Source: Escherichia phage HP3
Sequence record: NC_041919.1
Direction: 5' to 3' (one strand)
Length of the DNA stretch: 64,000 nucleotides
The position numbers were made by a program, and so were the translations under genes. Below are positions 1-64,000 of the stretch, in pieces. The notes under the pieces were generated by a model. That model searched no databases and had not been told where the DNA came from. It saw only the letters and a list, made by a program, of their open reading frames with translations. Numbering within the stretch: the first letter of the stretch is position 1; each line of letters opens with the position of its first letter.

Positions 1-54
1 GTATTTGTATAATAGACCTACTAGTGGTGATAATATTTTCCAAGGAGCATTCTA

Positions 55-321
55 ATGTTTGTTGTTCACACTATTTATGAAAATGAAGGTAATACTACAC
101 GTGATTACGGTCACGTAAATCAATTTTTTAGATGCAATCCAGAATTCCGAGCTCAAAAAGACGAACGAATTTTTAAAAAATGTGTAGAGCAAGGTTTCAT
201 TTACGTCAAGCACTGGATGCAAGGAAATAAAGTTAGAACCACATATCATAAGTCTTTGACTGAGCTTAATGATGAATTGATTTATAATAGAGCTGTAAAC
301 CAAACTCTGAAGGATGAATAA
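55..321 (+). CDS. hypothetical small protein immediately upstream of DNA ligase (30.x-like position)
   Basis: 88-aa ORF; its TAA stop overlaps the ligase ATG (TAATG), suggesting translational coupling; no motif recognised. Confidence 0.45.
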   Translation: MFVVHTIYENEGNTTRDYGHVNQFFRCNPEFRAQKDERIFKKCVEQGFIYVKHWMQGNKVRTTYHKSLTELNDELIYNRAVNQTLKDE

Positions 322-1784
322 TGATTCTTAAAATTCTGAACGAAATAGCATCTATTGGTTCAACTAAGCAGAAGCAAGCAATTCTTGAAAAGAATAAAGA
401 TAATGAATTGCTTAAACGAGTATATCGTCTGACTTATTCTCGTGGGTTACAGTATTATATCAAGAAATGGCCTAAACCGGGTATTGCTACCCAGAGTTTT
501 GGAATGTTGACTCTTACCGATATGCTTGACTTCATTGAATTCACGTTAGCTACTCGGAAATTGACTGGAAATGCTGCAATTGAGGAATTAACTGGATATA
601 TTACTGACGGTAAAAAAGATGATGTTGAAGTTTTGCGTCGGGTGATGATGCGAGACCTTGAATGCGGTGCTTCAGTATCTATTGCAAACAAAGTTTGGCC
701 AGGTTTAATTCCTGAACAACCTCAAATGCTTGCAAGTTCTTATGATGAAAAAGGCATTAATAAGAATATCAAATTTCCAGCCTTTGCCCAGTTAAAAGCT
801 GATGGAGCTCGGTGTTTTGCTGAAGTTAGAGGTGATGAATTAGATGATGTTCGTCTTTTATCACGAGCTGGTAATGAATATCTAGGATTAGATCTTCTTA
901 AGGAAGAGTTAATCAAAATGACTGCAGAAGCTCGCCAGATTCATCCAGAAGGTGTGTTAATTGATGGCGAATTGGTATACCATGAGCAAGTTGAAAAGGA
1001 GCCAGAAGGCCTAGATTTTCTTTTTGATGCTTATCCTGAAATTAGTAAAGCTAAAGAATTCGCCGAAGTAGCTGAATCACGTACTGCATCTAATGGCATC
1101 GCCAATAAATCTTTAAAGGGAACCATTTCTGAAAAAGAAGCACAATGCATGAAGTTTCAGGTCTGGGATTATGTCCCGTTGGTAGAAATATACGGTCTTC
1201 CTGCATTTCGTTTGAAATATGATGTACGTTTTTCTAAACTAGAACAAATGACATCAGGCTATGATAAAGTAATTTTAATTGAAAACCAGGTAGTAAATAA
1301 CCTAGATGAAGCTAAGGTAATTTATAAAAAGTATATTGACCAAGGTCTTGAAGGTATTATTCTCAAAAATATCGATGGATTATGGGAAAATGCTCGTTCA
1401 AAAAATCTTTATAAATTTAAAGAAGTAATTGATGTTGATTTAAAAATTGTAGGAATTTATCCTCACCGTAAAGACCCTACTAAAGCGGGTGGATTTATTC
1501 TTGAATCAGAGTGTGGAAAAATTAAGGTAAATGCTGGTTCAGGCTTAAAAGACAAAGCCGGCGTAAAATCGCATGAACTTGACCGTACTCGCATTATGGA
1601 AAACCAAAATTATTATATTGGAAAAATTCTAGAGTGCGAATGCAACGGTTGGTTAAAATCTGATGGCCGCACTGATTACGTTAAATTATTTCTTCCGATT
1701 GCGATTCGTTTACGTGAAGATAAAACTAAAGCTAATACATTCGAGGATGTATTTGGTGATTTTCATGAGGTAACTGGTTTATGA
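321..1784 (+). CDS. 30: ATP-dependent DNA ligase (T4 gp30)
   Basis: 487 aa, same length as T4 DNA ligase; N-terminus MILKILNEIASIGSTKQKQAILEKNKDNELLKRVYRLTYSRG matches my recollection of T4 ligase; adenylation motif KADGARCF (KxDG); synteny with alt. Confidence 0.95.
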   Translation: MILKILNEIASIGSTKQKQAILEKNKDNELLKRVYRLTYSRGLQYYIKKWPKPGIATQSFGMLTLTDMLDFIEFTLATRKLTGNAAIEELTGYITDGKKDDVEVLRRVMMRDLECGASVSIANKVWPGLIPEQPQMLASSYDEKGINKNIKFPAFAQLKADGARCFAEVRGDELDDVRLLSRAGNEYLGLDLLKEELIKMTAEARQIHPEGVLIDGELVYHEQVEKEPEGLDFLFDAYPEISKAKEFAEVAESRTASNGIANKSLKGTISEKEAQCMKFQVWDYVPLVEIYGLPAFRLKYDVRFSKLEQMTSGYDKVILIENQVVNNLDEAKVIYKKYIDQGLEGIILKNIDGLWENARSKNLYKFKEVIDVDLKIVGIYPHRKDPTKAGGFILESECGKIKVNAGSGLKDKAGVKSHELDRTRIMENQNYYIGKILECECNGWLKSDGRTDYVKLFLPIAIRLREDKTKANTFEDVFGDFHEVTGL

Positions 1785-1969
1785 AAGCTTACTTAGAAAC
1801 AATTGTCATTGCTCAAAAAGAAGGTGGAGATGTTTCTACTTCTGTATCACAAGTCATTCTCGAATTTGTAGATGCATACGCTTATAATAAATTTACAGAA
1901 ACATTTGATGCCTATGAAAAAGGACCAAAGTTTGAAATATATCGTACTCTCTTACCACTAGATTACTAA
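1781..1969 (+). CDS. hypothetical small protein
   Basis: 62-aa ORF overlapping the ligase stop by ATGA; followed by a hairpin and a late-promoter box. Confidence 0.4.
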   Translation: MKAYLETIVIAQKEGGDVSTSVSQVILEFVDAYAYNKFTETFDAYEKGPKFEIYRTLLPLDY

Positions 1970-1970
1970 A

Positions 1971-1988
1971 GGCCTTCGGGCCTTTAAT
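1971..1988 (+). terminator. GC hairpin ggccttcgggcc followed by T-rich tract
   Basis: UUCG-type tetraloop hairpin directly after the ORF stop. Confidence 0.5.
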
Positions 1989-1990
1989 TT

Positions 1991-1998
1991 TATAAATA
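1991..1998 (+). promoter_or_regulatory. T4 late promoter box TATAAATA upstream of alt
   Basis: exact TATAAATA about 20 nt upstream of the ATG at 2019. Confidence 0.55.
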
Positions 1999-2018
1999 GA
2001 ATAAACACTAGAGAGGCT

Positions 2019-4076
2019 ATGATGGAACTTATTACAGAATTATTTGACGAAGATACTACTCTTCCGATTACAAACTTAAATCCAAAGAAGAAAATACCGC
2101 AAATTTTTTCAGTTCATGTTGATGATGCAATTGAACAACCAGGCTTTCGTTTATGTACCTATACATCTGGAGGTGATACTAATCGCGATTTAAAAATGGG
2201 CGATAAAATGATGCATATTGTTCCTTTTACATTAACTGCTAAAGGTTCAATTGCTAAATTAAAAGGTCTTGGTCCAAGCCCAATTAATTATATCAATTCA
2301 GTTTTTACTGTTGCAATGCAAACAATGCGTCAGTATAAAATTGATGCTTGTATGCTTCGTATTCTTAAGTCTAAAACCGCTGGTCAAGCTCGACAAATTC
2401 AAGTTATTGCTGATAGACTTATCCGTAGTCGTTCAGGTGGCAGATACGTCCTTCTTAAGGAACTCTGGGATTATGATAAAAAGTATGCATATATTCTTAT
2501 ACATCGCAAAAATGTATCACTAGAAGACATTCCAGGAGTTCCGGAAATTAGTACCGAGCTCTTTACTAAAGTTGAATCGAAGGTCGGTGATGTTTATATC
2601 AATAAAGATACCGGAGCTCAAGTAACCAAAAATGAGGCAATTGCAGCATCTATTGCACAAGAAAATGATAAACGTTCTGACCAAGCTGTAATCGTTAAAG
2701 TTAAAATTTCCCGTAGAGCAATTGCACAAAGTCAGTCATTGGAATCTTCTAGATTTGAAACACCGATGTTTCAAAAATTTGAGGCTTCAGCGGCAGAATT
2801 AAATAAACCAGCGGACGCGCCTTTAATTTCTGATTCTAATGAATTAACGGTAATTTCTACTTCAGGATTTGCACTAGAGAATGCTCTTAGCAGTGTTACA
2901 GCTGGGATGGCATTCAGAGAAGCTTCTATAATTCCTGAAGATAAAGAATCCATTATTAATGCAGAAATAAAAAATAAAGCTTTAGAAAAATTACGAAAAG
3001 AATCTATTACTTCAATAAAAACTTTAGAAACTATTGCTTCTATCGTCGATGATACTTTAGAAAAATATAAAGGTGCTTGGTTTGAAAGAAATATTAACAA
3101 ACATTCGCATTTAAATCAAGATGCTGCGAATGAGTTAGTACAAAATTCTTGGAATGCAATAAAAACAAAGATTATTCGAAGAGAATTGCGTGGATATGCT
3201 CTTACCGCTGGATGGTCACTACATCCTATAGTCGAAAATAAAGATTCATCTAAATACACACCAGCACAAAAACGCGGAATTCGTGAATACGTAGGTTCAG
3301 GATATGTAGACATAAATAATGCTCTTTTGGGATTATATAATCCAGATGAGCGTACAAGTATTTTGACAGCATCTGACATAGAAAAAGCTATTGATAATTT
3401 AGATTCAGCCTTTAAAAATGGTGATCGATTGCCAAAAGGTATTACTTTATATCGTTCACAGCGAATGTTACCTTCAATATATGAAGCATTGGTAAAAAAT
3501 CGAGTTTTTTATTTTAGAAATTTTGTATCAACATCATTATATCCAAACATTTTTGGTACTTGGATGACTGATTCAGCTGTTGGTGTTTTACCAGATGAAA
3601 AGCGTCTAAACATTTCTATCGATAAAAATGATGAAGGGCTTGTTAATTCTAGCGATAATTTAGTCGGAATTGGATGGGTTATTACTGGGGCTGATAAAGT
3701 CAATGTTGTTTTACCCGGTGGAAGTTTAGCGCCTTCAAATGAAATGGAAGTTATTTTGCCACGTGGATTAATGGTCAAAGTTAATAAAATAACTGATGCA
3801 TCTTACAATGATGGAACAGTTAAAACTAACAACAAGCTTATTCAAGCTGAAGTTATGACCACGGAAGAGCTCACCGAATCGGTAATCTATGACGGAGACC
3901 ATTTAATGGAAACTGGTGAATTGGTTGCAATGACAGGTGATATTGAAGTAGAAGACAGAGTTGACTTTGCATCATTTGTTTCATCAAATGTTAAACAGAA
4001 AGTAGAATCATCTCTTGGAATTATTGCGTCTTGTATAGATATTGCAAACATGCCTTACAAGTTCGTTCAAGGATAA
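2019..4076 (+). CDS. alt: Alt-family ADP-ribosyltransferase, packaged and injected (copy 1)
   Basis: 685 aa (T4 Alt is about 682 aa); N-terminus MELITELFD...; conserved core CTYTSGGDTN...KMMHIV...QYKIDAC; ART-like R/STS/E elements (LYRSQ, FVSTSL, EVILPRG); position between gene 30 and gene 54. Confidence 0.85.
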   Translation: MMELITELFDEDTTLPITNLNPKKKIPQIFSVHVDDAIEQPGFRLCTYTSGGDTNRDLKMGDKMMHIVPFTLTAKGSIAKLKGLGPSPINYINSVFTVAMQTMRQYKIDACMLRILKSKTAGQARQIQVIADRLIRSRSGGRYVLLKELWDYDKKYAYILIHRKNVSLEDIPGVPEISTELFTKVESKVGDVYINKDTGAQVTKNEAIAASIAQENDKRSDQAVIVKVKISRRAIAQSQSLESSRFETPMFQKFEASAAELNKPADAPLISDSNELTVISTSGFALENALSSVTAGMAFREASIIPEDKESIINAEIKNKALEKLRKESITSIKTLETIASIVDDTLEKYKGAWFERNINKHSHLNQDAANELVQNSWNAIKTKIIRRELRGYALTAGWSLHPIVENKDSSKYTPAQKRGIREYVGSGYVDINNALLGLYNPDERTSILTASDIEKAIDNLDSAFKNGDRLPKGITLYRSQRMLPSIYEALVKNRVFYFRNFVSTSLYPNIFGTWMTDSAVGVLPDEKRLNISIDKNDEGLVNSSDNLVGIGWVITGADKVNVVLPGGSLAPSNEMEVILPRGLMVKVNKITDASYNDGTVKTNNKLIQAEVMTTEELTESVIYDGDHLMETGELVAMTGDIEVEDRVDFASFVSSNVKQKVESSLGIIASCIDIANMPYKFVQG

Positions 4077-4079
4077 ATC

Positions 4080-6137
4080 ATGGAACTTATTACAGAATTA
4101 TTTGACGGCGCTTCGGCGCCGGTTGTTAACTTAAATCCTAAGCATAAAATACCACAAATTTTTGCTATTCAAGCCGGCGAAGAAAGCGTGCTTCCTGGAT
4201 TTAGATTTTGTACATACACCTCTGGTGGTGATACGAATAAAAACGTTAAGCCAGGCGATAAAATGATGCATATCGTAATGATAGGTGTTAATGAGAAACT
4301 ATCATTAGTTAAGCTTAAAAACTTGGGTGGAAATCCAATTGGTGTCATTAATGCCGTTTTTGATACTGCTCTTCAAACAATGAAACAGTATAAAATCGAC
4401 GCATGCCTATTCCGCGTACTAAAAAGTAAAACAAATGGCGCAGCTCGTCAAATGCAAGTTATTGCTGACCGTTTAGTACGTACTAAAGGAGCAGGTCGAT
4501 ATGTTCTTTTAAAGGAAATCTGGGACTATGATAAGAAATATGCATATATTATGGTTTACCGTAAAAATGCCAATTTAGAAGACATTCCAGGTGTACCTCC
4601 TATTTCAACTGAGTTATTCACAAAAGTTGAATCAAAGGTCGGTGATGTTTATGTAGACGTTAAAACAGGAAATGCTGTTCCTAAAGCTGTTGCTGTTGCT
4701 GCTTCTATTGCTTTAGAAAATGATAAGCGCACGGACCAAGCTGTTATTCAGAAAACTAAAATTAGTCGTCGATTAGCAGCACAAGCTCAATATTCTACTG
4801 TTGATGCTTCACTTCAGGGTGATAGCTTCGCTGCTAAGAAATATCAAGAGTTTGAATCTAAAGTTCCGGTATATAAAGCAGAAGGACCAATGAACTCTGG
4901 CGTTATTCAGATTGGTTCAAACTTCAGCAAAGGAGCTATCGGTGGTATGAGAAGTGCTTCTCGTTTTAAATCTAACGATTATGAACTAGAAAGCTTCCGA
5001 AATCATATTGCATTAGCCCATGCACGTTTACGTGATCCATCTATCAAGTTGCAGAGCGATATAACATATCAAGGTTCTCAAGAATATTTAAAGAATAAAG
5101 AATTCTTTGATTATAAAACTGATAAAATTTTAAGCGATCTTGCTGATATTAATATTTCTAATAGCTTTGATGTTATTAAGAAAATTATTAATGATTTAGT
5201 TAAAGGTTCTAAAACCACACCAGATGAAAAGACAGCTATTATTCAATTTGTAATGAATGGCATTTATAAATTGATTAATGAATCTGCTGCCCAGGCATAT
5301 GAATACGCAAGCACCGAAGTAGCTCCAAAAGGACTGACTCAGGCTGAATCTGATGTAATTGAAGATTATTGTGCAGATTCATATGTTGAAATGAACTCGT
5401 TCCTTTTGGGTAAACCAGATTCTACCCGTGAAGAATACATGGAACGAGCTATTAAGCACATCGAGACGTTAGATTCTGCCTTTGCCAAAGGATCAGTTCT
5501 TCCTCCAGGAACTACACTTTACCGTGGGCAAGAAGTTACCTTTAAAACTTTGCGTCATAACATTGAAAATAAAATGTTCTATTTCAAGAACTTCGTATCC
5601 ACATCGCTTAAACCAAATATCTTCGGTGAGCATGGTAAAAACTATATGGCTCTAGATGATTCCGGCGCAGTATTTTCTGGTGAAGGAGAAGGTTCCGTTG
5701 ATGCAGAAGATTTGATGCATATGGGTAGTCATTCTACATATGCTAATGAAGATGCAGAAACTAGCGTGGGTATGGTAATTAAAGGAGCTGAGCGAATCAA
5801 AGTTATCGTTCCAGGTCATTTATCAGGATTTCCATCAGAAGCTGAAGTTATTCTACCACGTGGAATTTTACTGAAGATTAATAAAGTAAGTACGTACTTT
5901 ATGAAAGAAACTGCTTATAACAAGTATCTAATCGAAGGTACAATCGTTCCTCCTTCTGAACAATTAGAAGAATCAGTATATGATGGAGACCATCTAATGG
6001 AAACTGGTGAAGTTCGTCCAATGGCTGGATTTAATCAATTCCTTGTAGAAGAATCAAAAGAAGAGGAAAATGAAGTTTCTCAAATCTTGACTTCTTTGGT
6101 TAACATCAACGGAATGTCTAAAAAGTTCAAAATGTAG
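4080..6137 (+). CDS. Alt-family ADP-ribosyltransferase paralog (copy 2), divergent central and C-terminal regions
   Basis: 685 aa; N-terminal ~200 aa clearly homologous to copy 1 (MELITELFD, CTYTSGGDTNK, KMMHIV, QYKIDAC, GRYVLLKE-WDYDKKYAYI, LEDIPGVP-ISTELFTKVESKVGDVY); retains LYRGQ, FVSTSL, EVILPRG; no late promoter of its own, only 3 nt from copy 1 stop. Confidence 0.8.
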   Translation: MELITELFDGASAPVVNLNPKHKIPQIFAIQAGEESVLPGFRFCTYTSGGDTNKNVKPGDKMMHIVMIGVNEKLSLVKLKNLGGNPIGVINAVFDTALQTMKQYKIDACLFRVLKSKTNGAARQMQVIADRLVRTKGAGRYVLLKEIWDYDKKYAYIMVYRKNANLEDIPGVPPISTELFTKVESKVGDVYVDVKTGNAVPKAVAVAASIALENDKRTDQAVIQKTKISRRLAAQAQYSTVDASLQGDSFAAKKYQEFESKVPVYKAEGPMNSGVIQIGSNFSKGAIGGMRSASRFKSNDYELESFRNHIALAHARLRDPSIKLQSDITYQGSQEYLKNKEFFDYKTDKILSDLADINISNSFDVIKKIINDLVKGSKTTPDEKTAIIQFVMNGIYKLINESAAQAYEYASTEVAPKGLTQAESDVIEDYCADSYVEMNSFLLGKPDSTREEYMERAIKHIETLDSAFAKGSVLPPGTTLYRGQEVTFKTLRHNIENKMFYFKNFVSTSLKPNIFGEHGKNYMALDDSGAVFSGEGEGSVDAEDLMHMGSHSTYANEDAETSVGMVIKGAERIKVIVPGHLSGFPSEAEVILPRGILLKINKVSTYFMKETAYNKYLIEGTIVPPSEQLEESVYDGDHLMETGEVRPMAGFNQFLVEESKEEENEVSQILTSLVNINGMSKKFKM

Positions 6138-6197
6138 TTTACAAGTTCCTTATGTTGTGTTATAGTAGTCTTACTGACATAACATGAGGAACACAAA

Positions 6198-6488
6198 ATG
6201 AAATCTTCTTTGCGCTTTTTAGGTCAAGAACTTGTAGTTGAAGGCGTTATTCCTGCTGATAATGCTTTTAATGAAGCAGTTTACGATGAATTTATTAAAA
6301 TTTTTGGAACAGATAAAAAGTTCGGAATTTTTCCTTCTGAAAATTTTTCAAAGCCAGAACAGACTGAAAGCATTTTCCAAGGTGTAGTAACAGGTAAATT
6401 TGAGTCAGAAGCTCCGGTAAAAATTGAAGTTTATATTGAAGACAGTTTAGTTGCTTCAGTTGCTGCTTTTATTTCATTCCGTAAATAA
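6198..6488 (+). CDS. hypothetical small protein downstream of the alt pair
   Basis: 96-aa ORF with a purine-rich RBS (acatgaggaacacaaaATG). Confidence 0.5.
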   Translation: MKSSLRFLGQELVVEGVIPADNAFNEAVYDEFIKIFGTDKKFGIFPSENFSKPEQTESIFQGVVTGKFESEAPVKIEVYIEDSLVASVAAFISFRK

Positions 6489-6494
6489 AAATAT

Positions 6495-6512
6495 GGGGAC
6501 CGAAAGGTCCCC
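6495..6512. terminator. bidirectional hairpin ggggaccgaaaggtcccc between convergent genes
   Basis: perfect GC stem with GAAA loop between the 96-aa ORF stop (6488) and the gene 54 stop (6517). Confidence 0.55.
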
Positions 6513-6516
6513 ATTG

Positions 6517-7482
6517 TTATATTGCTCCTAATATTTTACTTTGCGAATTGACAATTCCTGTCATAGTATTAATGTTTGAAATGCTTCCTGCAGTTCCACC
6601 TAATCTACTGAGTCGTGAAAGCGAATTAGATAGTCCAGTAACACCTCCACTATTTCCGAGAACGCTTTGAATACCATTTATAGCAGCAGATTCAAGCCAT
6701 TCAAGCGCAGCTTGCCTATCAACTGCTCCAGCCTGCATGACTCTATATGCAAAAGTAACATCAAATGTAGTTATTTGGTTATCTCCATCATATGATAACT
6801 CAGGAGCGCTCACTGACACTGGAATGCATCCGGTGAACATTACCGCAGTATGAGGTAATCCATTGCGAGAATGAAGATTAACCTGAATATCTGCCTCGAC
6901 ATCTTGTGGCAAAGCACGCAGTCCAGTTACTGGGTCTTGAACAGCGTTAACCCAGTCTTGCATTGCACGATAGTTACAAGCTTCTGAATCCATTCTAAAT
7001 GAAATAACCAAAGGGTCTAATTCTCTCCCAGTTATACGAATATTAGGAGAGTTGTAGTTCCAGTCAGTTTCATAGGATAATCTATTCTCTGGCATTTTTA
7101 CAGAGTATATCATCAATCCAGATGAGTTATATGCCATGTTAAAGAAGTCAATTAAATATGTACCAACTGTAAATGAGCCTAATAAACTTTGAACTGTACG
7201 TTGACTCATGGCACCAATAAGATATTTACTAACCCCTGATTTTCTTATCAGTTTTTGTGTGCCAGCAGTAATTAGCGTGGTAATTCCCTGATTAATATCG
7301 CCTTGAGACAATCCTAACCAGTCTGAATTTAGACCCAAGTTATTATAAGAAAAGTTGCTAATTGAACTTATCAACGAAGAGCTTTTAGTTGATGGAGTTG
7401 TTGCAAAAACGCAGCTAAACATATTATTACGTTGGAAATCTGCGTTTATTGCTTGATTATTAAATTCCTCTAAAGAATACAT
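6517..7482 (-). CDS. 54: baseplate tail-tube initiator (gp54)
   Basis: 321 aa (T4 gp54 about 320); synteny 54-48-29. Confidence 0.85.
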   Translation of the reverse strand: MYSLEEFNNQAINADFQRNNMFSCVFATTPSTKSSSLISSISNFSYNNLGLNSDWLGLSQGDINQGITTLITAGTQKLIRKSGVSKYLIGAMSQRTVQSLLGSFTVGTYLIDFFNMAYNSSGLMIYSVKMPENRLSYETDWNYNSPNIRITGRELDPLVISFRMDSEACNYRAMQDWVNAVQDPVTGLRALPQDVEADIQVNLHSRNGLPHTAVMFTGCIPVSVSAPELSYDGDNQITTFDVTFAYRVMQAGAVDRQAALEWLESAAINGIQSVLGNSGGVTGLSNSLSRLSRLGGTAGSISNINTMTGIVNSQSKILGAI

Positions 7483-8576
7483 TAAAAAGTCCCCGCATAT
7501 AAAGAAGCACGATTTAACGTGATAATTTCTCTCATAGTAATCTCAAGAGTAAATGTACTAGGGAGGTTTGGAGCAATAGCTAATCCGTTAAAATTACCAT
7601 TCGGAGTTTTATCAAATCTAATACTTTGAATTTGACACGGTCCAAACACTTCTGTTTTTCCGTCAAATTTAGAAGTTGCGCCAAAGTTTTTAACCATCCA
7701 AATTGTCGGGTTTGAAACTACAAGAACGTTAGTTAAACTCGATGTCATTTTCTCAAATAACGTCTTATTTTTAACTGCATCTTCTGGAGTTAATGGCTCA
7801 ATAAAAGTAGAACGGTACCACTCATCTAAATATCCTTTTATTTCAGCAGCATATTGAGATTTACCAGTTTCACCGTAAGAAAAATAGTTAAAATACTGAT
7901 AGATATTAATAATAGCCATTAAATCTTCTGTTGAGCGCGGAGTCAAATCCCAAGTGAACACTTTAGTTCTATTTTCAGCACCGCCGTACATGCTTCTGGC
8001 TGTCGTATAAATCTGTTCATTATTATCAGCCATTATACCTTGTGTTATACTTTCCAGCGCTCCAAATACTGCGGTTGAAGCCATATTGCTTAGCACACCA
8101 GTAGCAGTACCTCCACCTTTTGTAATAAGACTATCTTGAACATCATTAAATCTATGTGATGACGTATCGACGTCAGATTTAGATCTAGGTAAAAGAATAT
8201 TTGCAACAGGAACTTTACTTATTGTTCTTGAATTATTATCTGATATTAGTCCATTTGATAGTTTTGATACTGTATTACTGATAGTGTTTCTGGCTGTACG
8301 TAAAATACTCGAAGATGAAGAAGAGTAGTTAGATCTCATCGTTCTAAGACTTCCAGAATCCCTAGATGACATATTGTATGCAGTAAATAATAATCCATTC
8401 TTATATAGATCTGTTACCTGGAAGTCCCCTGTAGTGTCATTACCACTAGCACGCCCAGTTGGAAACTGGGCTGTGTATGTTTTAGTTCCTACTTCTGATT
8501 TAGTACTCTGTCCGGCTGAAATTGTTTCACCGGACTTTTTAATTAAATCAGCAGTTATTTCTTTAACAATTGCCAT
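7482..8576 (-). CDS. 48: baseplate tail-tube cap (gp48)
   Basis: 364 aa, same as T4 gp48; synteny. Confidence 0.85.
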   Translation of the reverse strand: MAIVKEITADLIKKSGETISAGQSTKSEVGTKTYTAQFPTGRASGNDTTGDFQVTDLYKNGLLFTAYNMSSRDSGSLRTMRSNYSSSSSSILRTARNTISNTVSKLSNGLISDNNSRTISKVPVANILLPRSKSDVDTSSHRFNDVQDSLITKGGGTATGVLSNMASTAVFGALESITQGIMADNNEQIYTTARSMYGGAENRTKVFTWDLTPRSTEDLMAIINIYQYFNYFSYGETGKSQYAAEIKGYLDEWYRSTFIEPLTPEDAVKNKTLFEKMTSSLTNVLVVSNPTIWMVKNFGATSKFDGKTEVFGPCQIQSIRFDKTPNGNFNGLAIAPNLPSTFTLEITMREIITLNRASLYAGTF

Positions 8577-8584
8577 ATTATTCC

Positions 8585-10357
8585 TTAATTAACTCCCGTC
8601 GCACCAAATACACCAGGAGCAGTTGTGCTTGTGACAGGTGTCATATTATGAACGACAGTATTTTTCTTAATAACATTATTAGTATTATTGATTGAAGGAG
8701 ATGCTTGTTGAACAGGAGCTTGTTGTGCTTTGTTCTTTTCAATCACCTGGACCTGTTTTGCTTCTGGTGATTTAGCAGAAGTTTCAGGTTTTGCTTCAGG
8801 TTGATTTTTCTTGAGCTCTTGATAAGTGGCATCAATTTTAGCAAATCTAGAAGCAAGTTCTTTTTTAACTGCTGGTGAATTATTTAAATCCGGATCATTC
8901 ATTCGTTTTTTAAGGTCTTCATGAGCAGCTTCAATTGATTTAACTGTCGAGTCTTTGCTCATATCAGCTGAATCAGCATATTTTTCAAAACGAATCATCG
9001 CAGCACGAGCTTCATTAGCTTTCATTAAAGCATTTTTTCTTTCTTCCGGTGAAAGTTGTTTTAATTTTTCTTCTTCTGCTGCACGTTCTTCGTCAGTAGT
9101 CAATGCTTCTTTATTATCTACACCACGAATCCAGTTAGATGCACGAGTTTTCCAGTTCGCAATTTTGTCTAATCCTTCTGCTATTGGGCCAAGATCATCA
9201 TTCATTCGTTTATCTTGATAATTTGCTACTTTTTCTTGGTCTTCTTTATTAAGAGATGCTCCAGTAGAATTTTGGAAATTTTCTAATGCTCTTCCTTCTA
9301 CTTCATCAGCAGTATCCTTCATGCCAGGAATGACTCGAAGAATTGCTGCAGATAATTTAGCCATACCTAATTGAATAAGCTCTCCTAAATTATAAAGAAC
9401 ACTTCCAAGCCCTTCAACAATAGCTACTGTTAATCCGCCCCAATCTCCAGCTTCCCAGAACTTTTTAATTTCATCAATAGATTCAAAGATGCTTTGTAAT
9501 AAAGGGCCCCAAGTTCCTGTTTCGCTTGAGAAAGTTTTAAAATCAGTGCTAAATAAATCCCAGGCTTTTGAAAATTTATCTGACCAGTATTTAAAATGAA
9601 CCATCAGCAGGTCTATTCCAATAACAACAGCCATTATCAATGCAACCATTTTAGCAGCTTCAATAGCAGCACTGACGGTATACTTAAATAGCATGCTAGA
9701 TATTTTATCAGTAATTGAAATAGATTTCTTAAATCCGAAATCAACTGTCTTTGTTAATTTATCTAAAGCTTGAGATAATTTTAAGTTAAATGCGTCTCTT
9801 TTTTGCTTCTCTTCTGGAGACTCTTGTTTTGGTTCAATTGGCTGAGGAGTAGGGAAAAAATCAGCATCAGGATCATTATTAACTGCTTCAGGAGCCGGTA
9901 ATAAAGGACCCACAGATTCAGCTGTATCATCCTCGACGACTTTAACAGGAATAGCATTTTCTACTACTGCTAAACTCGTTCCAGTCTGTTGAATTCCAGC
10001 TGTTTGAATTTTTTGTTCTAATAAACTCGTTAATTTATCTAATTTGCTTCCGAGTGATTCGCCTATTTCTTTATTGATATTATTGCCAATTTCAACAGTC
10101 TCGGCAATTAACTCAGAACCAGCAGTAGTATCACTCACTGCGCTTTCTACATTGTCAATTGCTCCAATTATTTCATTCGATTTTTCTTCGACAGTTTGAG
10201 CAATTAATTCAGAAGCAGCTTGAGCATCATCCAATTTCGTAGATATATCGTTAAGCCCAGATAAAGTGTTGGAAGCGGATTTAGCCGCTTCCTGTGTTGG
10301 TTTATTATCTGAAATAACTTTTCTACGCATCGTTTGCATTTCTTGTGGCTTTTTCAT
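8585..10357 (-). CDS. 29: tail length tape-measure protein (gp29)
   Basis: 590 aa, same as T4 gp29; synteny. Confidence 0.85.
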   Translation of the reverse strand: MKKPQEMQTMRRKVISDNKPTQEAAKSASNTLSGLNDISTKLDDAQAASELIAQTVEEKSNEIIGAIDNVESAVSDTTAGSELIAETVEIGNNINKEIGESLGSKLDKLTSLLEQKIQTAGIQQTGTSLAVVENAIPVKVVEDDTAESVGPLLPAPEAVNNDPDADFFPTPQPIEPKQESPEEKQKRDAFNLKLSQALDKLTKTVDFGFKKSISITDKISSMLFKYTVSAAIEAAKMVALIMAVVIGIDLLMVHFKYWSDKFSKAWDLFSTDFKTFSSETGTWGPLLQSIFESIDEIKKFWEAGDWGGLTVAIVEGLGSVLYNLGELIQLGMAKLSAAILRVIPGMKDTADEVEGRALENFQNSTGASLNKEDQEKVANYQDKRMNDDLGPIAEGLDKIANWKTRASNWIRGVDNKEALTTDEERAAEEEKLKQLSPEERKNALMKANEARAAMIRFEKYADSADMSKDSTVKSIEAAHEDLKKRMNDPDLNNSPAVKKELASRFAKIDATYQELKKNQPEAKPETSAKSPEAKQVQVIEKNKAQQAPVQQASPSINNTNNVIKKNTVVHNMTPVTSTTAPGVFGATGVN

Positions 10358-10887
10358 TCAAATAATCCAATAATATTACCAATTCCAGTTATTGGACCAT
10401 TAGGGCCAGGAATTGCTAAAGTTGTAAAAATATCATTTGCCCATTTTAAAACGAATGCTGGCATCTCAAGAAAATTAATTTCTTTAACTTCATCATTGAC
10501 CTTAAGCAAGCATTTGGATAACATATCGCTCACAGTTAAAAATTGTTCAAATTTTCCAGGCGGTCTAAAATAAAATGTATTTCCTTGGTATTGAAATTCT
10601 AATCTTTGGCATACATAAACATCATTAATGTCATAAGTATAGCCATCTATTTCTTTACGAGATTTAATCTTTCCATTAAATTCCAATAAATGAATAGAAA
10701 CGAAATCAACTTCTGCCGGTGACAAATTCGGACAAATAGAATCAATAAGAAGTTTTAAATTTTCATCAGGGCCTTTAACATCTTTTAAAATGTTATAATG
10801 TTTAAGACCCATTTTAGGAATAGAAACTTCTTTATTGCTTATTGGAAGAACTACTTTCTTCAGTGGTAGTATCAGATTTAAATTCAT
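10354..10887 (-). CDS. 28: baseplate hub distal subunit (gp28)
   Basis: 177 aa, same as T4 gp28; ATGA overlap with gene 29. Confidence 0.8.
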
Positions 10888-12007
10888 TTTTAACCTTAAC
10901 TGGGTCTATTGTTTCCAGTTTCGTTGCATTAGTGAACATATATAGATGAGTTACTGAATTATTATTTGATAATTCATGGATAACTTCATCAACGTAAAAT
11001 TCTGTTTTAAATTGGTTTTTACTATCATTAAAAATAATTTTAACACCAGGAGTCAAGTTAAAATTACCGACAGTAGAACATTTAGCATAGCCATCATATT
11101 GCGCCATAGTTTGAAGACGAATAGCTTCTTCATAGCCATTCCTATAAGTCATTTCAGAATAAGCACCTGACCTTGACACTACAATAGAGTTTTCACCCTT
11201 TCCTGTAGTAATCATTGGTAGTGAAGAATCTAAAAACGAATGAGCATAGATAGTAGCATTTTTCATTGGATCACGTTTATGCGGGTTTGATTTAGTCAAC
11301 CAAACAAAATCATATGCCAATGGATATTTTAATTCTTGGATGAATTGACCTATTAAAGATGGCTCACCTACAATCATTGGATATGGTTCTTGATTTATCA
11401 TCATATCATAGTCCATCATGTTAACTCCCATGATGTCTTGCCACACAAATACAAATTTGTCACTTCCTACAGCTAGAGCAACTTCTCTTACATAGGACAA
11501 ATAATTTTCAAATGTACTAGTCCATGGAATATCAGGAACATAAGCATTTATAGCATTTATTGCTGGAGTTAATAATGTGCGGTCTTGATAAATGACACCA
11601 AGCATTTCTTTTATAGATTCACCTGCATCAGGGAAAAATGGTCTACCAAATTTAAGATTTTCTATAGAATGAATAGTTCCCAATTCAATAGCAATGATGT
11701 TATCGCCTTTTGAATCTACTGACACGGAAAAATGCTTGCATCCATAAATTCGTGTTTTAACATTATTAATATCGTTTGCATTAGCTACAGAAATTTGAAT
11801 TATTTCATTTCCATCCATTTTTGTGTGGATATTTTTAGAATCATAAAACTGCAGCATTCCTTCATTTCGACCATAAAGAGAGTCACGCATAGTTAATGTG
11901 GTAATAGTAGCAGCTAATTCAACAAATCTATTATTACTCCAAGCGTCATAACTCTCAAATAATTTAACGCTGAGATTTGGATATCCAGGACGTTGTAACA
12001 TACTCAT
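10832..12007 (-). CDS. 27: baseplate hub subunit (gp27)
   Basis: 391 aa, same as T4 gp27; synteny. Confidence 0.85.
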
Positions 12008-12756
12008 TGATGTTTATCCTTCTCAATCAGTTTTAATACGAATCCGCGCTCGGCAGGAATCATTTTCATTATTGAATTTAAGCTATAATTACTTTTTACA
12101 AGCGTGTGATTAATTTGATAAAAAGTAAATATCTCATCTGGATTAACTAATAGCTTAAACACATCTACTATATCAGTGTATTTTTTAATGTACTTATCAC
12201 AACACGACATGTGCAATGTTAAATTAATAGGATTCATTGCATCGAGAATTTTTTCTAATGTTTCTATCTCGATGGCGTCAACAAGTTCTATTTGACTCGA
12301 TTCACTAATTTCCTTCCAATCATACCACATTTCATCTACTTGAACAGAATGAATATTTTCAGTAATCATCTTTGCTTTATTTTCATAAAACTCAGAAGGA
12401 AAATTTAATTTAATTTTAACATTAGCTACATCAAAAATAGGTTCCTTTAATTCTTTTTGATATATTTCAAATGGAACTGTCTTTTCTTTTTTACATTTTG
12501 GACATACAAATGTGACTGGTACTTTAGTTTTACCTATTGAACCTACAAATACCTGCAAAAATATAAATGGTTGCCAAGTCTTCGGATAGTCTCCAAAATA
12601 ATCATCAATTAAATCAGTAATTATTTCTTTTTGTTCTTGTGGTGACCGATGTTCTATATCGTTTCGAACTAACAAAAAATCTCGATAATCTTCTACCGTA
12701 AATGGTTTAAAACGATGAACACCATCTGGTAATTTACAACGAATAATGTTTGCCAT
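12004..12756 (-). CDS. 51: baseplate hub assembly catalyst (gp51)
   Basis: 250 aa (T4 gp51 about 249); overlaps gene 27 start by 4 nt. Confidence 0.8.
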
Positions 12757-12773
12757 AGATGCTCCTTTTATTC

Positions 12774-12785
12774 TATTTATAAATA
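12774..12785. promoter_or_regulatory. overlapping divergent late promoter boxes for gene 51 (minus) and gene 26 (plus)
   Basis: tatttataaata contains TATTTATA (reverse complement TATAAATA) and TATAAATA sharing the central bases. Confidence 0.45.
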
Positions 12786-12806
12786 TGATAAATAAAGGAG
12801 CTAAAT

Positions 12807-13433
12807 ATGTATGAATACAAATTTGATGTGAGAGTTGGTTCTAAAATAATCAACTGTCGCGCATTTACTCTTAAAGAATATCTAGAACTTATTACTGCCA
12901 AAAATAATGGTTCTGTAGAAGTAATTGTTAAAAAGCTAATCAAAGACTGCACAAATGCAAAAGATTTAAATCGCCAAGAATCAGAACTATTGTTGATTCA
13001 TTTATGGGCGCATTCTCTTGGAGAAGTTAATCACGAAAACTCCTGGAAGTGCACCTGCGGAACTGAAATACCAACCCATATAAATCTATTACATACACAA
13101 ATAGATGCACCAGAAGACCTTTGGTATACACTTGGTGACATTAAAATTAAATTCCATTACCCTAAAATTTTTGATGATAAAAATATAGCCCACATGATAG
13201 TATCATGTATAGAAACGATTCATGCTAACGGTGAAAGCATTCCAGTTGAAGACTTAAATGAAAAAGAACTGGAAGATTTATATTCTATCATCACAGAGTC
13301 AGATATTGTAGCTATAAAAGATATGCTTTTAAAGCCTACTGTTTATTTGGCTGTTCCAATTAAATGTCCAGAGTGTGGAAAAACTCACGCTCATGTAATA
13401 AGAGGACTCAAAGAGTTCTTTGAGTTACTATAA
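12807..13433 (+). CDS. 26: baseplate hub subunit (gp26)
   Basis: 208 aa, same as T4 gp26; RBS aaggag; synteny. Confidence 0.8.
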
Positions 13434-13831
13434 TGGCAAATATTAATAAGCTTTATTCTGACATTGACCCAGAAATGAAAATGGATTGGAACAAAGATGT
13501 TTCCAGATCGCTTGGATTAAGGTCAATTAAAAACAGTCTTTTGGGAATTATTACAACAAGAAAAGGTTCAAGACCGTTTGACCCTGAATTTGGATGTGAT
13601 TTATCAGACCAGCTTTTTGAAAATATGACTCCTCTTACTGCTGACACAGTTGAGCGCAATATCGAAAGCGCAGTAAGAAACTATGAGCCACGTATTGATA
13701 AATTAGCAGTTAATGTAATACCGGTTTATGATGATTATACTTTGATAGTAGAAATACGCTTTTCAGTCATCGATAACCCTGATGATATTGAGCAGATAAA
13801 ACTACAACTGGCTTCCAGTAATAGAGTATAA
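13433..13831 (+). CDS. 25: baseplate wedge subunit (gp25)
   Basis: 132 aa, same as T4 gp25; TAATG overlap with gene 26. Confidence 0.85.
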   Translation: MANINKLYSDIDPEMKMDWNKDVSRSLGLRSIKNSLLGIITTRKGSRPFDPEFGCDLSDQLFENMTPLTADTVERNIESAVRNYEPRIDKLAVNVIPVYDDYTLIVEIRFSVIDNPDDIEQIKLQLASSNRV

Positions 13832-13897
13832 TGCTTCACGTATAAACGTGGTATAATGAATCTAAGTCCATCCAATAACAATTGAATAGAGAACAAT

Positions 13898-14311
13898 ATG
13901 AGATTAGAAGATCTTCAAGAAGAATTGAAGAAAGATGTATTTATAGATTCGACTAAATTACAGTATGAAGCAGCTAATAATGTGATGTTATATAGTAAAT
14001 GGCTTAATAAGCATTCAAGTATTAAAAAGGAAATGCTTAGAATTGATGCACAGAAAAAAGTTGCTCTTAAAGCTAAATTAGACTACTACTCGGGACGAGG
14101 AGATGGTGATGAATTTAGTATGGATCGTTACGAGAAATCAGAAATGAAGACAGTTCTATCAGCTGATAAGGATGTTTTAAAGGTTGATACCTCGTTACAG
14201 TATTGGGGGATTTTATTAGATTTCTGTAGCGGAGCTCTTGATGCTATTAAATCACGTGGATTTGCTATTAAGCATATTCAAGACATGCGAGCATTTGAGG
14301 CTGGAAAATAA
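13898..14311 (+). CDS. uvsY: recombination mediator UvsY
   Basis: 137 aa, same as T4 UvsY; N-terminus MRLEDLQEELKKDVFIDSTKLQYEAANNVMLYSKWL matches recollection. Confidence 0.9.
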   Translation: MRLEDLQEELKKDVFIDSTKLQYEAANNVMLYSKWLNKHSSIKKEMLRIDAQKKVALKAKLDYYSGRGDGDEFSMDRYEKSEMKTVLSADKDVLKVDTSLQYWGILLDFCSGALDAIKSRGFAIKHIQDMRAFEAGK

Positions 14312-14535
14312 TGAGATATAGCATTGATGATGCTTTTAATTATGAAGAAGAATTTGAAACGGAAATTCAATTCTTAATGAAAAAGCATAATCTTAAGCGT
14401 CAGGATATTCGTATCTTGGCCGACCACCCGTGCGGTGAAGATGTTCTTTATATTAAAGGAAAATTTGCCGGATATCTTGATGAATATTTTTATTCTAAAG
14501 ATATGGGCATTGATATGCATATGAGAGTTGTATAA
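14311..14535 (+). CDS. hypothetical protein adjacent to uvsY
   Basis: 74-aa ORF; ATGA overlap with uvsY stop. Confidence 0.55.
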   Translation: MRYSIDDAFNYEEEFETEIQFLMKKHNLKRQDIRILADHPCGEDVLYIKGKFAGYLDEYFYSKDMGIDMHMRVV

Positions 14536-14538
14536 ATA
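14531..14538 (+). promoter_or_regulatory. late promoter box TATAAATA
   Basis: exact TATAAATA 26 nt upstream of the ATG at 14564. Confidence 0.45.
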
Positions 14539-14563
14539 GATATATAATTCAGAGGAGACAATC

Positions 14564-14731
14564 ATGTCAGATAAGATTTGTGTTGTCTGTAAAACTCCAA
14601 TCGATTCTGCATTGGTTGTTGAAACAGACAAAGGTCCTGTACATCCTGGGCCTTGCTATAATTACATTAAAGAACTACCAGTTTCAGAAAGTTCGGAAGA
14701 ACAATTAAATGAAACGCAACTTTTGCTATAG
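14564..14731 (+). CDS. small Cys-containing hypothetical protein (55 aa), absent from the ORF track
   Basis: ATG at 14564 preceded by aggaga RBS; translation MSDKICVVCKTPIDSALVVETDKGPVHPGPCYNY... with CxxC...PC, possibly a zinc ribbon; TAG at 14729-14731. Confidence 0.45.
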   Translation: MSDKICVVCKTPIDSALVVETDKGPVHPGPCYNYIKELPVSESSEEQLNETQLLL

Positions 14732-14754
14732 TGTGACCTTTAGTCTATAGTTTT

Positions 14755-14783
14755 GGCCCTTCCTTTTTGGTTGGGCCTTTTTT
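14755..14783. terminator. hairpin ggccc...gggcc plus T6 between convergent genes
   Basis: inverted repeat followed by tttttt; sits between the plus-strand small ORF and minus-strand uvsW.1. Confidence 0.35.
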
Positions 14784-14786
14784 AAT

Positions 14787-15017
14787 TTAAAAGCTTTCTT
14801 CTACTTCATCGTCTGAATCTTCTAATTCAGCTCTTTTTCCTGCCAAAGCATCTCTGACTGAGATGTCATCAGTATCTTTTAATTCAGTTTCTTTAACTCT
14901 TTTCTTATAATAAGCTTCAAGTTCTTCTAAACCTTCTAATGTTTGACAAGAGGCAATTTTACCCATAAATTCATCAATAGAAGCTTCATAAAGAAATTGT
15001 TTAAATTCTAGTAACAT
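14787..15017 (-). CDS. uvsW.1: UvsW.1-like small protein
   Basis: track ORF (80 aa) begins at a TTG; the first ATG gives 76 aa (MLLEFKQFLYEA...); immediately downstream of uvsW. Confidence 0.6.
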   Translation of the reverse strand: MLLEFKQFLYEASIDEFMGKIASCQTLEGLEELEAYYKKRVKETELKDTDDISVRDALAGKRAELEDSDDEVEESF

Positions 15018-15042
15018 CTTTTTCTCCAAAGGGCCGAAGCCC

Positions 15043-16554
15043 TTATAAATTAACTGTTTTCATTACGTAATTAAATTTTTCATCTGCGTAGCGCTGAATA
15101 CGATCAATGCCGTGTTTTAAAAGATAGTTCAAGTGAACATATTTCTTTTTAGTATTAGCAGATTTTGGCTTGACACCACAGTCATCTATGAGGTCCCAGA
15201 CTGTTGCGATTGTTTTAGAACCATGTTTACGTAATACGCGACCTATTGTTTGCAATACAATAATTTTAGATTTAACACCGTGTGCTAAAACAACGTGATG
15301 CAGATTTTTAACTGAAATACCAGTAGAAAATACACCATAACTAGCTACTATAATTATTCCTTTACCGTTTTCAGCTAAGGTTTTCATTATATTGCGGGTT
15401 TCGGTATCAACTTCCCCTGATACGTAATAAACTTTATCGTATTCATTTTTAATTAAATCGAAAATAGCTTTACCGTGCGATACGTGTTTAAACATGACAA
15501 AAGCGTTTTCATCTTTTTGTGCAAGCTTAATAGCTAATTTAGCGATCCATTTATTTCTTTTACTAAGCCCAGTAATAATTTTTATTTCTTCTTGGTAAGT
15601 TTTTCCCTTTAATTTAGTAGTGAACTCATCGGGATAGCGAAGAAAAATACTATTAATTTTTAACTCAGTTACTTGTCCATCTTCCATTAATTTAGAGGTC
15701 GTTACTGGCTTAAATATTTCACCGAACATTCCAACATACTGCATGATATTGGCTTTGCCATCACGTAATGAACCAGACAAACCGAATTTGAACATGCAGT
15801 TATTTAAACCTGATATGATAGATGAAATACTTTTTCCTGTAGCAAGATGACATTCATCATTCATCATCATTCCAAACTGTGAGAACCATTCTTTCGGTTG
15901 TTTTACTACAGTTTGCCATGTACCAACAACGACCGGTGCATCATTTTTATATTTATCATCTTTTGATGCTCCACCACCGATTTTCTTTATCATTGCATGA
16001 CTGAATAAACGATAGTCAACAAAGTCATCAGCCATCTGAGTTGTCAGAGCAGTTGTTGGAACAATAATAAGAATTTTGCCTTCATAATTTTCCAAATAAT
16101 ACCGAGCAAGCAAAGCTTGAATTAAAGATTTACCTGCGGATGTTGGAAGATTAAGAATTCTACGACGATTAACTAATCCTTCGAACACTGCATCTTTTTG
16201 ATACCAATGCGGTTCAATTCTTTTATTTCCTGAATAGATTTCTAATTTAGAAAGCCATTCATCAAAATCTTTTCTTGATAATTCTTCTTTTTCGTTAATC
16301 TGTGGGTCAATCCAGGCTTTATAGCCAAAGTTATCGCAGAACTTTTTAATTTGCCCGACTAAACCGAATGGAAGAAGGCGATTATAATCTAAAAGACGAA
16401 TTCGTCCATCCCAGTGGCCATATTTGTACTTCGGATTAAAACGATACCCATCAGCTTCAAAGCTAAAGAAATCACGGAGTTCATGAAATGTACTTTCTTC
16501 GCAATCAATTCTCACGTGACTAAAATCATAAAAATGTACTTTAATGTCAGTCAT
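15043..16554 (-). CDS. uvsW: RNA-DNA and DNA-DNA helicase UvsW
   Basis: 503 aa; Walker A LPTSAGKS and DECH box; N-terminus MTDIKVHFYDFSHVRIDCEE; synteny. Confidence 0.9.
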   Translation of the reverse strand: MTDIKVHFYDFSHVRIDCEESTFHELRDFFSFEADGYRFNPKYKYGHWDGRIRLLDYNRLLPFGLVGQIKKFCDNFGYKAWIDPQINEKEELSRKDFDEWLSKLEIYSGNKRIEPHWYQKDAVFEGLVNRRRILNLPTSAGKSLIQALLARYYLENYEGKILIIVPTTALTTQMADDFVDYRLFSHAMIKKIGGGASKDDKYKNDAPVVVGTWQTVVKQPKEWFSQFGMMMNDECHLATGKSISSIISGLNNCMFKFGLSGSLRDGKANIMQYVGMFGEIFKPVTTSKLMEDGQVTELKINSIFLRYPDEFTTKLKGKTYQEEIKIITGLSKRNKWIAKLAIKLAQKDENAFVMFKHVSHGKAIFDLIKNEYDKVYYVSGEVDTETRNIMKTLAENGKGIIIVASYGVFSTGISVKNLHHVVLAHGVKSKIIVLQTIGRVLRKHGSKTIATVWDLIDDCGVKPKSANTKKKYVHLNYLLKHGIDRIQRYADEKFNYVMKTVNL

Positions 16555-16583
16555 GTCTAAATACCATGTAATAAATATATCTA

Positions 16584-16591
16584 TATTTATA
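16584..16591 (-). promoter_or_regulatory. late promoter box (TATAAATA on minus strand) upstream of uvsW
   Basis: plus-strand tatttata about 30 nt upstream of the uvsW start codon. Confidence 0.4.
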
Positions 16592-16604
16592 CTGAGGAAA
16601 TATT

Positions 16605-17285
16605 ATGATAGATAAAGATTATATTGCAGAGCTGAAGGCTCTTGATGATAATAAAGAAGCTAAAGCTAAATTAGCTGAATATGCTGAACAGTTTGGTATA
16701 AAGGTCAAAAAGAATAAATCTTTTGATAATATCGTTAATGATATTGAAGAAGCTCTCCAGAAGCTCGCTAGTGAACCTATGCCAGAGACTGATGGGTTAT
16801 CTATTAAAGACTTAATTGATGCTGCTGATGCCGCAGACGGATTAAAATATGACGATGAAGAAGTCAATCCAGAGGCAGCACTTCTGATTGATTCTCCGGT
16901 TAAATCTGACATTAAAATTGAAGTAGTAGAAACGGATAAAATTCCTGAAAATACCACTGTTTTAATTGAAGATAATCCTTTTGTTGAAGAAAAATTCGAA
17001 CAGGCTGTAGCTGAGATTATTGAATCTGAAAAGCCGTCTGTATTTACTCTTCCGGAAAACTTTAGTCCGAATCTTCAGCTGATTGGAAAAAATCCAGGAT
17101 TCTGCACTGTTCCTTGGTGGATTTATCAATGGATTGCTGAAACCCCAGATTGGAAATCTCACCCAACTAGTTTTGAACATGCGTCGGCACACCAAACTTT
17201 ATTTAGCTTAATTTACTACATTAATCGTGACGGATCAGTTCTAATTCGTGAAACACGTAATTCTTCTTTCGTAACATTAAAATAA
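16605..17285 (+). CDS. inh: Inh-like protein (inhibitor of prohead protease), acidic
   Basis: 226 aa; position directly upstream of hoc as in T4; identity not verifiable by motif. Confidence 0.55.
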   Translation: MIDKDYIAELKALDDNKEAKAKLAEYAEQFGIKVKKNKSFDNIVNDIEEALQKLASEPMPETDGLSIKDLIDAADAADGLKYDDEEVNPEAALLIDSPVKSDIKIEVVETDKIPENTTVLIEDNPFVEEKFEQAVAEIIESEKPSVFTLPENFSPNLQLIGKNPGFCTVPWWIYQWIAETPDWKSHPTSFEHASAHQTLFSLIYYINRDGSVLIRETRNSSFVTLK

Positions 17286-17294
17286 GGATAACTT

Positions 17295-18713
17295 ATGGCT
17301 TTTACAGTTGATATAACTCCTAAAACACCTACTGGAGTTATAGATCAGACTCAGCAGTTTACTGCTACACCCAGTGGTCAAACTGGAGATGGACCTATTA
17401 CATATGCTTGGACTGTAGACGACGCTCCACAGGAAGAAACGTCAGCAACTTTTAGTTATGTACTAAAAGGACCTGCCGGTCAAAAGACTATTAAAGTAGT
17501 TGCAACCAATCAAGTTGCAGAATCTGAACCTGAAACAGCAGAAATTAGTACAACTATCACAGTTCAAAATAAGACACAAACAACTACTTTAGCTGTAACT
17601 CCTGGTAGCCCTGATGCTGGAGTGATTGGAACTCCAATTGAATTTACCGCTGCCTTAGCTTCACAGCCATCAGGTGCAAACGCTACGTATCAATGGCACG
17701 TTGACGGTTCTCCTGTAGACGAAGCAACTGACGCTACATTCAATTACACTCCTGACACAAGCGGAGTTAAAAAAATCAAGTGTGTAGCTCAAGTAACTGC
17801 GGCAGATTATGACGCAAAAACAGTTACTTCTAATGAAGTATCATTGACTGTTAATAAGAAGACACAGACAACTACGTTAGCCGTAACTCCTGCTAATCCT
17901 GCTGCCGGAGTAATTGGAACAGCCGTTGAATTTACTGCTGCCTTAGCTTCTCAACCTGATGGGGCATCTGCTACGTATCAGTGGTATGTTGACGGTTCTC
18001 TGGTCGATGGAGAAACTACTACTACATTTAACTATACTCCTACCACAGTTGGAGCTAAAACAGTTAAGTGTGTAGCGCAAGTAACTGCAGAAAATTACAA
18101 TGAAAAGGAAGTTACTTCTAATGAAGTATCATTAACAGTTAATAAGAAAACAATGAATCCACAGGTTACATTGACTCCTCCTTCTATTAACGTTCAGCAA
18201 GATGCTTCGGCTACATTTACGGCTAATGTTACGGGTGCTCCAGAAGAAGCACAAATTACTTACTCATGGAAGAAAGATTCTTCTCCTGTAGAAGGGTCAA
18301 CTAACGTATATACTGTCGATACCTCATCTGTTGGAAGTCAAACTATTGAAGTTACTGCTGTCGTTACTGCAACTGATTACGATAGCAAAACTATTACAGC
18401 AGAAGGTCAAGTTCAGGTAACTGATAAAGTTGCTCCAGAACCAGAAGGTGAATTGCCTTATGTTCATCCTCTTCCACATCGTACTTCAGCTTATATCTGG
18501 TGCGGTTGGTGGGTTATGGATGAAATCCAAAAAATGACCGAAGAAGGTAAAGATTGGAAAACTGAAGATCCAGACAGTAAATACTACCTGCATCGTTACA
18601 CTCTTCAGAAGATGATGAAAGACTATCCAGAAGTTGATGTTCAAGAATCACGCAATGGATACATCATTCATAAAACTGCTTTAGAAACTGGTATCATCTA
18701 TACCTATCCATAA
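17295..18713 (+). CDS. hoc: highly immunogenic outer capsid protein Hoc, with four Ig-like domains
   Basis: 472 aa (T4 Hoc about 376 aa as I recall); repeated Ig-like modules with TYxW motifs; conserved C-terminal capsid-binding region; synteny inh-hoc-rnlB. Confidence 0.8.
   Translation: MAFTVDITPKTPTGVIDQTQQFTATPSGQTGDGPITYAWTVDDAPQEETSATFSYVLKGPAGQKTIKVVATNQVAESEPETAEISTTITVQNKTQTTTLAVTPGSPDAGVIGTPIEFTAALASQPSGANATYQWHVDGSPVDEATDATFNYTPDTSGVKKIKCVAQVTAADYDAKTVTSNEVSLTVNKKTQTTTLAVTPANPAAGVIGTAVEFTAALASQPDGASATYQWYVDGSLVDGETTTTFNYTPTTVGAKTVKCVAQVTAENYNEKEVTSNEVSLTVNKKTMNPQVTLTPPSINVQQDASATFTANVTGAPEEAQITYSWKKDSSPVEGSTNVYTVDTSSVGSQTIEVTAVVTATDYDSKTITAEGQVQVTDKVAPEPEGELPYVHPLPHRTSAYIWCGWWVMDEIQKMTEEGKDWKTEDPDSKYYLHRYTLQKMMKDYPEVDVQESRNGYIIHKTALETGIIYTYP
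17568..18140 (+). repeat. tandem direct repeat of two ~285-nt units inside hoc (duplicated Ig-like domain)
   Basis: unit 1 at 17568-17852 and unit 2 at 17853-18140 encode near-identical peptides (KTQTTTLAVTP...FTAALASQP...ATYQW.VDGS...KCVAQVTA..Y..K.VTSNEVSLTVNKK). Confidence 0.8.
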
Positions 18714-18725
18714 TCATAATCATAA

Positions 18726-18745
18726 GGGGCTTCGGCCCCTTTCTT
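18726..18745 (+). terminator. hairpin ggggcttcggcccc plus T-rich tract after hoc
   Basis: perfect stem with UUCG loop followed by tttctt. Confidence 0.55.
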
Positions 18746-18808
18746 CATTTTGAAAGCACACAAAACATACTCAGAAAATGATGTATATAATGGCATCAAC
18801 TCGATAAC

Positions 18809-19006
18809 ATGAGATTGATTATGAGAACTGAGGTTGTGGTGTTTACTCTTCATGAGTCTGGAAAGTCATTCATTGAAATTGCTCGTGAATTAAACTTACA
18901 GGCGAAAGAAGTGGCTGTATTATGGGCTCGAGCTATGACTGCTAAGAATAAATTTGAAACTCGAGAAAAAGTTGTCTATAGAAAAAGACATATTAATAAA
19001 AGGTGA
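18809..19006 (+). CDS. small hypothetical protein with possible helix-turn-helix
   Basis: 65 aa; segment SFIEIARELNLQAKEVAVLWARAM resembles an HTH; basic C-terminus. Confidence 0.4.
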   Translation: MRLIMRTEVVVFTLHESGKSFIEIARELNLQAKEVAVLWARAMTAKNKFETREKVVYRKRHINKR

Positions 19007-19009
19007 AAA

Positions 19010-19288
19010 ATGGAACAGTATGATCTTTATGAAAATGAATCTTTTGCTAATCGATTACGCGAAAAAGCACTTAAAAGTAAACAGTTTAAGCTAGAGTGTT
19101 TTATTAAAGATTTTTCGGAACTTGCTAATAAAGCAGCTGAACAAGGTAAAACATATTTTAGTTATTATTGTACTGCTCGCGATAAATTGATTACTGAAGA
19201 AATTGGTGATTGGCTGAGAAAAGAAGGATTTAGCTTTAAAGTCAATAGTGATCAGCGTGATGGTGATTGGTTAGAAATTACATTTTGA
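19010..19288 (+). CDS. hypothetical protein
   Basis: 92-aa ORF between hoc and rnlB. Confidence 0.45.
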   Translation: MEQYDLYENESFANRLREKALKSKQFKLECFIKDFSELANKAAEQGKTYFSYYCTARDKLITEEIGDWLRKEGFSFKVNSDQRDGDWLEITF

Positions 19289-19297
19289 GGATTAATT

Positions 19298-20302
19298 ATG
19301 TTTAAAAAGTATAGCAGTCTTGAAAATCATTACAACTCTAAATTTATTGAAAAACTTTATAGCTTGGGATTGACTGGTGGGGAGTGGGTAGCTCGTGAAA
19401 AGATTCACGGCACAAATTTCTCATTGATTATTGAGCGTGATAAAGTAACTTGCGCTAAACGCACTGGTCCTATTCTTCCTGCTGAAGATTTCTTTGGGTA
19501 TGAAATTATTTTGAAGAATTACTCTGATTCCATTAAAGCAGTACAAGATATTATGGAAACTTCAGCGGTTGTATCTTATCAAGTTTTTGGCGAATTCGCT
19601 GGACCTGGCATTCAGAAGAATGTCGATTATGGCGATAAAGATTTTTATGTATTTGACATTATTGTTACTACAGAAAGTGGTGATGTGACTTATGTCGATG
19701 ATTATATGATGGAATCATTCTGCAATACATTTAAATTTAAAATGGCTCCACTTTTAGGTCGCGGTAAATTTGAAGAACTTATTAAATTGCCAAATGATTT
19801 AGATTCTGTCGTCCAGGATTATAATTTTACGGTAGACCATGCTGGATTAGTTGATGCAAATAAATGCGTTTGGAATGCTGAAGTAAAAGGCGAAGTATTT
19901 ACCGCTGAAGGATATGTATTGAAACCTTGTTATCCTTCTTGGATGCCTAATGGCAATCGCGTAGCTATCAAATGCAAGAACTCTAAATTTAGTGAAAAGA
20001 AAAAGTCTGATAAGCCTATTAAAGCTAAAGTTGAACTGTCAGAAGCTGATAACAAATTGGTTGGAATTTTAGCTTGTTACGTTACACTGAACCGAGTAAA
20101 TAACGTTATTTCTAAAATTGGTGAAATTGGTCCAAAAGATTTTGGAAAGGTGATGGGGCTAACTGTTCAAGATATTTTGGAAGAAACTTCTCGTGAAGGT
20201 ATTACTCTAACTCAAGCGGATAATCCTTCTTTGATTAAGAAGGAATTAGTTAAAATGGTACAAGATGTACTTCGTCCGGCTTGGATTGAATTGGTAAGTT
20301 AA
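19298..20302 (+). CDS. rnlB: RNA ligase 2 (Rnl2, gp24.1)
   Basis: 334 aa, same as T4 Rnl2; nucleotidyltransferase motif EKIHGTNFS (KxHG); synteny next to gene 24. Confidence 0.9.
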
Positions 20303-20309
20303 ATAAAAA

Positions 20310-20325
20310 GGGACCTTTCGGTCCC
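20310..20325. terminator. bidirectional hairpin gggacctttcggtccc between convergent rnlB and gene 24
   Basis: perfect GC stem flanked by A-run and T-run. Confidence 0.55.
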
Positions 20326-20331
20326 TTTGTT

Positions 20332-21615
20332 TTATTCATCAATGATAATTTTTGGTAGCTTAACACCTAATAAAACAGACAAATCTGAACGACCCGCCAT
20401 TTTATCCATATCTCCACCATCAATTACTCTTGCTTCTTTTTCATCTTTTGCTACAGTGTAAGGATTTGCAGATAAAGCATATCTAACTAATAAACCGATA
20501 GATGGCTGCAAACTTTCTGGATCAACTACAACTTTAAATGCACCTACATGTTCAGGGTCATCTAAGTCAAGACCTTCTGTATACGGAGCATAGAAAATTG
20601 ATCCAACAATTTCTTTTTCACCAATATTTTCTACTACGCCAACGATTACATAATCTAATGGACTGTTGGTATCGCAATAAAGCGGTAAACCATTAGCTAA
20701 GAACCCGTAGGCATTTTGTGAAAGATATTTGTCATCTTCTGGTTTATGTTTTAACCAACCTGATGCAGCAAGAATCGCAGCGGCACGAGCTGAAGCAACA
20801 CAGAACGTTGCTGTATAAGTTGATTCTTTCTGGATATGTGAAACCATTTCACACACCATTCGGTATAATGAACGACCAGCTTCAGGTGCAGATGCATAAC
20901 TCAAATCAATGAATCCAGTATCAGTAATTCCTGTAACTTTATAGCGTTTTGATACTGTAATCAAAGACTGCAGAATATCTTTATTGATTTCATCCGCCAT
21001 TTCAGTTGCAAGCAAATCTTCCAAGAAATTAGGAGCATCGAATCCGTTTGCTTCTAAATCTTGTGCTAATTCAACTGTGATGCCAGTTTTAAGTTTACGA
21101 GATTTAACTGCGGTTTGCCATTTATTAATCTGGAATCTAGCATCCGCAATTTCGCTATCAGAGTTTTCAAATTTGCTTGTTACTGCAGCATCAGAAAATA
21201 GACGAACCTTTAAAAGAACGATTGCAATCTGAAGAGCTAATTCTAAATCGCTTTCTTCAATATCAGCAAATGGTGTATCTTCTAATACTTTATAAACGAT
21301 ATTATTATATTTGAATAAATCGCCTTTATTGAGAGTTAATTTAGACTCTTCTGTTAATTCTGTGATTTGTTCTCGGTCTACATACCCAGCTTCGCCAGCG
21401 TAAGTAGCACCAGTTTTAAATGTAAATTCGTTATCCGGGTTAAGGTATTTGATACCATAAAAAGCAGCAACAGGTTGATTAGTTCTTTGCGTTGCTACAA
21501 TGTCAGAATATATTAATTTAGTGGTAGCGCGAGTCAAAGCAACGAGATTTGGGCGACCGATTGAGTTGCTATTCGTTGTGGTTGATTCGCGCAGAAGTTC
21601 GTTGATTTTAGCCAT
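20332..21615 (-). CDS. 24: capsid vertex protein (gp24)
   Basis: 427 aa, same as T4 gp24; paralog-like similarity to gp23; synteny. Confidence 0.9.
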   Translation of the reverse strand: MAKINELLRESTTTNSNSIGRPNLVALTRATTKLIYSDIVATQRTNQPVAAFYGIKYLNPDNEFTFKTGATYAGEAGYVDREQITELTEESKLTLNKGDLFKYNNIVYKVLEDTPFADIEESDLELALQIAIVLLKVRLFSDAAVTSKFENSDSEIADARFQINKWQTAVKSRKLKTGITVELAQDLEANGFDAPNFLEDLLATEMADEINKDILQSLITVSKRYKVTGITDTGFIDLSYASAPEAGRSLYRMVCEMVSHIQKESTYTATFCVASARAAAILAASGWLKHKPEDDKYLSQNAYGFLANGLPLYCDTNSPLDYVIVGVVENIGEKEIVGSIFYAPYTEGLDLDDPEHVGAFKVVVDPESLQPSIGLLVRYALSANPYTVAKDEKEARVIDGGDMDKMAGRSDLSVLLGVKLPKIIIDE

Positions 21616-21642
21616 TGCGCTTTCCTTTCAGTTTATATGATT

Positions 21643-21650
21643 TATTTATA
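21643..21650 (-). promoter_or_regulatory. late promoter box for gene 24
   Basis: plus-strand tatttata (reverse complement TATAAATA) about 30 nt upstream of the gene 24 start. Confidence 0.5.
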
Positions 21651-21666
21651 CCATAAAAACAACTAA

Positions 21667-21684
21667 AGGGACCCGAAGGTCCCT
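21667..21684 (-). terminator. hairpin agggacccgaaggtccct after gene 23
   Basis: perfect stem-loop 15 nt downstream of the gene 23 stop. Confidence 0.55.
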
Positions 21685-21698
21685 TAAATCGTCAAAGA

Positions 21699-23264
21699 TT
21701 AGATACCTTTAACATATACACGGCGGAAGTAAGCGTTTTTACCAAGGCTATTCAGAATAGAAGGCATACCGCTCTGGATGCGAGAAGCCGGAGCCTGAGC
21801 AGCGGATTCTGCAAATGGGTTGATACCGATACCGTAACGAGTTTTGAATCCCATTACCGGTTGGAAGTTCTTCGGATCAGAACCACGCAGCGGAGTCAGA
21901 GCTACATATGGAGCATAGTAAATACCAGCATCCATTTCGTTCGGACCTTTATAACCTACGGTGAAATAATCCTGTTTAGCATACTGGTCGATATATACAC
22001 GGTATTTACCACCCAGAACACCAGCAAATACTGACTTGGTAGTATCAGTGTTAAAGCCAGTAGCCAGACCTTGTGCAGCATAAGAAATGCCGGTATCAAC
22101 TGAAGCCAGAACGTTAACTACGTTACGGGAAGCGATAATGAAGTTACCTTCGCCGCGACCAGTCTGACGAGCAATTTCAACTGCTTCTTTGTCAATCTGG
22201 AACAACAGAGCTTTAAAGGATTCACCTGCCCAGCGAGCACCACGAATATCGATTGGGTCCTGGAAGTCAAATACACCAGCTTTAGAACCCGGAGTCAGGG
22301 TCATACCAGATTTACCAACCTGAGCGGAGTAGTTAATCCAATCAACAACTTCGCGGTTGATTTCCAGCATAATTTCGGTAGCCAGAATACCAGACAGTTC
22401 AGCATCAGCATCCATACCGTGAACAGCGCGAAGGTCTTGTGCTAATTCAATAGAGTAAGCAGCTTTCAGCTGACGAGATTTAGCTTCGATAACTTGCTTA
22501 TCGATACGGAAGCCCATTTCATTCCATGGGTTATCGGTAGAACCGTTAAAACCTTCCTGAAGTTCAGCGATAGAAGTAGCCATACCTTCAGCGATTTCTA
22601 CCAGTACACCAGCTTCCATTTGTTTCTTAATTTCAGCATCTAATTTGTCTGCGTCAGATGCGCCTGAATCAATTTGTTTAACTTCTGTAGCTTGCAGATA
22701 TACTGTACCAGTTTCCTGGAAGAAGTGAGTGTAAATAGTTCCGACTTCAAGAGTATCACTTGCTTTCAAAGCAGCGAATTTCTTAGCAGCACCCTGACCA
22801 GAGAACATTGCATCTGGACCATACATTGGGTGGAATGCTTCTTTAGCACCGGAAGCGATTGGGTCTTTACCATATACTGCGCGCAGTGCGAATACCTGGC
22901 CAGTCGGGCTGTTCATTGGCTGAACACCACAAATATCGAAAGCAATCAGGTTAGGAATAGCACGACGTACCATACCCATAACAGCTGGGCCAATCTGAGT
23001 TACTGCTCCAGAAGTCTGACCTGCAGCGATGTTGGTAGCATTGTAACCGTGGTCACCACCGATTTCAGCTTCTGTTAAGAAAGAACCGAATGCCTGAGCA
23101 ATTTTTTCGTCTTTATATTCCGGAGCTGTCTGGAAATCTTTTTCCTGGTTTTCAAAGATTTTAGCGATAATCGCTTGTTTGCTATTAGCAATTTCCGGTA
23201 AACCTTCACCTTCCAGTAATGGCTTCCATTTGTTCAAAAGTTCAGCTTTAGTTTTGATAGTCAT
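21699..23264 (-). CDS. 23: major capsid protein (gp23)
   Basis: 521 aa, same as T4 gp23; N-terminus MTIKTKAELLNKWKPLLEGEGLPEIANSKQAIIAKIFENQEKDFQTAPEYKDEKIAQAFGSFLTEAEIGGDHGYNATNIAAGQTSGAVTQIGPAVMGMVRRAIPNLIAFDICGVQPMNSPTGQVFALRAVYGKDP. Confidence 0.95.
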   Translation of the reverse strand: MTIKTKAELLNKWKPLLEGEGLPEIANSKQAIIAKIFENQEKDFQTAPEYKDEKIAQAFGSFLTEAEIGGDHGYNATNIAAGQTSGAVTQIGPAVMGMVRRAIPNLIAFDICGVQPMNSPTGQVFALRAVYGKDPIASGAKEAFHPMYGPDAMFSGQGAAKKFAALKASDTLEVGTIYTHFFQETGTVYLQATEVKQIDSGASDADKLDAEIKKQMEAGVLVEIAEGMATSIAELQEGFNGSTDNPWNEMGFRIDKQVIEAKSRQLKAAYSIELAQDLRAVHGMDADAELSGILATEIMLEINREVVDWINYSAQVGKSGMTLTPGSKAGVFDFQDPIDIRGARWAGESFKALLFQIDKEAVEIARQTGRGEGNFIIASRNVVNVLASVDTGISYAAQGLATGFNTDTTKSVFAGVLGGKYRVYIDQYAKQDYFTVGYKGPNEMDAGIYYAPYVALTPLRGSDPKNFQPVMGFKTRYGIGINPFAESAAQAPASRIQSGMPSILNSLGKNAYFRRVYVKGI

Positions 23265-23282
23265 TTGTGTTAACCTTTAAAA

Positions 23283-24092
23283 TTAGAAACGAGATGCGAC
23301 TTTCGCATATACACTTACAATATCTTCTGCACCTTGTGCAGATTTATCTTCTACAGCTTCAGTGACGAAATTCAGTCCGGCTGCTTCAGTATCAGGAGTA
23401 TTTATACTCTCAGTAATAGTGCTTTCATCTTTATTAGATTTCTTCACCATTTCTACGATTGCACTCAATTTACTTGAGAATGCATCTGAATAATCCATAC
23501 CTTCGACCAGAGCAGAGACTTTTTCTTTTTGAGACTCAGTCAGATCTTTAGTACTTTCGCTCAATGCCACTTCACGCTGCACATAATTGATATATGCGTC
23601 ACGCTTATTGAGTTCTTCGAACAGACGAGCTGATTCTTCTTTATGTTCTTGCAGTTCTTCTTCCATTTCAGCTACAACATCAACTGATTCTTCTGGAACA
23701 ACAACGTTGTGTTCAACGAAGAGCTCTTTCAATCCACCAAGCATGGATTCAAACAGTTCGGCTTTGATACCTTTATCTACTGCTAATTTATTTTCAGTGA
23801 GCCATTCTTTTGCAAGATGGTCAAGGAATTTAGAAGCTTGCTCAGCGATTTTCTTCTCAGCTTTTTCTTCTGCTTCTTCTTTATTTTTTTCTACTTCTTC
23901 TTCTGCTTTTTCAGCAATTTTAGCGATATGAGATTCAGCTAATTTAACGGCGTGCTGCTTGACGGTAGCTTCGAATACAGTGCCGAAAGTTTCTTTTGCT
24001 TCCGGAGAAATATTAACTGATTCGAAAATACTATCAAGAGCAACGGAAGCATCAATTTTTTGCGCTTCAGCAATCAGTTGTTCTTTAAGCAT
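23283..24092 (-). CDS. 22: prohead core scaffold protein (gp22)
   Basis: 269 aa, same as T4 gp22; highly charged coiled-coil. Confidence 0.9.
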   Translation of the reverse strand: MLKEQLIAEAQKIDASVALDSIFESVNISPEAKETFGTVFEATVKQHAVKLAESHIAKIAEKAEEEVEKNKEEAEEKAEKKIAEQASKFLDHLAKEWLTENKLAVDKGIKAELFESMLGGLKELFVEHNVVVPEESVDVVAEMEEELQEHKEESARLFEELNKRDAYINYVQREVALSESTKDLTESQKEKVSALVEGMDYSDAFSSKLSAIVEMVKKSNKDESTITESINTPDTEAAGLNFVTEAVEDKSAQGAEDIVSVYAKVASRF

Positions 24093-24119
24093 TTTGTAGT
24101 CCTGTTGTTTAGATAATAA

Positions 24120-24127
24120 TATTTATA
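24120..24127 (-). promoter_or_regulatory. late promoter box upstream of gene 22
   Basis: plus-strand tatttata about 28 nt upstream of the gene 22 start, overlapping the gene 21 stop. Confidence 0.4.
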
Positions 24128-24761
24128 ACGCTTTTTTCATGGCCTCTGCGAGAGCCATATAGGCGTCATCGGCACTTGTATCGGCTTCCGCCGTCTGTGA
24201 TTCGGTAATTTCCTTAGGAGTTACCCATGCATCTGGAGCACTTGGACCCCATACTGCATCAACACCTACAGTTAATTTGAATCCTTCGTTTACGATACGA
24301 TAACCTTTATTTGTGTCAGTCAATGAACCTAATCCACGAGAAGAAACTCCTGGAATCCATCCGGCACGAATATTAGCTGCTAATTTATCTCCAGGACCGT
24401 GGTCACCTTCAATAACACGAGCTCGTCCGTATACGTCATTTCCTTTCCACCACATATCTTCTATAATGATAGCGGCTTGCATCGGGTCAACATTAGCGCG
24501 TGGAGGATGATTTAATTCTCCGAGAGCTTGTTTAGTTAAAACTTGCTCATTAATATAGTCTTTTACCGCTTTTTCTAATATACGTTTTGGATAAAGACGT
24601 TTATTTCTATTGACGACTTCCGCTTGCATGAATATTCCTTCGATGTATAAACCCGGTTTTAAACCTAAGTCTTTTCCATCATGAGATTCAAGCATTGGTA
24701 CGCCATCAATAATTTCGCCAGGTTGACCCCAAGTTTCAATTAGTAATTGGGGTTCATTCAT
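24123..24761 (-). CDS. 21: prohead core protease (gp21)
   Basis: 212 aa, same as T4 gp21; synteny 21-22-23. Confidence 0.9.
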   Translation of the reverse strand: MNEPQLLIETWGQPGEIIDGVPMLESHDGKDLGLKPGLYIEGIFMQAEVVNRNKRLYPKRILEKAVKDYINEQVLTKQALGELNHPPRANVDPMQAAIIIEDMWWKGNDVYGRARVIEGDHGPGDKLAANIRAGWIPGVSSRGLGSLTDTNKGYRIVNEGFKLTVGVDAVWGPSAPDAWVTPKEITESQTAEADTSADDAYMALAEAMKKAL

Positions 24762-25186
24762 TAGCTTAATCCTAATGCTTTACGGCGTTTAAGAGCTTTT
24801 TTACGCTTACGCTGAGCACGAGATTGACCTGCTGGATTGGCAATCTTCGTTTTGGTAGCTTTACGAGCAATTTGTCTACGTTTTGCTTTAGACAACCCGG
24901 TAGTTTGAAATGCATTACGTTCGCGGGTTTTGCGATCTTTAGTGCGAGTAATTTCACCACGGGCAGAAACATGTTTAACGATAAATTCATTTAACGGCAT
25001 ATTTTCATTAATAGAAGCTAATGCAACCGCTAAATCAGTTTCATCATCAAGCATATTCTCGACAATTGTATTTATATCGTCTTTATTTAAAGCAGAAGAC
25101 AATTCGTCAAAGCGACCCTGTGCTTCAGGAATAAGTGCTTCGACATTCTCGAGAACTAATTCATGAGTTTCAGGGATCAGAAGCAT
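24761..25186 (-). CDS. 68: prohead core protein (gp68)
   Basis: 141 aa, same as T4 gp68; basic C-terminus. Confidence 0.8.
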
Positions 25187-25424
25187 TATTCATCATCCTC
25201 GTCTTCGTCAGAGTCTTTGTCTTTTTTGTCGTCTTTATCATCACTATCTTCGTCTTCGTCATCATCCTCGTCATCAGGTTCTTCACCTTCGATTAAGAAA
25301 TTACGAGCGATAGCGATTTTTTCTTCTTTAATTAAATCAGTCGTTCTTGCAGCCATGGCTTCAGCAAATAATTTACGAGCGGCTACGAGGTCGTTTGATT
25401 TAATAGCTTCAATTAAACCTTCCA

Positions 25425-25425
<1 letters not shown>
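25186..25425 (-). CDS. 67: prohead core protein (gp67) with poly-acidic C-terminus
   Basis: 79 aa; C-terminal run [32 protein letters not shown] typical of gp67. Confidence 0.85.
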
Positions 25426-27076
<1,651 letters not shown>

Positions 27077-27082
27077 TTCATT

Positions 27083-27574
27083 TTATTCCCAATAATCGAG
27101 AGCAAGAGTTACTTCAAAGGTTTGGATTTCATTGTTTGAATCCCAATCTAATTGAAGTTCACCCACGTTAGTAGGCCACAGACCTTTAATTTCAATTTCT
27201 TTTGTTACTGTTTTAGCATCACGAGCATATTGACGAACAATAGCGCTCTTTTTATACTCTGCAGGTTTTCCACCAGTAATTTCGTTTCCTTGACCAGCAG
27301 CAATGCTTTGCCAATCAACAAACTTCTGGCGAGCATCATGAGCTTCATCGTTCATTACTGTAACAGTCCAGTCATCGAATGTACGATCGCCTGCTACGTT
27401 AATTTTACGGTTCATAAATCCGACTGGAATTTTTTCTACAATACCAGCTGGTAAAGCAGTGGCTTTACATTGGAATGTAAAATTTTGTCCAAGATAAGAA
27501 ATTTCTACTTGGAATAAGTTAGGTCGAGCAAAATCACCAGATTCAAACGCTCGTGTTACATCATCTACAAACAT
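27083..27574 (-). CDS. 19: tail tube protein (gp19)
   Basis: 163 aa, same as T4 gp19; synteny. Confidence 0.9.
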   Translation of the reverse strand: MFVDDVTRAFESGDFARPNLFQVEISYLGQNFTFQCKATALPAGIVEKIPVGFMNRKINVAGDRTFDDWTVTVMNDEAHDARQKFVDWQSIAAGQGNEITGGKPAEYKKSAIVRQYARDAKTVTKEIEIKGLWPTNVGELQLDWDSNNEIQTFEVTLALDYWE

Positions 27575-27588
27575 ATTAGCCTCTGTAG

Positions 27589-27596
27589 TATTTATA
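27589..27596 (-). promoter_or_regulatory. late promoter box for gene 19 (proximal)
   Basis: plus-strand tatttata 15 nt upstream of the gene 19 start. Confidence 0.45.
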
Positions 27597-27647
27597 TCCC
27601 TATGTTTAACCTAGGGCATATAGAATTAAAGAATTAAGGATATAGTG

Positions 27648-27655
27648 TATTTATA
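27648..27655 (-). promoter_or_regulatory. second late promoter box upstream of gene 19 (distal)
   Basis: plus-strand tatttata between the HNH stop and gene 19. Confidence 0.4.
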
Positions 27656-27656
27656 T

Positions 27657-27674
27657 GGCCTGCCGAAACAGGCC
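27657..27674 (-). terminator. hairpin ggcctgccgaaacaggcc after the HNH gene
   Basis: perfect stem with GAAA-containing loop just downstream of the HNH ORF stop. Confidence 0.5.
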
Positions 27675-27681
27675 TTTAGAA

Positions 27682-28332
27682 TCATTCTAGTAAATCCCAA
27701 AGATCTACACTATTTCTTTTTGATTTTTCTCGGTTAGATTCCCAAGTGATTATTTCTAAATTATTAATACCGCCAATTATTTTAGCAGGAATTAAATTAT
27801 CAAAACCGTATTTGATAGATACCTTATGATCAAGTTGGTAAGCGCCTTTTGTACCACACACTCCTATTTTATCAGCATTTGGCCATTTTGACCAAATTTT
27901 CTTATGCTTACGAGTTTCTTTATATACCGATGAAATATATTCACGCATTTCAGATTTATTTGGGTTCCATCTTGGATGATTTACGCCATGCATACATTCT
28001 ACTGTTTTTCCTTTATTCGCGGAACCATATGAATTATTGCGCATTTTATCTTTATGACGGCAATCACGACAAATATCAGTGTTTCTTCCAATGCGTTGGT
28101 TATATTCAATTCCACATTTATCGCAACGGCATTTTACATACGCGGTACTACCTTTAATGTCTTCAACTTTAACATCAATTTCATAATACCTAAATCCATG
28201 TTTAACCGCTCCAAGAGGTGTTAATTTATAACCCTTTGATTGATAATGTTTAAAATTTGATGGTACAATTTTCACTTTAATAAATTTAGAAATAATCACT
28301 TGATTCCTCGAGAATAGGGGCCGAAGCCCCAT
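27682..28332 (-). mobile_element. free-standing HNH homing endonuclease gene (Mob-like) between genes 18 and 19
   Basis: 216-aa ORF; C-terminal HNH motif QLDHKVSIKYGF...GGINNLEIITWESNREKSKRN; Cys cluster CRCDKCGIEYNQRIGRNTDICRDCRHK (zinc finger); very basic; the ATG lies inside the gene 18 terminator hairpin, so a GTG at 28302 with RBS gagga is an alternative start. Confidence 0.7.
28317..28330 (-). terminator. hairpin ggggccgaagcccc after gene 18
   Basis: perfect GC stem immediately downstream of the gene 18 stop. Confidence 0.5.
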
Positions 28333-28337
28333 ATCAA

Positions 28338-30317
28338 TTAACCTGCAAGACCAGTTAACTCATCGAAATCTGCACCAGTAGCAGTTGCGACGAAATTCAA
28401 AGTAATATAATTTATACTGCGCGCCGGTTGAATGTAGAATGTTGCAACAAACTCATTTCTATCAATTACTGACGGAGTGTTATTTGTTGTATCGCAAACT
28501 ACACGATATTCATAAATTCCACCGAGAGCTTTAATTCCCTGTAAGTACTGGGCAGTTTCTGTGCGGAATGATGAACGAGTAAACGCGTTGTTTAATTCGA
28601 ACAAACGATATTTTGAACTACGTCCGATATTCGTTTTCAACATATTAAACAGACGACGAACGTTAATACGATCAAATGGAGAAGGAACAGAAGTAGCTGT
28701 TTTATCACCATACAATACGTAACCATCACCACCTGTACCAGTTACTGGGTTGATAGCTTCTTGATATAAACGGTCGCGCTGAGCTTGGCGAGTTTCAATA
28801 GCAAGTTTAATAACGTTAAGAATCTGACCACGATTATAACCAGCTGGAGACATCCAAGTCTGAGAAACGTTATCAGTTCTCGCGCATAAACCAGCAATGT
28901 CAGCTGCTAATGGAACCCAACGATTTACATCATTATATTTGTCATACTGATATTTGTAGTTACCATCAATTGCTGCGTAGGTTGAACTAATATTAAAGTT
29001 ATTATCAGTATATGAACCTGCCGCAGTTCTCCAGTTAACTAAATTATCTACTGCACGAGTTACAGGAATTCCAACAACAGTTTCACGCGGTGGTGAGCAC
29101 AATACTAAGCAATCTTGGCGAGCATCTCCAATTGAAACGACGTGTTTTTGGACAGTAGATGCTGTTTCTAAAGATTCACCGGCACAAGAACCCGCAATAA
29201 ACAGTTGAACGTCAACAGATTCACGGTCAGCAAAGAAGTCCCAAGCTTCCATCAAATCTCCTGCTGTAACTTCAGCATTTGATGATAATCCACCAGAAAG
29301 AGTTAAAATTCCAGAGAATCCTTCTGGCCAGTTTTGTGCAGTTGCAAAAATATATTCTGAACCACCTTTTGCGAAAAAGTCATCGATATAGATGTTACTA
29401 TCGTAAATATCTTTTTCACCACGCTTAGTTGAAAGAACAACGCTTTGAACAATAGCATCATTTCGACGAACTATAATAGCGTACTGTGAGTCAGTCTGCG
29501 GCCCATATCCAAATACTGCCTTGGCAGTAGATGCACGAGTACCACCACCTGGATAAATTGGCAGTAATGCAGAAGCGCCTTTCGCATAGTCAGCTTTAGA
29601 TACGATTTCAATTTCAATTTTATCGCCTAATTCGCCTGGATAGAGAGCTACTACTCCTGGAATTCCATATTTTTCAAGATTTGCCTGAAAATCAACTGCT
29701 GTCATAGCAGTTTCAGCGCTCTCGATTTCAGCTAATAAAATACCGGAATCAGTAATAATTTTTCCAAGAGTTATTACTGCAGCTAAACCGGAAGAAGATG
29801 AAGAAATTTCTGCAGTCCAGTTAGAACCTAATGTTGGGTATTCGCCAACTTCTTTAGCTTTAGCAATAATTTTTGCAGTAGGAATATTAATTTTCTTAAT
29901 TTTTCCATCAGCATCTACTTCGGTAATTTTACCTTCTGTTTCAACATCTTCTGAAACATATTTGACCGTGATTTTATCTCCAACCGCGTAGTTACTACCT
30001 GGGGTAGAAATTGTGTATTCAATATTACCAGCAATCGGAGATGAGTTTTTAGCGGTATCTCTATCGACAGCGCGCACAACTCGCAAATCATTTCCATATT
30101 GTAAGAAATTCATTGCAGACATAAAATAGTCAGCAGTTTCAGCTGTAGGTTGACCAAAAGTATTAACTAAATCTACTTCGTTTGTAACCTGTTTAATCTG
30201 AAAAGCAGGACCCCACTGGAATTTACCGGCCAAAGCTGCTGTACCAGTAGAGTTATTAACCACGGTGCTTTGAACCGTAGTTTCTTTGAGCTCAATGCCC
30301 GGAGATAATAAAGTCAT
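28338..30317 (-). CDS. 18: tail sheath protein (gp18)
   Basis: 659 aa, same as T4 gp18; synteny. Confidence 0.9.
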   Translation of the reverse strand: MTLLSPGIELKETTVQSTVVNNSTGTAALAGKFQWGPAFQIKQVTNEVDLVNTFGQPTAETADYFMSAMNFLQYGNDLRVVRAVDRDTAKNSSPIAGNIEYTISTPGSNYAVGDKITVKYVSEDVETEGKITEVDADGKIKKINIPTAKIIAKAKEVGEYPTLGSNWTAEISSSSSGLAAVITLGKIITDSGILLAEIESAETAMTAVDFQANLEKYGIPGVVALYPGELGDKIEIEIVSKADYAKGASALLPIYPGGGTRASTAKAVFGYGPQTDSQYAIIVRRNDAIVQSVVLSTKRGEKDIYDSNIYIDDFFAKGGSEYIFATAQNWPEGFSGILTLSGGLSSNAEVTAGDLMEAWDFFADRESVDVQLFIAGSCAGESLETASTVQKHVVSIGDARQDCLVLCSPPRETVVGIPVTRAVDNLVNWRTAAGSYTDNNFNISSTYAAIDGNYKYQYDKYNDVNRWVPLAADIAGLCARTDNVSQTWMSPAGYNRGQILNVIKLAIETRQAQRDRLYQEAINPVTGTGGDGYVLYGDKTATSVPSPFDRINVRRLFNMLKTNIGRSSKYRLFELNNAFTRSSFRTETAQYLQGIKALGGIYEYRVVCDTTNNTPSVIDRNEFVATFYIQPARSINYITLNFVATATGADFDELTGLAG

Positions 30318-30345
30318 TTTTAATCCTCTTTAATATGCTTTAATA

Positions 30346-33486
<3,141 letters not shown>

Positions 33487-33527
33487 GATTTCTCCTAATC
33501 TGGGCTTTAATTAGTTTATAATATTTA

Positions 33528-35229
<1,702 letters not shown>

Positions 35230-35241
35230 TTAAAATCCTTT

Positions 35242-35257
35242 GGGGCCCTGCGGCCCC
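35242..35257 (-). terminator. hairpin ggggccctgcggcccc after wac
   Basis: perfect GC stem just downstream of the wac stop. Confidence 0.5.
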
Positions 35258-35260
35258 ATG

Positions 35261-36718
35261 TTATGCTGGTGATAAAAAGGTAGAAAGTAGTACCCATTCG
35301 CCGTCTTTACGAACGTAAGCTTGGCCATCTTTTGGAGCTTCAGGAATATAACCTGCTTCTTGTAGAGCTTGAACGCTGCTCTGTAAAGAGGATATATTGT
35401 CTTTAGCTGTATTTACTTCATGCGTGACTACCGCAATGTTAGTTTCATTCGTTTTTATAGAATTAGTTAATCCTCGTTCTTCAACAGTTGATCCGTCAGG
35501 ATTATTTCCATTTATAAGTGAAGTAAGTTCAATAACTTGACCTTTAATTCCTGTTCTATTATTTCCTATTTCAACTTGTATATTTTGAACATTATTGTTT
35601 AAAACTGAAACTTCTCCTTCAAGCACTGAAACTTTATTTAATAGAGATCCAGAAGGAGACGGTTGTCCTCCGCTGGAGTCAGTTCCAACAATTTGATTTA
35701 ACCACGAAACATTCGCTCTTAAACCAGACGAAGTGTTTTCACCAACAATTCCGTTTAAAGACTCAATAGAAGTTGTGTGATTTTTAATTTTTCCTTTAAT
35801 ACTAGAAGGAATATCATCTGAACCTATAGAAGTTTCAATAGCCGTTAAGCGCTGTTTAACACCTTCACTCTGATTTAATTCATTATTAATAGCTTCAATG
35901 CTACTTTTGTTATTATTAATTTCTGTTATTATAGAAACATTTTCTGGGTATCCAATAGAAGATTTAATTTCTGCTATATCAGAAATTATTAAAGTTTGTT
36001 TATCATCTATGGTGTTTAATCTATTATAAATATTTGGCCCAAAATCTACTGGTTTATTACCAAGTTCATCACGTAATTTACCAACTTCAACAGTTAATGA
36101 TCCTACGTCAGATTCAGTAAATTTATTTTCTAATTCACTTAAACGAATGCCTTGTGAAGATAATAATGTACTATTTGTTATTATTCTGTGTTTCATTCCT
36201 GTGCTAGCATTACCAACAACAGGAAGACCGTTAATGTCTTGGCCAGAATATTGTCCTAATTCCTGTTTAATCCACAATAAATCATTTCTAATTGTTCTAT
36301 AAACAGAGTTTTCTTCATCATTAAATGGACCTATATCAGCAATAATTTTGTCAACTGTATTATTAGTTCCAGTTAATATATCAGTGTGTTCACTGGTAAG
36401 TGTCTTTAAATTCGATATGTCATTTTTATTAACACTGATCTGCGATAGTGCTTCTATATCTCCTGATACATCTAAAACTCCTTGAATTGTTTTAATATCT
36501 TTCTGTGATGTTTCAATGGCAGTTTTAAGAATTCCCACATTTTCATCAAGAACTTCGACGTTTTTAAACACGGAAACAATTGGTCTATTCATTGATCCAT
36601 CATTTCCATACTTAGTACTAGCTCCTAATATTTCTTCACCATTTTTAATCCATGAAATACGTTCCTGACCTTCGTCAGGAACGCTATCAACAAAAGGTAA
36701 CTCTTTTAATTCAATCAT
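35261..36718 (-). CDS. wac: fibritin (whisker/collar protein)
   Basis: 485 aa (T4 Wac 487); coiled-coil body; C-terminal foldon-like [27 protein letters not shown]. Confidence 0.9.
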
Positions 36719-36727
36719 TTGTAATCC

Positions 36728-38278
36728 TTAGTAATGAACTTTAATAATATAGTTTAATGATATATTCCATGGTCTAGTTTCATAACCAATTAATCCTTCA
36801 CGATTAAGTGTACCATGAGCATCTCTCGGTCCACCTAATTCAAATCCATCATTAGTGAAGTATGAAGCATTATCCCAGTCGGAATATTTTCTAGTTCCAA
36901 GATATCCTTGATAAACTGACGCGCCAAATGGGCCTTCACTTCTGTTATATTCACCCCAACCACCAGCATGTTTATGGTATGACATTTGTTGTGCCTGAAC
37001 ACCACCAACATGCATTCCGTCACATCCTACGCCCAGTCTATCCTTTCCATAGCCATCTTGTCCACGTTGATTTAAAATATGACCGCCTGTGCCGGCTCCT
37101 CTGACGAAAAGACCCCGCATATCAGGAACGCCAGGATTATTCCAATCGCCACCAAATCTTGTTCCAACTACGTTTCTATAATCAGGAAATTGGTCACCTG
37201 ACACGGTTCCACCATGACACATAATCCAACCTGGAGGTGCTGAATCACCCGCAAACATCATAATAGTTCCAACCGGAACTCGTTCGGACGCATATCTTTC
37301 AGTGGCAACAGGTTGATCGCCATTTTTCCACATTCCACCGCGTGACCAAATTCCATTTGCTGTAAGATGGTCTAAATTTAAAGAACCATTAATAGTTTGT
37401 CCACCACGAGTATTAATTACATCTGCGTTCCATGCTAATGCTCCAGAGCTATCACCTTCAGGGGCAATACCGGCTTGCGTCGTTAATTTAACTACTCCAC
37501 GCATAGAACCGGTAGCTCCTCGACCATTTAGTGTTTCACCTGTTACTGCAACACCACCCAAATTATTATTAATTTCAGTCTGCGTTCCTAGGCGTATAAC
37601 ACCCTTATATTCATGTGTTGCAACAGAATTCATAAAGGTATACGGGGAAATTGCATATCCTTCGCGGAGAGTTCCTTGACGAATTTGTGCAACAGTAGAT
37701 AATTGAACTACTCCTCTCACCGATTCTGTTGCAGTGTCTTCTGAAGGAGCTATTTGCGAAATTAATTTTATTGCAAGTTTTTGGGTTTTTAGCGGAGTCA
37801 TCGCAGTAGTATCATCAACTCCAGCCAAAGCTGCAGGTGTAGATGATATTTTAATAACCCCGTTTGATGACTCAGACGAATATCTATTTTTGAACACATC
37901 GTCAGTGTGGTATTTCAGTTTTTGTGGTGTTATTGATGAATTATTATCTGAGCCTTTTAATGTTTCTTCATTTGTTGAATAACGCGTTAAACCATATTTA
38001 GTTTCAGTAGCATTTGGATACAATAATCTTGTTGCTAATGTAGCTGGTGTAACGATTTTAGAATTATTAGTTCCATCTAAAACCTCTTGCTCTGACGCAA
38101 TCATTGCTATTCCTTTAACTTCCATAGTTGCATCAGGAATACCATTTACGCCGATATTACTTATTTTTGATAATGCAGACTGTACTGTCGTAACAGTGCC
38201 AGGAAAATTCGATCCAGTAGGATCGAATTTAACATATTTTGATTCATTTGATACGTGCTGATATGTATTGTTACTCAT
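36728..38278 (-). CDS. 12: short tail fibre protein (gp12)
   Basis: 516 aa (T4 gp12 527); synteny. Confidence 0.85.
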
Positions 38279-38934
38279 GCTACTCTCTCAAAATAATAAA
38301 ATACTGTAGGTTGTGTGTGACTATCTAGCGTAACAGTTTGCGCACCTAATAATTGCCAAGTTCCATACCCAGGTTTAGAAGGAGAAATTATTTCCTGTTT
38401 GAAAGTAATTCCTTTATCAGAGTATTGTTCTAAGATATGTTCTTGGTTATCTAAATACTTAACTTGTATTTTATTTCCTATGGTAGGATGGTCTTCAAAT
38501 GAATCAATTGCAATAAATTTTACAACCATTTCCTGTAGAGCTATTCTAACGGCACTAGTAAATTCAATTGAAGTCATTCCATTAGTAGCTTTAACTGGAA
38601 TACCAAACATGTTAACAATAACTGGGTCACCTGATTTGACTGAAGTATCAGTAACAGTTCCTTCAAATGACCAATAGTCGGTTTGTTGCACGCCAGTAGG
38701 AGATACGCCGCTTATATTAACTAATACAGCTCCAACCGGTTGCTCTGCCATATTTCTAACATCATTGATAGCAGATTCTACATTCGGGTCATAAAAACCT
38801 TTTGCTATTTGTGAAATTGTTACAGCGCCTACTGGCTGATTATTCATAACCGAAATATCATTTTTCTTAGTTCTAAAACCAAGAAAATCTGCTAAGCGGG
38901 AAATAACTCCCGCTTTATTATTAAGTAAACTCAT
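38275..38934 (-). CDS. 11: baseplate wedge / short-fibre attachment protein (gp11)
   Basis: track ORF is 225 aa; T4 gp11 (219 aa) begins [20 protein letters not shown], so the start is likely the ATG at 38934. Confidence 0.85.
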
Positions 38935-40739
38935 TATGCAATCCTTATCCAACGGTATACAGTAATAGACGGTTGAATATTACTAATATTAGTAGGAGGA
39001 GTATGTGAAGAGTTTGTTGTTGCGTAGTCTTCACGATATTTTGTATATATAGGACCAGTTTCGTCTGGGTCATATTGACAACCTCCAATAATAACTGATC
39101 CGTTTTCATCTTCAATTAAAACTTTTTCATCAGTTTTAGTCGCAGGAAGATTTGCGTTCTCAAGTGTCACCGATGTTGTTCCAACTGTTCCACCGGCAGT
39201 ATGTGAAGGATTTCCGCTAGAATCTAAATCATTATTGTTTAAAGCAAAGTTTGGATCCGTAACATCATCATTCCATCCTACTAAAACTTGTCCTTTACCA
39301 AATAATTTCCATGAACCAAATCCCATATAAGTCACCGGATTATTTGGATTTATAGCATTTTCATAAATTGAACCTACAGGATAAATGCTATCGAAAATAG
39401 ATGATATTGAATTATACGTTCTAGTATAAGAATCAACTTTTTCAACATTTGGCCAACCGATTTTATCAAAATCTGTTAAGGCTACATCACCAGTAACTTC
39501 GGTAGATGATCCTTTACTAACATAACGGTCATCCGTTAATTCAATGATGTCATCTTTTTCTAAAAGAGTTCCTAAATCATTATTGAACCACGTTATAACG
39601 ATTATATCACCTGATTCAAATTTTCTATCAAATAAAAGACTAACAGGTTTTCCATCTTCATATTCTATAGAATAATCTGTGTTAGATTCTTTCCATTCAC
39701 CACCAAGAGATATACATCCTGCTTGCGTATCTGAGTTAGCACCTTCACACAAAAACAGAGGATATCCTGCTGTTCCAGCTTGTTGTTGTAAAATTCCATT
39801 AAAACGAACTTCAAGAGAATTAGGATTAATAGGTTCTCCAGGAATTAATCCAAATGCAGAGAATGGAATTGATTTCATTGTTGATAAATCAGTAACGTAA
39901 ATACTTCCTTCTAAAGAAGTTTTTGACGTTAATTTTGAATCTAATACTTTTATTTGGCGTCTTGTATATGAACTTCTCCATTGTGATATACCATCCATAA
40001 ATGTTTCAATTTGAACAGTGTCACCAATATTACAAGGCTGTCTTAACCTAATATTAAATCCATCAAGAGGAATCAATTCTCCTTCATTTTCCCCAGGAGA
40101 GCCAAAGTCACTGTTTTCACTAAATACATCGCCGTAATATAATTCATTACCACGGTGTTTTACTCGGATGTTATTAACATTATAGCTAGTTCCGCGGAAA
40201 ACATCTAAAAAGTCTGTTTGTCCTTGAACTTCGACTAAAAATTCTTTACGTGCTACATTACTAATATCTGAACTAATAATTTTGTCAATTTGTTTGTTTT
40301 TGACATATTCCCAACGTCCTGGAGCACAATAAACGAGCTCTAAATCACTAAATTGAATATTAATTTCAACTGACGATGACGACCCTTTAATTGTATCCCC
40401 AGAAGCAGCTACTAAAGTAACTGGATTAATGTTCCATGTTGCAAATACATCCCTAGCTCTAATTACTTTATTATAATCATTAACAGTTCCTTTAGGAAGT
40501 TGTAAAGTTACTCTTCCAGAAGAGGTATTAATAGCGTATGATTTTCCCCACTTAGCTTTTAATGTTTGACCGGATGAAGCATTATAAGTTTTCCAGGCAC
40601 CGGCTGAATATGGAACATCTCCATCGCCAAGTTCATAATAAAGTTCATCAAAGTTTTCATTTATTTTTATACCACCTTTACGCAGGTAGTCACCGGTACC
40701 ATCATCAACAACATTACCGATATTAATATTTTGTTTCAT
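38934..40739 (-). CDS. 10: baseplate wedge protein (gp10)
   Basis: 601 aa (T4 gp10 602). Confidence 0.85.
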
Positions 40740-41605
40740 TATTGAGCCACCCCGATTTTCTGCGTAGCGATAACTTTAACTGCTGCTCTCATACCGACAG
40801 TTGAAGAACTTATAGTTGCCGTTACATAATTTTCTTTAATACTAAATGCAATATTAGCGATTTCGTCTTCTTCTGTTTCATTTCCAACCCGCATGACAGC
40901 ATATTCAGAAGAAATGACCGCTGAATTAACAGTATCTACAAGAATATTTATTTCTGCCGTTTTAATTTTTCTTCCATCTACTGATTGGCATGTAACTAAC
41001 AATTTAGCCATGTTATATTCAGTACGATGAAACAATGGAATGTCAACTGACCCAGATGTAGAAATATTCCATGTACCTTCGGCCGGTGATTCCTTTTGAC
41101 CAAACATACTTTCAATAGAATAATTCCAAACCGACGTAGAATTATCAGATGAAATACAACGTAAAGTAACTTTACTATATGGACTAGTTACTACTAAATT
41201 ACCTGAAACGCCTTTAATTGAATCAATAGCCTGAATCGTTAAAGGATTAGTAACTGATATTGATCCATTAGAGTTAATGAATTCAACACAATCGCCAAGT
41301 TCTCCTCTTTCAATAATAACTTTAACACCTACAGTAGAGGTATCAATATCATGTCTAGTGCCAACTTTCACTGGAGTTGCGTACTCCGCGATAGAGTGCT
41401 TTTGATAATATCCAGTAGCATGGATAATTTGACCATCTGCTCCAGTGCCATTTGCTACTGCCATTTTACGCTGATCGCCAAACGCATTATAAATTGCGTT
41501 AAAATCACTATTAATTTTATTACCACCGTCGAATAAGATATCACCAGTAGAAGCGTTACCAATTTCGCCGGTATCAATCAATTTCTTTGGTTCTTGAATG
41601 AACAT
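40739..41605 (-). CDS. 9: baseplate wedge / long-fibre socket protein (gp9)
   Basis: 288 aa, same as T4 gp9. Confidence 0.85.
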   Translation of the reverse strand: MFIQEPKKLIDTGEIGNASTGDILFDGGNKINSDFNAIYNAFGDQRKMAVANGTGADGQIIHATGYYQKHSIAEYATPVKVGTRHDIDTSTVGVKVIIERGELGDCVEFINSNGSISVTNPLTIQAIDSIKGVSGNLVVTSPYSKVTLRCISSDNSTSVWNYSIESMFGQKESPAEGTWNISTSGSVDIPLFHRTEYNMAKLLVTCQSVDGRKIKTAEINILVDTVNSAVISSEYAVMRVGNETEEDEIANIAFSIKENYVTATISSSTVGMRAAVKVIATQKIGVAQ

Positions 41606-41630
41606 AGCGGTTTCCTTATGAGTTTATAGT

Positions 41631-41638
41631 ATTTATAA
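41631..41638 (-). promoter_or_regulatory. late promoter box for gene 9
   Basis: plus-strand tatttata about 26 nt upstream of the gene 9 start. Confidence 0.45.
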
Positions 41639-41646
41639 AGAAAAAG

Positions 41647-41664
41647 GGAGCCCATGGGCTCCCT
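41647..41664 (-). terminator. hairpin gggagcccatgggctccc after gene 8
   Basis: perfect 7-bp GC stem in the 8-9 intergenic region. Confidence 0.5.
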
Positions 41665-41668
41665 TAAT

Positions 41669-42673
41669 TTAAAATGTAAACAGAATATTGATTTCTTCTG
41701 TCTGATCCATTGCCATGATAATAGGTGGCCTATTTTCCATATAAATCATTTCGCCCGAATGCCTCATTAAATCTTCTGGATCATAATAATCCTTTTCAGC
41801 TTTAACATTTGGGTCATTTGGATGAGCTTTAGCTTCAAGAGGATTTGTGATTATTGATATTTGTCTAAATCCTTTATTTCCTGGCAATGCAGCATCAGGA
41901 AAGTAAACTGAATCTAAATATGCTTTAAAACGGATAGTATTTGCCTTAACCCGGTAAATTAATCCAAAATCATCTTGTTGCCAAGTGAGATTATCTTCAT
42001 ACCCCCATCTAGTTGGGTCTTCTTTTAATTCCTCAGGCCAAGGAACTACGATATATTCATTTGTGCATCTATTTATAGATACATCGGGCGGAATCTCAAA
42101 AAGATATTCCCAAACATATCCGTCTCCAGGTTCGATTGTTCCTTCCGCATCTCCTCGACCTTCAGGAGGAGTCATTGACCTAACAGAAGGAGTCCATTTT
42201 CCGCCTAATTTGAGGCATTCATCCTTATTAGTTAAAGATGCTATTGAACACATTCCGGTATCAGGAACATCTAAACAACGATATACTAACCAGCCTGCGC
42301 CTGATTCAGTAGCGTTGTAAGGAGCTGAGTTACACACTACAATATCGTTAATTCTAAATGTGTATGGATCCGGATATCTAGTATCTCCCCAATCTCTGCG
42401 AGGAATAACAGCATCAAGCATTGATGGAAGAACTTTTACTGTTCCCATCATATGCGTCCACATGTCAGTTACGCCTAATACAGAATCGGTTGGATAAGGT
42501 GGGGCAAAGCCCACCTCATTTTCATTTGATGACCACGGTTCTGATCTTCCAAATGTGATAAAGATAGTGTTTTTATCCGGACCACTTCCAATTGAATTAT
42601 AAAAATTCAGCATTTTTTCTGTTCTAAATTTTGAAGTAACTATCGCACGATAGATAACACTTGAATCATTCAT
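41669..42673 (-). CDS. 8: baseplate wedge protein (gp8)
   Basis: 334 aa, same as T4 gp8. Confidence 0.85.
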   Translation of the reverse strand: MNDSSVIYRAIVTSKFRTEKMLNFYNSIGSGPDKNTIFITFGRSEPWSSNENEVGFAPPYPTDSVLGVTDMWTHMMGTVKVLPSMLDAVIPRRDWGDTRYPDPYTFRINDIVVCNSAPYNATESGAGWLVYRCLDVPDTGMCSIASLTNKDECLKLGGKWTPSVRSMTPPEGRGDAEGTIEPGDGYVWEYLFEIPPDVSINRCTNEYIVVPWPEELKEDPTRWGYEDNLTWQQDDFGLIYRVKANTIRFKAYLDSVYFPDAALPGNKGFRQISIITNPLEAKAHPNDPNVKAEKDYYDPEDLMRHSGEMIYMENRPPIIMAMDQTEEINILFTF

Positions 42674-45600
42674 CTATTTTAACCTGTGTTGGATTTTCAG
42701 GGTCTCTTGGATTTCCTATATTATCTTTTAGACGTTTATTAACTAAATCCCTAAATTGCGCAAATGTTGTTCCAGAAGCATCAAATAGGGGACTCATTAA
42801 TTTACGTCGTTCAGACGGCAATTGACCTTGAAATATTGAATTATTATTTTCAGCATTATAGTCATCAGGAAGAGGATATTCTACACCAGCCATTGGGCCA
42901 GGCTCATAAATTGCTTCGCCTGTTACTGAATCATACTCAATTTCACCGGTTGGAGTTAATTTAGCTACTCTATCAGCATATTCAGTAGGCAATCCAGAAT
43001 CCCATTTATAGTTTTTGTATTTATTAATTATAGTCTCTGTATGTTTAAGAGTTAAACCAACATTAATAAACATCGTTAAAAGGGTAATTGCTATAAATCC
43101 AAATCCTACTGGATGAACAAAACGAATAACGTCAGATTTCCAGCGGGAAGAAGGTAAATTGGATTTAATTTTCATTACATAGTATGATCTACTTCTATTA
43201 ATATAGTCTATATTGTTTTGAAGCAAATCCTTTCCTTTAACTCCACGAATAATTTCGCCTTCAAAACTAGGGAGTCTTTCTGCTTTAACTTCTTGACCAG
43301 CAATTAATCTTCCCAAAAGATTATGAATAGTTACGGTCCATTGCAATTTACCATTAGAATAACTTCTTTCTATATAAGTAACATTACATCTTCCTGTGGC
43401 TGTATAAATCGTTTGTCCTACTAAATCTTCAGTCAAAGAATCAGATTGAACGATTATGTCATATTCAGTACCAGCCCCAGATTCAATTTCAATTTCAACT
43501 TCTTCATTATAAAGAACTTTAAAAAGAAATTTGTATGATGCTTCAATTCCTTTAGTAGAATAAAAATCATAACTACGTGATTCAAAAAATCTTGCAACAG
43601 CATCACGTTTGTCAGCATTTAAATAAATGTTTCTTTTATATATCTCTGACCACAAATATTCCCACGCATGCTCTTCTCGTGGATACTGATTACGAATTAA
43701 ATTTCGTAAATTATTATACTGAGTTCCGTATCCGTCAGAAAGATATTGAATATATGCTTCACAAAATGCCTCAAAATTCGAATCCTGCAACAAATAAGAA
43801 TCAGGCATCATTGTGCCAATTAATGGTCTTAAATCAGGGTCAGCTAATCCATGCTCTTCTTCTGGCGACCAAGGAGTCTCATGCTCTTGGTTTTGTAAAA
43901 ATGCTTTTAAAAATACTCCAGTCGGCTTCCAAATAATTTCTACTGTATCTCTCACACGATAGTTAAAATCATAATAAGAAATTATTTCACCAGAAGATTT
44001 ATAAAAAAGCATCCCAGACGCATATTTTTTAAATCCCGTGAATTTAACATTTGGCATTACTATCGTACAATCACCATCATCCCAGTATTCATGAACTAAT
44101 CTATCTGGTGATGTTTCCGGAATATTTTCTATAACTTTAGTGTATTTTAAATCAGCATAAACTACTACAGCTCTATTAGAGTTGTTTATCCAGCACCGTG
44201 TATTAGACTTTTTAGACCAGTTAAAGAATGGTTCTGCATAGTATTTCATTGGCTGAGGCGTAAAAGTTTCCCAATCAGACTTTTCATCTGCTATAAATGC
44301 CATCATATGATAATGCTTATCAGCTAACCATTCACGAGGAAATTCATATTTAACGGCACCGATTAACTGATATTTTGCTACAGTTTCAGGGTCATTAACA
44401 ACGTTATCATTTAAAAATTTAAAATTACTCGAAGATAGAGAAACTAATTTACCATCAGTTGACATATTCGCATACCCAGGTTGAATACGTCTTCTTTCTT
44501 CTTCAGTGTTGCCAAAAACTCTTTTCCACGTTTTTGTGTCATGATTTAAAACATATATTCCTTTATCAGCAGAATCAATTATTTTTGACGTTCTAGGATT
44601 AGCATTTAATGTTTCAACTTCACCGATAATAAGAGCAAAAACTTTATCACCAATAGAATCCATTTTATAGCATACTGCTTTAGGATTTCCAGTTATAGTC
44701 ATTGTATCAGGTTCAAATAGCCTTTCTGAATATGTTGGAGATAATGGATCAGAATCTATAGGTGCATTGCTCGTTTTTATATATCTAACTTTATCTCTGG
44801 CAACAACATAGATATAATCATCCGTACAAGTAATGGCTTCAGCTATACGATATACATTCGCTGGTAAAGTCGCATAAGTACCAAAGATTTCTACATCAAA
44901 TCCTAAATGTAACTGGTCGCCAAGTTTAGCAAATGTTATATCCTGCGAACTGAATCTGACATCATCTGCTGACCATCTAACGTCAGTCGATTTACGGCCA
45001 TAGAAAATCTTGTCGTATCCTAGAACGTATGTTGTGTTCGCAGATTGGTAATATACTGTCTTAGATAAAGGATATCCTACACGGTCATTGAAGAGCTTTA
45101 CGGCTTTCCAGGTTTGTCCTTTATCATTGGATACTTTAACTACAGGTTGATAGCGCTCAAAAAGATATAGAATTCCTTCTGATTCCATCAAATAAACTCG
45201 GTTAATATCCTTACATACTTGCTGAATAGAACCTTGTATTTCATGATACTCATTTTCACCAATAATAAAATTACTTATTGATGAAACATCAACATACGAT
45301 GGGCTGAATTGAAATGATTCATTCATCAATGCAGCCATTATAGTGTCATTATTAAAATTGACATAATTAGAATTGTTAAGAGTAAACTTTTCCTGAATGA
45401 ATTTATTGGCTAATTGCATTTCAATCATGTTTTGAAATGTGTAAGCATTCGTAGCAAAAGTTTCAAACTCTTCCGTATAAACCCAATCAGATTGCTCAAA
45501 ATCTTGTGCAGCTGTAGCTACTCTAATGATGTATGATGTTAGTGGATCAGCATCATCAAAAAAGAAACTATTGTTTGCTGTATATCCTAAATTAATCCAA

Positions 45601-45764
45601 CGATATTGATCACTCGGGAGATTTTCCCCCGAGTCTGTTTTTGTCTCAGCGATTTCTACAAAATAGTAGAAATTAGCACCAACGTCATCCCAGCGTACTT
45701 GCATCTGATTTGCGGATAACTTGGAAATTCTGAGACTAGTGACTGAAGGTGCTTTTACTGTCAT
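42666..45764 (-). CDS. 7: baseplate wedge protein (gp7)
   Basis: 1032 aa, same as T4 gp7. Confidence 0.9.
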   Translation of the reverse strand: MTVKAPSVTSLRISKLSANQMQVRWDDVGANFYYFVEIAETKTDSGENLPSDQYRWINLGYTANNSFFFDDADPLTSYIIRVATAAQDFEQSDWVYTEEFETFATNAYTFQNMIEMQLANKFIQEKFTLNNSNYVNFNNDTIMAALMNESFQFSPSYVDVSSISNFIIGENEYHEIQGSIQQVCKDINRVYLMESEGILYLFERYQPVVKVSNDKGQTWKAVKLFNDRVGYPLSKTVYYQSANTTYVLGYDKIFYGRKSTDVRWSADDVRFSSQDITFAKLGDQLHLGFDVEIFGTYATLPANVYRIAEAITCTDDYIYVVARDKVRYIKTSNAPIDSDPLSPTYSERLFEPDTMTITGNPKAVCYKMDSIGDKVFALIIGEVETLNANPRTSKIIDSADKGIYVLNHDTKTWKRVFGNTEEERRRIQPGYANMSTDGKLVSLSSSNFKFLNDNVVNDPETVAKYQLIGAVKYEFPREWLADKHYHMMAFIADEKSDWETFTPQPMKYYAEPFFNWSKKSNTRCWINNSNRAVVVYADLKYTKVIENIPETSPDRLVHEYWDDGDCTIVMPNVKFTGFKKYASGMLFYKSSGEIISYYDFNYRVRDTVEIIWKPTGVFLKAFLQNQEHETPWSPEEEHGLADPDLRPLIGTMMPDSYLLQDSNFEAFCEAYIQYLSDGYGTQYNNLRNLIRNQYPREEHAWEYLWSEIYKRNIYLNADKRDAVARFFESRSYDFYSTKGIEASYKFLFKVLYNEEVEIEIESGAGTEYDIIVQSDSLTEDLVGQTIYTATGRCNVTYIERSYSNGKLQWTVTIHNLLGRLIAGQEVKAERLPSFEGEIIRGVKGKDLLQNNIDYINRSRSYYVMKIKSNLPSSRWKSDVIRFVHPVGFGFIAITLLTMFINVGLTLKHTETIINKYKNYKWDSGLPTEYADRVAKLTPTGEIEYDSVTGEAIYEPGPMAGVEYPLPDDYNAENNNSIFQGQLPSERRKLMSPLFDASGTTFAQFRDLVNKRLKDNIGNPRDPENPTQVKIDE

Positions 45765-47743
45765 TGTGATATAGGCTCCAAATCGATAGTTAAGTATTGC
45801 GGACGTAAATCATTTTCAAATACAATCAGTGAACCATCACGGGTAAAGATAACATCATCGGTTGGGTCAGAATATAATTCAATAGTCTGAACCTCAAATT
45901 TTTCAGATGTTAAATTAATTTTAGCGATATTCCAATAAATCATGTCAGCCGGATAATTTATTTCACCGATAACATAGTATTTGTCGCGTCCATCAGAATT
46001 TGCTAATTTATTAAAATCATTGCCTGTATATGGCTGAATGTTTTCATTTTCTGTAACATCGCCAGAAGCAAATGGACCAATAATAACTTTACCAATTCCT
46101 TTAGAATCTCGGTCTGTTGATACTATACGAACATCATATAATACATCTTCTTCTAAACCAGTATCAGGATTTACAACCTTTCGTCCAGAATTAAATGAAA
46201 ACGTATTAGATTCCATAGAACGATCTTTTATTTGATTATTGTATTTAATACCTGCTTCAGGTGTTTTATAGAAGTTTTGTACTTCACGAACCATTTGAAT
46301 AGTCGCTGATGAACCAATGACAGAATGATCTGCATCATCTACATAAGTTAACATCTTAGATTTAGCGAAAGACGAGTTAAAAATTTCTACATCTTCGGTA
46401 TAATAACGATCAATTTTATCAATTATTTGACCTTCGAGCCACTGTTCGGATTCTTGCAGCTTATTTAAAGCATATGTGACTTTTAAATTAGTCTTAATAA
46501 AAAGATAATTAGGAGAAATAATTGATGGCGTAATAGGAGCTAAATTATAGTCTTTGAGATAATTTTTAATATCTTCGCGCTGTACAGTAGTTAAATACAG
46601 ACCTGATTTAGGTTTAGCAGCAATAAATGCATAACCAGGTTTAGTAGAATCAGTGAAAGTCTGAACTGCTTGAATAATAGAACCAAATCTCTCTGAAACG
46701 AATGTATCATAGTCAGTCGCAGTTACGCAGCGTTGCTGGGTTTCGCGTTTAATAGTACCCAATTCGCGGATACGCTCAATATCTTCTGGATCACCGCCGC
46801 CATCTGCCCCAACAAAATCTGGGTCATCGTTTGGATTTTCATTAATATTGATGACAGTTATATTTGTTAATGTATCTGCGTATGAAAATCCGACTGCTCC
46901 GTTCGCGTCAGCACCATTAGTACTGATGTACTCAATAACAATCGTAGAGTTCTGAGTAGGTTTAAGACCTCCGATATAATTGGCAGTTAAAGCTCCTTCA
47001 GAAGCATTAACAGAAATTTCACCTTCACCAAAATAGAATTCAGTGTTTCCATCAATAGTTTCACGCATATAGTAAATCGTTGATGTTGAACCAGCATGAA
47101 CCATTGACTTTCTCGTCCAGTTAATCCATTCCGCTCCATCAACATATAATTTAACCTGGTTTCTATCAATATTTTTATCATAAATGATAATAGGTGTTAA
47201 TTTATCATAAATGATTTCAGTTCTTACTATACGTCCCTGGGCCAATTTTAAACGCGGAAAATATTGGTTATTTTTATCACGAATAGCAATAACGTCTTCG
47301 GTAGAAACGAAGTTATATGGATTAACAGAAGTATCTTTTGCATATGCTAAAAAGCGAGTTCCGCGAGGAATAGTAATGTAATTCCTATTCAATGCGTCGG
47401 TGCATGTTAACATAATTTCGGTCTGCGCAGCGGATTTTGAAGTAGGTAAATATCCGTTATCTTGTGCAGCTTGAACAACTGAACTTCGTAAGTTAGCAGT
47501 ACGCATAAAGCTTTCATACACAGCAGCATTACCAAACTGCTGAATGTACAATGTATTATAAGCCAAAAGGTCACACAGAACGTTTAATCTTGAGCCTTCA
47601 AAATCATAATCCAAAAATTCATTTTGGCCATTAAGCCATTCAATGAGGTTTTGTTTTATTTCAGCAAACGTACCCCCGACGAATATCTCGGGAATAGCAT
47701 TTGCTGTTCTTGTTAATTGATAATTTACAGGGGTATTTGCCAT
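45761..47743 (-). CDS. 6: baseplate wedge protein (gp6)
   Basis: 660 aa, same as T4 gp6. Confidence 0.9.
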   Translation of the reverse strand: MANTPVNYQLTRTANAIPEIFVGGTFAEIKQNLIEWLNGQNEFLDYDFEGSRLNVLCDLLAYNTLYIQQFGNAAVYESFMRTANLRSSVVQAAQDNGYLPTSKSAAQTEIMLTCTDALNRNYITIPRGTRFLAYAKDTSVNPYNFVSTEDVIAIRDKNNQYFPRLKLAQGRIVRTEIIYDKLTPIIIYDKNIDRNQVKLYVDGAEWINWTRKSMVHAGSTSTIYYMRETIDGNTEFYFGEGEISVNASEGALTANYIGGLKPTQNSTIVIEYISTNGADANGAVGFSYADTLTNITVININENPNDDPDFVGADGGGDPEDIERIRELGTIKRETQQRCVTATDYDTFVSERFGSIIQAVQTFTDSTKPGYAFIAAKPKSGLYLTTVQREDIKNYLKDYNLAPITPSIISPNYLFIKTNLKVTYALNKLQESEQWLEGQIIDKIDRYYTEDVEIFNSSFAKSKMLTYVDDADHSVIGSSATIQMVREVQNFYKTPEAGIKYNNQIKDRSMESNTFSFNSGRKVVNPDTGLEEDVLYDVRIVSTDRDSKGIGKVIIGPFASGDVTENENIQPYTGNDFNKLANSDGRDKYYVIGEINYPADMIYWNIAKINLTSEKFEVQTIELYSDPTDDVIFTRDGSLIVFENDLRPQYLTIDLEPISQ

Positions 47744-47751
47744 TTTAAATC

Positions 47752-48045
47752 CTATTTAATGAATACTTTAGATGATGCCTGAGCCACAGTATCACCGCAT
47801 GATATTGGATCAGCCATTTGAACCGCTTTCTTTCCAGTGACATATACCTTAGAAGTTCTAGGTTGTGTCACTCCGCCATGTGTTTCATATGGCTTTTTAA
47901 TTTCTGTATGTTCTGTAATTGGATCACCTGCTACGAGAACAGCAATTCCTCCAGTGAATACTTTACTTTGTGTAGCATTCACAACTGTTGGAGGCCATGC
48001 TTCATGGCCGGCAGTAACACACTTATCATAACTTAATCCTGACAT
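47752..48045 (-). CDS. 5.4: PAAR-repeat spike-tip protein (gp5.4)
   Basis: 97 aa, same as T4 gp5.4; position between genes 5 and 6. Confidence 0.8.
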
Positions 48046-48603
48046 CTATGACCTCTCATACACATAGCTTCTTAATTTATTAGCCCAACGACTCCAATTT
48101 CCAACTATAGTTTTAGTATAATTTTTAACGAGAGTTTTTCTTACTGGAGCAGGAGGATCTGTCGGTTCAGTAGTATCAGAAGATGACCTAGAATTACTGC
48201 CAGAACCTCCAGATTCACTTTGTTCTTGGTAGTCATATATTAATGTTACTTCGTAAGTGAATGTCTTCTGGAGGTTTTGAGGAGCTTTCCATAAATACAA
48301 CTGAGTATCAGAATCAGTAGGAAGTTCTTCCCATGAAGCAGCAGTTTTAAATTCATCGCCTAAACGATATTTCAACGCGTCATTTCCAAATCCAAACACA
48401 GATTCATATGTTCCGTATAAGCGATTTTCTTCTACTAAAACCCCAGGAGTTTCTTCGTAACTAGTTATATTTATAGATACTAACGTTTCACCTGTTTCTA
48501 ATTGAGCGGTAAAGGTGACGTCGATAGAAGAACCTTCCATGGATTCTCCTAAATCAGCGCTCATTGGAAGTATATTAGCCAATGTCAATCCTCGATCCAT
48601 CAA
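48046..48603 (-). CDS. hypothetical protein (gp5.1-like position)
   Basis: 185-aa ORF overlapping the gene 5 3' end by 29 nt; the true start may be an internal Met (MSADLGES). Confidence 0.55.
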
Positions 48604-50302
48604 TTGTGTATTGACCAGATGAAATAGAACTCATAGATGCCATTTTTTCTGTCCAATCACCACCAACGTCCCAATCAACTGTCCCAGCAACTTTCCAAGA
48701 AAGATTTCCATTTACTGTGTTAGTTTGATTTCCTTCAACTAAAGTGGTAGCATCTCCTTTAACTGTAATGTCAGCATTACCTTCAACTACAATAGTAACA
48801 TTACCTTTAACTAGGATAGTTCCATTGCCTTCAACAGTTTTCGTTTCGTCGCCACGTACAAATATTGTATTGCTTCCATCTATCTGGTGAAGACGATTAT
48901 CCATGTTGTAATAAATTTCTGATCCACCGACGTTAGTCTTTTTATCACCGGCTACCAAAAAATTACCATCAGCGTTGGTTATATCATACAAATTATCAAC
49001 AGTTTTTCTTGTTCTTCTTCCTGACGGTGATACTTCTTCATAAGTTCCAGTTGGATGAACTAATCTGTATCGTTCTTGCCCAGGGGTATCATCAAATTCC
49101 TGAATATGTCCACTTTCAGTTTCCATTGTATGCACATAAGGATATTCACCTTTATATGAAGAAACTGGTTCTTTGAATAAAATTCTCGAGTCATTTGGAA
49201 TAGGAGGGTCAGCAGGGTCAGAAGATTTAGCTACAGTAGCAGCCATTGCTGATAGAGACCTAGCTGGGGTTTTCACTTCAACGCCATATGATTCTAAATT
49301 TCCCGTAAGAATAATCATGGTAACACGGGATGCACGGCCTTTTGTTTGTTGATACCATAATGAATCACGACCGGCTTTATACGCTTTTTCCCAATCTCCT
49401 GCTAACATAGCAGTTAACATTGTGTTAAATTTAGCTACACCACCAACACCCATCTGAAATGCCATATTTTCTAACGCCATTTGACGAGAACGGTTGACAG
49501 CTTGCCAGACTGGTCCTACTTTAGAATGTGATTTAATGTCCCGTTGCATATCAGCCAAATCACGTTCAAATAAAGTCGTCGCCTCTTCCATCGTAATAGA
49601 ACCTGGGTTTCCAGTAATTTCACGACCAACTTGTTTTGATAAAACTTTATTAATTTGAGCCATATCACGAACTGGCTGCTTCATGATAAGATGACCAATA
49701 CCAATTGTCGGATATCCTTCGGTATCCCAATAAACTTTTAATCTTAATCCTTCATCACGGCGAAGCATTTCAGCCATTGACATATTTGGATTATCATCGG
49801 TTGGAATCTCTGATAGTGGTCTATCATCGGGATTTATTGCAGTGTCTAAGTTACTATCTTGGATAATGTTAGAAGACGAATCATATCCTACTTCTCCGCC
49901 TTGGTTTAATACATTAGTATCATTTCCTAAACGTCTAGGATATTGCCCAGTTGGGTCAGAAAATCCTTCAAGTCTATTCGGTTTTTCGCGAACTATTCCA
50001 CCATACGTGCCAAGGACAATTCCGTTAGTTTTCCATTTGTCTAAAAAATGACCATAAACTCTAGTTCCTTCTACCGGTCCAGTAACAGAACCTCCAATTC
50101 CAGACATTGCTGCAGAAGTTATAGGTTGAATAACTGACATCCATGGTAATTTTTCAGTTGGAATACCCATTACATCGCCTTGTGCTCTTTGAGGTGGATG
50201 CAGACCAACCACACGAACACGAACACGACCTAATTTTAATGGGTCCATTCTATCTTCAACAACACCAACAAACCAATTAAGGTTATTACTTATCATTTCC
50301 AT
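48575..50302 (-). CDS. 5: baseplate central spike with lysozyme domain (gp5)
   Basis: 575 aa, same as T4 gp5; lysozyme-like segment EGLRLKVYWDTEGYPTIGIGHL paralogous to gene e; C-terminal VxGxxxxxV beta-helix repeats. Confidence 0.95.
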   Translation of the reverse strand: MEMISNNLNWFVGVVEDRMDPLKLGRVRVRVVGLHPPQRAQGDVMGIPTEKLPWMSVIQPITSAAMSGIGGSVTGPVEGTRVYGHFLDKWKTNGIVLGTYGGIVREKPNRLEGFSDPTGQYPRRLGNDTNVLNQGGEVGYDSSSNIIQDSNLDTAINPDDRPLSEIPTDDNPNMSMAEMLRRDEGLRLKVYWDTEGYPTIGIGHLIMKQPVRDMAQINKVLSKQVGREITGNPGSITMEEATTLFERDLADMQRDIKSHSKVGPVWQAVNRSRQMALENMAFQMGVGGVAKFNTMLTAMLAGDWEKAYKAGRDSLWYQQTKGRASRVTMIILTGNLESYGVEVKTPARSLSAMAATVAKSSDPADPPIPNDSRILFKEPVSSYKGEYPYVHTMETESGHIQEFDDTPGQERYRLVHPTGTYEEVSPSGRRTRKTVDNLYDITNADGNFLVAGDKKTNVGGSEIYYNMDNRLHQIDGSNTIFVRGDETKTVEGNGTILVKGNVTIVVEGNADITVKGDATTLVEGNQTNTVNGNLSWKVAGTVDWDVGGDWTEKMASMSSISSGQYTIDGSRIDIG

Positions 50303-50876
50303 AAGATTTCTCCATTATACGTATAAGGTCGTTCATAAATGAATTAATGTCTGATTTTGCTATTATTTTTATTTGACGAAGTTTTTCATTTTCAAGAACA
50401 GCATCTTCATACGTATTAACAGCAGCAAGTGCTCCTTCATATTGAGGATATTTTCTAGCTTTATCACCTTTATCATACCAAACATATGGATTATCATCGT
50501 ATGATATTAAATTATAAAATTTTTCACCGTTCTCATTCACATGATATACTATTTGGTCTCCACCTACATTTTTGTATTTTTGTATAGATGCTTGATAAGC
50601 TGCTTCTTGTGAAGTAATCCATCCATAATACGGGTCATAATTATCATTACACATCAATAAAACCCAATACAACTGTGGATTTCCATATATAGTATTTGCT
50701 AATTCTTCCGGGCGTGGTGAACCTTTGATATAATAAGTACGTAAGCGGTATCCCGCAAGAGCGCGTTTAAAATAGTCTTTATAGTTTCTAAAAATATCTG
50801 TCATAGGAATAGTCGGCGCGTTTTTATTCACCGTTTTGGCCGCATATTCAATCGGATCAAAAAATGTAAAGAGCAT
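50286..50876 (-). CDS. 53: baseplate wedge protein (gp53)
   Basis: 196 aa, same as T4 gp53. Confidence 0.85.
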   Translation of the reverse strand: MLFTFFDPIEYAAKTVNKNAPTIPMTDIFRNYKDYFKRALAGYRLRTYYIKGSPRPEELANTIYGNPQLYWVLLMCNDNYDPYYGWITSQEAAYQASIQKYKNVGGDQIVYHVNENGEKFYNLISYDDNPYVWYDKGDKARKYPQYEGALAAVNTYEDAVLENEKLRQIKIIAKSDINSFMNDLIRIMEKSYGNDK

Positions 50877-50889
50877 GGGCCCTCCTGTT

Positions 50890-50913
50890 TATAAATATAT
50901 TATCTATTTATAA
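50890..50913. promoter_or_regulatory. divergent late promoter boxes (TATAAATA plus strand for gene 4; TATTTATA for gene 53)
   Basis: tataaata at 50890-50897 and tatttata at 50906-50913 in the 53/4 divergent intergenic region. Confidence 0.45.
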
Positions 50914-50923
50914 GGAGAATCCA

Positions 50924-51376
50924 ATGGCATATTCTGGAAAATGGGTTCCTAAAAATATATCAAAGTATAGAGGTGACCCTAAAAAAATTACGTATAGATC
51001 AAATTGGGAAAAATTCTTTTTTGAATGGTTAGATAAAAATCCAGAAATTATTGCATGGGGTAGTGAAACAGCAGTAATTCCTTATTTTTGTAATGCAGAA
51101 GGGAAAAAACGTAGATACTTCATGGATATTTGGATGAAAGATTCTTCTGGACAAGAATTTTTTATTGAAATAAAACCTAAAAAAGAAACACAACCACCAG
51201 TTAAACCGGCACATCTAACAACTGCAGCGAAGAAAAGATTTATGAATGAAATTTATACATATTCCGTTAATACTGACAAATGGAAAGCAGCGCAATCTTT
51301 AGCTGAAAAGCGTGGAATAAAATTTAGAATTCTGACAGAAGATGGATTACGAGCTCTTGGCTTTAAGGGGGCATAA
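50924..51376 (+). CDS. 4: head completion protein (gp4)
   Basis: 150 aa, same as T4 gp4; RBS aaggag. Confidence 0.85.
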
Positions 51377-52200
51377 TGGCTATTTTTCAAATAATTAATG
51401 AAAGCACTCCCCAAGTTCCAAAGGTTAAGCAATCATTAAACGAAAAGAAATGGATTCAGATAGGTCTTGAATATAAAAAGGCCAAAGCAAAAGGAATGAC
51501 AGGAAAGCAATTTGCTGAAGAAAGAGGAATCAAATACTCTACGTTTACTTCAGCAATGTCAAAATATGCTTCAGGAATTAAAACGGCTGAAAAGATTCAA
51601 AAGCTTGAATCAAAACCAATGAATAAACTCAATAAGCAAGAAAGACAACTGCTTATGATAAATTCATTCAGACAAACATTGCGTGATAAAATTCGTAATG
51701 AAGGTGCAGCAATTAATAATAAAACCAGAAAGTGGTTTGCTGAAACTATTAAGCAAGTAAAAGGACATAAAGTTGTTCGCCCGCAGCCGGGACGAATATA
51801 TGCTTTTGCTTATGATGCTAAACACAAGGAAACTCTTCCTTACTGGGATAAATTTCCTTTAATAATTTACCTTGGTTTAGGTAAACATAATTTAATGTAC
51901 GGATTAAACTTGCACTATATTCCACCTAAAGCTCGTCAGCAATTTCTAGAAGAGCTTTTAAAGCAATATGCAAATACACCTACTATTACTAATAAAACGA
52001 AATTAAAAATTGATTGGAGTCAAGTGAAAGGATTTAGGGGTGCAGACCAAATGATTAAGGCATATATACCTGGTAATATTATGGGTAGCCTTGTTGAAAT
52101 CGCCCCGAAAGACTGGGCGAACGTTGTGTTAATGCCACTTCAGCAGTTCGTTTCAAAAGGAAAACGTTTCTCTGCAAACAAAGTCTGGTCAAATATCTAA
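51376..52200 (+). CDS. 2: DNA end protector protein (gp2)
   Basis: 274 aa, same as T4 gp2. Confidence 0.85.
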
Positions 52201-52306
52201 TTCTATTATCTTCCATTCTTTTCTATTGTTTGTTCTAATTGGAATTGAATGGAAGGGACTTAGACCCATTATACCACCAACATTTATAAAGCATTATGAG
52301 GAATAT

Positions 52307-52837
52307 ATGTCGCAAGCACTGCAACAAATTTTTAACCAAGCAAATACAACTAACTTTGTAGTATCAATACCACATAGTAATACTACATCTGCTTTTACTT
52401 TAAATGCTCAGTCAGTTCCTATTCCAGGAATTAGGATACCTGTTACTGATACCGTGACTGGGCCGTTTGGACTAGGCAGAGCACAACGTCCAGGAGTTAC
52501 ATTTGAATACGATCCACTCATCGTGAGATTTATAGTTGACGAAGAGCTTAAGTCGTGGATAGGAATGTATGAATGGATGCTAGGAACTAGTAACTATCTT
52601 ACAGGCGAAAATACTGCCCAAAAAACAGGTCCTGAATACATTACGCTTTACATTTTAGATAATAGTAAAACTGAAATCGTGATGTCAATAAATTTTTATA
52701 AGCCTTGGGTTTCTGACCTGTCTGAAGTAGAATTTAGCTACACGGAAGATTCAGACCCAGCTTTAGTATGCACAGCAACGATTCCTTATACGTATTTTCA
52801 AGTAGAAAAAGATGGCAAAATTATAGCAGAAGTTTAA
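52307..52837 (+). CDS. 3: tail completion / sheath stabiliser protein (gp3)
   Basis: track ORF of 203 aa trimmed to the internal ATG at 52307 with RBS gagga, giving 176 aa as in T4 gp3. Confidence 0.8.
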   Translation: MSQALQQIFNQANTTNFVVSIPHSNTTSAFTLNAQSVPIPGIRIPVTDTVTGPFGLGRAQRPGVTFEYDPLIVRFIVDEELKSWIGMYEWMLGTSNYLTGENTAQKTGPEYITLYILDNSKTEIVMSINFYKPWVSDLSEVEFSYTEDSDPALVCTATIPYTYFQVEKDGKIIAEV

Positions 52838-52886
52838 TGCTTCAGTTTCATGTGTTATAATCTTAACTAAATTTGAGGAGAAACAC

Positions 52887-53611
52887 ATGAAACTAATCTT
52901 TTTAAGTGGTGTAAAGCGTAGTGGAAAAGATACTACTGCAGATTTTATCATGAATAATTATTCTGCAGTTAAATATCAACTTGCTGGTCCTATTAAAGAT
53001 GCATTGGCTTATGCATGGGGTGTATTTGCAGCAAACACTGACTATCCTTGCTTAACTCGTAGAGAGTTTGAAGGAATTGACTATGATCGTGAGACTAATT
53101 TGAATTTGACTAAATTAGAAGTAATTATGATTATGGAACAAGCATTTTGCTATCTTAATGGTAAAAGCCCAATTAAAGGTGTGTTTGTTTTTGATGACGA
53201 AGGAAAAGAATCAGTTAATTTCGTAGCATTTAACAAAATTACTGACGTTATAAATAATATTGAAGATCAATGGTCAGTCCGTCGTCTGATGCAAGCCCTA
53301 GGTACGGATTTGATTGTTAATAACTTCGACCGCATGTACTGGGTAAAATTATTTTCTTTAGATTATCTTGATAAATTTAACTCAGGTTATGATTATTATA
53401 TCGTTCCTGATACCCGTCAAGATCATGAAATGGATGCGGCTAGGGCGATGGGTGCTACAGTAATTCATGTAGTTCGTCCTGGCCAAAAATCCAATGATAC
53501 ACATATTACAGAAGCTGGATTGCCAATTCGTGATGGCGATTTAGTAATTACAAACGATGGTTCTCTTGAAGAACTTTTTTCTAAAATTAAAAATACACTA
53601 AAGGTACTATA

Positions 53612-53612
<1 letters not shown>
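52887..53612 (+). CDS. 1: deoxynucleoside monophosphate kinase (gp1)
   Basis: 241 aa, same as T4 gp1; P-loop GVKRSGKDT. Confidence 0.9.
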
Positions 53613-54297
<685 letters not shown>

Positions 54298-54309
54298 TTT
54301 CACAAAGTT

Positions 54310-54339
54310 GTTTACATACTGATGAGGTAGTGATACTAT
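54310..54339 (+). promoter_or_regulatory. sigma70/T4 early-type promoter (GTTTACA, 17 nt, TACTAT) with -10 inside an inverted repeat
   Basis: gtttaca at 54310-54316 and tactat at 54334-54339; flanked by inverted repeat gatgaggta / tacctcatc. Confidence 0.55.
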
Positions 54340-54370
54340 TACCTCATCAAAATTAATTAGGAAAATAAAA

Positions 54371-54628
54371 ATGAAAACTTTCAAAGAGTTTGCTACAAAA
54401 ACTACTATCACTGAATCTTCCCACGGTATGGAAGTAAAGCTTGGAATGGCTTTAGCTGAAGCTGAGCGTCTTTTCTCTCGTATTAAAGAACTTGCTGCTG
54501 CGGTCGATCCTTCATCTTTTAAAGGAGACCAAACTAAAGTTAAAGCACTTTTAGCATTATGCTCCGATGCAGGAGAAATTGCTAAAAATGGTTCTAAGAT
54601 GAAGAAACGATTAGAAGATTTAAAATAA
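54371..54628 (+). CDS. internal-protein-like gene with N-terminal capsid targeting sequence
   Basis: 85 aa; N-terminus MKTFKEFATKTTITE resembles the T4 IP capsid targeting sequence (MKTYQEFIAE) with a gp21-type L/I-x-E site; RBS aggaaa. Confidence 0.6.
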   Translation: MKTFKEFATKTTITESSHGMEVKLGMALAEAERLFSRIKELAAAVDPSSFKGDQTKVKALLALCSDAGEIAKNGSKMKKRLEDLK

Positions 54629-54640
54629 TTTCACAAAGTT

Positions 54641-54670
54641 GTTTACATAGGGTTTTAGTTGTGATACTAT
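54641..54670 (+). promoter_or_regulatory. sigma70/T4 early-type promoter, second copy of the cassette
   Basis: tcacaaagttgtttacata ... gtgatactatta nearly identical to the copy at 54301; inverted repeat atagggt / accctat around the -10. Confidence 0.55.
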
Positions 54671-54704
54671 TACCCTATCAAAACAAAACCAAATGGAAAT
54701 CAAA

Positions 54705-54938
54705 ATGAAAACTTACCAAGAATTTATTGCTGAAACTGCTGATGTAAAAGTTGAGTTTATTTACATTGGCAAGAAAGATAAAATGGGTGAAATGCCTCAT
54801 GGAGTTCTTCGTGATGCATTAGATAATTTCGGTCAACTCGCCGCAGAAGATTACGGTGATAAAATTGTTGTTACTGGTCCTGCTGCAGTTATTGAAAAAT
54901 GGGCAGCAGAAAATAAATCAATTTTTCGTAAAAAATAA
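54705..54938 (+). CDS. internal-protein-like gene with canonical capsid targeting sequence
   Basis: N-terminus MKTYQEFIAE is identical to the T4 internal protein CTS; the track ORF begins 4 codons upstream (54693); 77 aa. Confidence 0.65.
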   Translation: MKTYQEFIAETADVKVEFIYIGKKDKMGEMPHGVLRDALDNFGQLAAEDYGDKIVVTGPAAVIEKWAAENKSIFRKK

Positions 54939-54968
54939 GTTTACTTTTAGATAGGGTAGTGATACTAT
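54939..54968 (+). promoter_or_regulatory. sigma70/T4 early-type promoter, third copy
   Basis: gtttac ... gtgatactatta with inverted repeat agatagggta / taccctatct. Confidence 0.5.
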
Positions 54969-54996
54969 TACCCTATCTACTACTGAGGAGAATAAA

Positions 54997-55182
54997 ATGA
55001 AACGTTGTGAATTAATTCGAAATGTTGCTATTGCAATTTCTGCTTCCGCTTTTAGTTTTTCAATGTTTGTTGGATTTATATGTGGATTATTGACTACAGC
55101 AGAAAATGTGTTTTCACTTGTAGTAGCATTTTTAATTGGTTTAATTGCTATTGTTATGGATAAAATTTCTAAAGGTGAATAA
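54997..55182 (+). CDS. small hydrophobic membrane protein
   Basis: 61 aa with two hydrophobic helices; RBS gaggag. Confidence 0.5.
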   Translation: MKRCELIRNVAIAISASAFSFSMFVGFICGLLTTAENVFSLVVAFLIGLIAIVMDKISKGE

Positions 55183-55580
55183 TGAACGTTGAATATTATG
55201 TATATGCGGATTACGAAAATAATCCGTCTAAAGATGAAGATAATCGTTTAGGTGTAGATGCTTTCGATTCCCCTGCGGCGGCATGGCAATGGGTTGAAAG
55301 AACCGATATTCCTTACCGTTATATTGAAGTGGTTGACCACGCAGGAAACAAGTATCCTAAGGAAGCATATGTTGCTTCCGGGAAGGTAAATTTCCTTTTG
55401 TTTGCAGGTGATAATTATTATCCCCGTGGTGGGTATACCGATTTAATTGCTAAAGCATTCTCTGAAGATGAACTCCGTGACATTATCAAAGAAAATGAAA
55501 ACAAACCGATGGATTCTAATCGCTTTGATTGGTGGCAAATCGTAAATGCTAATACTCACACTATTGTTGATGAAGGCTGA
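55182..55580 (+). CDS. hypothetical protein
   Basis: 132-aa ORF, ATGA-coupled to the upstream gene. Confidence 0.5.
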   Translation: MNVEYYVYADYENNPSKDEDNRLGVDAFDSPAAAWQWVERTDIPYRYIEVVDHAGNKYPKEAYVASGKVNFLLFAGDNYYPRGGYTDLIAKAFSEDELRDIIKENENKPMDSNRFDWWQIVNANTHTIVDEG

Positions 55581-55582
55581 TA

Positions 55583-55870
55583 ATGATTCTTTATGCGAAA
55601 GTATCATCCATTGAAAATGGATATAAATATGATCAAGACGCGGCTAAAGCTTTGATTGATGATTATGGCATTTTAACATGTTTTGAAGTTGAAAAGGTTT
55701 ACATTGACCGTTCATCTTCTCAAGTTAAATTAGTGAAGGAAGAACGTAAATTTAATACAGTAAATTTTGATTTCTTTATTGAAACAGAAAAAGGTCCTCT
55801 TGAATATGATATTTTCAAGAATCCTTTGGGTCTTGAATGCATCGTAAATATGTATTATTATAAATGGTAA
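55583..55870 (+). CDS. hypothetical protein
   Basis: 95-aa ORF. Confidence 0.45.
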   Translation: MILYAKVSSIENGYKYDQDAAKALIDDYGILTCFEVEKVYIDRSSSQVKLVKEERKFNTVNFDFFIETEKGPLEYDIFKNPLGLECIVNMYYYKW

Positions 55871-55967
55871 ATATGCTTTAAGAATTATTTGTTATTATTA
55901 ACTCATATCGCACTGATTAATACCCTCTATCATCAAGGGTTCTTGCTTAAGAGCCTTTGTTAATAAT

Positions 55968-56040
55968 TGGGAATTAGCCAAGTTGGTAAGGCACTGGATT
56001 TTGATTCCAGGATGCAAAGGTTCGAGTCCTTTATTCCCAG
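55968..56040 (+). tRNA. tRNA-Gln (anticodon TTG)
   Basis: cloverleaf read by eye: acceptor tgggaat/attccca, anticodon loop ttTTGat, T-loop ttcgagt. Confidence 0.8.
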
Positions 56041-56041
56041 C

Positions 56042-56128
56042 GCGAGAATGGCCAAATTGGTAAAGGCACAGCACTTAAAATGCTGCGGAATGATTTCCTT
56101 GTGGGTTCGAGTCCCACTTCTCGCACCA
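56042..56128 (+). tRNA. tRNA-Leu (anticodon TAA), long variable arm
   Basis: acceptor gcgagaa/ttctcgc, anticodon loop ctTAAaa, T-arm tgggttcgagtccca, encoded CCA. Confidence 0.8.
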
Positions 56129-56133
56129 AATTT

Positions 56134-56207
<74 letters not shown>

Positions 56208-56217
56208 ATTTAATTTA

Positions 56218-56291
56218 CTCCGTGTAGCTCAGTTTGGTAGAGCGTCTGCTTTGGGAGCAGAATGTCGTAGGTTCAAATCCTGCCACGGAGA
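56218..56291 (+). tRNA. tRNA-Pro (anticodon TGG)
   Basis: acceptor ctccgtg/cacggag, anticodon stem tctgc/gcaga with loop ttTGGga, T-loop ttcaaat. Confidence 0.8.
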
Positions 56292-56293
56292 CT

Positions 56294-56383
56294 GGAGGCG
56301 TGGCAGAGTGGTTTAATGCACCGGTCTTGAAAACCGGCAGTCGCTCCGGCGACTCATAGGTTCAAATCCTATCGCCTCCGCCA
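56294..56383 (+). tRNA. tRNA-Ser (anticodon TGA), long variable arm
   Basis: acceptor ggaggcg/cgcctcc, anticodon stem ccggt/accgg with loop ctTGAaa, encoded CCA. Confidence 0.8.
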
Positions 56384-56388
56384 GTTTT

Positions 56389-56464
56389 GCTGATTTAGCT
56401 CAGTAGGTAGAGCAACTCACTTGTAATGAGAAGGTCGGCGGTTCGATTCCGTCAATCAGCACCA
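56389..56464 (+). tRNA. tRNA-Thr (anticodon TGT)
   Basis: acceptor gctgatt/aatcagc, anticodon loop ctTGTaa, T-arm ggcggttcgattccgtc, encoded CCA. Confidence 0.8.
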
Positions 56465-56465
56465 A

Positions 56466-56540
56466 GGCCCTGTAGCTGGAAGGTTCAAGCAAGCGACTCA
56501 TAATCGCCAGATGGTGGTTCAATTCCACCCAGGGCCACCA
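56466..56540 (+). tRNA. tRNA-Ile (anticodon CAT, presumably lysidine-modified as in T4; formally Met-like)
   Basis: acceptor ggccctg/cagggcc, anticodon loop ctCATaa, T-loop ttcaatt, encoded CCA. Confidence 0.7.
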
Positions 56541-56549
56541 AATTAATTT

Positions 56550-56636
56550 GGGGAGTTATCCCGTAGAGGTAGCGGTGTGGACTGTAAATTCATTGTCATT
56601 GCGACTCGGGTGGTTCGACTCCACCACTCCCCACCA
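56550..56636 (+). tRNA. tRNA-Tyr (anticodon GTA), long variable arm
   Basis: acceptor ggggagt/actcccc, anticodon stem gtgga/ttcat (two G-U pairs) with loop ctGTAaa, T-arm gggtggttcgactccacc, encoded CCA. Confidence 0.65.
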
Positions 56637-56640
56637 ATTT

Positions 56641-56715
56641 GGATGTGTAGCTCAATGGCAGAGCGATCGCCTGTTAAGCGATTGGTTATAGGTTCGAATC
56701 CTATCACGTCCGCCA
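56641..56715 (+). tRNA. tRNA-Asn (anticodon GTT)
   Basis: acceptor ggatgtg/cacgtcc, anticodon stem atcgc/gcgat with loop ctGTTaa, T-arm ataggttcgaatcctat, encoded CCA. Confidence 0.75.
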
Positions 56716-56829
56716 AATTTGTGACAACTGTCACATTAATATCTACTTGACGCGATTATAGGGGTTGAACTGATCACTCTTCTCTTAATTTCGTGTGAAG
56801 ACATCTTGATTGTTGGAGTAGGTATTAAT

Positions 56830-56905
56830 GTGGCCGTAGTTCAGTTGGTAGAACTCGAGATTGTGATTCTCGTAGTCATGGGTTCGACTCCCATCGGTCA
56901 CCCCA
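56830..56905 (+). tRNA. tRNA-His (anticodon GTG)
   Basis: acceptor gtggccg/cggtcac, D-arm gttcagttggtagaac, anticodon stem cgaga/tctcg with loop ttGTGat, T-arm atgggttcgactcccat, encoded CCA. Confidence 0.75.
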
Positions 56906-56909
56906 ATTA

Positions 56910-56985
56910 CGGGGCATAGCTCAGAAGGAAGAGCAAGGACCTTCTAAGTCCTAGGTCGTAGGTTCGATCCCTACTGCCTCGACCA
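56910..56985 (+). tRNA. tRNA-Arg (anticodon TCT)
   Basis: acceptor cggggca/tgcctcg, anticodon stem aggac/gtcct with loop ctTCTaa, T-arm gtaggttcgatccctac, encoded CCA. Confidence 0.8.
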
Positions 56986-57003
56986 ATTATAAGTGAGGAA
57001 AAT

Positions 57004-57354
57004 ATGAAAGGTAATGTTTATTTAGTAGTTCATGATTTAACATTCTATTTTAATCATAATGATACTGTTATTTCTGAACGTGTAATTAATTTGCTTTATC
57101 AGCATGCAGATTATGTTTATGTCGAAAACGAATATGGTCATTGGCAATTTCTCAAAAATCGTTCATTTGGTTTAGATGGTTACAAATATTTTGATCGTAA
57201 AGACCTTTTAGATACAATTCCGTTATCTACACAATATCAAAATCATAAGTCTTTACATAAATGCCGGCTAATTCGAAATGCTGAATCCGCGTATGAAGCA
57301 ATTGATTTGTGGCGTAAACGCCGTGAATATATTGATTCTTTAAAAGAATATTAA
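57004..57354 (+). CDS. hypothetical protein
   Basis: 116-aa ORF starting 19 nt after tRNA-Arg with RBS gaggaaaat. Confidence 0.5.
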   Translation: MKGNVYLVVHDLTFYFNHNDTVISERVINLLYQHADYVYVENEYGHWQFLKNRSFGLDGYKYFDRKDLLDTIPLSTQYQNHKSLHKCRLIRNAESAYEAIDLWRKRREYIDSLKEY

Positions 57355-57518
57355 GAAACCGGGTCGCTACCGGTAAGTCGTCGGACTGATGTTCCCTGGA
57401 GTATAGTTTCCTCCCACAGTTTTACTGTGTTCTGGCTCTTTACTATCACAGCAGAAACGGCGCACCGAATTATCGATTCGAGGAAATATCTTTGCCGTAA
57501 GCCGAGTAGCGTTTTTGA

Positions 57519-57612
57519 CGGAACGTTCGGATATGGTCGAGATATGGCCTTTTAAAAATATTGAGTAGCGTCAACTACTTAATAACCGGGTTCGAATCCC
57601 GGCGTTTCGTAC
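57519..57612 (+). ncRNA. candidate tRNA-like element or pseudo-tRNA (not foldable by eye into a full cloverleaf)
   Basis: canonical T-arm ccgggttcgaatcccgg at 57586-57602; possible acceptor pairing cggaacg (57519-57525) with cgtttcg (57603-57609); lies in a 380-nt segment with no ORF of 60 aa or more. Confidence 0.3.
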
Positions 57613-57662
57613 AAACACTTGCCTTAGCAGGTGGAACCCCGACAAGGTTGCCGCAAGGCTTA

Positions 57663-57689
57663 GCCCCGACCGAAAGGTTGGGGCTTTTT
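57663..57689 (+). terminator. intrinsic terminator gccccgaccgaaaggttggggc plus T5 (copy 1)
   Basis: 9-bp GC-rich stem, GAAA loop, then ttttt. Confidence 0.65.
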
Positions 57690-57691
57690 GG

Positions 57692-57699
57692 TATAAATA
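57692..57699 (+). promoter_or_regulatory. late promoter box TATAAATA
   Basis: exact TATAAATA 38 nt upstream of the ATG at 57738. Confidence 0.5.
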
Positions 57700-57737
57700 T
57701 TAGTATATTAAATCTACAAATTAAAATAGGAAATAAG

Positions 57738-58211
57738 ATGAAATCATATACTCAATTTTTAAATGAAGCGGTGTTAAATGAAGCATCTAGCACCGAAATT
57801 CAAGCTGTTGCAAAAGCTGCCATTGCCGCGGGTAAATATTCCTATAAAGATGCTTCTGATGAATCGCGATTCCAGTTTGCACGCGACATGAAAGCGGAAG
57901 GATTTACGGGAAATGCAGTTAGTATGGCCTGGAAAAGTTTAGTTGCTACTGGCGCTGCTTTTGCAAAGGCTTCGGGTAAACCTGCTCCTAAAGCAGATCC
58001 TAAAGCGGCACAAGAAAAAAATATCGTTAAAGGAATTATCGCTAAATATGAAGCTATCCTTAAAGAGCTTTTAGTAATCAAAACCGAAGGCCAAAAGTTA
58101 GCCCGTGCTTATAGTTTCAAAGATAATCCACATGTTCACTCTCTTGAGTATGTTGAAGACATCCAAAAAATTATTAAAGACCGCATTTGGTCTGCTAAAC
58201 AAATCAAATGA
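57738..58211 (+). CDS. internal-protein-like gene with capsid targeting sequence
   Basis: 157 aa from the ATG at 57738 (RBS tagga); N-terminus MKSYTQFLNEA resembles the IP CTS; the track ORF (57561) is an unsupported N-terminal extension across the terminator and promoter. Confidence 0.6.
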   Translation: MKSYTQFLNEAVLNEASSTEIQAVAKAAIAAGKYSYKDASDESRFQFARDMKAEGFTGNAVSMAWKSLVATGAAFAKASGKPAPKADPKAAQEKNIVKGIIAKYEAILKELLVIKTEGQKLARAYSFKDNPHVHSLEYVEDIQKIIKDRIWSAKQIK

Positions 58212-58218
58212 CATTCTT

Positions 58219-58245
58219 AGCCCCGACCGAAAGGTTGGGGCTTTT
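58219..58245 (+). terminator. intrinsic terminator, identical second copy of the 57663 hairpin
   Basis: cttagccccgaccgaaaggttggggcttttt repeated exactly, directly after the stop at 58211. Confidence 0.65.
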
Positions 58246-58336
58246 TAGTTTGAATCACTCGGATAACGCTGTTACGGATAGTAACAAAGTAATAAATAAT
58301 TAATAACCAACCGATAAATTATTTCAAGGATTTTAA

Positions 58337-58900
58337 ATGAAAACCTATGCCGAATTTTTAACCGAAGCAGCAAAATTACCATCTGAAGCAGATCTTACTA
58401 AAGTATTCTTCCAATTGGACCCAAAAGACCGCGGCGATTTTCTTAAGTGGAAAGCTAAAGCTATTGAAATGTACAACATCGATAATAGTTCTTTTACAAT
58501 GAGTCAAGAAAATAAATTCAATAAAGCATTTTTCAAAATTTCTAAGAAATTGGCATCTGGCGCTCAGGTTCCTAAATCTGTGTTAGCTACTCCTGAACGC
58601 GCACCTGTTAAAATTTCTAAGAATATGTTCGACACTAAAAAATACGTTAATGCTTTGAATAAAGCTCTTGATGCATTGGATGATGCAAAGAAGGCAGCCC
58701 GCGATCTTCAAGACGTGTACACCGATTTTGACCGCAAAACTAAAGGTTCTATTTCAAATAGCGAACGCAATAGTGTAAGTGTTTATTCTGATAGCCTTGA
58801 TGTTCTTGGCGATGCGTATACTGAAATTAAAAATCGTATTAACACTGCATCTAAGCTAAAAGCTGCTGCAGAAGCTATAATAAGTAAACTAGGTAAATAA
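58337..58900 (+). CDS. internal-protein-like gene with capsid targeting sequence (IPIII-sized)
   Basis: 187 aa; N-terminus MKTYAEFLTEAAK matches the CTS pattern MKTY-EF-xxE; RBS aagga. Confidence 0.6.
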   Translation: MKTYAEFLTEAAKLPSEADLTKVFFQLDPKDRGDFLKWKAKAIEMYNIDNSSFTMSQENKFNKAFFKISKKLASGAQVPKSVLATPERAPVKISKNMFDTKKYVNALNKALDALDDAKKAARDLQDVYTDFDRKTKGSISNSERNSVSVYSDSLDVLGDAYTEIKNRINTASKLKAAAEAIISKLGK

Positions 58901-58908
58901 TTTTAAAT

Positions 58909-58933
58909 CCCTATCTAAATGATAGGGCTTTTT
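58909..58933 (+). terminator. hairpin ccctatctaaatgataggg plus T5
   Basis: inverted repeat followed by cttttt directly after the stop at 58900. Confidence 0.5.
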
Positions 58934-59056
58934 GGTATCTAGGCCTTTCTGGACCTCTCTAGGCATCATTTAGTTTATACCCTTTATAATATATTATCCT
59001 ATCCTTTAATTGCCCATCCCTGCCCTAGAATTCCCTAAAAATTTTTTCACAAAACT

Positions 59057-59086
59057 GTTTACATCTCTGTTCTTCCATGGTACTAT
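59057..59086 (+). promoter_or_regulatory. sigma70/T4 early-type promoter (GTTTACA, 17 nt, TGGTACTAT)
   Basis: tcacaaaactgtttacat ... ggtactatac, same cassette family as 54310 and 54641. Confidence 0.5.
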
Positions 59087-59129
59087 ACAACTATCAACTA
59101 CTGATACAGAAAACAACTTGGAGAATGAA

Positions 59130-59393
59130 ATGGATAATTACGGCGAACTGTTCAACTTCTTTATGAAATGCGTTTCAGAAGATTTCGGTCGTACAGTGAA
59201 TGATATTAAAGTTATCGGTCCTGATCATCCGATGTTTGAAACTTACGCAGTAATGGGTAATGAAGACGGTCAGTGGTATACTGTAAAAGTTGTGATTAAT
59301 ATGTTCACAGCAGAAGGTTATGTTAAACTGTCTTCTAAAGTTTACCATGATAACGACGAAATCGCAGAAGAATATTTCAATAATATGAAATAA
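59130..59393 (+). CDS. hypothetical protein
   Basis: 87 aa from the ATG at 59130 (RBS ggagaatgaa); the track ORF (59010) extends upstream across the promoter and is unlikely. Confidence 0.5.
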   Translation: MDNYGELFNFFMKCVSEDFGRTVNDIKVIGPDHPMFETYAVMGNEDGQWYTVKVVINMFTAEGYVKLSSKVYHDNDEIAEEYFNNMK

Positions 59394-59494
59394 GTTTACG
59401 CAGGCTCATGATTGAGATATTATGAGCCTATAATTTGACGATAGAGTATTATACTCCTACGGATTTTAAATCTCAATTAACCTAAGGAAATACT

Positions 59495-60088
59495 ATGAAC
59501 ACACTGAAGAAAATTGTTGAGTTTATTCGCACTAAACTTGGTTCTGCTATGGCTAAAAATCTATCTGTCGAAGAACAGTATACTGCTGCAGCAGCAAAAC
59601 TACTTGATAAAATTAAAGATCTAAAAACTGCTTCTGTTAAATCTATTAACGAAGAAAAACGTATTCGTGAACTTGTTATCGAAAAGAATCGACAGGCCGA
59701 ATCAAAAGAGCGTGAAATTCGTAAACTTCTTTCCGAAGGCCAAGATGTAACAATGCATGCTAAACTCGGTTTACTATATCGTCGAACAGCTGAGCAGTTG
59801 ACTACTAAGGCTGACGGTTATGCTGAAATGCGAATTGAAATCGCCAAGAAAGTAGTTGAGTTAGATGATGCTCGTCAAGAACTTGCGGTTAAATTGGAAT
59901 ATATCCGTGAAACTCGTGCAGCGAATGCCCTTGGAATTAGTACTGCTGATGATGTAGTTGAAATTGCAGCACTGACTAAGGTTGATATTGAAGATACTCT
60001 TGCTCGAGTTGAAACCTTTAATGGTAATATTTCTGGGGTTGAAACTACCTCTGCCGATGTTCAGGAATATATTAATTCTCTGAAATAA
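59495..60088 (+). CDS. coiled-coil protein, weakly PspA/IM30-like
   Basis: 197 aa, predominantly charged helical sequence; short resemblance (EDTLARVE) and overall architecture reminiscent of PspA; RBS ctaagga; similarity not verified. Confidence 0.4.
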
Positions 60089-60130
60089 TGATAAGGGGCT
60101 TCGGGCCCCTATTACTTGGAGTAAATAGGA

Positions 60131-60739
60131 ATGAAAATGCAAAGTGATTTCAATTCAATGTTTGAAGAGTTTCAAAGACAGGTTGATGTTCCAGACCAAT
60201 TACTAAATGCTCTTAAACGCATGGCAGAAGGACGTAATTACTATTGGGGGTCTTCATATGAAACTGATGAAAGCCTTTCCGGAAGATTTTCTAGAGGTAA
60301 AAAGTCTTTAATACGTCCTGGAATACTCATTAACAGTATTGAATCAATTCATTCATTGACGTGTGATTTTGATGTTGAATTTACTGATTTCATTTCTCCT
60401 GAATGGACGGTTTGTTATTTAAACGACGATTTTGATTATCTCGGTGTTTATAGTTTAAGTGACGCATGGTTTAAACGTAATTTACAAAAGTCAAATTTAT
60501 TTTATATTGATACTACTGTAAAATTTCAGGGCAAGAAATATTTCTTTACTCTTATAGTTGATTCTGAAACGAAGCATGAAAATAAACGTATTCTTAGTAA
60601 AAAGAATATCTTAACTATTGTTGATGATCTTTTTGATAAATTTGTAGAAAATCCCAATTTTGAAAGTGATTTATTACTAGAAAAATTTGTTAAGGAATGT
60701 AGAGAATATGTCAAAGCCATCACTATACCTTCCAAGTAA
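60131..60739 (+). CDS. hypothetical protein
   Basis: 202-aa ORF; C-terminus EKFVKECREY shares a motif with the three downstream genes. Confidence 0.5.
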   Translation: MKMQSDFNSMFEEFQRQVDVPDQLLNALKRMAEGRNYYWGSSYETDESLSGRFSRGKKSLIRPGILINSIESIHSLTCDFDVEFTDFISPEWTVCYLNDDFDYLGVYSLSDAWFKRNLQKSNLFYIDTTVKFQGKKYFFTLIVDSETKHENKRILSKKNILTIVDDLFDKFVENPNFESDLLLEKFVKECREYVKAITIPSK

Positions 60740-61100
60740 ACCGTTGAAGTATGAATTAAAGCGTCAGATAATTTCTACTGATGTGTTAATAGGTCCTGTT
60801 ATACTCATATCATTTGTAATTCTATTGATTATTGGAGGTGTTTTAGATGTTATGACTGATATTGATTCTGGCGAAATACTTGTGTTAATGCTAATTCTTC
60901 CATTAATAGTTCCACTTTTATTAGTACCCGTAAATTGGGTAGGATACTGGTATCAAGGAAGGCATTATCGTAAACGCGTACGTGATTGGAAAGCACAGTG
61001 TAAAAAGATTAAAAAGGAACATCAGCTTAAACTTGCTGCGTATGAATTTGATGAAATTATGAAATTTGTTAAGGAATCACGATGCAAAAGCCAAAACTAA
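60687..61100 (+). CDS. small membrane protein, family member 1
   Basis: 137 aa; two hydrophobic helices (VLIGPVILISFVILLIIGGV, ILVLMLILPLIVPLLLVPV); C-terminus FVKESRCK. Confidence 0.5.
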   Translation: MLRNVENMSKPSLYLPSKPLKYELKRQIISTDVLIGPVILISFVILLIIGGVLDVMTDIDSGEILVLMLILPLIVPLLLVPVNWVGYWYQGRHYRKRVRDWKAQCKKIKKEHQLKLAAYEFDEIMKFVKESRCKSQN

Positions 61101-61444
61101 ATAAAGTCAAATATTCGTTTTCTGAGTCATTTTTAATTTTTGCTGTGGCGTTGGCTGCAGCTCTTGCAGGTAGTCTTTTTGGATTGTTAATTGACTGTCT
61201 TATTTTAAACATCGACGGCACAGTAAATATAACAGAAGTTTGGAGTGAGCTTTGTTATACTAAAATTATTTCATTGTTTTCATTCTTTGGTATCATTTTA
61301 TATTTTCATTATGATAATTTTAAAATAAATTGGCAAAGAAAAAAAGATTACAAAATACAATTAAAAGAATATAATAGCTACATGTCTTATATTGAAAATG
61401 AGTCAATGAAAGAGTTTGTGAGTGATTGTAGGAAAATTAAATGA
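61082..61444 (+). CDS. small membrane protein, family member 2
   Basis: 120 aa; hydrophobic helices; C-terminus FVSDCRKIK; ATGA overlap with the next gene. Confidence 0.5.
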   Translation: MQKPKLNKVKYSFSESFLIFAVALAAALAGSLFGLLIDCLILNIDGTVNITEVWSELCYTKIISLFSFFGIILYFHYDNFKINWQRKKDYKIQLKEYNSYMSYIENESMKEFVSDCRKIK

Positions 61445-61929
61445 TTTTAAAAACTCGCTGGTATGATTTAGATGATGGGGATGATGGCATTTCAGTTGAT
61501 AGAGTTGACTGGAATGGTTGTTCCGAAGATATGAAAAATTTGTTGATTAGGGAGTTTAGAATGGGATATCAAGCAGCTAAGCCATTTACTGTAACAGATG
61601 ATAAGTTCGTATGTATTCAAAACGGTCGCGCTAAGTTAACGAATGCTGATTGGTTCACAGATAAGAAGGTTCTTCTGTGGTATATCATTAGTCTTCCTAT
61701 ATCATCGTTCGTATTTTACTTTTTTATAAAAAATCCAATGGACAGAATAGGAGATTGGGTTCTTTTAACTATACTTGTTAATATTTTTACAGCAGCAGTA
61801 TTATCAGGAATATGGCGTATGTTCATTGAAATGCCATGGCGTTTACGCAGACAACAAAAGATTTTTGATGAAAAGAAATATGCTCAAAATTTAAATAACT
61901 TTATCACTGAATGCAGGAAATTAAAATGA
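61441..61929 (+). CDS. small membrane protein, family member 3
   Basis: 162 aa; hydrophobic helices; C-terminus FITECRKLK. Confidence 0.5.
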   Translation: MILKTRWYDLDDGDDGISVDRVDWNGCSEDMKNLLIREFRMGYQAAKPFTVTDDKFVCIQNGRAKLTNADWFTDKKVLLWYIISLPISSFVFYFFIKNPMDRIGDWVLLTILVNIFTAAVLSGIWRMFIEMPWRLRRQQKIFDEKKYAQNLNNFITECRKLK

Positions 61930-62366
61930 AAACATTATCAGCTGGTATTATCTTCATGACAGAAGATAAAGATTTATTTATGGGTCGGGTTACTGGTTCT
62001 CGTAAGCCTGGAATGATGGCACATCGCTGGGATATTCCAAAGGGACGTGTAGAAAGTTCTGATTTGAATGCACTGGAAGCTGCAAAAAGAGAATGCTTAG
62101 AAGAGACCGGTTTTAGCAATTATAATCCAGACCTTCTAGAAGACCTAGGTGTATTTAAATATTCTAGTAATAAAGACTTACAGTTATTTTATTATACGAT
62201 TCCAGTAGAGCATGAGATGTTTAGAAATTGCCATTGCGAGTCTTATTTTGAAAATAAAGATGGCGTTATGATTCCAGAGATGGATGCTTTTGCTCTTATT
62301 CCTCGTACTCAGTGGCAATATGTGATGGGTCCTTCACTTTACCGAATAATGAACAGCCTCTTTTAA
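61911..62366 (+). CDS. nudE: Nudix hydrolase NudE (e.1)
   Basis: 151 aa; Nudix box GRVESSDLNALEAAKRECLEETGF; immediately upstream of e as in T4; the second ATG at 61926 is an alternative start. Confidence 0.85.
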   Translation: MQEIKMKTLSAGIIFMTEDKDLFMGRVTGSRKPGMMAHRWDIPKGRVESSDLNALEAAKRECLEETGFSNYNPDLLEDLGVFKYSSNKDLQLFYYTIPVEHEMFRNCHCESYFENKDGVMIPEMDAFALIPRTQWQYVMGPSLYRIMNSLF

Positions 62367-62897
<531 letters not shown>

Positions 62898-62901
62898 AGT
62901 T

Positions 62902-62931
62902 GTTTACTTTCTCCTAGAATTGTGATAGTAT
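62902..62931 (+). promoter_or_regulatory. sigma70/T4 early-type promoter upstream of denV
   Basis: aagttgtttac, 18 nt, tagtat, with inverted repeat tgtga / tcaca flanking the -10. Confidence 0.45.
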
Positions 62932-62956
62932 ATTCACAGTTACTTGGAGGGATAAA

Positions 62957-63373
62957 ATGACTCGTATTAATTTGACTTTAGTATCTGAACTTGCTGATCA
63001 ACATTTAATCGCAGAATACCGTGAATTGCCGCGTGTTTTTGGTATAGTTCGTAAGCATGTGGCAAACGGTAAGCGCGTTAAAGATTTTAAAATATCTTCT
63101 AAATTTATTTTAGGTTCTGGTCATGTTACTTTCTTTTACGATAAGTTAGAATTTTTGCGAAAGCGTCAATCGGACATTATAACGGAATGCTTAAAACGCG
63201 GGTTCAGTATAAAAGATACTGAAGTTCCTGACATCAGCGATATTCCAGTAGAATGGAAAAATGATTATAATCCATGCAAATCAGCTATTAAGTTGAGTCA
63301 ACAACGACTCGATGAAAAAATTTTAATGAAGCCACACTGGTATAAGTATTACGGCAAAAATATTTACATTTAA
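62957..63373 (+). CDS. denV: endonuclease V (pyrimidine dimer DNA glycosylase)
   Basis: 138 aa, same as T4 endo V; N-terminus [29 protein letters not shown] matches recollection. Confidence 0.92.
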
Positions 63374-63518
63374 ATAACATGGGAATAACCTGGACCTCAT
63401 GATTCTGTGAGGGATTCCCGCCAACCTGTAATAAGGTCGAGCCCAAGTGCGGTAATGGGTAAATACAGAAATGGACAATTCATGCGCCATGGAATGGCCC
63501 AAACCTAGAGAGAACAAA

Positions 63519-64000
63519 ATGAGAACATTTTTAACTGGTCCTTATCTATCCCTGATGAATGCTTTTACACACCATTCTGATGCTAGAGTAGAAGAAATTT
63601 GTAAAAACGAATATATCCCGCCATTTGAAGACTTACTTAAACAGTATTGTACACTTCGACTAGATGGTGGGCGTCAATCTGGTAAATCAACTGCAGTAAC
63701 TAATTTTGCCGCTAATTGGTTGTATGACGGTGGAACAGTTATTGTTCTTTCTAATACTTCAGCTTACGCTAAAATTTCCGCAGATAATATTAAAAAGGAA
63801 TTTTCGCGTTATTCTAATGATGATATACGTTTTCGTTTATTTACTGATTCTGTGCGCAGTTTTATTGGTAATAAAGGAAGCAAGTTCAGAGGTTTATCGC
63901 TTTCGCGAATTTTGTATATAATTGATGAGCCTGTCAAATCTCCTGATATGGATAAGATTTATAGTGTCCATATTGACACTGTACACTGCTGCTGTAATAT
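63519..64000 (+). CDS. P-loop-containing hypothetical protein, 3'-partial (runs off the window end)
   Basis: ATG at 63519 with RBS gagag; open frame to the window edge (about 160 codons); Walker A-like DGGRQSGKST; absent from the ORF track, presumably because no stop lies in the window. Confidence 0.5.
   Translation, partial: MRTFLTGPYLSLMNAFTHHSDARVEEICKNEYIPPFEDLLKQYCTLRLDGGRQSGKSTAVTNFAANWLYDGGTVIVLSNTSAYAKISADNIKKEFSRYSNDDIRFRLFTDSVRSFIGNKGSKFRGLSLSRILYIIDEPVKSPDMDKIYSVHIDTVHCCCN

What the first reader, a model, noticed from the sequence alone, without database searches (positions are those of the whole stretch)
59495..60088. Phage-encoded coiled-coil protein with weak PspA/IM30-like character
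The 197-aa product is almost entirely charged helix and has its own terminator hairpin. Overall architecture and a short EDTLARVE segment are reminiscent of the PspA/IM30/Vipp1 membrane-stress family, but this is an impression, not a verified match. A phage PspA-like protein next to membrane-protein genes and the lysis gene would be unusual.
Basis: inference. Interest (0 to 1): 0.4.

Follow-up and report, generated by a model that had tools for sequence, protein, structure and literature searches.

The report
T4 e.6: a phage-encoded PspA homolog
The T4 gene e.6, conserved in over a thousand phage genomes and listed as function unknown, is a very diverged relative of the bacterial membrane-repair protein PspA/Vipp1 (ESCRT-III superfamily), so these phages probably bring their own membrane-protecting protein into the cells they infect.

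The parts
59495..60088 (+). e.6 coding sequence (197 aa plus stop), a divergent PspA/IM30-family (ESCRT-III superfamily) protein
   Evidence: ORF. 98% identical to T4 e.6. PHROG 1203, unknown function. Homology chain to PspA/IM30.
59484..59488 (+). Shine-Dalgarno AAGGA, 6 nt upstream of the ATG
   Evidence: Read directly from the sequence.
59498..59560 (+). Helix alpha0 (residues 2-22): basic amphipathic N-terminal helix, the presumed membrane anchor
   Evidence: Helical in both AlphaFold models, at low pLDDT of 56-61. Hydrophobic moment 0.45, against 0.42 for PspA and 0.57 for Vipp1, and 9th of 179 windows in the protein. Same span as Vipp1 alpha0, aa 1-22 (PMC8281802).
59567..59734 (+). Helix alpha1 (residues 25-80), first arm of the hairpin
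   Evidence: AlphaFold pLDDT 76-97. Aligns without gaps to PspA residues 1-80.
59750..59929 (+). Helices alpha2/alpha3 (residues 86-145), second arm of the hairpin, starting with the most conserved family motif [10 protein letters not shown]
   Evidence: AlphaFold pLDDT 82-96. Invariant K90, L91, L94 and R96. A89/L93/R96 fall on the conserved PspA A87/L91/K94. The published Vipp1/PspA hairpin is aa 24-142.
59945..60016 (+). Helix alpha4 region (residues 151-174, kinked at 161-165).
   Evidence: pLDDT 60-82. Aligned to PspA alpha4 'FERRIDQMEAEAE'.
60050..60082 (+). Helix alpha5 (residues 186-196) with the conserved C-terminal DVxxYLxSLK
   Evidence: V189/L193/L196 align with the conserved PspA/Vipp1 V206/L210/L213 of 'ISEQLAQLKAKM' / 'VEDELAALKA'.
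60094..60110 (+). GC-rich UUCG-loop hairpin just after the stop codon: a probable terminator or RNA-stabilising element
   Evidence: Predicted as a terminator in phage fPS-65 at the equivalent position. The T-tail on the + strand is marginal.
59058..59086 (+). Predicted early promoter (TTTACA-17-TACTAT with an upstream TG) ahead of e.8 and e.6
   Evidence: Consensus scan. Coincides with the 'predicted early promoter' annotated in fPS-65. T4 e.6 RNA is classed as early (PMC9697503 supplement).
59395..59423 (+). Second promoter-like site (TTTACG-17-TATTAT) directly upstream of e.6, overlapping a hairpin
   Evidence: Consensus scan only. The number of such sites in the region equals the shuffle expectation, so this is weak evidence.
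59130..59393 (+). e.8 (87 aa), the gene directly upstream and probably co-transcribed. T4's e.7 is absent in this phage.
   Evidence: 99% identical to T4 e.8 and no similarity to e.7.

Best explanation
e.6 is a compact (197 aa), highly diverged, phage-encoded member of the PspA/IM30/Vipp1 branch of the ESCRT-III superfamily.

Shown: the homology and the predicted helix layout alpha0, alpha1-alpha2/3 hairpin, alpha4, alpha5. Also shown: expression early in T4 infection, and conservation as a stand-alone single-copy gene in Straboviridae and Ackermannviridae.

Inferred: like PspA, LiaH and Vipp1, it binds the cytoplasmic face of the inner membrane through its basic amphipathic helix alpha0. It polymerises through side-by-side hairpin packing and a contact between alpha5 and a neighbour's hairpin tip. 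In doing so it seals or stabilises stressed membrane and keeps the proton-motive force up. The phage would need its own copy because T4-type phages shut off host transcription, so the sigma54-dependent host psp operon cannot be induced. Meanwhile the infected membrane is stressed by DNA injection and superinfection, by phage membrane proteins, and later by holin, which fires prematurely if the membrane potential drops. Membrane-attacking abortive-infection effectors may add to that stress.
For: Identity and expression:
- 98% identical to T4 e.6.
- T4 e.6 is classed early RNA / middle protein (PMC9697503 supplementary files 4 and 6).
- A predicted early promoter lies upstream.

Homology chain:
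- The T4-clade profile A1 finds P0065 and P0066 full length at E 1.2e-21 and 3.2e-20 among 1.84 billion representatives.
- P0066 and P0065 score 39.0 and 35.1 bits on PF04012 (cut-off 33.9), residues 6-146 on HMM positions 2-143. P0067 and P0068 score 22 bits.
- The cultured Kuttervirus GEC_vB_GOT gp042c scores 33.7 bits, E 3.6e-8, and matches A1 by HHalign at 98.3%, E 2e-14.
- tblastn links P0066 to annotated e.6 genes: E 4e-19 and 2e-7.

Direct profile tests:
- The A2 profile against PDB sequences gives Vipp1 E 9.9e-5, and 8 of the top 9 hits are Vipp1/PspA, co-linear from residue 1.
- HHalign of A2 against a PspA/Vipp1 alignment: 89.8%, E 1.8e-6, score 46.6, 196 columns.
- Without the Pfam-positive clade it still gives 68.5% and score 38.0.
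- Decoys: reversed 20-21; 40 block shuffles 18.9 +/- 3.1, maximum 26.1.

Structure:
- AlphaFold pLDDT 81.6 with helices 2-22, 25-80, 86-145, 151-174 and 186-196. Published Vipp1 values are alpha0 aa 1-22 and hairpin aa 24-142.
- Foldseek's top nine PDB hits are all Vipp1, then archaeal CdvB2.
- In BFVD a 'PspA/IM30 family protein' of Acinetobacter phage ME3 appears at probability 0.96.

Residue level:
- alpha0 is amphipathic and basic.
- Conserved positions coincide best in register 0 (43 of 67), including the hairpin-tip and C-terminal motifs.

A conditional accessory role fits 'Not Fit' in CRISPRi-ART.
Against: - The window protein itself, and the close T4-like clade alone, give no significant PspA signal. 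Pfam, NCBIfam and PDB phmmer return nothing. A1 against PDB gives E 2-5. A1 against PspA by HHalign gives 4% probability, no better than the reversed decoy. The assignment therefore rests on transitivity through diverged relatives.
- Long coiled coils are prone to spurious profile matches. Heptad-shifted registers still give up to 51% coincidence of conserved positions, against 64% in register 0.
- Foldseek E-values are borderline (1.5e-3 and weaker), and alpha0 is modelled with low confidence.
- The PspA/Vipp1-specific N-terminal part of alpha5 (inter-ring Interface 3) appears to be missing, so assemblies may differ.
- There is no conserved PspB/C/F-like partner and no conserved neighbour.
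- Knock-down has no phenotype on a laboratory host.
- Nothing here tests membrane binding, oligomerisation or any effect on membrane potential.
Confidence: 0.55

Rival explanations
1. e.6 is a PspA/ESCRT-III homolog, but it is used for active membrane remodelling that serves the phage rather than for protection. Examples would be shaping or proliferating inner membrane for membrane-bound prohead or replication sites, or assisting envelope disruption at lysis.
For: It rests on the same homology evidence. PspA and Vipp1 also remodel, fuse and tubulate membranes (abstracts listed). The apparent loss of the PspA-specific alpha5N segment makes e.6 more ESCRT-III-like. The gene lies in a block with three small membrane proteins and 2.3 kb upstream of lysozyme e.
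Against: Expression is early/middle, not late with the morphogenesis and lysis genes. Knock-down gives no fitness defect, whereas assembly and lysis functions are usually needed. The Kuttervirus homolog sits among replication genes with unrelated neighbours, so the proximity to lysis genes is not conserved. The PHROG spanin hit is noise (E 0.24).
Confidence: 0.15
2. e.6 is a PspA mimic that acts on host proteins rather than on lipid. It could titrate PspF or PspBC to manipulate the host Psp response. Alternatively it could act as a decoy for a defence system that senses or uses PspA: a CBASS cyclase has been reported to be conjugated in a way linked to PspA and phage infection (work cited in PMC7619361).
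For: Homology to PspA, which in enterobacteria also binds and inhibits PspF (established knowledge). Early expression. It is dispensable on a defence-poor laboratory strain. Phage infection is listed among PspA triggers, with a CBASS link, in the 2025 review.
Against: Sequence identity to host PspA is only about 12%, which is too low for straightforward mimicry of a binding surface. T4 shuts off host transcription, so regulating PspF would gain little (established knowledge). The family occurs in phages of many hosts (Aeromonas, Klebsiella, Salmonella, Serratia, Erwinia), and what is conserved is the architecture, not a host-specific surface.
Confidence: 0.1
3. e.6 is an unrelated phage coiled-coil protein (a scaffold, adaptor or virion-associated protein, as the database labels 'host specificity protein' and 'tail completion protein' suggest). 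On this reading the resemblance to PspA is convergent or an artefact of coiled-coil composition.
Against: The matches are full length and co-linear from residue 1, with helix breaks at the same positions, and they survive reversed and block-shuffled decoys by more than 7 sd. Two members pass a curated Pfam cut-off. Vipp1 is the top hit among 177,635 PDB sequences and among 350,542 chains by Foldseek. Early/middle expression is untypical for virion proteins. The structural names come with no supporting note or evidence in the records seen.
Confidence: 0.12

Closest known systems
PspA (phage shock protein A, E. coli; Pfam PF04012 PspA_IM30; PDB 4WHE)
   Same: - Similar size: 197 aa against 222 aa.
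- The N-terminal amphipathic helix alpha0 ends at residue 22, followed by a break at 23-24.
- The alpha1-alpha2/3 hairpin spans about residues 25-145 with its tip at 81-85.
- The hairpin-tip motif A-[KR]-x-x-L-x-x-[KR] is shared.
- alpha4 and a C-terminal alpha5 ending in LxxLK are shared.
- The two align end to end in a profile-profile comparison.
   Different: - Identity is about 12%.
- The T4 protein does not reach the Pfam threshold.
- It lacks the conserved 'AEDP' junction and the W71 region.
- It appears to lack the N-terminal half of alpha5.
- It is encoded by a virulent phage, without pspBC/pspF partners, and is transcribed from a phage early promoter rather than a sigma54 stress promoter.
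Vipp1/IM30 (cyanobacteria and chloroplasts; PDB 7O3W, 6ZVR, 8QFV)
   Same: It is the best hit both by sequence profile (E 9.9e-5) and by Foldseek (E 1.5e-3, probability 1.0, top nine hits). The alpha0 and hairpin boundaries are the same.
   Different: e.6 has no C-terminal extension or alpha6 (Vipp1 aa 220-258), has no thylakoid context, and is shorter in the alpha4-alpha5 region.
ESCRT-III proper (CdvB/CdvB2, Snf7/CHMP4, CHMP1B)
   Different: There is no MIM motif or Vps4 partner and no detectable sequence similarity. The fold matches are no better than those to BAR domains.
Phage proteins already labelled PspA/IM30 (Acinetobacter phage vB_AbaM_ME3 A0A172Q0S7; two unverified faecal 'Bacteriophage sp.' contigs, MT835668 and MT839532)
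   Same: These are virus-borne members of the same family, and ME3 shows a similar predicted fold.
   Different: They are canonical PspA sequences recognisable by BLAST or Pfam (28-31% identity to E. coli PspA; 222-229 aa), and they are rare: 2 of 50,697 records by tblastn. The e.6 family is a separate, much more diverged clade present in 1,105 records and is not annotated as PspA in any record seen here.

Membership tests
PspA/IM30 family (Pfam PF04012) | Sequence match to the family HMM above the curated gathering score (33.9 bits) | tested here: not met
   The window protein has no PF04012 hit even at E <= 10, and none of the 33 close relatives has one among the top families. Diverged members of the same phage family do pass: P0066 39.0 bits and P0065 35.1 bits. 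Kuttervirus gp042c scores 33.7, and P0067 and P0068 score 22. Membership of the window protein is therefore by transitive homology, not by the threshold.
PspA/IM30 family (Pfam PF04012) | Homology demonstrable by profile methods, co-linear over the alpha0 to alpha5 core | tested here: met
   A2 against PDB sequences: Vipp1 E 9.9e-5, residues 1-146 on 1-147. HHalign of A2 against PspA/Vipp1: 89.8%, E 1.8e-6, 196 columns, against decoy scores of about 19-21. A1 against Kuttervirus gp042c: 98.3%. Caveat: A1 alone against PspA is not significant.
PspA/IM30 family (Pfam PF04012) | N-terminal amphipathic membrane-binding helix alpha0 (about aa 1-22) | tested here: met
   Predicted helix 2-22. Hydrophobic moment 0.45 with K5, K6, R12 and K14 on the polar face, comparable to PspA (0.42) and Vipp1 (0.57). 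Published alpha0 is aa 1-22. Actual membrane binding was not tested.
PspA/IM30 family (Pfam PF04012) | Long alpha1-alpha2/3 coiled-coil hairpin (aa 24-142 in PspA/Vipp1) | tested here: met
PspA/IM30 family (Pfam PF04012) | Helix alpha5 that binds a neighbour's hairpin tip (Interface 1), plus the PspA/Vipp1-specific alpha5 N-terminal extension (Interface 3) | tested here: inconclusive
   A C-terminal helix 186-196 with a conserved V/L/L triad aligns to the C-terminal part of PspA/Vipp1 alpha5. The HHalign alignment has a gap at PspA 'FAEL', and the model is disordered at 175-185, which suggests the N-terminal extension is absent.
PspA/IM30 family (Pfam PF04012) | Self-assembly into large rings, rods or carpets, and stabilisation of membranes against proton leak | not testable with these tools
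   This needs purified protein (EM, liposome and proton-leak assays) or multimer modelling, which is not available here.
Enterobacterial Psp system (pspF-pspABCDE) | Operon partners PspB/PspC and regulation through PspF/sigma54 | tested here: not met
   The neighbours e.8, e.5, e.4, e.3 and e.2 have no significant Pfam match. The Kuttervirus homolog has unrelated neighbours. A phage early-type promoter is predicted. e.6 is a stand-alone effector, not a Psp system.
ESCRT-III (Snf7 family, PF03357) | Snf7-type sequence signature and a C-terminal MIM/Vps4-binding element | tested here: not met
   No Snf7 Pfam hit. The protein ends at alpha5. Only a generic fold resemblance is seen. The relation is at superfamily level, through PspA, only.

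The most novel reading that the evidence does not exclude
The e.6 family is a phage-encoded ESCRT-III-like membrane-repair system that works as a counter-defence and lysis-timing guard. By polymerising on damaged inner membrane it would neutralise membrane-depolarising abortive-infection effectors and prevent premature holin triggering. That would be a new class of anti-defence mechanism (repairing the damage rather than inhibiting the sensor), carried by more than 1,100 T4-like and Vi1-like phages.
Probability: 0.2. Interest if true: 0.8.

Novelty: new variant of a known kind. Interest (0 to 1): 0.6.

Why it matters
T4 is among the best-studied phages, yet many of its genes, e.6 among them, still have no known function. 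Placing e.6 in the PspA/Vipp1/ESCRT-III superfamily gives this conserved gene a concrete, testable biochemical role. The gene is expressed and is present in 1,105 of 50,697 phage records.

The assignment also extends the superfamily to a large, previously unrecognised viral clade. The 2024 PSP evolutionary survey and the 2025 ESCRT-III review do not discuss virus-encoded members in their text. No paper found here links T4 to PspA homologs.

It raises a general idea: virulent phages that silence host stress responses may carry their own membrane-maintenance factor. That bears on lysis timing, lysis inhibition, superinfection and resistance to membrane-targeting defence systems. The 197-aa protein may also be a minimal model for ESCRT-III-type assembly.

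Tried and rejected
- **Single-sequence searches found nothing useful.** Pfam, NCBIfam and PDB phmmer gave only coiled-coil noise; PHROGs returned only an unknown-function family.
- **Pfam over the 33 close relatives** gave only scattered coiled-coil families.
- **The afdb50 Foldseek library** was not available.
- **Building a diverse PspA alignment.** The search for homologous proteins with E. coli PspA and the genome-contig scan both returned only Enterobacterales sequences (78-100% identical). Diversity came instead from Vipp1 (text), two plasmid PspA genes and two faecal phage contigs. The resulting PspA profile is therefore thin (13 sequences, Neff about 3).
- **Circular-rotation decoys** were rejected as a control, because local alignment still finds the intact segment. 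Reversed and block-shuffled decoys were used instead.
- **Re-searching the 5.8-billion-protein database with profile A2** returned only family members, because of the candidate cap.
- **A conserved partner gene** was looked for and not found: e.5 is unrelated to the gene after the Kuttervirus homolog.
- **The EDTLARVE = PspA DDTLARMK idea** was rejected, since the two segments lie in different helices of the alignment.
- **The database names** 'host specificity protein' and 'tail completion protein' were rejected as unsupported.
- **The weak hits** to an Rz-like spanin PHROG (E 0.24) and to NCBIfam 'sll1863 stress response' (E 0.046) were treated as noise.
- **Literature searches** for e.6 or for phage-encoded PspA found nothing beyond omics tables.
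- **One script failed** on a file-name assumption.

Full report
**1. What is there**

The window is a Tequatrovirus genome segment. The 1.8 kb around the finding is 100% identical to Escherichia phages ES19, ES21, a51 and HP3.1. The neighbouring genes are T4 lysozyme e, nudE and denV.

The ORF at 59495-60088 (+, ATG, 197 aa) has an AAGGA ribosome-binding site 6 nt upstream. It is 98% identical (194/197) to T4 gene e.6, NP_049742, 'conserved hypothetical protein'.

By tblastn it is a single-copy gene in 1,105 of 50,697 phage records, nearly always full length. An exhaustive profile search of 1.84 billion representative proteins finds only 45 clusters, essentially all 195-209 aa. So it is a real, conserved, phage-restricted gene.

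In T4 its RNA is classed early and its protein middle, meaning the protein is detected (PMC9697503 supplementary files 4 and 6). CRISPRi-ART lists its function as UNKNOWN and its knock-down as 'Not Fit', i.e. no fitness defect on the laboratory host (PMC11879866 supplementary file 15).

**2.

- Helical and charged: yes. 84% of residues are helical in two AlphaFold models, and 34% are D/E/K/R.
- Hairpin after the stop codon: present at 60094-60110, with a UUCG-type loop, and predicted as a terminator in the near-identical phage fPS-65. The + strand T-run is marginal and the folding z-score is unremarkable.
- Transcription unit: together with a predicted early promoter at 59058-59086, e.8 and e.6 look like a short early unit. 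T4's e.7 is missing in this phage.
- Membrane-protein neighbours: e.4, e.3 and e.2 each have two TM-like segments. They lie beyond e.5, and lysozyme e is 2.3 kb away.

**3. Is it PspA-like?**

On its own the protein matches nothing: Pfam, NCBIfam and PDB sequences give only sub-threshold coiled-coil noise. The 33 close relatives behave the same way. The close-clade profile (A1) gives non-significant matches to Vipp1 (E 2-5), but they are strikingly co-linear, residues 4-142 on 4-144. That prompted a proper test.

*(a) Widening the family.* The exhaustive search with A1 added diverged full-length relatives, giving alignment A2 (45 sequences, down to 18% identity).
- Several of these have N-termini that resemble PspA by eye: 'MGILSRIKEFL...' and '...EANVNSLVQK' against PspA '[21 protein letters not shown]'.
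- Two of them, P0066 and P0065, pass Pfam's curated threshold for PspA_IM30 (39.0 and 35.1 bits against 33.9), and two more score 22 bits.
- P0065 and P0066 match the T4-clade profile at E 1e-21 and 3e-20 over the full length.
- They come from Ackermannviridae and related 157-160 kb phages.
- The cultured Kuttervirus GEC_vB_GOT gp042c scores 33.7 bits (E 3.6e-8). It aligns to the T4-clade profile with HHalign probability 98.3%, E 2e-14, over 187 columns.
- tblastn also links P0066 directly to annotated e.6 genes.

*(b) Direct profile tests.*
- The A2 profile puts Vipp1 first among 177,635 PDB sequences (E 9.9e-5). Eight of the top nine hits are Vipp1/PspA, aligned 1-146 on 1-147.
- For an HHpred-style test I built a PspA/Vipp1 alignment. 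It holds E. coli PspA (checked against 4WHE and E. coli entries), seven Enterobacterales sequences, Synechocystis Vipp1, two plasmid PspA/IM30 genes and two phage-contig PspAs.
- HHalign of A2 against it gives 89.8% probability, E 1.8e-6, score 46.6 and 196 aligned columns (4-205 on 1-218).
- After removing the Pfam-positive clade it still gives 68.5% and score 38.0.
- Reversed decoys score 20-21. Forty block-shuffled decoys score 18.9 +/- 3.1, maximum 26.1.
- The T4 clade alone (A1) is not above decoy level (score 23.7), so the signal needs the family's full diversity.

*(c) Structure.*
- With the deeper alignment AlphaFold gives pLDDT 81.6, with 88-97 over residues 31-130 of the hairpin. The helices are 2-22, 25-80, 86-145, 151-160/166-174 and 186-196.
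- The published Vipp1 layout is alpha0 at aa 1-22, hairpin at aa 24-142, an elbow, alpha4, and then alpha5, which is essential for polymerisation (PMC8281802).
- Foldseek against 350,542 PDB chains returns Vipp1 as hits 1-9 (E 1.5e-3 to 5e-2, probability 0.99-1.0), then archaeal ESCRT-III CdvB2.
- Against viral models the hits are the e.6 family itself, then weakly a 'PspA/IM30 family protein' of Acinetobacter phage ME3.

*(d) Residue level.*
- alpha0 is amphipathic and basic: moment 0.45 against 0.42 for PspA and 0.57 for Vipp1.
- The most conserved e.6 motif, [10 protein letters not shown] at the start of alpha2, falls on the conserved PspA LARaALxxK. The C-terminal DVxxYLxSLK falls on PspA/Vipp1 'ISEQLAQLKAKM' / 'VEDELAALKA'.
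- Conserved positions coincide best in register 0: 43 of 67, against 10-32 for shifted registers.
It is not homologous to PspA 'DDTLARMK' in alpha2/3.

I conclude, with about 85% confidence, that e.6 is a diverged PspA/IM30-family (ESCRT-III superfamily) protein. The conclusion rests on transitive and profile-profile evidence, with structure compatible but not decisive.

**4. How it most likely works (inference)**

PspA, LiaH and Vipp1 bind stressed membranes through alpha0. They polymerise by hairpin packing plus an alpha5-to-hairpin-tip contact, and they limit proton leak (PMC8281802; abstracts; the rest is established knowledge of the family).

e.6 keeps alpha0, the hairpin, alpha4 and the C-terminal part of alpha5. 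It seems to lack the PspA/Vipp1-specific N-terminal part of alpha5, which makes inter-ring contacts, so its assemblies may differ.

It is a stand-alone gene. No PspB, PspC or PspF-like neighbour is found, and the neighbours differ between phage families.

T4-type phages shut off host transcription (established knowledge), so the host cannot induce psp. An early-made phage PspA would keep the inner membrane tight and energised through injection or superinfection damage, insertion of phage membrane proteins, and holin accumulation. It might also counter membrane-attacking abortive-infection effectors. A conditional role of this kind fits the lack of a knock-down phenotype on a laboratory strain. 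I put this mechanism at roughly 50%.

The rivals are membrane remodelling for phage purposes, action on host Psp or defence proteins, and non-homologous coiled coil.

**5. Comparison with what is known, and novelty**

Canonical PspA genes are almost absent from phage records: 2 unverified faecal contigs of 50,697 by tblastn. One jumbo Acinetobacter phage protein is labelled PspA/IM30 in UniProt.

In the records and supplementary tables examined here the e.6 family is annotated 'hypothetical', PHROG 1203 'unknown function', or misleadingly 'host specificity protein'.

The literature available here contains no link between T4 and a PspA homolog. The PSP evolutionary survey and the ESCRT-III review do not discuss viral members in their text.

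I therefore rate it a new, diverged, phage-borne variant of a known family. It is interesting because it concerns T4 and more than 1,100 genomes and is directly testable, but it is not categorically new.

**6. Limits**

- The PspA comparison profile is thin.
- No multimer modelling, no afdb50 search and no HHpred database search were possible.
- Function is entirely inferred.

Noticed in passing
window 60131-61929 (e.5, e.4, e.3, e.2): The four consecutive genes all end in a shared C-terminal motif F[VI]x[ED][CS]R[KCE]: KFVKECREY, KFVKESRCK, EFVSDCRKIK and NFITECRKLK. e.4, e.3 and e.2 each have two TM-like segments, while e.5 has none. This looks like a paralogous cluster with a common cytoplasmic tail. 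None has a Pfam match.
   Followed up: partly
window 61441-61929: The e.2 ORF here is 162 aa, whereas T4's annotated e.2 is 309 nt (102 aa). Either the N-terminal part differs between the phages or the T4 start is annotated further downstream.
   Followed up: no
window 57738-58211 and 58337-58900: Two adjacent ORFs begin alike (MKSYTQFLNEA... and MKTYAEFLTEAAKL...) and look like paralogs. The T4 reference has no genes of this size between the tRNA/RNA region and e.8. Each is followed by a hairpin (for example 58909-58927, terminator-like).
   Followed up: no
window 59394-59494, compared with T4 69906-70359: T4's e.7 (111 aa) is absent in this phage. e.8 (99% identical to T4 e.8) directly precedes e.6, separated by a hairpin (GGCTCAT...ATGAGCC, about 59406-59431) that overlaps a promoter-like site.
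   Followed up: yes
window 62403-63373: Lysozyme e is followed directly by denV. The internal-protein genes ipIII and ipII, which lie between them in T4, are missing here.
   Followed up: no
L085 (MT835668, 3401-4069) and L086 (MT839532, 2201-2878): Two 'UNVERIFIED Bacteriophage sp.' contigs from human faeces encode canonical PspA proteins (31% and 28% identical to E. coli PspA, about 225 aa). They are the only BLAST-detectable PspA genes among 50,697 phage records. Whether the contigs are truly viral was not checked.
   Followed up: no
P0083 and BFVD hit A0A5Q2F7S5: One diverged family member is deposited as 'hypothetical protein [Proteus mirabilis]' on a 50.5 kb contig, possibly a prophage or a phage contig in a bacterial assembly. 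Another is named 'Tail completion protein' in Klebsiella phage UPM 2146. Many e.6 orthologs carry the label 'host specificity protein'. No supporting note or evidence accompanied any of these names in the outputs seen.
   Followed up: no
L002 6001-7219 (Salmonella phage GEC_vB_GOT): In the Kuttervirus the e.6 homolog (gp042c) lies among replication genes, between primase/helicase and DNA ligase. Its annotated end overlaps the next ORF (gp041c) by about 110 nt, so one of the two start or stop annotations may be wrong.
   Followed up: no

Follow-up and report, generated by a model that had tools for sequence, protein, structure and literature searches.

A recurring C-terminal tail on the consecutive e.5, e.4, e.3 and e.2 proteins of T-even-type phages, probably selected as a protein motif

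The PeSLs (promoter-stem-loop cassettes) of T4-type phages are short, conserved elements on either side of ORFans in hyperplastic regions, and they end with the Shine-Dalgarno sequence and the start of the gene that follows (Arbiol et al. 2010, PMC2839356; Comeau et al. 2014, PMC4122927). They are intergenic and ~100 bp long, contain a sigma-70 promoter as well as a terminator stem-loop, and allow crossovers by which the gene between them is excised. T4 also joins minihomologies of 3-13 nt in a UvsX-dependent manner (PMC8262927), and both deletion and amplification between such sequences have been described (Wu et al. 2021, PMC8262927; Srikant et al. 2022, PMC9391042). The gene ends reported here are like PeSLs in that they flank e.4, e.3 and e.2, with one excision (that of e.2) documented, and unlike them in being coding, in overlapping the next gene, in sharing only 9-16 nt of identity and in being conserved as a peptide.

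The window (the whole 64-kb stretch of DNA that was analysed) is Tequatrovirus DNA with 100% DNA identity to phage HP3.1. Its four ORFs of interest are the T4 accessory genes e.5, e.4, e.3 and e.2 in T4 synteny: the order e.6 - e.5 - e.4 - e.3 - e.2 - nudE - e was found, with nudE and e directly 3', in agreement with the initial annotation, which had placed the genes directly upstream of nudE and lysozyme. Order and lengths are those of T4 e.5-e.2 (UniProt Y06P/Y06O/Y06N/Y06M; Pfam PF26876, PF26873, PF26896), amino acid identity to T4 is 92-97% for e.5, e.4 and e.3 and 83% for e.2, and the PHROG matches of the four proteins range from E = 1e-58 to 5e-110. The corresponding Pfam and UniProt families are catalogued without function. 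Searches with e.5-e.2 in a local copy of Pfam, NCBIfam, PADLOC and PDB sequences gave nothing informative above noise; the literature, searched by gene and UniProt names, yielded no paper on these genes, and a description of the shared tail turned up in neither records nor papers. The block from e.5 to nudE, its last gene, is gap-free, and a stem-loop marks its upstream edge:

60094..60110, no strand assigned: G+C-rich stem-loop in the 42-nt e.6/e.5 spacer; a terminator in the annotation of phage G4498
60131..60739, plus strand: e.5 (T4 Y06P family), 202-aa soluble, tail-bearing protein, 97% identical to T4 e.5; phrog_2607; PF26876 Phage_T4_Y06P on homologs
60677..60703, plus strand: e.5 tail L-E-K-F-V-K-E-C-R; AAGGAA at 60692-60697 (Lys-Glu codons) is the Shine-Dalgarno for e.4
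60708..61100, plus strand: e.4 (Y06O family), 130 aa, predicted N-in, TM 31-49 and 57-75, basic cytoplasmic helix, tail
61056..61082, plus strand: e.4 tail I-M-K-F-V-K-E-S-R, with Ser in place of Cys; AAGGAA at 61071-61076 is the Shine-Dalgarno for e.3
61082..61444, plus strand: e.3, 120 aa, TM hairpin (two TM segments), long helix of residues 58-119 ending in the tail
61406..61444, plus strand: e.3 tail M-K-E-F-V-S-D-C-R-K-I-K and stop (TGT AGG AAA ATT AAA TGA); AGGA at 61430-61433 is the Shine-Dalgarno for e.2; ATGA overlap
61441..61929, plus strand: e.2 (Y06M family), 162 aa, acidic 75-aa N-domain, TM 78-96 and 106-124, short basic helix, tail
61891..61929, plus strand: e.2 tail L-N-N-F-I-T-E-C-R-K-L-K and stop (TGC AGG AAA TTA AAA TGA); AGGA at 61915-61918 is the Shine-Dalgarno for nudE; ATGA overlap
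61926..62366, plus strand: nudE (e.1), Nudix hydrolase (Pfam NUDIX, E = 3e-13; annotation of relatives)

No hydrophobic segment was found in e.5, and two TM segments each were found in e.4, e.3 and e.2, which bears out the initial description of three two-helix membrane proteins beside a 202-aa ORF. For e.4, PF26873 was found on a relative, as was PF26896 for e.2. The rhodanese/sulfurtransferase label that some records attach to e.3/e.4 was rejected, since no Pfam or NCBIfam rhodanese match was obtained and the proteins consist of a TM hairpin and a helix instead. The e.2 gene is intact (162 aa) in the window, frameshifted to 102 aa in reference T4, interrupted by a stop codon in ESh25 and deleted in T2-like phages. 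Since an engineered T4 genome without the entire e.2-e.7 block has been deposited and e.2 is broken in T4 itself, any function of these genes must be conditional.

The C-termini of e.5, e.4, e.3 and e.2 read ...LEKFVKECREYVKAITIPSK, ...IMKFVKESRCKSQN, ...MKEFVSDCRKIK and ...LNNFITECRKLK, each followed by the stop. All four consecutive ORF ends thus carry the recurring motif first noticed there, although 'ending' with it is too strict a word for e.5 and e.4, which continue for 11 and 5 codons beyond it, and the claimed Cys is present in e.5, e.3 and e.2 but replaced by Ser in e.4, where a Cys follows two residues later. The pattern F[VI]x[ED][CS]R has exactly four matches in the six frames of the window, all at these C-termini. 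Among 200 mononucleotide shuffles of the window the mean was 0.3 matches, and none (0/200) placed one near the C-terminus of an ORF with 60 aa or more. A scan of the whole T4 genome found the core motif at the end of no other T4 gene, which rules out a general feature of T4 early ORFs.

The tail was found in nine T-even-type genera (among them Tequatro-, Mosig-, Gapriver-, Dhaka-, Kanagawa-, Jiaoda-, Roskilde- and Marfavirus) on at least six protein bodies: e.5-, e.4-, e.3- and e.2-like proteins, RB69 ORF133c, a soluble ~95-aa family and others. These bodies, several of them otherwise unrelated, all lie within one variable stretch (e.6 to e) of the genomes, and tail and junctions are kept in relatives down to ~20-30% body identity, which upholds the initial observation. 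VR7 has e.4, e.3 and e.2 and no e.5-like gene, so that e.5 cannot be an obligatory hub. A profile of e.4/e.3/e.2 run against 1.84 billion representatives retrieved nine proteins, eight of them e.2-e.4 variants; the weakest match, P0110 (E = 3.6e-4), is a repeat protein without relation to these. With e.3, a word-indexed protein search returned close relatives only and a related-locus search four loci.

Taken as a consensus, the tail is a protein-level motif, [LIM]-x-x-F-[IV]-x-x-C-R-basic. Codon usage across 39 distinct tails is free: Phe is encoded by TTT in 30 and TTC in 9, Cys equally by TGT and TGC (15 each), and Arg by AGA (12), AGG (11), CGT (9) and CGA (5). Sequence comparisons suggest that the motif is maintained by purifying selection on the amino acids. 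Among 21 e.5 homologs from the sampled genera only N98, C190 and R191 are invariant, and F186 nearly so. Between Tequatrovirus alleles the changes in the tails are too few for a dN/dS ratio and almost all synonymous (in the e.2 tail, two synonymous and none non-synonymous); the ratio is 0.03-0.19 in the cytoplasmic helices of e.4/e.3, up to 0.29 in one e.2 comparison, and 0.36-0.76 in the TM hairpins. Conservation of the e.5/e.4 and e.4/e.3 junctions is due in part to dual coding in their 32- and 19-nt overlaps. In e.4-type tails the Cys has been lost, with Ser, Ile, Val or Met in its place, and is therefore not universally required. A prohead-protease site (I/L-x-E) was rejected as an identity for the motif, because the Glu position also takes G, M, H, Y and Q and so lacks conservation; moreover, the e.5-e.2 products, which are encoded in an early-gene block, are presumably early membrane or cytoplasmic proteins and not head proteins.

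The AlphaFold2 model of e.3 (mean pLDDT 90.4) has a helix at residues 13-42 and then one continuous helix at 58-119, so that the tail is predicted to end a ~45-residue stalk continuing TM2; by the positive-inside rule it faces the cytoplasm. The e.5 model (pLDDT 60, tail helix ~50) is of too low confidence to show its tail as either free or packed. We hold, with moderate confidence, that the e.5-e.2 endings are a selected C-terminal protein motif, a docking or assembly helix, with the ribosome-binding site and recombination as by-products; a cytoplasmic role of this kind is, we infer, the most likely one. The tail would form the tip of a long cytoplasmic α-helix, by which soluble e.5, together with small inner-membrane proteins whose set changes, may engage one common partner at the membrane's inner face. 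This partner would be either the proteins themselves or one factor from phage or host, and variable specificity would be supplied by the fast-evolving membrane hairpins. The Shine-Dalgarno of the next gene inside the tail would be one by-product. The other would be that tail repeats of 9-16 nt make good minihomology for UvsX-type recombination of T4, which may delete whole genes in frame with coupling to the next gene kept, and presumably also duplicates or swaps genes.

The initial suggestion of a tandemly amplified paralog family holds for part of the row. In hhalign, e.4 and e.3 align over 55 columns with a probability of 95.5%, which drops to 79.6% when the tails are trimmed; e.3 matches the PHROG of e.4 over its full length (E = 1e-3), and the two adjacent genes have the N-terminus M-x-K-P-x-L and their architecture in common. 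They are thus tandem paralogs as judged from sequence, and the only demonstrable pair among the four. Matches of e.5 and e.2 to the others are limited to 12-17 tail columns, and once the tails are removed every hhalign pair involving either gene falls to 2.6% or below. It might still be argued that all tail genes are tandem duplicates of one ancestor, with the tail as the slowest-evolving remnant and the N-terminal parts diverged or replaced beyond recognition. Besides the e.4/e.3 paralogy, such pure common descent would account for the TM-TM-basic helix-tail architecture of e.4, e.3, e.2 and ORF133c, for the 92% match of e.3 to ORF133c over 39 columns, and for the adjacency of the tail genes, of which FBB1 has a row of at least six. 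It is nevertheless unlikely, because e.5 and the ~95-aa proteins are soluble, differ in predicted fold and show no similarity beyond 12-17 residues, and because a conserved remnant needs a reason to persist, which leads back to protein function.

The alternative at the DNA level, already hinted at in the initial annotation as a junction cassette promoting module shuffling, takes the tail to be primarily a selected recombination junction, the coding counterpart of PeSL linkers: cassettes would be inserted, deleted and exchanged in a hyperplastic region, and the tail would be an in-frame scar. Several observations fit. The tail sits on unrelated bodies in this variable region only. In T2, G4498 and an IMG/VR contig (IMGVR4) e.2 is deleted exactly, with the crossover inside TGCAGGAAA, a repeat of 9 nt plus further near-match between the e.3 tail on the left and the e.2 tail on the right; one copy is retained, and the junction consists of the e.3 body with a hybrid, e.2-type tail (TGCAGGAAATTAAAATG), followed by nudE. 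About 56 of ~500 Tequatrovirus records have e.4 and no e.2 match. The e.5 and e.4 tails share an identical 16 nt, AAATTTGTTAAGGAAT, flanking e.4, and RB69 carries a 3-kb insertion precisely at its e.3/e.2 junction with another tail gene inside. Junction bins are 97-100% identical, against mosaic alleles at 77-85% in the e.4/e.3/e.2 bodies, which reassort independently. The PeSLs set a precedent (PMC2839356). The repeated tail DNA is sometimes the crossover site at which a whole gene is removed.

Of four PeSL properties compared, however, recombination between flanking copies that excises an ORF (e.2 in T2, G4498 and IMGVR4) is the only one found. None of the four junctions is intergenic; sigma-70-type promoter-like sites do not exceed the number in shuffles (27 against 22.6 ± 4.1), with none at the junctions; and a stable stem-loop is lacking, three of the four junctions folding like shuffles and e.3/e.2 alone reaching z = -2.4. 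With two pairs excepted, tails of the same genome differ at synonymous sites (RB69 e.3 and ORF133c have TTT/TTC, AAG/AAA and AGA/CGA), so that homology tracts are only 6-16 nt long, and across genera the amino acids are better conserved than the nucleotides. The second natural deletion in the cluster, an e.4::e.2 chimera, arose at TCCTGT, a 6-nt homology that is unrelated to the tail and lies within the TM segments, which argues against a dedicated cassette. Both deletions bear the signature of T4 minihomology events, with one repeat copy kept. Since T4 uses any homology of 3-13 nt and did so at TCCTGT, nothing marks the tail as special, and, as a product must be in frame to survive, breakpoints would fall at gene ends in any case. 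The laboratory-selected deletions of T4 fell in arbitrary repeats, whereas here the repeat is a conserved coding motif, and the deletion product therefore keeps both reading frames and translational coupling. The exact e.2 excision is concrete support for the initially suggested module shuffling, but we regard primary selection of the tail as a DNA junction as quite improbable.

All four junctions overlap by 4-32 nt (e.5/e.4 by 32, e.4/e.3 by 19) with no intergenic DNA. The next start lies 5-14 nt past the Cys/Ser codon, a Shine-Dalgarno-like run lies inside the tail codons, and from sequence the layout appears translationally coupled, with starts overlapping or abutting the upstream stop and the Shine-Dalgarno 5-13 nt upstream in the ORF. 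The pattern first described as TGY-AGG-AAA with an overlapping ATG applies to e.3 and e.2 but not to e.5 and e.4, where the Shine-Dalgarno comes from AAG GAA and Arg is AGA and CGA. That the tail doubles as a ribosome-binding site is literally true, but generic in T4, and does not explain its conservation: among 82 adjacent T4 gene pairs 27 overlap and 43 have a gap of at most 8 nt, with C-termini all different, and a Shine-Dalgarno in the upstream ORF at 43 of the 82 junctions is ordinary gene packing. Two things place it within the tail: T4 genes are packed end to start, and the codons for Lys, Glu and Arg are rich in purines. Its position there shifts between the K-E and the R-K/R-G codons. 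The junctions are like the ATGA-type overlapping genes of compact phage operons in their stop/start overlap and Shine-Dalgarno inside the upstream ORF; unlike ordinary coupled junctions, which have no common peptide, four successive ones here and their counterparts in nine genera share one. At e.3/e.2 a moderately stable hairpin encloses the Shine-Dalgarno and AUG; as the other three junctions fold no better than shuffles, a general RNA hairpin was rejected. AAAUUUGUUAAGG may resemble a RegA operator, an idea that is given no weight here.

It is highly improbable that the tail mainly drives translation of the next gene, through its Shine-Dalgarno and a U-rich upstream enhancer acting by termination-reinitiation coupling with the peptide incidental, for although the Shine-Dalgarno-like run and nearby start at all four window junctions, the two ATGA overlaps, the e.3/e.2 fold (z = -2.4) around Shine-Dalgarno and AUG and the U-rich F-[IV] codons would suit such an element, the amino acids are fixed despite free synonymous turnover, the Shine-Dalgarno arises from different tail codons at different junctions with the start 5-44 nt away, some tails have no adjacent start (the next one lies at 28 nt in VR26_139, 34 nt in CIP9_248 and 44 nt in the KP179 ORF, and JS10_122 has no start codon near the tail), three of the four junctions are no more structured than shuffles, and 43 other T4 junctions have an in-ORF Shine-Dalgarno with unrelated peptides.

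In size (~100 aa), in topology (N-in/C-in, with two TM segments) and in a C-terminus that is cytoplasmic and highly basic, the membrane proteins of the block recall class II holins and other small membrane proteins of phages, T4 Imm among them. No similarity to holin or superinfection-exclusion families was found in PHROGs, Pfam, NCBIfam or PADLOC, and T4 has its own holin, t. The one hint at the initially suggested roles in lysis control, exclusion or anti-defence is the apparent fast non-synonymous change in the membrane hairpins. A bolder extension of the docking helix, which we consider improbable, is an assembly code, in which the Cys-Arg helix tips of e.4-, e.3- and e.2-type proteins and of e.5, the soluble one, would all meet in a common hub, such as a hetero-oligomeric helix bundle or a metal or partner site shared between them. 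The product would be an inner-membrane complex of modular build, its hairpins exchanged as cassettes via the tail sequence, with peptide and DNA together forming an integron-like in-frame cassette system that diversifies a host-interaction device.

The T4 genes e.2-e.8 are a classic block of unknown function, and the shared tail is a first handle on it. The analysis separates what is ordinary, a ribosome-binding site in the upstream gene, from what is unusual, a recurring peptide, which the reading from sequence alone had linked. It also documents natural in-frame cassette loss: a repeated coding motif may let minihomology recombination delete or reshuffle whole genes with frames and coupling intact, and in this the tail behaves like a PeSL linker within coding sequence. 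That a soluble protein and several small membrane proteins bear the same strongly selected cytoplasmic tail predicts that they would have a common partner or complex.

Escherichia phage HP3.1 matches region 60100-61950 of the window at 100% identity, and 503 phage records, nearly all Tequatrovirus, match it at ≥90%. ORF names were transferred from the annotated relatives RB68 and T4 (NC_000866):

59495-60088, e.6
60131-60739, e.5
60708-61100, e.4
61082-61444, e.3
61441-61929, e.2
61926-62366, nudE
62403-62897, e
62957-63373, denV

From e.5 to nudE there are no intergenic bases, successive genes overlapping by 32, 19, 4 and 4 nt. The e.6/e.5 spacer holds a G+C-rich stem-loop that borders the block upstream; the downstream border is the known hairpin masking the ribosome-binding site of the lysozyme gene e in early transcripts (62366-62410), which folds far better than shuffles (z = -2.9). 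The genes ipII and ipIII, located between e and denV in T4, are absent from the window, and the ~145-nt non-coding stretch between denV and the next ORF (63374-63519) matched no Rfam family. A cluster of ten tRNA genes (Rfam RF00005) is present at 55968-56982, versus eight in the T4 reference.

The proteins of e.5, e.4, e.3 and e.2 end, in this order, in ...LEKFVKECREYVKAITIPSK, ...IMKFVKESRCKSQN, ...MKEFVSDCRKIK and ...LNNFITECRKLK. Across six frames of the 64-kb window the pattern F[VI]x[ED][CS]R has four matches, located only at the ends of these genes, against a mean of 0.3 in shuffled sequence; 200 shuffle trials yielded no match close to where a long ORF ends. The recurring tail noticed in the initial annotation is thus real, and so are its three small two-helix membrane proteins: hydropathy identified two TM segments each in e.4, e.3 and e.2, and none in e.5. 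Judged by charge distribution (positive-inside rule), both termini of the three membrane proteins would be cytoplasmic, and therefore their tails as well. For e.3, AlphaFold2 gave a model (mean pLDDT 90.4) comprising a helix at residues 13-42 and an unbroken helix at 58-119, the latter predicted to be TM2 extended as a ~45-residue cytoplasmic stalk with the tail at its tip.

The tail is a motif at the protein level. Across distinct tails its codons vary: TTT (30) and TTC (9) for Phe, TGT and TGC (15 each) for Cys, and AGA (12), AGG (11), CGT (9) and CGA (5) for Arg. The e.5-like proteins can be aligned across genera at a body identity of 15-20%; M1, N98, F186, C190 and R191 are invariant in seven aligned sequences, and among 21 sequences N98, C190 and R191 are invariant and F186 nearly so. 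Nei-Gojobori comparisons among Tequatrovirus alleles gave dN/dS of 0.36-0.76 for the TM hairpin plus periplasmic loop and 0.03-0.19 for the cytoplasmic helices of e.4 and e.3, with a single e.2 comparison reaching 0.29; changes in the tails were too few for a ratio and almost only synonymous (two synonymous and no non-synonymous in that of e.2). In e.4, e.3 and e.2, the hairpins and periplasmic loops (60755-60934, 61115-61294 and 61595-61834) are what diverges and is mosaic among Tequatroviruses, with 77-85% nucleotide identity; either constraint is relaxed there or selection may be diversifying the face exposed at the membrane.

Tails were also found in RB69 (Mosigvirus), VR7 and VR26 (Gaprivervirus), JS10 (Dhakavirus), PEi20 and CIP9 (Kanagawavirus), KP179 (Jiaodavirus), PWKp18 (Marfavirus) and FBB1 (Roskildevirus, at least six tail-bearing genes), in every carrier examined between e.6 and e. 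No tail was found in Slopekvirus phiEap-3, and no T4 gene beyond this cluster ends in one. Over the genera the consensus widens to [LIM]-x-x-F-[IVL]-x-x-C-[RK], with C replaced by S, I, V or M in e.4-type tails. The bodies carrying it are e.5-like soluble proteins, e.4-, e.3- and e.2-like membrane proteins, RB69 ORF133c, a soluble ~95-aa family, JS10_122 and an unannotated ORF of Klebsiella phage KP179. The latter (~105 aa, ending ...LELFIAKCRAK*; locus L012, ~7430-7790, between nudE and e) sits in an annotation gap of its record.

Other genera harbour, in the same region, a further family of small ORFs in tandem, all ending G-W-V-S-S-S-x-x-C* and followed by TAA GGAAAnnnn ATG, i.e., stop, Shine-Dalgarno and a fixed 10-nt spacing. 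It is absent from the window; the RB69 members belong to an insertion of 3 kb that interrupts the cluster precisely at the e.3/e.2 junction. Its locations in the compared loci are:

L004 4231-5026, RB69 ORF139c-136c
L005 3984-5243, VR7 142c-138c
L007 49-803 and 1143-1343, PEi20
L008 4778-5828 and 6151-6348, PWKp18

A tandem paralog family, one of two origins initially proposed for the cluster, accounts for part of it. In hhalign, e.4 and e.3 match at 95.5% over 55 columns and still at 79.6% with the tails cut off; e.3 matches ORF133c at 92%, but only with the tail kept. Pairs with e.5, e.2 or the ~95-aa family align over 12-17 tail columns only, and their signal collapses once tails are removed. 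The cluster therefore combines tandem paralogs with unrelated bodies sharing one C-terminal module.

The tail had also been proposed to double as a ribosome-binding site through a TGY-AGG-AAA junction. Tail DNA of e.3 and e.2 does fit TGY AGG AAA WTW AAA TGA, whereas in e.5 and e.4 Lys-Glu codons supply the Shine-Dalgarno-like AAGGAA, the Arg codon being AGA or CGA. The overlap is present, but nothing special in T4: among 82 adjacent same-strand gene pairs (kb 1-50), 27 overlap and 43 have gaps of ≤8 nt, so that their Shine-Dalgarno lies within the upstream ORF, and the C-terminal peptides of these close-packed pairs all differ from one another. In 60 tails from 19 loci the Cys codon precedes the next start by 5 to 44 nt, the Shine-Dalgarno comes from x-x (K-E) or from R-K, R-G or R-R codons, and two tails have no start codon nearby. 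Folding at three of the four window junctions is no stronger than in shuffles. T4 Dmd (L020, dmd 20371-20553) ends ...KKVCEVDCRG*, with the GAGGA Shine-Dalgarno of the next gene in its Arg-Gly codons; this faint echo of the D-C-R ending, without the Phe-Ile/Val part, is probably coincidental.

The alternative origin, a junction cassette for shuffling, finds some support in e.2, which is exactly absent from T2, G4498 and an IMG/VR contig. There the e.3 body (...GAG TTT GTG AGT GAT) continues into an e.2-type tail (TGC AGG AAA TTA AAA TGA) and nudE, and the crossover therefore occurred inside the shared TGCAGGAAA. Two or more haplotype backgrounds carry the deletion, differing in the e.3 residue at position x (Ser or Ile) and in their e.4 alleles, and ~502 Tequatrovirus-level records have e.4 versus ~446 with e.2. 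The latter gene is ancestral, since it adjoins nudE or sits one gene off in Gapriver-, Dhaka-, Mosig- and Kanagawavirus. It also decays repeatedly: reference T4 e.2 (L003, NC_000866 67490-67960; compare window 61441-61929) is frameshifted to 102 aa, the remainder, including the FITECRKLK tail DNA, surviving in another frame, and ESh25 e.2 has an in-frame stop. T4 joins 3-13-nt minihomologies in a UvsX-dependent manner (PMC8262927) and amplifies or deletes segments at short homologies (PMC9391042). Tails of e.5 and e.4 have 16 identical nt in common, AAATTTGTTAAGGAAT, followed by similar starts (ATGTCAAAGCCA / ATGCAAAAGCCA), as would be expected had unequal crossing-over between tails given rise to e.4 and e.3. 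In identity profiles, junction bins reach 97-100%, and the hairpin parts (77-85% alleles) reassort independently among phages. UFV09-like phages (L023 2501-2821, OP555981.1) encode an in-frame chimera of e.4 residues 1-31 and e.2 from its first TM segment, joined at the 6-nt TCCTGT inside TM segments with loss of e.3; a separate e.4 variant lacks both TM segments. Proteins P0105 and P0108 belong to these rearrangements. Recombination in the cluster is thus not limited to tails, which are simply the longest repeats giving in-frame products.

Searches of profile libraries, PDB and PADLOC gave no informative match; newer Pfam entries (Phage_T4_Y06P, Y06O, Y06M) only name families, and the poor-quality e.5 model matches no fold. 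Names given to e.3 and e.4 homologs in public records ('sulfurtransferase', 'DNA primase', 'major capsid protein', 'membrane spanning protein') are inconsistent and supported by no domain search. Genes e.2-e.7 are dispensable in the laboratory, as they are missing from an engineered T4 genome and e.2 is disrupted in T4 and ESh25. Because constraint in the membrane proteins falls on the cytoplasmic stalk and its tip, a soluble protein shares that tip and the hairpins evolve fast, we consider the most likely mechanism to be a docking or assembly helix, by which the tail would join these proteins to a single partner on the membrane's inner face. Ribosome-binding-site overlap and crossover activity would then be by-products of codon composition and repetition.

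The genes (as T4 ORFs) and the deletion mechanism are already known, the coupling is ordinary, and a literature search on these genes found no publication. For the linker aspect, the nearest concept is the promoter-stem-loop (PeSL) cassette of T4-type phages (PMC2839356), with excision of a flanked ORF as the sole shared outcome; tails are not intergenic and have neither promoter nor stem-loop, and so fail its defining features. What appears undescribed is a peptide module limited to one hyperplastic region, carried on unrelated bodies and doubling as a minihomology.
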